Source: a virus
Length of the DNA stretch: 10,288 bases
UHGV virus genome: UHGV-0355879
Reading direction: 5' to 3' (one strand)
The position numbers were made by a program, and so were the translations under genes. The notes below the pieces were generated by a model that did no database searches, had not been told where the DNA came from, and was given only the letters and a program-made list of their open reading frames with translations. Numbering within the stretch: the first letter of the stretch is position 1; the number at the start of each line of letters is the position of its first letter. Of the stretch, positions 1 through 10,288 are shown in pieces.

Positions 1-1150
1 GATATAACTCATGCAAGTTATTAAACATTACTTTGAAAGCACTACTTATTATTTCATCTGATGTTGCTGAGAATGCCTTTATCAAATGCTTGCTAAAAGA
101 TTGGTTAATTTTTGATTTTTGTAACTCACTACTCAGCATAGCTAACAAGTCAAAATCTTTTAAAGATTCCTTTATCTCTTCATATTCCTCTATCGCATTT
201 GCTGAGTAAGGATCGAATCTTATAGGAAGACTCATAAATTTAGCCTTCATAGGAGATTCTTCATCTTCATCATTACCATGCAACTTAGCTTTAGTTACTG
301 AAAGGAACTCTTCTTTAGTAACAATATTGGTTTTTTGTTTCTGTAAAGTTAGCCCTTCATTTTCCATCAGTTTTTTACTAAGCAAAGTTAAAATCTTATG
401 AGCATCCTCTCTAGAGTTACAAAAAATAACAAAGTCGTCGACATAACGCTTATAGTTGATTCTATTCATAGACAATAATTTATCAATAGAATCTAGAGCT
501 AGTTCTGCTAATATTCTAGAGGCAGGACATCCAACTGGTACTCCATATGATTTTGTTTCACTAAATGTCTGTAGTAATTTCTTGATTTTCCCAGAGTAAT
601 CTTTATTGGGGTCGACTCTATCTAACGCATTTTCTAAACGGTGGTGATAAATACGCGGATAGAAATCTGCTATATCGCATGTAAGTACATACTTTATTTC
701 ATCGTTAGAACATTCAGAGATACTGTCTTCTTGATATTTTCTCCAAGAGATCTCTTTATCAAAAAGAGAACCATCAGCAAGGTTTGGTTTAAAGCGATAT
801 GAATAAACCTGCGTTTTAGTAGATCTATTCCTTTCAATATCATCAGCGATTTTTAAAACTAACCCAAGAAAAAAAGCATTCCAGAATGGATCAATTTGGG
901 TCGCCCACCTGTAACCATAATAACCAATACTTGAAAAGCTATTAATTATGTTTGGTGGAATCTCGATCCTTTTATTTTCAAAGTCATTAAATGTTTGCAT
1001 TAATGCAGTTTTTACTTTCTCCTTATCATCTTCAAATAACCGACTTTCAAATGGGTAAGGGAAAATATCTGTATCGCCGTGCTTTATAATATTTTCCAAT
1101 GCAAGCTCAAAGCAATTTTCTAGTTTACTACTATCAAACTCGTTACTCAT
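1..1150 (-). CDS. Reverse transcriptase, Abi/DRT-like (partial; C-terminal part lies beyond the left window edge)
   Basis: Absent from the ORF track because it runs off the edge. Minus-strand ATG at 1150..1148, open with no stop through position 1 (383 codons). Translation starts MSNEFDSSKLENCFELALEN. RT motif A-like TCDIADFYPRI (codons 650..676), motif B-like GVPVGCPASRILAELAL and catalytic motif C RYVDDFVIF (YVDD codons 434..445) were checked at nucleotide level. Start overlaps the integrase stop (ATGAGTAA, 1143..1150). Confidence 0.6.
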   Translation of the reverse strand, partial: MSNEFDSSKLENCFELALENIIKHGDTDIFPYPFESRLFEDDKEKVKTALMQTFNDFENKRIEIPPNIINSFSSIGYYGYRWATQIDPFWNAFFLGLVLKIADDIERNRSTKTQVYSYRFKPNLADGSLFDKEISWRKYQEDSISECSNDEIKYVLTCDIADFYPRIYHHRLENALDRVDPNKDYSGKIKKLLQTFSETKSYGVPVGCPASRILAELALDSIDKLLSMNRINYKRYVDDFVIFCNSREDAHKILTLLSKKLMENEGLTLQKQKTNIVTKEEFLSVTKAKLHGNDEDEESPMKAKFMSLPIRFDPYSANAIEEYEEIKESLKDFDLLAMLSSELQKSKINQSFSKHLIKAFSATSDEIISSAFKVMFNNLHELY

Positions 1151-2327
1151 TCACATTCTCCTTAATAAAAATATAATCTGAATACCACTGCATCATATCA
1201 CGGCGTTTATCAATATATTGAGCATGATTATACGTACCTCTAATATTATTCTTATCTATATGAGCAAGCTGTATTTCTATCCAAGCCGAATCATATCCTT
1301 TTTCGTGGAGGATAGTAGATAAGGAATGTCGAAATCCATGACCAGTAAGTTTTCCACCATAACCAATACGCTTGATAACTTGGTTAATACTCGCCTCACT
1401 CATAGGCTTGTTCGGATCGTTCCGCCCCGGAAAAACATAACTATACTTCCCTGTCATCATCTTGAGTTCATTTAGCAAATCTAACGCTTGAGTCGACAAA
1501 GGCACAAGGTGTGATCTGCGCATTTTCATCCTTTCAGCAGGAATTTCCCAAATAGCGTTATCTAAATCAAATTCTGACCATAATGCCGCACGTAATTCGA
1601 TGGTTCTAACACCTGTAATCATGAGCAATTTCGTGGCAATCAGGACAAGCCGACTTCCGGTATATCCGTTTAAGGCGCGAAGAAAATCAGGTATCTCATT
1701 AGCCTTTAAGAACGGGAAATGATTTGATTGGTGTACATTGAGGGCGCTTGAAAGATCCGCAGCAGGGTTAAACTCAGCCCTTCCAGTAGCAATGGCATAG
1801 CGGAAAACTTCTGAGCATCGCTGCCGAACTTTGCGCATTTTTTCTAATGCACCGCGCTTTTCGATTTTACGCAGCACATTAAGCAGTTCTAGCGGTTTAA
1901 TCTCTCCCACTGGCCTTGTTCCCACATAAGGAAAAATGTCGTTCTTAAACGCTTCCATGATGTCTGATGCATATCCCGCCGACCATTTGGTAGACTTCTG
2001 TTGATGCCACTCTCTGGCTATCTTTTCGAAGGCGTTCTCTGACTCTGTTTGCAGAGCCAGCTTTTGCTCTTTTCGAACCTCACTAGGGTTCTTTCCTTCT
2101 GCCACAAGTTTTCGAGCTTCATCACGACGGGAACGAGCATCAGCAAGAGTGATCGTTGGGTAAACACCAAGCGAGATCATTTTGGGTTTACCGGCATAGC
2201 GATAACGAAATCGCCAGCTTTTACTTCCATTTGGCTCTACAAGTAAAGACAACCCTTGCCCATCCCCAAGTGTATAGGCTTTAGCTTCAGGTTTAGCACG
2301 GCGAATCTGCATATCATTTAGGGGCAT
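1143..2327 (-). CDS. int: Tyrosine integrase, P4 / CP4-57 (IntA-like) family
   Basis: 394-aa ORF. N-terminal arm-binding region (MPLNDMQIRRAKPEAKAYTLGDGQGLSLLVEPNGSKSWRFRYRY) is typical of P4-type integrases. C-terminal catalytic signature present: R in GVRTIELRAALW, HGFRHSL box, LAHIDKNNIRGTYNHAQY with catalytic Tyr. Recalled E. coli IntA shares long stretches (AERMKMRRSHLVPLS vs AARMKMNRDHTVPLS; MMQWYSDY vs MMQWWADL). Confidence 0.85.
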   Translation of the reverse strand: MPLNDMQIRRAKPEAKAYTLGDGQGLSLLVEPNGSKSWRFRYRYAGKPKMISLGVYPTITLADARSRRDEARKLVAEGKNPSEVRKEQKLALQTESENAFEKIAREWHQQKSTKWSAGYASDIMEAFKNDIFPYVGTRPVGEIKPLELLNVLRKIEKRGALEKMRKVRQRCSEVFRYAIATGRAEFNPAADLSSALNVHQSNHFPFLKANEIPDFLRALNGYTGSRLVLIATKLLMITGVRTIELRAALWSEFDLDNAIWEIPAERMKMRRSHLVPLSTQALDLLNELKMMTGKYSYVFPGRNDPNKPMSEASINQVIKRIGYGGKLTGHGFRHSLSTILHEKGYDSAWIEIQLAHIDKNNIRGTYNHAQYIDKRRDMMQWYSDYIFIKENVNE

Positions 2328-2379
2328 GTGTATAGAATTCCAAAATCGAACAGGAACATATACATAATCCTATACACAT
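2326..2379. repeat. Imperfect 14-bp inverted repeat (ATGTGTATAGAATT / AATCCTATACACAT) overlapping the integrase start codon
   Basis: Arms at 2326..2339 and 2366..2379, 13 of 14 positions complementary, 26-bp spacer. The left arm overlaps the int start codon (2325..2327). Candidate operator, Int-binding site or att-proximal element. Confidence 0.3.
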
Positions 2380-2649
2380 TTAGTACTGGATTCTACTGGA
2401 AAGTTATGGACTAATACGAACAGTAAAAACAAAAAATCTTTTATAAAACAGTGCGGTTATGGATAAATACGGATGTTTGAAGAAGTGGAGATGGTGCCGA
2501 TAATAGGAGTGTAACACGCGATAAATCTTGTGTTCGGGTCTTCTTCTACGACCTTCGCAACTACCTGATTTAACGATTTTTACGCACACTGATAATCTGG
2601 CATTCATCATGCACATGATAAACGCCCCTAAACTTTAACGGGGTGGAAA

Positions 2650-3864
2650 ATGAAATACAAGCCGGATCAATACATCATCTCTGATAGTTACGGAGTTTAT
2701 TACGTCAGGATCTCAATTCCTATATGGCTTCGTAATGCATTTGGTGGAAGAAAAACTCTCGTCCGTAGTCTGAACACTTCCGATCTTCGTGTGGCACGTA
2801 GGAAGCGTGATGTTATAGCAGACGAGTTTCACCACATCAGGCAAATTGCAGAGCCACCAAAACCGGACAGCCTGCAGGACACAATCAGCTATCTAAAGAG
2901 CGTTGCTAAGTACGCAAAAGCTGCCCCGAAAGCATCAGCGCCAATTATCTCCCAATGCCCCTCTCTGAATAAGATGTTGGAGATTTACCTCACGCATAAC
3001 GCTGATCGCCTGAAAATTGGAACATTAAGCAAGACCAGGAAAGCCGTAGAACTGTTTCTGAATTACCTGCGAAAGAAGGATGTGGAACTAAACGATATCA
3101 ACCGTACCACCGTTACAGGCTGGCTTGATCATCTCCGAGAAACAAAGGCAGTCCAAACAGTGGCTAACTATCTTTCTGCAATGGCAAACATTCTCGATCT
3201 TGCCTCTTCCCGATACCAGGACGCCCCACAGCTGGAAAGTAACGTATTCAGAGGGCATAAACTCAACACAGCGCAGAGCCGCCAGAGTTACGAGGCATTC
3301 ACGGACGAAGAAATTACGAAGCTCATTAGCACGTTTAACAAGTTAGGAGAGGACGAATTAAGGGATTTAAGCGCCATAGCCGCTTATAGCGGAATGCGCA
3401 TCAATGAAATAGCCAGTTTGAAATCTGACAATATCCGTGAAGTTGAGGGGGTGTTATGTTTCGATGTATTGGAAGGAAAGACAGCTAACGCTTCCAGGCT
3501 AATCCCATGCCATAGTGCGATTAAAACAATGGTCCTGGAACGCTGCCAGAAGCCGCACAACGGCTTTTTATTTTACCGTGCAAGTGTGACCAAGAGAGAG
3601 GACGGCAAGCGCTCCTCATGGCACGTAAACCGCTTTGGACGGCTTAAACGCGATATTCTCCCAGGGCAAGAAAACAAGGTGTTTCACTCGTACCGCCATG
3701 CCGTGATCAGTAAGCTAAACGCCGCCGGAGTGGATGAATCTCGTATTGCCTTGCTCGCGGGCCACTCATTTGGAGAAACTGAATCTTTCAAGACGTATTC
3801 GAAATCCGTTCCTGAGCGAATAGTGAAGGAACTAAAAGAATATATCGAATTAATCAAATATTAA
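2650..3864 (+). CDS. Tyrosine-type site-specific recombinase / integrase (second, unrelated to the P4-type one)
   Basis: 404-aa ORF, GGTGGA-like RBS 4-5 nt upstream. N-terminus (YYVRISIPIWLRNAFGGRKTLVRSLNTSDLRVARRKRDVIADEF) matches the arm-binding pattern of genomic-island integrases. Catalytic residues in SGMRINEIASL (Arg), HSYRHAVISKL (His-x-x-Arg), LLAGHSFGETESFKTYSK (His, Tyr). Confidence 0.8.
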   Translation: MKYKPDQYIISDSYGVYYVRISIPIWLRNAFGGRKTLVRSLNTSDLRVARRKRDVIADEFHHIRQIAEPPKPDSLQDTISYLKSVAKYAKAAPKASAPIISQCPSLNKMLEIYLTHNADRLKIGTLSKTRKAVELFLNYLRKKDVELNDINRTTVTGWLDHLRETKAVQTVANYLSAMANILDLASSRYQDAPQLESNVFRGHKLNTAQSRQSYEAFTDEEITKLISTFNKLGEDELRDLSAIAAYSGMRINEIASLKSDNIREVEGVLCFDVLEGKTANASRLIPCHSAIKTMVLERCQKPHNGFLFYRASVTKREDGKRSSWHVNRFGRLKRDILPGQENKVFHSYRHAVISKLNAAGVDESRIALLAGHSFGETESFKTYSKSVPERIVKELKEYIELIKY

Positions 3865-3878
3865 AATACCTTAAATGT

Positions 3879-3908
3879 GAGGGGGAATCCCCCTCTATTT
3901 TATTTATA
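3879..3908 (+). terminator. Rho-independent terminator, probably bidirectional, between convergent genes
   Basis: Perfect 7-bp G/C stem GAGGGGG (3879..3885), loop AAT, CCCCCTC (3889..3895), then T-rich TATTTTATTTATA. Lies 15 nt after the integrase stop; the A/T-rich flank on the other side lets it serve the minus-strand gene ending at 3900. Confidence 0.55.
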
Positions 3909-4178
3909 CCATACACTTTGCATATATTGCGATGTTTCAGATGAAATATTATACCAATATGCATAATTATTTGTTGCATCTACAACTATCAATTTATCAT
4001 CACTATCCATCGCTTTATGAACTATTTGCGATGCCTGTTCAGAATTGTAATGTGAATTAACATACCAATTTGATTCTGTAACTTTGACTGCTACGCCCAA
4101 TGATTTAATAGCTTCGTAAACTGCTGGATAGTTTTTAGTTTTGATCAAGTCATAGGTTACAAAAAGATTGTTAGCCAT
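3900..4178 (-). CDS. Hypothetical small protein (92 aa), AT-rich
   Basis: ORF with GGAGAG RBS 7 nt upstream of ATG at 4178. Local G+C about 25% (hand count of 3901..3960), unlike neighbouring genes. No family recognised with confidence. Confidence 0.5.
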   Translation of the reverse strand: MANNLFVTYDLIKTKNYPAVYEAIKSLGVAVKVTESNWYVNSHYNSEQASQIVHKAMDSDDKLIVVDATNNYAYWYNISSETSQYMQSVWYK

Positions 4179-4197
4179 TTTATTCTCTCCAGAGATT

Positions 4198-4226
4198 CAA
4201 AAGAATAAGCGCCGCTATAGGCGCTT
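4198..4226 (-). terminator. Possible intrinsic terminator / stem-loop
   Basis: 7-bp stem AAGCGCC (4207..4213) / GGCGCTT (4220..4226), 6-nt loop. On the minus strand it follows the small ORF stop (4237) and is followed by ATTCTTTTG. Confidence 0.3.
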
Positions 4227-4236
4227 TGAGATGTTT

Positions 4237-4365
4237 TTATTTCTTAGCTTTCTTGGTAGGGATTTTGATAGTTTCAGTTACCGTAGTGTCAGGATGTCTT
4301 TTAGCTTCAATGGGCTTAACAAACTGACCAGTTATCGCAGAACGAACTACTGTTTTCTTAGCCAT
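4237..4365 (-). CDS. Hypothetical small basic protein (42 aa; MAKKTVVRSAITGQFVKPIEAKRHPDTTVTETIKIPTKKAKK)
   Basis: Internal ATG (4365..4363) of track ORF 4237..4467, preceded by GAGGT RBS 5 nt upstream. The longer 76-aa form would start inside the upstream terminator hairpin and lacks an RBS. Lys-rich, low complexity; could be non-coding. Confidence 0.3.
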   Translation of the reverse strand: MAKKTVVRSAITGQFVKPIEAKRHPDTTVTETIKIPTKKAKK

Positions 4366-4442
4366 AAAACACCTCATCTTGGAGATAAAGAGTGAACTGC
4401 TTACCCTTTTAAGAATAAGGGACAAACGAAGCGGCGTCAAAG

Positions 4443-4491
4443 AAAAAACACCACATATACACATCATTTACAAAACAAGCGCAATATGTGG
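4443..4491 (-). terminator. Candidate intrinsic terminator downstream of the 623-aa gene
   Basis: 8-bp stem CCACATAT (4451..4458) / ATATGTGG (4484..4491) with a long 25-nt loop, followed on the minus strand by TGTTTTTTCT (plus-strand A-run 4443..4448). Begins 26 nt after the stop at 4517. Confidence 0.35.
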
Positions 4492-4516
4492 TATCTCCAT
4501 GCGATTTACATCACAA

Positions 4517-6388
4517 TCACCCCCCTGTGCTGCTCTGACCGCTCAAGGCTGACAAGGTGAGCGACTGTGTAAAACTGGCTTGTGAGGCTCTCGCCTGGAA
4601 ATCAATGTAATCGCTCAGCCTTGAGCTATCGCTGGCGATAGTTAGCGGAACAGACGCTTCAAGATTGAGATTGAATACAGGTGCAAGATTGTACGCTGGC
4701 GCACTATTGGTGCTGGTTAGGGATGATATAGCAGAATCACGAAGCGCTCCCCCTTTCAGAGAATCACCATTCAGGCCGTATTGTTCTACCGCTGTCCCTG
4801 TAGGCTGATCATCTATCCCTAACCAACCTTTAACGGCATGACCTACACTACGGCTGTCCCACCCTGTCTTGTCCTGCACCCAATCGGCAGCACTGTTGGC
4901 ACTTCCTGTAACAGCACCATCATACAAACTCTGTGCCGCTGGCTTATCGCTACCAGTGAACCATTGAGGGAAACGTTCTTTCAGCCCTGCATTGATATCA
5001 CTCACAACACTGGAAATCTCACCCACAAACCCAGTGATTTCTTTCGAGAGATTGCCTAAGCCCTCTCCAAGCATTCCCGCCGCTTCGGTGATAATTTTGG
5101 TTTTCCTTACCAGATCGTCGCCCCCATCGGCAAAGCCTTTCATCCAGCCTGTAAACAACTGATTGTCTATTCCATTCATCAGATTACCCATAGCAACACT
5201 CAAATCGCCATACTCATAAACCTGCTTGATCATTTCGTCGTTCAGCGTCTGACCGGACTCAATGAGAGTTCTTAGCGTCTTGTTATACTCTGCACCGTTG
5301 TTCATGAACATATCGGTGTAGTGCATCAGGTCATCACCTAAACTCTCAATCAGCGTACCAATCTGAGCCTGTGACATACCACGGCGTTGCCCTTCATTCA
5401 CCGTAGCTTGAACAAAATCGAGTGGTGAATCTTGGAACTTGGAAATCTGATCCTTACTCCATCCAAATTTGTTCATTATCGACGTAATGCCACCATCCCC
5501 ACCCTTCCATTCGCCATTCTTCATTTGAGCATCGTTAACAGTCATGGCGAGGCGTTCACGCACATCTTTCATGTTATCGACGGCTTTTGAGGTATTAGCT
5601 GAATCAACACCGTGTTGCTGTCCCCAGGCCACCATCGTTTTTATGGCGTTTGGGTTGGTTTTCACACGTTCACTCATTCTCACCAGTTCGAGGTTATCAT
5701 TCCCTTTGTCAATAATTCGCTGCCCCACTCCGAGGGAGCCAGCCGTTAACGCAAGGCTTCCTAATACCCCACCACCGACGATAGGAGCATTCCCGCCCTT
5801 CTGAGCCTTTAGCTTAGTGGCTGCTGCGGCATACTGGGTACGCTGTGCCTGTGTCACTTTGGCTTGCTGTGCGGCTTCTCTGCGTAACAGGGTTACACGC
5901 TCACGAATAGATGCGTTCATACGGGCACTGGTCAGATTGCCTTTGGCAAATTCCTCTGTTTGCTGACGTATGAAACGTAACGCTTCATATTGAGATTTAG
6001 GATCAAGTCCGTATTTACCTTTAATTCCTGACACTTGTAGCCCTGCATGGCGAAGTTTAAGCTCGGCTGTCTCTTGGTGCTTCTGTAGCTGCTGCTTCGC
6101 TTTCAGATTGGCCTTTTCATCCCTGGCTTTCTGCTTCTCTGCCGCACGTTGGGCTTTCATTTCCTTCGTATCACGAGGTTTATCATTAAAACGTGCATCA
6201 TCGGCTTGTTGACGAGCTTTCTGTCTGCGCTGCTTCTGAGCCTGGAAGCGAATCTTGGGATCGGCTATTTTCTGGAAGTGCTTTTGAAGGTTATCCGCTG
6301 CGGCTTTAGCCAGAGCAATGCTCTGCTTATCCACCACGAATGTAACCGTATTGCGGATCTGACTGACCGAAATATCAAGCATCGCCAC
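4517..6388 (-). CDS. Large phage structural-like protein, tail tape-measure-like (tentative)
   Basis: 623-aa ORF. Lys/Gln/Arg/Ala-rich predicted coiled-coil N-terminal third (KQRRQKARQQADDARFNDKPRDTKEMKAQRAAEKQKARDEKANLKAKQQLQKHQETAELKLRHAGLQ), then a Gly-rich hydrophobic segment (GGNAPIVGGGVLGSLALTAGSLGVGQ) and repeated G-x-G stretches. The track start is GTG at 6388; an in-frame ATG at 6382 with GAAAGG 8 nt upstream is the more likely start and makes an ATGCTTGA overlap with the preceding gene's stop. Confidence 0.65.
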   Translation of the reverse strand: MAMLDISVSQIRNTVTFVVDKQSIALAKAAADNLQKHFQKIADPKIRFQAQKQRRQKARQQADDARFNDKPRDTKEMKAQRAAEKQKARDEKANLKAKQQLQKHQETAELKLRHAGLQVSGIKGKYGLDPKSQYEALRFIRQQTEEFAKGNLTSARMNASIRERVTLLRREAAQQAKVTQAQRTQYAAAATKLKAQKGGNAPIVGGGVLGSLALTAGSLGVGQRIIDKGNDNLELVRMSERVKTNPNAIKTMVAWGQQHGVDSANTSKAVDNMKDVRERLAMTVNDAQMKNGEWKGGDGGITSIMNKFGWSKDQISKFQDSPLDFVQATVNEGQRRGMSQAQIGTLIESLGDDLMHYTDMFMNNGAEYNKTLRTLIESGQTLNDEMIKQVYEYGDLSVAMGNLMNGIDNQLFTGWMKGFADGGDDLVRKTKIITEAAGMLGEGLGNLSKEITGFVGEISSVVSDINAGLKERFPQWFTGSDKPAAQSLYDGAVTGSANSAADWVQDKTGWDSRSVGHAVKGWLGIDDQPTGTAVEQYGLNGDSLKGGALRDSAISSLTSTNSAPAYNLAPVFNLNLEASVPLTIASDSSRLSDYIDFQARASQASFTQSLTLSALSGQSSTGG

Positions 6389-6572
6389 CGCCTTTCTTAC
6401 TCACCAGATAATTAAGTGCATCTGATACACTACGCCCACGATGTAATAACTGACGTAGATGACCGTGATCTATTTCAAGCACACGACACACTCCCGCCAG
6501 ATTTAATAACTCTTCTGCTGTTTCAGCATTTACGGCGAGGTGAAGCCCCGCGCTTTTTACAATCACTTGCAT
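6375..6572 (-). CDS. Hypothetical protein (65 aa)
   Basis: ORF with AGAGGA RBS about 8 nt upstream of ATG at 6572; immediately downstream of the capsid-operon terminator; stop overlaps the start of the 623-aa gene. Same orientation as the surrounding operon. Confidence 0.45.
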   Translation of the reverse strand: MQVIVKSAGLHLAVNAETAEELLNLAGVCRVLEIDHGHLRQLLHRGRSVSDALNYLVSKKGGGDA

Positions 6573-6596
6573 TTATCTTTCCTCTTATTCTGGAAA

Positions 6597-6630
6597 TAAA
6601 AAAGGGCGGGAACACTGGGGAGATGTTCCC
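6597..6630 (-). terminator. Rho-independent terminator downstream of the major capsid gene
   Basis: 7-bp stem GGGAACA (6608..6614) / TGTTCCC (6624..6630) with 9-nt loop; on the minus strand followed by GCCC then T7 (plus-strand A-run 6597..6603). About 65 nt after the capsid stop (6694). Confidence 0.5.
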
Positions 6631-6693
6631 AACGTTCACACGCCCTATTCAAAAGCCTGATTATTGCCTGCGGGTCAGGCTCCCGCTTGCTCA

Positions 6694-7725
6694 TTAAGCA
6701 GTGATGGTGATCTTCACTTGCATACCTAACGCATGGTTCACTGGTAATGCGCTGTTTTCGTGCATAACGTGGTAAGCATCGCCGCGCTCGCTCAGGTAGC
6801 CCCAAGAGTAGTATTCAGCAGGTGCAGCATCGATCAGCGCGAAGTTGCCAGAGGCAGCGCCGTAGATGTTCTGATAAGCATTTGTGCCTTTACTGAATAC
6901 CGGAACCGCCACCATGTCAGCATCATCTGGCATCTGTGCAAGGATCAGCGGATCTGTCACTTTAACAATGTCGATAGGCGCACCAGGTAGGCTAAACGTA
7001 CTAACACCAGGGAGAAGCTCGTGACGCTGGTAGAATAGGTTACGGTCGTCATATGGCGCTACATACTGGAACGCCTTAGACATACTGTCAGAGAAGCGAA
7101 TCTGGCTAAATGCAGCAGGTTTAGCGAATACGATCACTCGTTCAATCTGTCCAGCCAATCCACCTGCGGCAGCCTGAACTTTGTCTAAGATGGCATCAAA
7201 ATCCTGTGCCGCTGTCGCTGTGCTCACGCTGGCTGTCATTGGCACCACACCGAACAGTTCAGCATAAGAGATCAGTAGGTCATCAGTTGCAGGCGTATAA
7301 ACTTCACCTTTGAACAGAGCACGGGCCAGGTAGGATTCACGGGTACGAAGATAGGCAATCTTATGTTTCCCTGTGTACTCGGTGTACAGGTCGGTAACGG
7401 TTTGCTCGTAGTCCGTGCCTTGCACCCTTTTCCCTTGTACGTCTACTGGTTTGAAGGTGTCTTCCCTCGCAAACCAAGGGATCTCCACCAAATATTCTTT
7501 ACCATTCTGACGCGCGGTAGTGTCGTGGCTTGATGAATAACGACTCTGCGGGGTGTTAAACAGGCTGTAGTTATCATCCAGAAGCTGTGTCACCACCACT
7601 TTCGGATTCTGAACACCTACCCCGTCGAAGAGGTCGAGAGCATTCATAAGATAGTTACGTTCCGGCAGAGCCTGGAAGATTGGCGCTAAATCGACCATCT
7701 CACGCCCAATTGCGATTTTACTCAT
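6694..7725 (-). CDS. Phage major capsid protein, lambda gpE-like family (tentative)
   Basis: 343-aa ORF (lambda E is 341 aa) with AAGGAAG RBS 8 nt upstream. Sits directly after a roughly 120-aa decoration-like gene, the D-E order of lambda-type head modules. Assignment is by size, context and composition, not by verified alignment. Confidence 0.55.
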   Translation of the reverse strand: MSKIAIGREMVDLAPIFQALPERNYLMNALDLFDGVGVQNPKVVVTQLLDDNYSLFNTPQSRYSSSHDTTARQNGKEYLVEIPWFAREDTFKPVDVQGKRVQGTDYEQTVTDLYTEYTGKHKIAYLRTRESYLARALFKGEVYTPATDDLLISYAELFGVVPMTASVSTATAAQDFDAILDKVQAAAGGLAGQIERVIVFAKPAAFSQIRFSDSMSKAFQYVAPYDDRNLFYQRHELLPGVSTFSLPGAPIDIVKVTDPLILAQMPDDADMVAVPVFSKGTNAYQNIYGAASGNFALIDAAPAEYYSWGYLSERGDAYHVMHENSALPVNHALGMQVKITITA

Positions 7726-7741
7726 TATTTATCTTCCTTGA

Positions 7742-8101
7742 TTAAGAGGTGAAGAATGGACGGCATACGAACCCTTTGGATTCGAGCGTGGTGATAGCTG
7801 CGGCGTGATTAGCTGCGTGCAGGTTGTCGGCTTTCAGTGCTACGAAGCTGCCAACATTAGGCGCACGTAGGACATTCACGGTTTTACCGTCGCCAGCACT
7901 CACGAAATCACTTACCACCACAAAGGCATCATCGCCGGAGGTGTATAGAGCGCCATCAGCGCCGATAACATCGCCGCATTCAATATCTGCTGGCAGGTCG
8001 AAAACACGGCCTTCTACGACTGCAAAAGAATCAGTGGCGTAGCTCACTACGTCAGTGAAACTCTTACGAATTGGGAAAAGTTCGGTTAGGTCTACAATCA
8101 T
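7742..8101 (-). CDS. Head decoration protein-like (lambda gpD-like, tentative)
   Basis: 119-aa beta-rich, Gly/Val/Ala/Asp-rich ORF immediately upstream of the capsid gene (stop 7742, capsid ATG 7725). Start overlaps the preceding ORF stop (ATGA at 8098..8101). Confidence 0.45.
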   Translation of the reverse strand: MIVDLTELFPIRKSFTDVVSYATDSFAVVEGRVFDLPADIECGDVIGADGALYTSGDDAFVVVSDFVSAGDGKTVNVLRAPNVGSFVALKADNLHAANHAAAITTLESKGFVCRPFFTS

Positions 8102-8313
8102 TGTTGTTTGATTTCCTTGGATTTGATTGCGATCCGTTCCTGCATACTAAGTTGAGGTGTGTCCTCAGAAGGGAAATACTGGTCTACAGCTTTTTCTATT
8201 TCTTCAACGGTACATCCTGCCATTTCAGCCACTTTAGCTATTAACTCAGGATTAACTTGAATCACTTCGGATTTGTATTTTAGGATTCGGTCGCGATTGT
8301 TTATTAAGAACAT
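8098..8313 (-). CDS. Hypothetical protein (71 aa), first gene of the head operon
   Basis: ATG at 8313 preceded by AAGGAA with a 7-nt spacer; stop coupled to the next gene by an ATGA overlap. Confidence 0.5.
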   Translation of the reverse strand: MFLINNRDRILKYKSEVIQVNPELIAKVAEMAGCTVEEIEKAVDQYFPSEDTPQLSMQERIAIKSKEIKQQ

Positions 8314-8384
8314 TGTGTTGTTCCTTCGCGTTATAACTGCGTTTATCCTTCCATTAATAACGGAAGTGTTACATGCAGATTGTT

Positions 8385-8406
8385 AAAAAGGGGCGATTAA
8401 GCCCCT
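8385..8406 (-). terminator. Intrinsic terminator / attenuator upstream of the head operon
   Basis: Stem AGGGGC (8389..8394) / GCCCCT (8401..8406), loop GATTAA; read on the minus strand it is followed by TTTT (plus-strand A-run 8385..8389). Lies about 75 nt upstream of the 71-aa gene start. Confidence 0.45.
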
Positions 8407-8932
8407 GGAGAATATGCCCTTGTTAGAAAGCATTCTGTTAAAATCATTTTCGTTTCGGAGGATTATGATGTTAAAGAAAGGTTTCTTGAAAAAATGAAGG
8501 GCGCAACTGTTACGAATAACAGAAGTAGGATCGCCCGTCATTGCTCCCACTTCAAAACAGAAGCCCTTCTGTCATGGCGAGAAGTGGGAATGGAATTTCT
8601 TATCACCCTGGAATAGTAATAAGAGATTGCCAGCCTGAACGTAACTACCACTGACGGCGTTTATTCAGTCTGACTGCTTATAATCCTAACGGGGTTATAA
8701 GGTTTAGAGCACGGAATATGCTCTCTGAAAGAGAATGTGCGCGGTGATTGTTCGTTACCACCCGACACAAGTGGGAACGCCCGCGCCACCCTTTGGAACT
8801 AAACACAACAAAGGAAAACAACCAGCTTTCAGAGAGGATATTCAATGGGAGAGAGCGCCGCCTATGGGAAACGGCATTCTCAGGGAGTGCGTATTGTTAT
8901 ACGAGGGTGGAGTGATTCTAATACCTACCCTA
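8407..8932 (-). ncRNA. Candidate long untranslated leader or non-coding transcript (hypothetical)
   Basis: Roughly 525 nt between a near-consensus promoter (8939..8967) and a terminator (8385..8406), no minus-strand ORF of 65 aa or more. Contains several stem-loops: two-tier hairpin 8545..8589, hairpin 8677..8701, hairpin 8706..8724, hairpin 8739..8786. A 9-bp direct repeat AAGTGGGAA (8582..8590, 8769..8777) sits in two of the stems. Confidence 0.2.
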
Positions 8933-8938
8933 TAACTT

Positions 8939-8967
8939 ATTATGACACAAATAGCACAATATGTCAA
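8939..8967 (-). promoter_or_regulatory. Sigma70-type promoter on the minus strand (-35 TTGACA, 17-bp spacer, -10 CATAAT)
   Basis: Minus-strand TTGACA (plus 8962..8967), exactly 17 nt of spacer, then CATAAT (plus 8939..8944). Lies 16 bp downstream of the stop of the 113-aa gene and points toward the head operon. Confidence 0.45.
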
Positions 8968-8982
8968 GATATTTCGTAATAT

Positions 8983-9321
8983 TTATGTTATAGCGCATTC
9001 TTCCGCGATCTGGATGGCAAGCTCTCCGAGTTCAACGGTGATGTGTTCCATAGCGAGGGCAAGCTCCTCCATATCATTGGCAATGCGCCACGCCTGATCC
9101 ACGGTGACGGTATCCCCGTTCATCTGCACCAGGTGCTCTACAGCAGCATTCCAGTGTTCAAGGGCGGTGATTGCCTGTTCAGTGTATTGCAGCGCTTCCA
9201 GGAGCGCGGAGGGCGTTCTCTCACACCACGCCCTATTAACAAGCCACAGGGCTGGTAGATGCCAAATATCGTGGAAATAGTTAATTAGGGTGTTCATGGT
9301 GTCCATAGTTTTATTATTCAT
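8983..9321 (-). CDS. Hypothetical acidic helical protein (113 aa)
   Basis: Shortened from track ORF 8983..9468. ATG at 9321 is preceded by AAGGAA with a 7-nt spacer (as for the 71-aa gene) and overlaps the upstream gene's stop (ATGAATAA), whereas the 161-aa form would overlap that gene by about 155 nt. Confidence 0.5.
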   Translation of the reverse strand: MNNKTMDTMNTLINYFHDIWHLPALWLVNRAWCERTPSALLEALQYTEQAITALEHWNAAVEHLVQMNGDTVTVDQAWRIANDMEELALAMEHITVELGELAIQIAEECAIT

Positions 9322-9697
9322 TGTTGTTTTCCTTGTCGTCAAAGAGAATATCAAAATCTTGTATGTGGTGAGATAAGCCGTTAGTTTGGGAATACCCCAC
9401 CCAGTCAACATAGTTTTCTGCGTATAGCTGCCACTTCTTAAGATTCGATGAATCAACACGGTATTCACGGCGGCGGCGTGGTTTATAGAAGACGTTATCC
9501 GAAGATGCTAAAACATCCTGCAATAGTTCAAACTCTGCCCCTACGGGCACCGTTGCAGGGTATTCTATTATTTCGGTGATCCATTCTCCTGGAATAGACT
9601 CTCGTGCGAGGTCTTGTAGAGAAGAGGTGTATTTACGTTTGCTGGCGCGAGTGGCTTTTTCGATTCTAACAATGTTACTTCGTTCTTTTCGTCCCAT
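9314..9697 (-). CDS. Hypothetical protein (127 aa)
   Basis: ORF with GAGGA RBS upstream of ATG at 9697; basic N-terminus (MGRKERSNIVRIEKATRASKRKY), acidic C-terminus; stop coupled to the next gene. Confidence 0.5.
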   Translation of the reverse strand: MGRKERSNIVRIEKATRASKRKYTSSLQDLARESIPGEWITEIIEYPATVPVGAEFELLQDVLASSDNVFYKPRRRREYRVDSSNLKKWQLYAENYVDWVGYSQTNGLSHHIQDFDILFDDKENNNE

Positions 9698-9710
9698 TCA
9701 TTCCTCGTAG

Positions 9711-9797
9711 AGGGAAACTTCCGTGTTTTCTCGTTAATGTCCATACTGCGTAAAATGCAAATAACCAATACATAGCGATGATCATAAAAGTTTCCCT
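9711..9797. repeat. Perfect 10-bp inverted repeat AGGGAAACTT ... AAGTTTCCCT flanking the promoter region of the 127-aa gene
   Basis: Arms at 9711..9720 and 9788..9797, perfectly complementary, 67 bp apart, in the intergenic region between the wHTH-like gene and the 127-aa gene. Confidence 0.3.
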
Positions 9798-9806
9798 ATT
9801 GTGTGT

Positions 9807-10091
9807 TTAGAAATTAGAGTAGATAAATTCTACATTGTCTCGTTCGATGTGTTTCAGCGTGAATGATAGATAATGGCTTTCATCGTCGATATCGATCACA
9901 CCAATGTTGCGCAGCGCACGAAGCCAGAATCTGATCCCGTTATCACTTACACTGGATTTATCAGATAGCTCTCCGTAAGAAATTTTAGTTTTTCTGCCCT
10001 TCCAGAACCAGATAAGCGCATAATAAACGCCCTTCCCGCTATCGTTGATCTGTATCTGGTTTGTGTTGTTCAATTTTATGTATTGTATCAA
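9807..10091 (-). CDS. Putative winged-helix DNA-binding regulator (94 aa)
   Basis: TTG start at 10091 with strong AGGAGG RBS 5 nt upstream; GISYGELSDKSSVSDNGIRFWLRALRNIGVI resembles a winged-HTH recognition region. Family not identified. Confidence 0.45.
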   Translation of the reverse strand: MIQYIKLNNTNQIQINDSGKGVYYALIWFWKGRKTKISYGELSDKSSVSDNGIRFWLRALRNIGVIDIDDESHYLSFTLKHIERDNVEFIYSNF

Positions 10092-10104
10092 TTAGTCCTC
10101 CTGA

Positions 10105-10288
10105 TTAGTTCCAGTGGCGTTGTATTGTGGCGATCCCTTTCTTCATTAGTTCAGCCGTTTGTCTTTGGGTCAATCCTTTGGATTTGTGTTCCTGTACTTC
10201 TTTACGGGTGTTGTTACCTTTAACTTTCTTTCTCACTTTCCCAAATTTCAGACATTCAATCTTTGCTCCAGGGAAATAATGCTCTTTG
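10105..10288 (-). CDS. C-terminal part of a protein ending in an HTH-like segment (N-terminus beyond the right window edge)
   Basis: Minus-strand frame open from the window edge to TAA at 10105..10107; translates ...KEHYFPGAKIECLKFGKVRKKVKGNNTRKEVQEHKSKGLTQRQTAELMKKGIATIQRHWN. The final 25 residues resemble a short C-terminal HTH. Not in the ORF track because it runs off the edge. Confidence 0.45.
   Translation of the reverse strand, partial: KEHYFPGAKIECLKFGKVRKKVKGNNTRKEVQEHKSKGLTQRQTAELMKKGIATIQRHWN

Follow-up and report, generated by a model that had tools for sequence, protein, structure and literature searches.

Mestre et al. (2022, NAR; PMC9226505) equated the reverse transcriptase (RT) group UG7 with DRT type 8 (DRT8), noted UG7 in variable regions of P2/P4 and reported that a UG7 system gives robust protection against T5, which is abolished by RT and PD-(D/E)XK mutations. 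Rousset et al. (2022, Cell Host Microbe; PMC9122126, Tables S1A and S1B) listed the proteins WP_000064054 and WP_000622599 as P4 hotspot system #2, which has 294 occurrences among 5,251 P4 hotspot loci (Table S1B) and ranks second in frequency among the cargoes of E. coli P4-like satellites. Table S1B carries the remark 'RT belongs to UG7; protein 2 weak homology to nucleases'. That paper catalogued system #2 and, outside its Table S2, gave no sign of having validated it. DRT8 is common, being present in this share of P4 hotspots and in about 2% of the complete genomes of E. coli, and it belongs to the DRT types whose biochemical mechanism is still undescribed; a 2026 review describes it as a 'dedicated mechanism not yet established'.

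Several other RTs provide points of comparison. DRT4 (UG15) and DRT6 (UG12) are single-gene Class 1 UG/Abi polymerases that consist of an RT and alpha-helical repeats, are active against T5 and lead to toxic ssDNA accumulation with no separate effector gene (PMC12783706); DRT4 primes from the palm residue Tyr125 (PMC12783706). AbiA, AbiK and Abi-P2 have a helical C-terminal domain (PMC9508834, PMC11077055). In AbiA, priming starts from Tyr298/303, which lie in the flexible stretch joining the RT and helical domains (PMC11077055), and the protein features a fused, inactive HEPN domain, while Abi-P2 is cargo of P2-like prophages. In DRT1 (UG1 RT-nitrilase; NSMB 2026, PMC13275509), an attached effector is under the control of a DNA adduct that is protein-primed and template-free; this effector is a fused nitrilase, which assembles into filaments.

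We assign the locus described here to DRT8 (UG7), and put at about 90% the probability that its RT and a partner gene beyond the window constitute this known two-gene anti-phage system, carried as P4 satellite cargo. As in the published DRT8 (PMC9226505), the RT matches the Drt8 profile from end to end and is accompanied by an RT-associated PD-(D/E)XK partner, the two form a single operon with overlapping genes, and the system resides on a mobile element in an E. coli host; no difference was found. Rousset system #2 (PMC9122126) likewise has identical proteins and the same place within a P4-like satellite, flanked by the integrase gene (int) and psu, with no difference. Publications of 2022 already covered the exact proteins, the UG7/DRT8 family, the nuclease partner, the family-level phenotype and the P4 hotspot position; the finding, though correct, is thus an ordinary one. 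An earlier note, made by reading the raw sequence alone, had rightly recognised a defence RT in the satellite cargo slot. Defence against T5 is a family-level phenotype from the literature, putative for the present allele.

The satellite border and its first cargo gene

The window is the whole stretch of viral DNA that was analysed (10,288 nt, UHGV-0355879). Its positions 1-2510 make up the left end of a P4-like phage satellite whose integration site is the E. coli tRNA gene thrW. The minus strand reads from an attachment-site copy through int to the first gene of the variable psu-int cargo hotspot, with the following features:

1..1150, minus strand: 5' 70% of the RT gene assigned to DRT8 (UG7), codons 1-383 of 542 (translation and profiles)
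203..214, minus strand: DPYS, aa 313-316, flexible linker between the RT and the helical-repeat domain (invariant in a 47-sequence alignment)
445-434, minus strand: catalytic YVDD, aa 236-239 (translation; YxDD intact)
676-650, minus strand: RT motif DIADFYPRI, aa 159-167, first catalytic Asp region (translation)
1143..1150, minus strand: 8-nt overlap ATGAGTAA of the RT start codon and the int stop codon (int TAA at 1145-1143)
1158..1163, minus strand: RT Shine-Dalgarno AAGGAG, 7 nt before the ATG and inside the last int codons
1143..2327, minus strand: P4-type tyrosine integrase, 394 aa (Pfam domains, see below)
2492..2510, minus strand: 19-nt 3' end of tRNA-Thr (thrW), ACTCCTATTATCGGCACCA, attachment-site copy and left border of the satellite

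A tRNA scan detected no intact tRNA in the window, and the attachment site emerged only because ACTCCTATTATCGGCACCA exactly matches the annotated thrW 3' end in one comparison locus (L004). The same 19-mer also lies upstream of int in four further loci (L001, L002, L003 and L005). The integrase features the Pfam domains Arm-DNA-bind_3 (9e-28), Phage_int_M (2e-35) and Phage_integrase (1.2e-25). Its last eight or so residues are encoded by cargo-specific DNA: the int tails diverge past ...MMQWYS(D/N)Y, and homology to other P4-like int genes at the nucleotide level stops between window positions 1215 and 1150.

The RT ORF starts with an ATG at 1150-1148 and stays open as far as window position 1 (383 codons). 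It ends there at the edge of the window, not of the genome, and the identical E. coli gene has 159 further codons. The window holds only the attachment site, int and part of the cargo, and the remaining satellite genes were read from near-identical loci. In total, 105 complete E. coli genomes carry window positions 1-2534 at 99.8% identity, and the gene order in E. coli CRE1540 is int, RT (542 aa), a 246-aa ORF, psu, ogr/delta and, further on, the alpha primase-helicase. A full P4-like element is present in L001, with the cargo between a P4-type int and psu and with delta, sid-like and alpha primase genes, and psu Pfam matches follow the cargo in L005 and L007. The proposal that the RT occupies the cargo position of a P4-like satellite next to int is borne out by both the hotspot of Rousset et al. 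and the CRE1540 gene order. The RT C-terminus and the nuclease gene lie outside the window, and their presence is deduced from the 100%/99.8% identity to complete genomes.

The int-RT junction

The RT begins 8 nt before the end of int on the same strand (ATGAGTAA), just as the earlier note had reported, and a 97%-identical Citrobacter locus keeps this overlap. Int and RT could on this basis be read as one functional unit with stoichiometric coupling, in which the RT takes part in satellite integration/excision or the integrase in defence. A crude consensus scan, and hence a weak test, found no sense-strand sigma-70-like promoter between the int and RT starts, which would suit such a unit. The reading is nevertheless highly improbable, as the junction is unconserved: C. 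portucalensis has a 2-nt gap (TAA-GA-ATG) after a different P4-type int, the Brenneria RT lies 185 nt downstream of an unrelated Integrase_1-type gene, and no integrase was detected beside a Bacteroidota homologue within 344 nt of upstream sequence. The RT also has its own AAGGAG, and an identical TAAGGAGA lies ahead of the RT of Citrobacter and ahead of that of Brenneria, whose upstream DNA is not a P4 int. Conversely, a P4-like element in EDL933 has an equally tight int junction with unrelated cargo, while other cargo is convergent to int. As Mestre et al. 2022 is read here, RT and nuclease suffice for defence.

Because the junction differs in this way among DRT8 relatives, the int-RT overlap is, judged by sequence comparison, incidental and not a DRT8 feature. 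The left boundary of the cargo cassette would fall within the last ~25 nt of int, and the overlap would arise from this position. Since a strong Shine-Dalgarno sequence of its own precedes the RT, translational coupling to int, which the earlier note had thought probable, would be possible but is not needed. Co-transcription with int is plausible: the cassette appears to supply its own ribosome-binding site without a detectable promoter, so read-through from the int promoter probably accounts for RT transcription.

Identity of the RT and its partner

The two RT motifs named in the earlier note are present, and alignment of 47 RT homologues showed that D159, I160, D162, F163, Y164 and R166 of DIADFYPRI and V237, D238 and D239 of YVDD are invariant. 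The HMM searches proposed in that note returned Pfam RVT_1 for the RT fragment (E=7e-19) and PADLOC Drt8 (443.5 bits, E=3.7e-133, profile 4-352/493), with the next-best PADLOC family at 123.5 bits (E=2.6e-36). The window fragment (383 residues) shows 100% identity to the start of E. coli WP_000064054 (residues 1-383 of 542 aa), and this full-length protein matches Drt8 over profile positions 4-492/493 (551.9 bits). The RT is a 542-aa protein of the Class 1 UG/Abi kind, with an RT domain and C-terminal alpha-helical repeats (HEAT-like, alphaRep). In an AlphaFold2 model (pLDDT 88.4), all-helical repeats span residues 319-541, of which about 65 residues are within the window. The tail that follows YVDD in the window is mostly helical in this model, as claimed before, and is 144 residues long.

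A C-terminal domain and a partner gene had been predicted off-window, and near-identical loci contain both, in the form of the 159 further RT codons and the 246-aa ORF. This ORF matches RTasPDDEXK (E=5.5e-69) and has the residues D152...E161-I-K163, which identify it at the sequence level as a PD-(D/E)XK nuclease-like effector, the adjacent gene expected of the cluster 17 variant of UG7. It has no significant match in Pfam and no sequence relative in the PDB. The nuclease start overlaps the RT stop (ATGA), an overlap kept in relatives down to 44% identity, and the pairing of an RT with RTasPDDEXK also occurs in four relatives.

The earlier note had further suggested a possibly unclassified RT system, which would be new to the DRT/UG catalogue. 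In favour of this, Pfam and NCBIfam gave only generic or sub-threshold matches to the RT and RefSeq labels the pair just as 'RNA-directed DNA polymerase' and 'hypothetical protein'. However, the dedicated PADLOC models Drt8 and RTasPDDEXK both match end to end, and the identical sequences are assigned to UG7 in Table S1B of Rousset et al., so the system is not an unclassified one.

A classical retron, whose RT reverse-transcribes a neighbouring msr/msd ncRNA to yield msDNA that restrains an effector, merits scarcely any credence. Retrons are also found in P4-like hotspots (Rousset 2022, PMC9122126) and retron RT models do match weakly, but the 57.3 bits of retron_St85_RT are far under the curated cut-off of 235, compared with about 440-550 bits for the Drt8 model. 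As the earlier note had argued in favour of a UG/Abi/DRT-type RT, the DNA upstream of the RT offers no intergenic stretch for such an ncRNA; in addition, a C-terminal domain of helical repeats is characteristic of Class 1 UG/Abi RTs. Rfam gave no match in the window (gathering threshold) or in the full 4.4-kb locus (E<=0.1), and because both scans were empty we conclude that these sequences contain no Rfam-known retron, group II intron or DRT-type ncRNA.

Equally negligible is an RT of a mobile retroelement, either a group II intron maturase or a diversity-generating retroelement: the weak group_II_RT_mat match (79.3 bits) and the group II intron RT domains among fold matches to the RT core are outweighed by the curated cut-off of 300 bits, the lack of an intron RNA family in the window or full locus (Rfam), the lack of a maturase X or endonuclease domain in a protein whose tail consists of helical repeats as in Abi polymerases, and the lack of a template/variable repeat pair in the 4.4-kb locus, where only chance repeats of 20-32 nt occur.

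Related polymerases and a proposed mechanism

We compared the RT to described structures and phage sequences. No DRT8 relative of the RT was found in the PDB, where the best matches cover only the RT core (E~1e-10). The top full-length fold matches were UG15/DRT4, DRT6, Abi-P2, AbiA and AbiK, all moderate (TM 0.5-0.6). DRT4 and DRT6 are the best of these (TM 0.5-0.63), although their sequence identity to DRT8 is only 13-16% and DRT8, unlike them, needs a PD-(D/E)XK nuclease. AbiA, AbiK and Abi-P2 belong to the same fold class; with 72-83 bits on the RT for the AbiP2 and AbiK profiles, versus 444-552 for Drt8, they form separate UG/Abi groups. Where AbiA has its fused HEPN domain, DRT8 has a separate, required nuclease. 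Like Abi-P2, DRT8 is mobile-element cargo. A megablast search with the whole window gave no match in phage genomes, and tblastn with the RT gave only weak Abi-P2-type matches (25-32% identity), so DRT8 is absent from deposited phage records.

By analogy with DRT4, DRT6, Abi-P2, AbiA and AbiK, synthesis of single-stranded DNA by this RT is probably protein-primed and template-independent. The likely primer would be a conserved tyrosine, either Tyr315 in the linker between the RT and the repeats or Tyr118; these candidate tyrosines are both invariant among the 47 homologues. Tyr315 (encoded at window 208-206) lies within the invariant DPYS loop, at the position where AbiA has its flexible priming region, and residues 314-316 have a pLDDT of <50 against a model mean of 88. 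We therefore hypothesise, from the AbiA parallel, that Tyr315 is a candidate priming tyrosine, whereas in DRT4 the palm residue Tyr125 has this role. DRT1 offers a possible logic for the subsequent step, albeit with a fused, filament-forming nitrilase unlike the DRT8 effector: phage infection probably alters the DNA adduct, which would release or activate the nuclease and halt phage replication. In DRT4, DRT6 and DRT9 the trigger is ORF55, the ssDNA-binding protein of T5. For DRT8, both DNA synthesis and nuclease gating are suggested by analogy only.

A combined proposal, in which invariant Tyr315 primes a template-free adduct that gates the PD-(D/E)XK nuclease while promoterless, co-directional P4 cargo uses read-through from the int promoter, is tentative and on balance doubtful. 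If the Tyr315 part were true, DRT8 would combine an AbiA-type priming site with DRT1-like effector control; if the read-through part were true, defence levels would be tied to integrase autoregulation. The base composition also changes between the two genes, with a G+C content of 32.5% for the RT part versus 43.1% for int; the first 60 nt of the RT, for which a hand count had given about 27%, have a computed value of 31.7%.

Identity of the reverse transcriptase and its satellite locus

The left part of the window carries two overlapping genes, in which the following features were located:

1143-2327, minus strand: int, a tyrosine integrase of 394 aa (Pfam Arm-DNA-bind_3 9e-28, Phage_int_M 2e-35, Phage_integrase 1.2e-25; together the P4-type domain set)
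1145-1143, minus strand: int stop codon, TAA
1150-1148, minus strand: ATG of the reverse transcriptase (RT) ORF, 383 codons, open to window position 1 (translation; Pfam RVT_1 7e-19)

Translation bore out an earlier note that had described two same-strand ORFs, RT motifs (DIADFYPRI, residues 159-167; YVDD, residues 236-239) and an 8-nt overlap, ATGAGTAA, which is common to the int 3' end and the RT start. The RT part is AT-rich, as claimed (32.5% G+C versus 43.1% for int), although its first 60 nt have a G+C content of 31.7%, slightly above the hand count of about 27%.

PADLOC searches identified Drt8 as the best profile for the RT fragment (443.5 bits, E = 3.7e-133, profile positions 4-352 of 493), with UG21 as the next-best family (123.5 bits). 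For this fragment, every NCBIfam model of Drt2-5, of retron RTs and of group II intron maturases scored far under its curated cut-off. Neither the window nor the 4.4-kb locus contained a detectable ncRNA family, intron RNA or DGR-type repeat. Both results agree with this not being a retron, group II intron or diversity-generating retroelement. Residues 1-383 of WP_000064054, an Escherichia coli protein of 542 aa, agree with the fragment at 100% identity, and the full-length protein covers the Drt8 profile from end to end (551.9 bits). A homology search returned 2,181 relatives at E ≤ 1e-10, and the best 120 of these are nearly all 530-560 aa long.

The window segment 1-2534 was found in 105 of 5,426 complete E. 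coli genomes at 99.8% identity. In E. coli CRE1540, a 246-aa ORF lies directly 3' of the RT gene, where its ATG overlaps the RT stop (ATGA), and is followed by psu, ogr/delta, a sid-like gene, regulators and the P4 alpha primase-helicase. This element is a complete P4-like satellite that ends at the yagP pseudogene adjoining paoD. The 246-aa protein matches the PADLOC model for RT-associated PD-(D/E)XK nucleases (5.5e-69) and carries D152...E161-I-K163. A GC-rich spacer of 300 nt separates the nuclease gene from psu (CRE1540 locus 15751-16052, off-window); it contains GCTCCCCCCGCCACGCC, which may resemble a P2/186-type cos end. This would fit the cos-adjoining position of the P4 hotspot (Rousset et al. 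2022, PMC9122126).

The psu-int interval of P4-like satellites is an anti-phage system hotspot, and the pair 'RVT_1 + hypothetical, WP_000064054 + WP_000622599' is entered many times in Table S1A of the same study (Rousset et al. 2022, PMC9122126). In its Table S1B the pair is system #2 (294 occurrences); the two protein sequences printed there are the same, and a remark assigns the RT to UG7 and calls protein 2 weakly nuclease-like. UG7 belongs to the Class 1 UG/Abi RTs, has a variant associated with PD-(D/E)XK, has been noted in P2/P4 variable regions, and was named DRT type 8 (DRT8); it confers robust protection against T5, and mutating the active site of the RT, or that of the nuclease, abolishes this protection (Mestre et al. 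2022, PMC9226505). The RT system is already known: it is classified, catalogued in exactly the same position and validated at family level. The prediction of a DRT/UG-type defence RT as P4 satellite cargo with an off-window partner was right in kind, but the suggestion of a possibly unclassified system was superseded by the Drt8 match and Table S1B.

The junction between int and its cargo

One genome scan provided four DRT8 relatives, plus a distant RT match (27% identity) that was left out of the comparison. The Citrobacter sp. relative (97% identity) shares both the P4-type int and the 8-nt overlap, and the C. portucalensis relative (78%) has a different P4-type int and a TAA-GA-ATG junction. 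In the Brenneria relative (85%), where the RT starts with GTG, the gene 185 nt upstream is of the Integrase_1 family. No integrase was seen within the 344 nt available upstream of the Bacteroidota MAG relative (44%). All four have a nuclease gene that overlaps the stop of the RT, and TAAGGAGA is found 5' of the RT start even in loci with unrelated upstream DNA.

The P4-type Int proteins of different satellites are alike up to ...MMQWYS(D/N)Y and diverge over their last 6-9 residues, while nucleotide homology with other int genes ends between window positions 1215 and 1150. In the EDL933 P4-like element, whose unrelated cargo is an ABC-three-component system, AAGGAG occurs in the last int codons, followed by TAA and a GTG 3 nt later. 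As the junction layout varies among DRT8 relatives and recurs with unrelated cargo, the int/RT overlap is a product of the site at which cargo cassettes join int, and not a property of DRT8. The C-terminal 6-9 residues are cargo-specific in P4-type integrases (window 1143-1215; 7200-7246 in the E. coli N18-04097 locus; 7200-7262 in a further P4-like locus).

No sense-strand promoter turned up inside int in a consensus scan, so it is plausible that the RT is transcribed by read-through from the int promoter. The proposed translational coupling is possible but not needed, because the RT has its own strong Shine-Dalgarno sequence (AAGGAG, 7 nt 5' of the ATG). The same AAGGAG/start layout in EDL933 suggests that hotspot cargo co-directional with int is, in general, transcribed along with it; the SIR2 cargo of N18-04097 is convergent to int.

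Structural model and a possible mechanism

An AlphaFold2 model of a 97%-identical representative, made with a 47-sequence alignment, had a mean pLDDT of 88.4 and placed helical repeats (residues 319-541) after an RT core. Its closest full-length matches among solved structures (TM 0.4-0.63) were UG15/DRT4, DRT6, Abi-P2, AbiA and AbiK, all of which are protein-primed, template-independent DNA polymerases (PMC12783706, PMC9508834, PMC11077055). The only very low-confidence segments were residues 293-298 and 314-316, and the latter coincides with a DPYS motif that is invariant in the alignment (RT residues 313-316; window 203-214, minus strand). This loop, which joins the RT domain to the helical repeats, is presumably flexible, judging from the model, and corresponds to the flexible region of AbiA that contains its priming residues, Tyr298/Tyr303 (PMC11077055). 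Since the priming residue of DRT4 is Tyr125, located in the palm (PMC12783706), the invariant Tyr118 (window 799-797) is a second, alternative candidate priming residue.

A 2026 review states that for DRT8 a 'dedicated mechanism [is] not yet established'. Given these fold relatives and the invariant tyrosines, we propose by analogy that DRT8 would make covalently attached, untemplated ssDNA, that infection would alter this product, and that the PD-(D/E)XK nuclease would be an effector under its control. All that has been published is the need for the two active sites; the remainder is analogy.

Tandem elements at thrW

The remainder of the window starts near remnants of thrW, a tRNA-Thr gene:

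2492-2510, minus strand: thrW 3' end, 19 nt, ACTCCTATTATCGGCACCA, ~165 nt upstream of int
2650-3864, plus strand: second-element integrase with a DUF6538 N-terminus
3900-4178, minus strand: second-element ORF of 92 aa (phrog_1090; weak Cas2_II match)
4517-6388, minus strand: second-element tape-measure-like protein of 623 aa (phrog_16051 4e-97; RefSeq 'TolA')
6694-7725, minus strand: second-element capsid-E-like protein

Positions 2535-10288 belong to a second integrative element, unrelated to the P4-like satellite and placed back-to-back with it; the integrase of this element is its own and is divergently oriented. Parts of the element are present in approximately 197 E. coli genomes, and strain XYEH3934 carries it alone between thrW and yagP'. 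With the satellite to the left of 2535 and a separate element to the right, the window straddles the junction of two elements in a tandem array at thrW. A tRNA scan found no intact tRNA in the window. A second thrW fragment, GCGAAGGTCGTAG, lies ~35 nt further upstream of the 19-nt one, with unrelated sequence between them (window 2492-2560, minus strand), and together they resemble a scar left when elements integrated successively at one tRNA. Tandem satellites seem to dock at thrW recurrently. At the same site in N18-04097, a P4-like satellite has a different neighbour (1875-5746 of that locus) with capsid, HNH endonuclease and integrase genes, and the P4 hotspot there holds a convergent SIR2-family gene encoding 1,034 aa.

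Follow-up and report, generated by a model that had tools for sequence, protein, structure and literature searches.

Two tyrosine integrase genes diverge from a 322-bp gap

The sequence analysed here, called the window throughout, is a 10,288-nucleotide stretch of the virus genome UHGV-0355879. Two open reading frames (ORFs) in its left half point away from each other: intA on the minus strand (1143-2327, 394 aa) and intB on the plus strand (2650-3864, 404 aa). The gap between them measures exactly 322 bp (2328-2649). A first-pass annotation made from the sequence had described head-to-head tyrosine integrases separated by this distance, with which both the ORFs and their Pfam matches agree. 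IntA has the arm-binding, central and catalytic domains of P4-type integrases (Arm-DNA-bind_3, 9e-28; Phage_int_M, 2e-35; Phage_integrase, 1.2e-25) and is 39% identical to the integrase (Int) of phage P4 over its full length (4e-105). IntB combines a DUF6538 N-terminus (6.9e-11) with a Phage_integrase domain (4.6e-11) and matches phrog_1 in PHROGs at 5.4e-34. BLASTP detected no significant similarity between the two integrases, the sole match being weak (E 0.034) and confined to 27 residues that include an H-x-x-R-H stretch.

We refer to the element encoding the P4-type integrase IntA as A and to the element encoding the DUF6538-type integrase IntB as B. In A, the gene for IntA occupies the tRNA-proximal end, and in B the gene for IntB occupies the tRNA-distal end; the position and orientation of IntB were alike in five relatives (L001, L003, L005, L011 and L014). 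Scanning 2250-2720 for promoters and terminators returned one promoter-like match, against 1.3 expected by chance.

The gap contains the 3' end of thrW

It had been noted that no tRNA-like sequence was evident in the gap, which would be unusual for a P4-type integrase. This holds for gene finders alone: ARAGORN reported 0 tRNAs in the window, and Rfam returned 0 matches at E ≤ 1. Exact comparison revealed instead that positions 2492-2510, read on the minus strand, are identical to the 3'-terminal 19 nt of the E. coli tRNA-Thr gene thrW (nt 58-76). Both tools were blind to this remnant because it is so short (19 nt). Since a tRNA 3' fragment is present beside IntA, the P4-type integrase is not unusual after all. 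Together with one additional base, the remnant makes up a 20-bp core, ATGGTGCCGATAATAGGAGT (2491-2510, minus strand), which is present in a single copy in the window where 0 copies are expected by chance.

The window carries only this internal core, and the outer att copies are known from its relatives. In strain XYEH3934 (L001), copies of the core bound element B, one at 6001 and the other within thrW at 19529. Strain CRE1540 (L003) has one core at the junction of its two elements and another in thrW, as well as a degenerate copy at A's far end by the chromosomal flank (L003 7392-7411). The degenerate copy reads ATGGTGC-GATAATAGGAAT, with one deletion and one mismatch, and A may therefore excise inefficiently in the CRE1540 lineage. 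The corresponding far-end core of A in strain A7 is perfect. By analogy with L001, an intact thrW would be expected outside the window, past its right end and about 11 kb away.

Each element occurs alone, and the site also occurs empty

We compared the window with 5426 complete E. coli genomes. Megablast never covered the whole window in one piece. B-only genomes matched positions 2491-10288 at 99.9-100% identity, and A-carrying genomes matched positions 1-2534 at 99.8%. The borders were refined with a 701-bp junction query, for which genomes having IntA immediately next to an annotated tRNA-Thr (L004) matched 2150-2510 at 100% and B-only genomes matched from 2491. Thus, the A-only and B-only homologies overlap exactly at 2491-2510. 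When aligned, the window equals a genome with A beside thrW up to the core, and a genome with the chromosomal flank beside B from the core on. Comparison with genomes lacking one or both elements had been proposed as a way of defining the junctions, and it places the borders of both elements at 2491-2510.

The site was observed empty, singly occupied and doubly occupied. XYEH3934 carries element B between the yagP/paoD flank and thrW, with thrW adjoining proA. In CRE1540, the neighbor of element A is a diverged form of B, here termed B', and across genomes A was found paired with different variants of B. The empty attB, in which the flank is joined to thrW via one core, was present in 948 of the 5426 genomes and was 100% identical over 433 bp in two genomes. 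A complete head-to-head A-B' junction was present in 29 of the genomes, the sources of which included humans, chickens, pigs, dogs and wastewater. A synthetic query made of the far end of B', the core and the far end of A recovered the opposite order in two of the 5426. The map of strain A7 (L016 4236-28072) reads flank, IntB' and the remainder of B', core, P4-like element ending in its Int, and thrW, which places the integrases at the outer ends. Both array orders were seen, and therefore either duplicated core can take a second element.

The idea that the gap might hold abutting att sites, or the end of one element inserted beside another, is borne out by these genomes with A alone, B alone, neither, or both in two orders. 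That the two integrases are always housed in one syntenic element is contradicted by the single-occupancy genomes and by the opposite order.

None of the 5426 complete E. coli genomes has the exact A+B junction of the window, nor did a scan of species-representative genomes find it. It was recovered only from an independent metagenome contig, ERZ773149 NODE_1751 (L025 5380-10959), which contains positions 1-4910 of the window, including the junction, at 100% identity. The copy of B in this contig is without window positions 4911-9611, a 4.7-kb deletion that takes most of the tape-measure protein (TMP) homologue and the capsid gene described below. IMG/VR contigs matching the capsid protein of B were 21-63 kb long and contained the 20-bp core without the A-B junction; these contigs held no information on packaging.

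A like head-to-head geometry exists in Citrobacter freundii at tRNA-Leu(CAA)/leuX (L014/L015 13967-16806). There, an intact tRNA comes first, then a B-like element whose last gene is the DUF6538 integrase, a 42-nt fragment of the tRNA-Leu 3' end, P4 arm repeats of the canonical type (TTGGGGGCAT), and an outward-reading P4-type integrase.

The inverted repeat belongs to the attP arm of element A

The first-pass annotation had reported a 14-bp imperfect inverted repeat overlapping the start of the int gene. We found this repeat at 2326-2339 and 2366-2379, with 13 of its 14 nt complementary (93%). On its own the repeat is only modestly improbable, as 3 of 100 shuffled versions of the region had one of like quality, but its motif recurs in a P4-like pattern. 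Both repeat arms contain the 8-mer CTATACAC, of which element A (11.3 kb) has five exact copies, all within 250 bp of its ends. Measured from the start of the core, these copies lie at -221, -163, -121, +76 and +88. The -221 copy falls in the intA coding sequence (2270-2277, minus strand). The inverted repeat as a whole (2326-2379) consists of two opposed copies, the inverted -163 copy over the intA ATG (2328-2335) and the -121 copy (2370-2377). A degenerate tandem copy (2357-2368) sits beside the latter, and the +76 and +88 copies form a pair with 12-nt spacing.

This arrangement closely resembles that of P4. The GenBank record of P4 (NC_001609) annotates "attP arm sequence repeats" at -457, -163, -136, -124, +73 and +85, which surround a 20-bp core formed by the leuX 3' end; the -457 repeat is inside int and the -163 repeat is inverted over the int ATG. 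The arm layouts of A and P4 agree to within 3 nt. The motif is not the same, being CTATACAC(A) in A and TTGGGGGCAT in P4. Specifically, the repeats of A lie at near-equal distances to those of P4, including the inverted copy at the ATG and the pair spaced by 12 nt in the far arm, and in both elements one arm repeat is inside int. Element A has four to five motif copies, counted across the int side and the far arm, compared with six annotated in P4. Hence, A has the attP layout of P4-like satellites, namely a core with arm repeats on both sides, one of which overlies the int ATG.

By analogy with P4, the inverted repeat probably represents two arm-type Int-binding sites within a P4-type attP arm. 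It had been put forward as a feature of the junction, but it belongs to the int-proximal attP arm of A (2328-2490), which is also found where A adjoins intact thrW. This arm is identical in L004 and in the A-B' tandem of L003. In P4, Int represses its own gene through the arm site over the int ATG. The copy over the intA ATG would allow the same autoregulation in element A.

Element B contributes the other side of the junction

To the right of the core, the int-proximal arm of B (2511-2649) is identical in the B-only locus L001. It contains a dyad, AACAC-N12-GTGTT (2513-2534), that is conserved in B'. Further along is a displaced 14-nt block of thrW, CTACGACCTTCGCA (2546-2559), which equals tRNA nt 39-52 and is kept in part in B'. 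There is also a candidate arm site, TAAACGCC (2619-2626); its inverted counterpart lies in the other arm of B, and the two covary in B'. The crossover must lie in the 20-bp core, because the left junction of B-only genomes consists of flank, core and B arm while thrW is intact at the right.

The thrW block is shifted by a 35-nt stretch standing in for 5 nt of the T arm, and the leuX-type relative has a like split tRNA-like structure (L014 15290-15379). Arms of the B type share an organization: a tRNA block comes first, ~33-35 unrelated nt take the place of 5 nt at a tRNA loop, and the tRNA 3' end closes the segment. The dyad sits within the inserted stretch of this split segment. The split thrW block may be what is left of an identity segment that was once longer, like the ~49-nt thrW repeat of CP4-6. 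A 70-aa ORF on the minus strand (2404-2616) had no Pfam match and was dismissed as a gene; it is chimeric because it runs across A's arm, the core and B's arm.

The junction is best explained by a tandem array at thrW

We conclude, with a probability of roughly 0.93, that two independent elements stand in tandem at thrW and that the junction is the att site internal to this array. Direct repeats of the tRNA 3' end bound the units, each unit has its own integrase, and both single occupancy and the empty attB occur in nature. Under the mechanism we propose, IntA and IntB, which have no significant mutual similarity by BLASTP, would both recombine within 2491-2510, and each integration would duplicate the 20-bp core. 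A second element could then enter either core copy, such that the array would be built by sequential site-specific integration. One core copy would stay between the elements, with A's arm (2328-2490) on one side and B's arm (2511-2649) on the other. Each element would be expected to excise via its own pair of cores, giving rise to the L001-type or the L004-type state. The int genes are head to head because IntA is tRNA-proximal in A, IntB is tRNA-distal in B, and the order of the array is thrW-B-A.

In view of the single-occupancy states found in nature and of both array orders, each unit can probably excise and integrate on its own, and may still be able to excise today. A succession of arrivals is likewise implied; in the relevant genomes, the three core copies are without polymorphism informative on the order of integration. 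The efficiency of excision may be affected because each internal site is flanked by foreign sequence on one side.

Arrays of this kind have precedents. Integration restores the core at both ends of an element, and a second element may enter either copy (Islander/TIGER, PMC7192596). Adjacent unrelated elements with a core repeat between them are known as tandem arrays and are established at tRNA genes (PMC7192596). In other arrays, preferences have been noted where an internal site has foreign sequence on one side (PMC7192596). The thrW case is alike in principle, with both orders seen, and the junction is an ordinary case of a known phenomenon that involves no new mechanism. The pairing of a P4-like satellite with an island encoding capsid and tape-measure proteins was without description in the literature searched.

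Other explanations of the junction are far less probable. A single composite element with two internal, divergent integrases, whose actual att sites would lie well beyond the junction, is conceivable as a stable unit, given that 29 complete genomes of diverse hosts have A and B' head to head and that Citrobacter has a comparable pair. Against this, A and B each occur alone elsewhere with their border exactly at the core, A pairs with different B variants, the core between the elements derives from a tRNA, and both the empty site and the opposite order exist. We consider a composite element very improbable. The odds are slighter still that the gap is a shared regulatory region in which the inverted repeat serves as the operator of divergent promoters co-regulating both integrases. 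The genes are indeed divergent and the repeat does lie over one start codon. However, the repeat and the left 163 bp of the gap travel with A alone and are identical beside intact thrW, the motif appears twice more at A's far end with P4 spacing, the right 139 bp travel with B alone, and there was no significant promoter signal.

An assembly chimera, in which contigs ending in the 20-bp thrW repeat were misjoined, merits about as little credence as shared regulation. The absence of the exact A+B junction from 5426 complete E. coli genomes would fit such an artifact, as would the position of the join at a repeated sequence. Yet modern assemblers are not misled by repeats as short as 20 bp, the identical junction is present in an independent metagenome contig (100% over window positions 1-4910), and analogous junctions are found in 29 finished genomes. 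The tandem array accounts for what appeared to be a P4-type integrase without a tRNA, as a 19-nt remnant hidden from tRNA finders nevertheless defines the att site. It also sets base-precise borders for two mobile elements. That such arrays form in either order matters for predicting what excises and spreads, and element A carries a DRT8 anti-phage system.

Element A is a P4-like satellite carrying DRT8

The window's share of element A is limited to int and part of the cargo. In CRE1540, where window positions 1-2534 are 99.8% identical, A is a complete P4-like satellite of 11.3 kb. This copy is annotated with alpha primase, DUF5375, Icd-like, delta and psu genes together with Vis, the last being 99% identical to P4 Vis (ORF88). 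The P4 core genes (alpha primase, epsilon, delta, psu, sid, vis) are annotated in the L003 element and fall outside the window.

Element A shares further features with P4. Its integrase has the three-domain architecture of P4 Int, int adjoins a tRNA gene in both elements, and the 20-bp core of A is also a tRNA 3' end that begins TGGTGCC. In contrast, element A targets thrW whereas P4 integrates into leuX, and the cargo of A is DRT8 rather than the gop/beta/cII genes of P4.

The cargo gene that enters the window encodes a DRT type 8 reverse transcriptase (1-1150, minus strand; coordinates from L003), of which the 5' part of about 383 codons is present before the gene runs off the window. The full 542-aa reverse transcriptase in CRE1540 matches PADLOC Drt8 at 4.9e-166, and its neighbor matches RTasPDDEXK, the PD-(D/E)XK partner, at 5.5e-69. 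This DRT8 pair is located between psu and int (L003 15011-17376). P4-like satellites with defense cargo beside int have reportedly been described before. The slot between psu and int in strain A7 holds a UvrD-helicase and ATP-dependent-nuclease pair instead of DRT8; this pair may be Gabija-like.

Element B is neither a CP4-6-type prophage nor a capsid-forming PICI

Element B is ~13.5 kb long and is found in full in XYEH3934 (L001 6001-19548), with positions 2511-10288 constituting the part in the window. We considered whether B is a thrW prophage of the CP4-6 type. The cryptic prophage CP4-6 of E. coli K-12, which encodes intF, is like B in targeting thrW, in its yagP/paoD flank, and in having a tRNA-distal integrase. 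It differs from B in its thrW repeat, which is ~49 nt long and extends to the anticodon region (L027 13206-13280) as compared with 20 nt for B. There was no significant BLASTP similarity between IntF and IntB (E 0.056), and the gene content of CP4-6 is unrelated to that of element B. Lacking both an IntF-type integrase and the ~49-nt repeat, B was rejected as a CP4-6-type prophage. At thrW, the P4-type and DUF6538-type integrases share the 20-bp core, and the IntF-type integrase uses the ~49-nt repeat. Hence, thrW is a target for no fewer than three integrase lineages that lack significant mutual similarity, at two sublocations.

Three genes follow intB in the window, all on the minus strand. 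The first encodes a 92-aa protein of unknown function (3900-4178; phrog_1090) that is conserved in a Klebsiella relative (L011). The second encodes a 623-aa TMP homologue (4517-6388; phrog_16051, 4e-97) named "TolA" in RefSeq. The third encodes a major capsid protein of the lambda gpE type (6694-7725; phrog_29) that matches Pfam Phage_cap_E at 1e-13 over residues 2-328 of 329 and has homologues across Enterobacterales.

In tblastn searches, residues 230-623 of the 623-aa protein were 40% identical to proteins of many Phapecoctavirus and Justusliebigvirus phages. It aligned end-to-end with the TMP of ESCO13, a Phapecoctavirus, at 31% identity (2e-88), and the ESCO13 TMP gene lies in a sheath-tube-chaperone-TMP-baseplate order. 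Judged by its sequence, the product of 4517-6388 is homologous over its full length to the tail tape-measure protein of these lytic myoviruses. In B', the gene at L003 20237-20914 encodes a 53%-identical homologue of the phage baseplate gene that comes next after TMP. Element B also encodes a DEAD/ResIII-type helicase and a 186-aa recombinase consisting of the catalytic domain only. A PDB sequence search with the helicase gave no match.

In being a small, integrase-bearing island with its own major capsid protein, B is like the capsid-forming PICIs (cf-PICIs, e.g., EcCIEDL933). The cf-PICIs encode a protease, portal, head-tail connectors, HNH, TerS and TerL and are devoid of tail genes. B, unlike these islands, shows only the major capsid protein of the cf-PICI head set and possesses tail-gene homologues (TMP and Dit-like/baseplate). 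Pfam and PHROGs searches of ORFs of at least 65 aa in L001 and the window detected no portal, protease, connectors, HNH, TerS or TerL in B. Likewise, neither AlpA nor a primase was detected, such that B does not display the int-alpA-pri/rep module. With no match for the portal-to-TerL set in the Pfam and PHROGs searches, and with tail-gene homologues present, B is not a cf-PICI.

Element B has relatives at several tRNA genes

The gene order of B is kept in Klebsiella, Citrobacter, and one metagenome contig of unidentified host, and the relatives of B are sited next to tRNA-Gly(CCC) or at tRNA-Leu(CAA). They share a tRNA-distal DUF6538 integrase with a short recombinase at the other end (the integrase end is not visible in L007) and a lambda-E-type capsid protein. 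Also in common are TMP and Dit-like homologues of Phapecoctavirus-type phages, with Kiwa in their place in one relative, and no detectable portal or terminase. B may tentatively be viewed as belonging to an undescribed family of ~13-kb, helper-dependent, satellite-like islands of Enterobacterales, though we hold this reading to be doubtful.

No description of element B was found in the literature searched, which covered satellites in combination with thrW, Phapecoctavirus, Kiwa/capsid, and tape measure/distal tail. Papers on the ST131 "GI-thrW" name a thrW island without giving its gene content or function, and the Hochhauser defense-island paper makes no mention of thrW. The practical value of the analysis is that both elements are now delimited and that B is flagged as a possible new satellite-like family, which is the more interesting lead.

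The tail-gene homologues of B could serve in hijacking of, or interference with, Phapecoctavirus-type phages. Members of the B family and P4-like satellites use common tRNA sites (thrW and leuX) and form arrays together in two genera; an interplay of the two satellite families at a single locus is thus conceivable.

The ~13-kb metagenome contigs with B-like capsid genes were considered as excised circles and rejected, as they had no terminal overlap. One of them starts inside tRNA-Leu, and by eye its other end looks like an IS3-family transposase gene. Because of the missing terminal overlap, the start in tRNA-Leu and the IS3-like end, these contigs are best regarded as integrated copies on broken contigs.

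In L001, a stretch of ~1.5 kb between the helicase module and the small recombinase is without annotated genes (15193-16759). ORF-free gaps of ~1.1-1.5 kb are found in the matching region of L003, L005 and L011. Rfam and repeat searches of the 1.5-kb stretch in B returned nothing notable. One relative of B (L005 9566-11108) has KwaA/KwaB (Kiwa) where B has its tail-gene homologues, between the genes for capsid and integrase, which suggests that this slot is a hot spot for cargo or interference genes.

Follow-up and report, generated by a model that had tools for sequence, protein, structure and literature searches.

What kind of element encodes a phage capsid protein and a decoration protein in a stretch of DNA that holds no portal, protease or terminase gene? 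This question is raised by a three-gene operon in a 10,288-nucleotide stretch of UHGV virus genome UHGV-0355879, the whole of which we refer to as the window. The initial annotation had described the operon as a minimal head module that would fit a satellite-type or degenerate element. As it had proposed, the genes are tightly coupled on the minus strand, in the order 71-aa (8313-8098), 119-aa (8101-7742) and 343-aa gene (7725-6694); the first two overlap via an ATGA stop/start, and a gap of 16 nt, which includes an AAGGAAG ribosome-binding site, separates the second from the third. A terminator-like hairpin with a T-run follows the capsid gene (6607..6631, minus strand; dG -11.4 kcal/mol, z -3.2).

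The E-like capsid assignment of the 343-aa product (6694..7725, minus strand) was borne out by profile search and by a check of its fold. The protein matches PF03864 (Phage_cap_E) with an E-value of 1e-13 and 51.5 bits (cut-off 22.9), residues 10-340 lying on profile positions 2-328 of 329, and thus over its full length; it also matches phrog_29. Its AlphaFold model (pLDDT 81, pTM 0.79; residues 106-139 form a 34-residue helix) is closest in Foldseek to the PhiTE coat (E 6e-19, TM 0.70-0.73), with ICP1 second and Sf14, YSD1 and lambda gpE among the further matches, and the family profile has Phi92_gp124 as its best solved relative (E 2.6e-18, full length). By sequence profile and modelled structure, then, this is an HK97-fold capsid protein of the lambda-E class. 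For the 119-aa protein (7742..8101, minus strand) the decoration-like label stands in that a gpD-type fold, as in capsid decoration or cement proteins, was found, but no match to PF02924 or to any other Pfam or PHROG family accompanies it. Compared by hhalign with the decoration protein of phAPEC8-type phages, it reaches a probability of 7%, a C-terminal ...FTS ending being the only feature in common. A decoration gene nevertheless sits directly upstream of the E-class capsid gene in the window, in the phage and in all relatives examined, and the two proteins co-occur in every one of these relatives. The 71-aa protein (8098..8313, minus strand), encoded by the first gene of the head operon, is conserved in most relatives. 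Its last 16 residues align in hhalign with the end of a 371-aa putative scaffold of the phage (E 0.069, probability 0.8%). As this C-terminus-to-C-terminus alignment is not significant, we keep mimicry of the scaffold C-terminus, and with it a part as mini-scaffold or size factor, as a weak lead only.

Upstream of the 71-aa gene, where a non-coding leader had been noted, lies a structured RNA of ~550 nt (8384..8932, minus strand). The earlier label needs correction in that this RNA is structured and has a promoter and a terminator of its own. Its end, some 70 nt before the 71-aa gene, is formed by an intrinsic terminator (hairpin 8406-8389; dG -11.5, z -3.3), and it is preceded by a near-consensus sigma-70 promoter (8939..8967, minus strand; TTGACA, 17 nt, TG-n-CATAAT), which agrees with the consensus at 11 of 12 positions and has an extended -10. 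The 14 aligned relatives have, at the same position, a -35 hexamer of TTGACA type and a -10 hexamer rich in A/T, neither of them invariant, and the predicted promoter would drive the RNA and probably also the head operon. The RNA retains 67-93% nucleotide identity in relatives whose capsids are just 54-57% identical. Of the 76 pairs that RNAalifold assigns to it, 28 show compensatory changes; 94.6% of the alignment cells are paired, as against 39-46% in slid controls, and none of 500 shuffles equalled this. A covariance model of the RNA core detected it in 18 sources, 7 of which lay outside model building, and always upstream of the 71-aa gene; comparison with Rfam gave nothing above noise. 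The RNA may act as a riboregulatory leader or else be the product of an RNA gene in its own right, and is a candidate for a new class of riboregulators.

The conserved genes do not form a head-only module, as had been suggested. They belong to a late-type block that consists of the 71-aa, decoration, capsid, 65-aa and tape-measure genes, and to which some relatives add a Dit-like baseplate gene after the tape measure. The product of 4517..6382 (minus strand; 621 aa from the ATG at 6382, or 623 aa from a GTG at 6388) matches the tape-measure family phrog_16051 at 4e-97. In BLASTP it aligns with the tape measure of Phapecoctavirus anhysbys over its full length (2e-90, 32% identity), with both termini conserved, and an HMM of the island family finds the same gene in the anhysbys genome at E 1.3e-110, where it lies between a tail chaperone on one side and baseplate genes on the other. 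By homology, it is a full-length counterpart of a true phage tape measure; the RefSeq name of the gene, "TolA", is a mislabel. The 65-aa gene (6375..6572, minus strand) and the tape-measure gene overlap, stop on start (ATGCTTGA), and the two invariably go together, relatives up to the most distant having a gene of 61-66 aa at this position. The 65-aa product, which has no family match in Pfam or PHROG, is possibly a tape-measure chaperone. In one relative (L012) the Dit-like gene is 71% identical to its counterpart in the phage, which also comes after the tape measure; gene order is thus common to both as well. Apart from this Dit-like gene of some relatives, no tube, sheath, chaperone or baseplate gene is present in the island. 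We considered whether the tape measure is simply cargo of a defence hotspot, as a Kiwa defence system stands in its place in two relatives (L003/L004), and rejected this, because almost every relative, even the most distant, has the tape measure. To our knowledge, there is no precedent for any role of a satellite-encoded tape measure.

The window represents most of a 13.5-kb integrative island, the same island being present in E. coli XYEH3934, where it extends over 13.5 kb from att repeat to att repeat. Its left end is a 25-nt att-type direct repeat (2491..2515, no strand) that copies the 3' end of the tRNA-Thr gene thrW, and the match to XYEH3934 begins exactly at 2491. The identical 25-mer flanks the XYEH3934 island (L001 15001 and 28529, the latter inside thrW); the window holds one copy, with 0 expected by chance. 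The genes yagP and pao flank the island at thrW, where K-12 carries the cryptic prophage CP4-6, and in related strains a P4-like satellite with a retron lies there in tandem with the island, in a defence hotspot. Next to the att repeat is a 404-aa tyrosine integrase (2650..3864, plus strand) with DUF6538 and Phage_integrase domains (PF20172 6.9e-11; PF00589 4.6e-11; phrog_1 integrase 5e-34), which relatives keep at the same end of the element. Between integrase and tape measure is a variable slot, occupied here by a gene for a 92-aa protein with no assigned function (3900..4178, minus strand; phrog_1090 1e-21) that recurs in few relatives, in others by a 155-160-aa gene, and Kiwa can occupy this slot or the tape-measure position; satellite hotspots likewise carry defence systems (PMC9122126). 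A small ORF (4237..4467, minus strand; 76 aa in the ORF list, 42 aa in RefSeq) is partially conserved among relatives.

On the far side of the RNA lie genes for a conserved 112-aa protein (8983..9321, minus strand, as called by RefSeq in the identical island; the longest ORF runs to 9468 and would give 161 aa) and a 127-aa protein that nearly all relatives keep (9314..9697, minus strand); neither has a family match in Pfam, PHROG or further profile searches. They are followed by a 94-aa protein (9807..10091, minus strand) with weak helix-turn-helix and DnaD-like signals (HTH_72, HTH_11, phrog_7498), whose gene adjoins the helicase gene in relatives and belongs with the replication module. The helicase itself, a DEAD/ResIII-type enzyme of 482-494 aa and a putative replication protein, is represented by its 3' end (10105..10288, minus strand), the window end cutting the gene; the complete gene (L001 22615-24099) matches PF00270 (5e-06), PF04851 (1.4e-05) and phrog_2467 (1.6e-36). 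In relatives this module is swapped for a DUF6945 and HTH_36 pair or for a 519-aa protein. The reported absence of portal, protease and terminase extends beyond the window, to the ORFs and Pfam/PHROG matches of the complete 13.5-kb island and to all of the ~45 related loci. Neck, sheath, tube, fibre and lysis genes are likewise missing from the island, no excisionase or AlpA was recognised among the island ORFs tested, and PADLOC on the island proteins returned sub-threshold noise only. What the island does have are the general attributes of a satellite: small size, integration with att sites, an integrase, its own replication genes and an incomplete set of virion genes.

This architecture was seen at 13 loci in genomes and 29 in IMG/VR, and in several 11-14-kb contigs from metagenomes, with capsid identity down to 32%. 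The island family occurs across Enterobacterales, patchily among strains, and of 5426 complete E. coli genomes, 544 have a match to the capsid/tape-measure module of a related island. The block genes are under purifying selection, with dN/dS of 0.06-0.15 for the capsid, 0.19-0.25 for the tape measure and 0.18-0.26 for the 71-aa gene, which argues against a decaying prophage.

Where could the missing functions come from? The closest phage relatives of the capsid, tape-measure and Dit-like proteins are all virulent 150-kb myoviruses of the Stephanstirmvirinae (phAPEC8, phi92), the only phage lineage that shares these proteins. The relationship of the capsids is deep: hhalign gives 98% probability at just 19% identity between the island protein (343 aa) and the phAPEC8-type capsid (333 aa), both members of PF03864. 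Neither the capsid nor the decoration protein of the island gave a significant BLASTP match among phAPEC8-type proteins, so that profile and fold methods were needed for these two, and tblastn of the capsid against phages gave two weak aquatic-phage matches only. Island and phages (phi92, phAPEC8, anhysbys) also agree in the order decoration-then-capsid, in a full-length tape measure and, for some island relatives, in the order tape-measure-then-Dit. They differ in that the phage has terminase, portal, the 371-aa putative scaffold, neck and sheath genes, and tube, chaperone, baseplate and fibre genes around the shared ones, all of which the island lacks. A DNA search with the whole window against 50,697 phage records gave no match, and the island is therefore not a known phage. 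HMMs of all other island protein families found nothing in the whole anhysbys genome, and a search for shared pac/cos DNA between island and phage yielded chance 14-21-mers only. With so few families that have phage homologues (two in the island, three in relatives with Dit), the actual helper may be a relative that has yet to be sequenced.

Among described satellites, the capsid-forming PICIs (cf-PICIs; bioRxiv 10.1101/2022.09.08.507074) resemble the island in being small integrative islands of Enterobacterales with an HK97-fold capsid of their own, an integrase, a replication module and dependence on a helper, which for the island is our inference. However, cf-PICIs encode portal, protease, head-tail adaptor and connector, terS/terL and HNH, and no tail genes (PMC10085698). 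No ORF and no Pfam/PHROG match for this head and packaging set was found in the complete island or its relatives, and the island breaks the rule on tail genes, which the PICI and cf-PICI models of SatelliteFinder list as "forbidden" (PMC10085698), by its tape measure and, in some relatives, by the Dit-like protein. Nor does it have AlpA and a PICI-type primase/replicase next to the integrase, its helicase being at the far side, and while cf-PICI helpers are temperate phages of ~40 kb, its probable helpers are virulent 150-kb myoviruses. Gram-negative PICIs are defined by int, alpA and pri-rep, and their detection model forbids portal and head-tail connector genes as well as tail genes; the island does have an integrase, but it lacks alpA and its tape measure is a forbidden component.

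A further comparison is with SaPIbov5, a cos-type SaPI without portal or terminase that uses Ccm, a distant homologue of the major capsid protein of its helper, to obtain satellite-sized capsids (PMC5052747, PMC8569155). Ccm, though, is a single gene of a Gram-positive PICI and fills pentamers only, the rest of the shell being helper coat, whereas the island capsid gene is joined by genes for a decoration protein, a tape measure and a small protein encoded upstream, and its product has diverged much further from the candidate helper coat (19% identity). PLE of Vibrio cholerae is likewise a satellite of a virulent myovirus, ICP1, with a lambda-E-class coat (PMC10945586), and the ICP1 coat, of which PLE capsids are made, is the second-best fold match of the island capsid; the sizes are also alike, with elements of 13-18 kb and helpers of 125-150 kb. 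PLE differs in making its small capsids from helper coat and an external scaffold, TcaP, and in having no capsid, decoration protein or tape measure of its own; in searches run without PLE HMMs, no sequence relationship with the island was seen. P4-like elements are satellites of Enterobacterales as well, with ~11-13 kb, tRNA-type att sites, a decoration protein (Psu) and defence hotspots (PMC8628076, PMC9122126), but P4 depends on the coat of its helper P2 and the external scaffold Sid and has neither an HK97 coat nor a tape measure. None of the P4 core genes alpha, Delta, Sid, Psu, Epsilon and AlpA has a Pfam or PHROG match in the island; they are found instead in the neighbouring element of related strains. 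By gene content the island thus falls outside the cf-PICI, PICI and P4 definitions, and a new satellite family is the best reading.

We therefore propose, with a probability of roughly 0.55, that the island belongs to an undescribed family of phage satellites whose helpers are probably virulent myoviruses of the phi92/phAPEC8 type. The satellite half of what the initial annotation offered is thereby preferred over the degenerate half, and Ccm, the cf-PICIs and PLE on the virulent ICP1 serve as precedents. Infection by the helper would induce excision and replication of the island, and read-through of the terminator that ends the 550-nt RNA would allow expression of the structural block. A small decorated shell of island proteins would then be built on the helper portal and scaffold/protease, possibly assisted by the 71-aa protein, and filled with island DNA by the helper terminase. 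The island tape measure, together with Dit where present, would enter helper-built tails; a private tape measure might commit these tails to satellite heads or permit escape from an injection block. The resulting virions would be chimeric, with their own decorated shell and tape measure (and Dit) and a stolen portal, motor and contractile tail, expression of the structural block being gated by the RNA in one subfamily, which includes this window. This detailed scheme we advance tentatively, at somewhat below even odds. Against the satellite reading stand the capsid identity of only 19% to the phAPEC8-type protein, which makes a fit to helper portal and scaffold no more than presumed, the negative searches for signs of packaging, for shared pac/cos DNA and for an excisionase or AlpA, the small number of families with phage homologues, and the missing precedent for a satellite tape measure. 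Full-text literature searches found no description of this island family and no report of its packaging or of experiments on it. The nearest mention is of a virulent-phage tape measure homologous to E. coli M11, with no prophage predicted (PMC11069274); papers on the jumbo-phage satellite I55 proved unrelated.

Several other readings start from the same genes. The island could be a defence island that is never packaged and whose capsid and tape-measure mimics poison or decoy head and tail assembly of Stephanstirmvirinae. This would fit the ability of Kiwa to take the tape-measure position, the retron-carrying P4-like neighbour in tandem, and the interference with phage assembly that is common among satellites and islands (PMC11364771). 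It would also fit the outcome of a search for signs of packaging, which found none: the IMG/VR matches look like integrated copies, and neither circular nor attP-junction contigs were seen, there being no terminal overlaps among the 11-14-kb metagenome contigs. A decoy, however, would need no cognate decoration protein, no replication module and no narrow size range of 11-14 kb. Since a decoration protein would be useful only on an expanded, filled shell, its presence points to real capsids, and the full-length conservation and low dN/dS of the capsid resemble those of a working shell protein. In addition, tape-measure termini and Dit-like gene stay compatible with the phage instead of diverging from it, and for these reasons we consider a pure defence role unlikely. 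Slightly less likely still, in our view, is remodelling of the Ccm type, in which the island capsid would co-assemble with helper coat, for example in pentamers, and force the formation of small capsids, with decoration protein and tape measure in similar hijacking or interfering roles. SaPIbov5 provides the precedent, its Ccm filling the pentamers of a T=4 shell (PMC8569155), and the island and phage capsids do share a Pfam family and similar lengths; yet an identity of 19% makes capsomers mixed with helper coat less plausible, and a decoration protein that accompanies the capsid in every relative is a better fit to a homogeneous satellite shell.

Two further possibilities were weighed. The locus might be the degenerate remnant of a lambda-E-type prophage that lost portal, protease, terminase and most tail genes, as what it contains of a normal morphogenesis cluster is no more than a fragment and it sits at thrW, the CP4-6 site. 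This we hold to be very improbable. The genes are all intact, their dN/dS is well below 1, and the same reduced set recurs in the same order in many genera and at different sites across capsids as little as 32% identical; it is on these grounds, intact genes, purifying selection and conserved order, that the degenerate element of the initial annotation was dismissed. Moreover, when 5.8 billion proteins were searched with a profile, the 57 capsid clusters obtained all carried PF03864 and belonged to one close clade, and every contig examined from them had the island layout, none being a complete prophage. Terminase, portal and lysis genes were not found, nor pseudogenes of them. Alternatively, the capsid might form a domesticated HK97-fold compartment, similar to an encapsulin, or serve a host function like that of a gene-transfer agent. 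A capsid without portal does recall encapsulins, one of which appears at rank 41 of the fold matches. The best sequence and fold matches are, however, lambda-E-class phage coats, no cargo or encapsulin family was matched in Pfam, and decoration protein, tape measure, integrase and att sites lie together on a patchily distributed mobile element, all of which leaves this idea scarcely credible.

Should the satellite reading hold, current detectors are blind to a satellite carried by roughly a tenth of complete E. coli genomes and by many of Klebsiella, Enterobacter and Citrobacter, because tail genes are forbidden in the PICI and cf-PICI models and the island genes are labelled "hypothetical" or "TolA". 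It would represent a third strategy for satellite capsids, between coat theft (P4, PICI, PLE) and a whole head of one's own (cf-PICI), and would be the first satellite known to bring its own tape measure, a protein of tail length or ejection. The likely helpers, virulent Stephanstirmvirinae, are being isolated and tried out for use in biocontrol and phage therapy; resident islands could make these phages yield less, disseminate defence cargo (Kiwa, for example) or swap tail genes with them. Over its first 90-120 nt (5' end), the tape-measure gene of a related E. coli variant has 78-85% DNA identity with tape-measure genes of the phi92 type.

The window holds most of a mobile and selected island of replicating type that carries shell genes (capsid and decoration) together with a tape-measure gene, and that is devoid of portal, maturation, packaging, neck and remaining tail functions. 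We put at roughly 0.9 the probability that this mobile element is functional and that its set of virion genes is partial by design. In the ORF list all relevant genes of the window are on the minus strand. A near-consensus sigma-70 promoter (8967-8939; TTGACA, 17 nt, CATAAT, with TG upstream) lies downstream of three small conserved genes (8983-9321, 9314-9697 and 9807-10091) and of a helicase gene of which the window includes only the 3' end, all on this strand, and is followed by about 620 nt without a conserved ORF. Next comes the 71-aa gene (8313-8098), its stop overlapping the ATG of the 119-aa decoration gene (8101-7742), from which 16 nt with a ribosome-binding site lead to the 343-aa capsid gene (7725-6694). 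Beyond a hairpin with a T-run 3' of the latter (6631-6607; dG -11.4, z -3.2), a 65-aa gene (6572-6375) overlaps with its stop the start of the 621-623-aa tape-measure gene (6382/6388-4517), and two small ORFs separate that gene from a tyrosine integrase on the plus strand (2650-3864).

From 2491 onward the window is 99.9-100% identical to chromosomal islands of several E. coli strains. In XYEH3934 the island measures 13.5 kb, lies between a yagP remnant and the tRNA-Thr gene thrW, and has at its two ends copies of a 25-nt direct repeat that matches the 3' end of the tRNA and is also found at 2491-2515 of the window. The complete island adds genes for a DEAD/ResIII helicase (482-494 aa), a ribbon-helix-helix protein and a tyrosine recombinase of 193 aa, as well as a few that are cargo; genes for a portal, a terminase, a protease, neck, sheath, tube, fibre or lysis functions are absent from it. 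The lack of portal, protease and terminase genes, which the initial annotation had noticed near the head genes, therefore holds for the whole island, and among the forty-odd loci that we compared, drawn from genomes, IMG/VR and metagenomes, none leaves within the element any unaccounted-for ORF as large as a portal or terminase gene. The small tyrosine recombinase (186-193 aa, catalytic domain only; 25738-26319 in L001, the XYEH3934 locus, and present in the related loci L003, L005, L007 and others) is conserved at the element end opposite the large integrase, and a conserved ORF-free gap of 1.2-1.8 kb between it and the replication genes could serve as an origin or in packaging.

Over its whole length the 343-aa protein matches Pfam Phage_cap_E (E 1e-13), and its AlphaFold model (pLDDT 81) has an HK97 fold whose best solved matches are coats of the lambda-E class, namely those of PhiTE, ICP1, Bas63, Sf14, YSD1 and Chi and lambda gpE. 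The description of this gene pair as decoration-like plus E-like capsid was therefore correct. In CRE1540 and some other strains the capsid gene is annotated just as a hypothetical protein.

The gene set first described as a minimal head module is real, yet it is larger than was stated, since a tape measure and a structured RNA belong to it as well. The 621-aa protein hits the tail length tape-measure family PHROG 16051 at 4e-97 and is a full-length homologue (2e-90, 32% identity) of the tape measure of Phapecoctavirus anhysbys, a phAPEC8-type phage, whose gene occupies the place expected of a tape measure, downstream of the sheath, tube and chaperone genes and upstream of the baseplate genes. 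Conservation between island and phage is best at the N-terminus (MLDISVSQIRNTVTFVVDKQS versus MLEINASKISNVVTFKVDKNS) and at the C-terminus (LTLSALSGQSSTGG versus LSLSTLSGQSNTGG). All 143 matching phage records are, by name, by size (about 145-150 kb) and by such taxonomy as was available, myoviruses of the Stephanstirmvirinae type. In the RefSeq/NCBI pipeline the homologue (4517-6388 of the window) is called "cell envelope integrity protein TolA", presumably because its N-terminal third is a coiled coil rich in Lys, Glu, Ala and Gln. Across the family the tape measure is absent only from two very divergent members, L003/L004 and L048; in the Pantoea-type islands L003 (9566-11108) and L004 the Kiwa defence genes KwaA/KwaB take its position, and therefore the slot between capsid gene and integrase can carry anti-phage cargo. 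In a Buttiauxella island (L012, 13227-13901) and in E. coli CRE1540 (L056, 13011-13688) a Dit-like tail gene (PF21821, 3.7e-31) lies directly 3' of the tape measure. Its product is 71% identical to that of the gene directly 3' of the anhysbys tape measure, with about 70% DNA identity over 384 nt, which indicates an exchange with virulent Stephanstirmvirinae phages at a fairly recent date.

Against 5.8 billion proteins the capsid protein found 52 clusters and the capsid profile 57, all from Enterobacterales where named and all carrying PF03864, at identities from 98% down to 32%. The islands share one architecture: small recombinase, variable replication module, 94-aa, 127-aa and 112-aa genes, long spacer, 71-aa, decoration, capsid, 61-66-aa and tape-measure genes, variable slot and integrase. 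In the remotest member, at 32% capsid identity, this order persists as decoration-like, capsid, 63-aa and 629-aa tape-measure-like genes and an integrase. The capsid gene has a dN/dS of 0.06-0.15, the tape measure one of 0.19-0.25 and the 71-aa gene one of 0.18-0.26; the decoration gene shows about 0.10-0.16 in three out of four comparisons. Given this recurrent architecture and low dN/dS we reject a degenerate prophage, so that, of the initial proposal of a satellite-type or degenerate element, only the former part stands, as the best reading. The capsid/tape-measure module of a related E. coli variant has matches in 544 of 5426 complete E. coli genomes, each match being chromosomal and annotated just as "hypothetical protein (x4) | major capsid protein". 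Islands exchange modules with one another, as L008, L013 and L026 illustrate when set against the window: L013 is 55% identical in the capsid and 97-98% in the 65-aa protein and tape measure, and L008 is 96% identical in the capsid and only 39% in the 65-aa protein, which places recombination breakpoints at the border of head genes and tape-measure pair. The tape measure passes from island to island and also diverges more quickly than the capsid protein. Some copies are thus inactivated, since the tape-measure gene is split in L007 (11349-15647; an insert of about 2.4 kb with IS-like transposase ORFs) and in L040 and L046 (11328-14490; an interruption of about 1.2 kb), and IS1 lies inside the matched island region of CFSAN051542.

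The stretch first taken for a non-coding leader proves to be a structured RNA, conserved and about 550 nt long (within 8384-8967, minus strand), with the sigma-70-type promoter at its start and an intrinsic terminator, a GC hairpin with a T-run (8406-8389; dG -11.5, z -3.3), at its end, some 70 nt short of the 71-aa gene. Among islands with capsid proteins just 54-57% identical, the spacer that separates the 112-aa gene from the 71-aa gene keeps 67-93% nucleotide identity, with indels whose lengths are not multiples of three. Of the 76 pairs in the RNAalifold prediction, 28 have compensatory double changes. In tests on the same alignment from which the structure was derived, 94.6% of cells pair (39-46% with slid partners), the covariation score is 0.33 against 0.06-0.10, and 0 of 500 shuffles reached the observed value on four of five measures, 31 of 500 doing so on the fifth, further pair types. 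A covariance model of the 179-nt core finds the RNA in 18 sources, seven of them outside the training set, always on the operon strand and upstream of the 71-aa gene; it finds no match in the phage genome or in the related E. coli variant, whose spacer is shorter (350 nt), and the RNA, which has no match in Rfam 15, is limited to one island subfamily. As the terminator stands between the promoter and the head operon, this is most simply read as a riboregulated leader or a separate RNA gene, with read-through that would control capsid expression.

Several observations tie the island to the Stephanstirmvirinae. The best solved-structure sequence match of the capsid profile is Phi92_gp124 (full length, E 2.6e-18), phi92 being of the same subfamily as phAPEC8. 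Over its N-terminal 200 residues the profile is matched almost equally well by PDB 9zbi_A, a chain of 344 aa named "Capsid protein" (E 6e-18). The phAPEC8-type capsid protein is also PF03864 and matches the island profile with 98% probability at only 19% identity; in the phage, as in the island, the decoration gene (132 aa) precedes the capsid gene (333 aa), with FTS as the last residues of the decoration protein in either case. The tape-measure gene of the related E. coli variant shares, over its 5' 90-120 nt, 78-85% DNA identity with phi92-type tape-measure genes. A recombination survey had reported tape-measure gene homology between a virulent coliphage and E. coli M11 where no prophage was predicted (PMC11069274), and M11 carries a member of the island family (match H61). 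Profiles of all other island proteins had no match in the phage genome, and no non-coding DNA common to both was found. The capsid, tape-measure and Dit evidence is a consistent pointer to this subfamily as the putative helper lineage. Sigma-70-like promoters (TTGACA, about 17 nt, TAnnnT) precede structural genes in the phage (1055-1155, 2722-2814 and 13159-13284 of L002); the likeness of one (…TGTGTTACAAT) to the extended -10 of the island promoter (…TGTGTCATAAT) may be no more than shared consensus.

As to mechanism, we lean slightly towards an island that provides both capsid and tape measure itself. The satellite would make its own small decorated shell on helper portal and scaffold, the helper terminase would fill it, and the island's tape measure, with Dit where present, would be placed in helper tails. 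The 71-aa protein is a possible mini-scaffold of the CpmB kind. Members of its family (8098-8313 in the window) have an amphipathic, lysine-rich C-terminal tail (…ERIAIKSKEIKQQ, …DLINAKAQQIKQSKEK), a helix that resembles the extreme C-terminus of the 371-aa putative scaffold of the phage (3297-4412 of L002; …SELISQKAAELKKAQKQ), a pairing that hhalign also picks, not significantly (E 0.069).

To our knowledge, decoration proteins act only on expanded, DNA-filled shells, which argues for genuine capsids and against a decoy. A defence island that poisons helper assembly without transferring itself is improbable, and somewhat less credit still goes to a co-assembly remodeller of the Ccm type. Very small chances are left for a prophage remnant, against which the recurrent architecture and dN/dS of 0.06-0.26 speak, and for an encapsulin-like compartment.

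In its working the island would come closest, among known satellites, to a cross of cf-PICIs, which have their own capsid, and the Ccm strategy of SaPIbov5, a capsid homologue without packaging genes (PMC8569155); PLE targets a large virulent myovirus, as the candidate helper would be here. The island falls outside cf-PICIs, PICIs and P4 in lacking portal, adaptor, connector, terL and alpA and in carrying a tail gene, a forbidden component in SatelliteFinder models, which would explain why the family went unnoticed. A December 2025 commentary gives earlier satellites as only P4, PICIs, cf-PICIs and V. cholerae PICI-like elements, with the jumbo-phage satellite I55 as a new addition. In the literature that our search covered we found no description of such an element, and the family is probably new among phage satellites.

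Positions 1-2490 of the window belong to another element, of which they form the end: a P4-like satellite whose P4-type integrase lies at 1143-2327 (minus strand) and which in related strains also carries a retron-type reverse transcriptase, Psu, Delta, Icd and alpha primase. It stands in tandem with the island, inserted at the same thrW att site, so that two unrelated satellites lie side by side.

Follow-up and report, generated by a model that had tools for sequence, protein, structure and literature searches.

On its minus strand the window, i.e., the whole analysed stretch of 10,288 nt, carries the gene for a protein of 112 amino acids (p112, 8983-9321), followed in this order by a promoter, a folded leader, two predicted terminators (T1 and T2) and the capsid and tail genes. 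The first gene of this head operon encodes 71 amino acids (8098..8313); its ATG locates to 8313..8311 and is served by the Shine-Dalgarno sequence GAAGGAA (8326..8320), both on the minus strand. The intervening stretch (8314-8982) had been described as poor in open reading frames (ORFs), which was borne out, as no conserved ORF was identified within it. Eight ORFs of at least 40 amino acids were counted on both strands, none of which is intact in more than 8 of 44 homologues, these being near-identical relatives; a small ORF shared across the 44 homologues was absent, and the same comparison revealed no conserved leader peptide. A plus-strand mini-ORF (GGAGG-ATGATG) was rejected as a candidate, as it is intact in none of the 44 relatives and its pseudo start codon and Shine-Dalgarno sequence correspond to the arms and loop of the hairpin H21 described below. 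PGAP places no annotation at the equivalent stretch in RM10410, MS6192 and E203449. Scanning the window and a complete relative (L003) against Rfam at a permissive threshold gave no match at E <= 1, and this includes GOLLD, ROOL, HEARO, OLE, 6S, tmRNA and the other Rfam models of large non-coding RNAs. A distant blastn comparison of the 801-nt region with 50,697 phage records found no similar DNA, an exact scan of IMG/VR with the motif of hairpin SL3 returned the same islands only, and a literature search found no description of the island or of the RNA.

Comparison with relatives identified 45 distinct homologues that are 56-89% identical and in which promoter, hairpins and both terminators are retained. 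The layout recurs in four leader groups (i to iv) which are mutually unalignable, the shared order being a gene in the p112 position, the promoter, the folded leader, a terminator, 40-100 nt and the first head gene. The leaders of the four groups are approximately 190, 350, 550 and 920 nt long, with folding z values of -5.8, -5.4, -7.1 and -8.2, respectively. The RNA 5' end (AU)AGGGGU is common to all four groups, and AACGCGAAGGAA in the start region of the head operon is invariant in group i.

The sigma-70 promoter (8967..8939, minus strand) is composed of TTGACA (8967..8962), a 17-nt spacer containing TG, and CATAAT (8944..8939); it scores 11/12, possesses an extended -10 and begins 18 nt past the stop codon of the p112 gene. 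The original prediction had placed a promoter directed toward the head genes at exactly this site, and its positional conservation supports this assignment: a score of at least 10/12 was obtained at the aligned position in 36 of 45 homologues, the -35 element being retained and the -10 element varying (CATAAT, TAGAAT, TACTAT, TATTAT). Equivalents were found in leader groups ii and iii (TTGACA-17-TAATAT with TG) and in group iv (TTTGCA-18-TATAAT). Transcription would start near 8933-8931, and the predicted primary transcript (8381..8933, minus strand) would measure about 450 nt if ended at T1 and about 553 nt if ended at T2; it is predicted to be non-coding and highly structured. In the window and in the relatives L069 and L036, the stretch that separates the terminator from the head-gene ATG contains no sigma-70-like site. 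Two kinds of candidate operators were given no weight, namely the inverted repeat CTATAAC/GTTATAG flanking the promoter, one arm of which resides in the coding end of p112 and which is poorly conserved, and the TGAATAAA/TGCATAA repeats of other variants.

For the RNA reading from 8933 to 8381, a minimum free energy of -175.3 kcal/mol was calculated, as compared to -138.6 +/- 5.2 kcal/mol for its shuffles (z = -7.08). The consensus structure comprises 120 pairs, in which 86% of the cells are paired versus 43-46% in slid controls, and double changes were identified at 40 consensus pairs, the observed values being reached in none of 500 shuffles. When read on the minus strand, G·U pairs outnumber A·C combinations about 4:1 (563 versus 141), whereas the opposite strand yields 96 versus 98, and conserved pairs are twice as numerous on the minus strand as on the other. 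The excess of G·U over A·C assigns the RNA to the minus strand. Compensatory changes and swaps of whole hairpins keep the structure across homologues, and this substitution pattern indicates that the folded RNA itself is under selection. RNAalifold, when applied to the raw MAFFT alignment, recovered 38 pairs only, and a consensus of per-sequence folds worked better; the low yield is explained by hairpin modules having been swapped between relatives, the leader modules being mosaic across them. All four stem-loops that had been proposed from the sequence (8545..8589, 8677..8701, 8706..8724, 8739..8786) are present, compensatory changes were found for them and their neighbours in the homologous leaders, and Rfam remained without a match. 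To that list the fold adds T1, six or more further hairpins and a long-range helix of 18 bp (8826-8843 with 8714-8731). The hairpins are thus conserved, which does not hold true for the 9-bp direct repeat AAGTGGGAA that had been proposed along with them: about 1.2 such pairs of 9 bp are expected in 800 nt (C(800,2)/4^9), and the second copy is missing in most homologues. Being at chance level and unconserved, AAGTGGGAA was rejected both as a P4-like target and as an iteron.

Following the minus strand from its predicted start, the RNA opens with the 5'-terminal hairpin SL1 (GGGUAGG...CCACCC, 8905..8930), which bears the conserved loop UUCGAAUCA, and continues with the small hairpin SL2 (CGUAU-AACA-AUACG, 8890..8903), which is missing in some relatives. 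The adjoining hairpin SL3 (8851..8881) possesses the invariant loop UUUCCCAUAG on a helix that is 99.4% paired, with four pairs changed on both sides; in the relatives L012 and L051 its UGCCG/CGGCA is replaced by GCAUCAU/AUGGUGC, and some relatives carry a second copy of an SL3-type hairpin. Next lies a central branched domain (8714..8843), which the long-range helix I1 (8843..8826 with 8731..8714) closes and which contains a U-rich strand, the hairpin H6 (8814..8790) and the GC hairpin H7/H8 (8787..8739). The I1 duplex is retained at 17-20 bp in several compensatory versions, double changes affect eight of the nine pairs of H8 (the 8739..8786 hairpin), and a covariance model of the central domain (R1) matches group ii leaders at the right place, though weakly (L033, E=0.006; L030, E=0.013). 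The 5' arm of a local hairpin at 8706..8726, i.e., the 8706..8724 stem-loop of the original prediction, is identical with the 3' strand of I1, hence the two structures are mutually exclusive. All variants retain both of them through compensatory changes, and the bistable element so formed locates about 170 nt upstream of T1 and is unlinked to it. Toward T1 follow the hairpin H9 (8677..8701), with the conserved loop CCGUUAGG and three of four pairs changed on both sides, the consensus helices of hairpins H10-H12 (8674..8629), and H13 (8626..8598), instead of which about half of the relatives possess another hairpin (ACAC-UCCCGAAA-GUGU). Kissing of the H9 loop GUUAG with CUAAC before T2 was considered and dropped, as it is without covariation. 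The hairpin HPx (8545..8589) is built from a 9-bp outer stem and an inner ACAGAA-GGGC-UUCUGU; its outer stem TCCCACTTC/GAAGTGGGA is swapped for CCTCATTTT/AAAATGAGG in about 20 sequences, and three pairs (columns 646-648 with 703-705) are changed on both sides in 18-20 sequences each. Between the two terminators resides the long hairpin H20/H21 (8425..8486; UUUAACAUCAU...AUGAUUUUAA) with a CCUCC-containing loop, the helices of which are 91% paired and nearly invariant. Past T2, a further hairpin (CUGC...GCAG, 8337..8378) lies within the 5' UTR of the first head gene and covaries between CUGC/GCAG, CUGUG/CACAG and CUGCG/CGCAG; as this covariation takes place at the RNA level, the segment past T2 is concluded to be transcribed on the same strand. 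All of these elements are on the minus strand.

One intrinsic terminator (8385..8406) had been anticipated before the head genes, and two were found. The upstream one, T1 (8542..8488, minus strand), is a long GC-based hairpin of -15.6 kcal/mol followed by UUUUUU. All 39 sequences of group i possess such a distal terminator at a distance of 153-211 nt upstream of the ATG, and three unrelated hairpin versions of it occur among the relatives. The downstream one, T2 (AGGGGC-UUAAUC-GCCCCU, 8385..8406, minus strand), continues into a U-run (UUUU; 5 U) and locates 76 nt before the ATG of the head gene. T2 is the terminator anticipated earlier and, although a generic scan did not call it, its assignment is supported by positional conservation, as a GC hairpin with a U-run is found 42-104 nt before the ATG in 38 of 39, 14 of 14 and 23 of 23 distinct relatives of three leader groups. 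Six or more unrelated hairpins form this proximal terminator in the different relatives, T2 being replaced by GGGCUAC-UUCG-GUAGCCC, GGCGAC-UUCG-GUCGCC, GAAGCGGC..GCCGCUUU, AAAGCCGGGG..CCGGCUUU or AAAGGCGGC..GCUGCCUUU; the U-runs of T2 and of some variants (UUCUCUUU) are modest. With a GC hairpin, a U-run and a position that is kept, T1 and T2 are predicted to be intrinsic (Rho-independent) terminators. T1 is calculated to form with a probability of about 1; no other segment competes for its 5' arm, which stays unpaired when the 3' arm is withheld. Refolding in the manner of a riboswitch or attenuator was therefore rejected, as there is neither a conserved helix competing for a T1 arm nor a leader peptide, and a modification of the polymerase is favoured instead.

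The layout is conserved beyond sequence similarity and no promoter-like site is found past the terminator, which renders a late operon controlled by read-through the most economical reading. It is suggested, at about even confidence, that the region is the terminator-gated leader of the island's capsid and tail operon and that read-through requires an antitermination input. The strong sigma-70 promoter, positioned after the last upstream gene, would transcribe the long folded leader, and by default the transcript would end at T1 and, failing that, at T2. As a consequence of this default, a non-coding RNA of 450-550 nt would accumulate and little capsid mRNA would be formed. The capsid, decoration and tape-measure genes would be expressed only when the RNA polymerase has become termination-resistant, the trigger probably being infection by a helper phage or induction of the island, and the folded leader would probably serve as loading site or effector for this change of the polymerase. 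Start and stop of transcription at these sites, the dependence of the head genes on read-through, the cause of that read-through and the antitermination step itself are all deduced from arrangement and conservation, and each may take another form. In respect of the original prediction of an antitermination-controlled operon, the succession of promoter, leader, terminator and structural genes proved real; of the specific analogies, a boxA, a conserved pause element and a Q-like gene were not found, and the repeat is at chance level.

Constitutive promoters with a terminated leader in front of conditionally expressed phage or satellite genes are known from lambda (pR'-6S RNA-tR' with Q) and from the PLE leader of P4. 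As in lambda late control, a strong promoter directly follows the preceding gene, the leader would be terminated by default, an intrinsic terminator precedes structural genes that appear to lack a promoter of their own, and a small gene occupies the position of Q. The lambda leader measures about 194 nt and needs no conserved fold, unlike the present leaders of 190-920 nt with their covariation-supported fold and two tandem terminators. As a Q-type mechanism would not need a conserved fold of 0.2-0.9 kb, the fold may serve another purpose. Within the first ~25 transcribed bases, a -10-like pause hexamer of the Q type is not conserved: the window type alone has TAGAAT (at about +14..+19), and in most relatives TCGAAT, which is without A at hexamer position 2, takes its place. 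No gene of the Q family adjoins the promoter, p112 being located there, and no N/nut boxA (CGCUCUUA) exists within one mismatch in 8314-8982. With the P4 immunity leader (PLE promoter, CI RNA) and c4 of P1/P7 the present system would share a constitutive promoter, premature termination and an abundant leader RNA, and P4 is a satellite, as the island appears to be. In P4, termination is Rho-dependent and a short processed RNA pairs with two repeated targets. Here, in contrast, the predicted terminators are intrinsic and the controlled genes would be those for capsid and tail instead of replication; the sole trio of a repeat and its complement (UUCCCACUU twice, GAAGUGGGA once) lacks conservation, the second UUCCCACUU copy being absent in most homologues, and no CI or c4 match was obtained from Rfam.

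Among the rival explanations, the one that fares best treats the leader as an independent gene whose product is a large non-coding RNA acting in trans, T1 and T2 ending this gene and the upstream operon, and the head genes being driven by a helper-dependent promoter; it is regarded as rather doubtful. The RNA might then take part in island immunity or maintenance, sequester a helper or host factor as a decoy or sponge, or have a structural or assembly role. In favour of this, the RNA has a strong promoter and terminators of its own, and the covariation keeps the whole fold, beyond its ends. The loops UUUCCCAUAG, CCGUUAGG and UUCGAAUCA are invariant, as expected of protein-binding loops, and leaders of 920 nt, as found in one group, are large for a mere attenuator. 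Likeness to the non-coding RNAs of PLE satellites, which are the most abundant PLE transcripts (PMC7567579), points the same way. With these RNAs, and with GOLLD and ROOL, the leader shares its nature as a large non-coding transcript of a satellite or prophage, and the island layout is PLE-like in having a multi-kb ORF-poor stretch adjoining MarR-like or wHTH genes. GOLLD and ROOL differ in that no sequence or structure match to them was obtained, that the hosts here are Enterobacteriaceae and that the leader holds a fixed position ahead of the head operon. For none of the 12 island genes whose start regions were paired with the leader did the duplex stand out (all |z| < 1.6), this being a weak test, as duplexfold gives loose duplexes with a 553-nt partner and is crude for antisense pairing; moreover, the Rfam scan covered curated antisense immunity RNA families and gave no match. 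A helper-specific promoter that is not sigma-70-like may exist past T2, but no motif common to all groups and usable as such was found there, TATAAATA being present past the terminator in one leader group and absent from the others. The tightly kept distance between terminator and ATG also fits a role in cis. The two explanations are compatible with each other, and the stable non-coding RNA stays in consideration, since a leader ended at the terminators would in its own right amount to an abundant non-coding RNA.

Less probable still is processive antitermination by RNA alone, as known for HK022 put and Bacillus EAR. The leader would bind its own polymerase, enabling only transcripts begun at this promoter to pass T1 and T2; the main task of the terminators would be to insulate the head genes against the operon upstream, with regulation taking place at the promoter. 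As in these systems, the conserved fold lies exactly between promoter and terminators and no dedicated protein antiterminator is evident; furthermore, the promoter begins 18 nt past a stop codon, thus upstream transcription would enter the leader and insulating terminators would be useful. The put and EAR elements measure 70-120 nt and adopt defined two-stem or pseudoknot folds. The present leader is 3-10 times larger and assembled from mosaic modules, with lengths of 190-920 nt varying between groups; SL1-SL3 reside just downstream of the start, and the Rfam scan gave no match to put, EAR or any other family. Constitutive read-through is, in addition, hard to reconcile with a silent island, as a near-consensus promoter without a clear conserved operator would leave the head genes always on, which is costly and unlikely for a quiescent element. 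In lambda-type cos phages, the cos site locates just upstream of the first head-operon gene, and the position of this non-coding, conserved region matches it; the idea of a cos or pac packaging site or an iteron origin, with the hairpins as incidental inverted repeats, is nevertheless very improbable, the iteron origin being rejected and the packaging site made unlikely, given the absence of tandem repeats or iterons, a best lambda cosN-like match of 9/12 (chance level), the lack of similar DNA in the phage collection, the RNA signature conferred by covariation, the 4:1 G·U/A·C ratio and the doubled number of conserved pairs on one strand, and a better origin candidate in the separate ORF-poor stretch of 1.7-3 kb which related islands possess next to Rep-like wHTH genes.

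Returning to the terminator-gated leader, a protein that might provide the antitermination input was sought among the upstream genes and in the island as a whole. For p112, a three-helix bundle was modelled (pLDDT 86), without significant Pfam or PHROG match and with nothing at E < 0.3 in PDB or BFVD using Foldseek; as this confident model gave only generic helical-bundle matches, p112 was rejected as a Q analogue. The model of p127 (pLDDT 56) is too poor for a structure search. Pfam and PHROGs revealed no antiterminator, only integrases, a gpE-like major capsid protein (MCP), a tape-measure homologue and wHTH proteins. The island has a capsid gene of its own, and its tape-measure gene is related to that of rV5-like virulent phages. 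The marker sets of P4-like satellites (psu/sid/delta/alpha), of PICI (alpA and pri-rep without capsid) and of cfPICI (MCP, portal, protease and TerS) were not recovered with Pfam and PHROGs, nor was PLE matched, hence judged by its marker genes the island looks like an undescribed type of satellite. Of 5426 complete E. coli genomes, 307 carry a sister type of the island; it has no relationship to the Sakai prophages Sp1 and Sp2 at thrW.

A far-reaching version of the terminator-gated leader, tentative and unlikely to hold in its entirety, would see in it the founder of a new class of structured RNAs of 0.2-0.9 kb, belonging to an undescribed satellite family of virulent rV5-like phages which is equipped with capsid and tape-measure genes. 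The RNA would act as infection sensor and switch, whereby a helper or host factor binds the invariant loops or flips the bistable helix, yielding a terminator-resistant polymerase and hence capsids only in the presence of the helper. Were the RNA merely a terminated by-product, the locus would still represent a clean new case of lambda-6S-like late control outside the lambdoid phages. If the reading holds true, it becomes possible to test how a widespread, unstudied island family switches on the production of particles, and an RNA with dozens of covariation-backed pairs would join the few bacterial RNAs of more than 400 nt with a conserved architecture. It would also offer a way into the sensing of infection by satellites of virulent phages beyond the PLE of Vibrio.

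The simplest account of the region 8314-8982, to which we would give an even chance, is that it acts as a terminator gate on the structural operon, a reading which rests on a conserved promoter, on a conserved terminator pair at a short, constant spacing from the first head gene (71 aa, 8098-8313, minus strand), and on the lack of a promoter in between. As originally predicted, the region is poor in ORFs: no gene is annotated in it in three annotated genomes, the eight ORFs of 40 aa or longer that it holds are each intact in 8 of 44 homologues at most, and no small ORF is conserved among the latter. The promoter TTGACA-17-CATAAT with its upstream TG (minus strand, 8967..8939; 11 of 12 matches) was likewise recovered, being the best site among 1.4 kb scanned. 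The terminator proposed just before the first head gene, here T2 (8406..8385), consists of AGGGGC-UUAAUC-GCCCCU followed by four more U and reached -10.9 kcal/mol in a custom scan, having been missed by a generic one. A second, stronger terminator-like hairpin, T1 (8542..8488; -15.6 kcal/mol, then UUUUUU), had been absent from the original prediction. A plus-strand Shine-Dalgarno-ATG combination between T1 and T2 was rejected as a gene start, as its sequence forms an arm plus the loop of a leader hairpin (H21) and its mini-ORF is not kept.

The capsid protein defines a family restricted to Enterobacteriaceae, and via this protein 4 genome, 80 metagenome and 29 IMG/VR loci were fetched, all of which have an identical gene order round the region. 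A profile of the region found it in 61 loci, some with a capsid merely 54-57% identical to that of the window, and an alignment was made of 45 distinct full-length copies, whose identity to the window is 56-89%. The alignment is a mosaic, in which conserved blocks alternate with hairpins swapped for unrelated ones at the same place. Among leaders of the window's type (group i), T1 has three versions unrelated to one another, all with a U-run behind the hairpin, namely GGGCG...CUGUUA-UUCG-UAACAG...CGCCC, CCCCCG...CGGGGG and CUGCCCCUG...CAGCAGGGGCA, and T2 occurs as AGGGGC/GCCCCU, GGGCUAC-UUCG-GUAGCCC, GGCGAC-UUCG-GUCGCC and GAAGCGGC/GCCGCUUU. Among distinct intergenic sequences, a proximal terminator (scored as a U-run preceded by a hairpin at least as stable as -8 kcal/mol) is found 42-104 nt ahead of the ATG of the first head gene in 38/39 sequences of group i, 14/14 of group ii and 23/23 of group iii, the distal one being present in all 39 of group i. 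A position that is kept while its sequence is replaced is what selection for a putative terminator function predicts.

Groups ii, iii and iv possess leaders not alignable with that of the window. Group ii (Klebsiella-type, capsid 72%) and group iii (the common E. coli type, capsid 53%) both have TTGACA-17-TAATAT with TG, followed by leaders of ~350 nt (z -5.35) and ~190 nt (z -5.8) and by terminators ~80 and ~68 nt before the ATG, respectively. Group iv (loci L110-L113, a more distant subgroup) has TTTGCA-18-TATAAT immediately downstream of the gene that takes the place of p112, the 112-aa gene upstream of the window's promoter, then a leader of ~920 nt (z -8.2) and a less canonical hairpin 38 nt before the ATG; its ORF-poor stretch of ~990 nt (L110 4402-5395) lies between the same two gene positions as in the window. 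The predicted 5' end (AU)AGGGGU is common to the RNAs of all four groups. The predicted L110 leader, which has the 5' end AGGGGUAG in common with that of the window, is comparable in size to the largest bacterial ncRNAs. When the central domain of the window's leader was made into a covariance model, leaders of group ii were matched on the expected strand and at the expected position, albeit weakly (E = 0.006 and 0.013 in two loci, 0.1-0.8 in four more), and groups iii and iv gave no match. Judged by these comparisons, the promoter-leader-terminator architecture is older than the putative leader sequence that fills it. Of 5426 complete E. coli genomes, 307 carry group iii. This sister island type (L069 5040-5420; L117) sits at thrW beside paoD, and all its genes but the capsid gene are annotated as hypothetical.

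The predicted leader RNA (8933..8381, 553 nt) folds at -175.3 kcal/mol, as against -138.6 +/- 5.2 for dinucleotide shuffles (z = -7.08), and the four hairpins originally named (8545..8589, 8677..8701, 8706..8724, 8739..8786) are all present. As RNAalifold on the raw alignment gave just 38 pairs, 15 with compensatory changes, a consensus was built from pairs seen in 45% or more of the minimum-energy folds of single sequences, and the resulting 120 pairs were counted on the alignment. Standard pairs are formed in 86.0% of cells versus 43-46% in slid controls, a percentage that is inflated because the structure was derived from the same sequences; the informative part are the double changes, with 40 pairs changed on both sides (controls 20-34) and 237 cells with such changes (72-130). 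The covariation score is 0.19 (0.07-0.09), and for four of five measures none of 500 shuffles reached the observed values. Single-sequence folding alone would not discriminate the strand, as both fold well (z = -7.1 for minus, -6.3 for the opposite). The wobble pairs assign the RNA to the minus strand, with 563 G·U against 141 A·C cells; in the opposite sense the same procedure yields just 56 recurring pairs and 96 G·U against 98 A·C. In the long-range leader helix I1 (18 bp in the window) the 3' strand (8731..8714) can pair with the 5' strand (8843..8826) over 17-20 bp (-12.6 to -26.7 kcal/mol) or, mutually exclusively, form a local hairpin (8726..8706) with the next 10 nt (7-8 bp, -5.7 to -10.7 kcal/mol). 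Compensatory changes maintain both in essentially every variant, and this three-way covariation is the pattern expected of a conserved bistable RNA element; no structural link of this element, ~170 nt upstream of T1, to either terminator was found. A further pairing, CGCGA/UCGCG (8328-8332 with 8292-8296, minus strand; RNAalifold columns 964-968 with 1006-1010), flanks the first head gene's Shine-Dalgarno sequence and AUG, where it may act in translation; it is invariant and so uninformative either way.

The antitermination-type layout originally proposed is borne out as far as promoter, leader and terminators are conserved, but a boxA in the leader, a conserved Q-type pause and a candidate antiterminator were not found. 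A -10-like TAGAAT at about +14 of the window transcript reads TCGAAT in most relatives and thus is not kept as a Q-type pause site. The 112-aa gene (8983-9321, minus) ends 18 nt before the -35 element, the position of Q in lambda; its AlphaFold model, a confident one (pLDDT 86), is a plain antiparallel three-helix bundle with no match better than E = 0.3 in PDB or BFVD, and the model of the 127-aa protein (gene 9314-9697, minus) is unusable (pLDDT 56). Further upstream, relatives encode HTH_36 and DUF6945 winged-helix proteins, which resemble replication initiators, not antiterminators, and no antiterminator candidate was found among the upstream neighbour genes. Because the large fold itself is under selection, a put-like mechanism relying on RNA only and a trans-acting RNA gene are both retained as rivals; Rfam holds no relative of the leader, no counterpart occurs among 50,697 phage records, and the motif of its hairpin SL3 is limited in IMG/VR to these islands. 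Riboswitch-style refolding at the terminator is unlikely, because the T1 5' arm has no alternative partner and T1 forms with a probability near 1. The iteron reading is rejected, the region being devoid of tandem repeats, and a packaging site is unlikely, as resemblance to lambda cosN is at chance level (9/12). The 9-bp direct repeat does exist, but chance alone would give roughly one pair of this kind per 800 nt, and the closest variant has lost the second copy.

The window belongs to a chromosomal island of E. coli, with 8250-9050 being 100% identical in strain RM10410 and 99.9% in two other strains, and a second version (88.7% identity) occurring in nine more genomes. All island genes except the DUF6538-type tyrosine integrase (2650-3864, plus) are on the minus strand: in order, a 92-aa gene, the 623-aa gene (4517-6388; PHROG 'tape measure' family, 4e-97), a 65-aa gene, the gpE-like major capsid gene (6694-7725; PF03864), a 119-aa gene, the 71-aa gene and, beyond region 8314-8982, the 112-aa and 127-aa genes and a 94-aa gene. 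The integrase lies back to back with a second tyrosine integrase gene (1143-2327, minus), which is P4-type with an Arm-DNA-binding domain and is missing from RM10410, where paoD takes its place; this arrangement suggests putative tandem integrative elements at one site. Many capsid-family members lie on 10-14 kb contigs of run-level assemblies (10,354; 10,551; 10,977; 12,996; 13,688; 13,750; 13,773 bp), which may be whole or excised elements. At the far end of related islands, a 1.6-3 kb ORF-poor stretch without Rfam match (L003 14965-16692; L117 3775-6737; L002 15203-16800) adjoins the HTH_36 and DUF6945 genes; an equivalent layout in PLE satellites harbours the replication origin, and this stretch is a candidate origin or second large ncRNA. 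Full-text literature searches yielded no description of the island family or the leader RNA, a comparable layout with abundant satellite ncRNAs being reported for a Vibrio satellite in the PLE transcriptome paper (PMC7567579).

Over its C-terminal two thirds (residues 230-623) the 623-aa protein is 40% identical to a protein of the virulent Phapecoctavirus (rV5-like) myophages, and in phage anhysbys its homologue comes after sheath, tube and chaperone, in the place of the tape measure. A sister island encodes a 'phage baseplate protein' (L117 13165-13878). Given this homologue, the sister's baseplate protein and a gpE-like capsid gene of its own, with no portal, protease or terminase found by Pfam and PHROGs, the island looks like an undescribed type of satellite of virulent phages, whose helper, if any, is guessed from tape-measure homology only. 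For the proposed gate we infer expression, termination efficiency and read-through from sequence: transcription would be constitutive or, failing that, driven by a very strong promoter, the transcripts would fold and end at T1 or T2, and the structural operon would be read only once the polymerase is made termination-resistant. Gating by a termination-resistant polymerase is the working principle of lambda pR'-6S-tR' with Q, and in the P4 PLE leader a satellite silences itself by premature termination within the leader. The gate would share the principle of the former and, with the latter, the logic of a satellite kept quiet through premature termination in its leader. In contrast to both, the large fold itself is under selection here, and the leader RNA is for this reason expected to be the loading site or effector of the switch.
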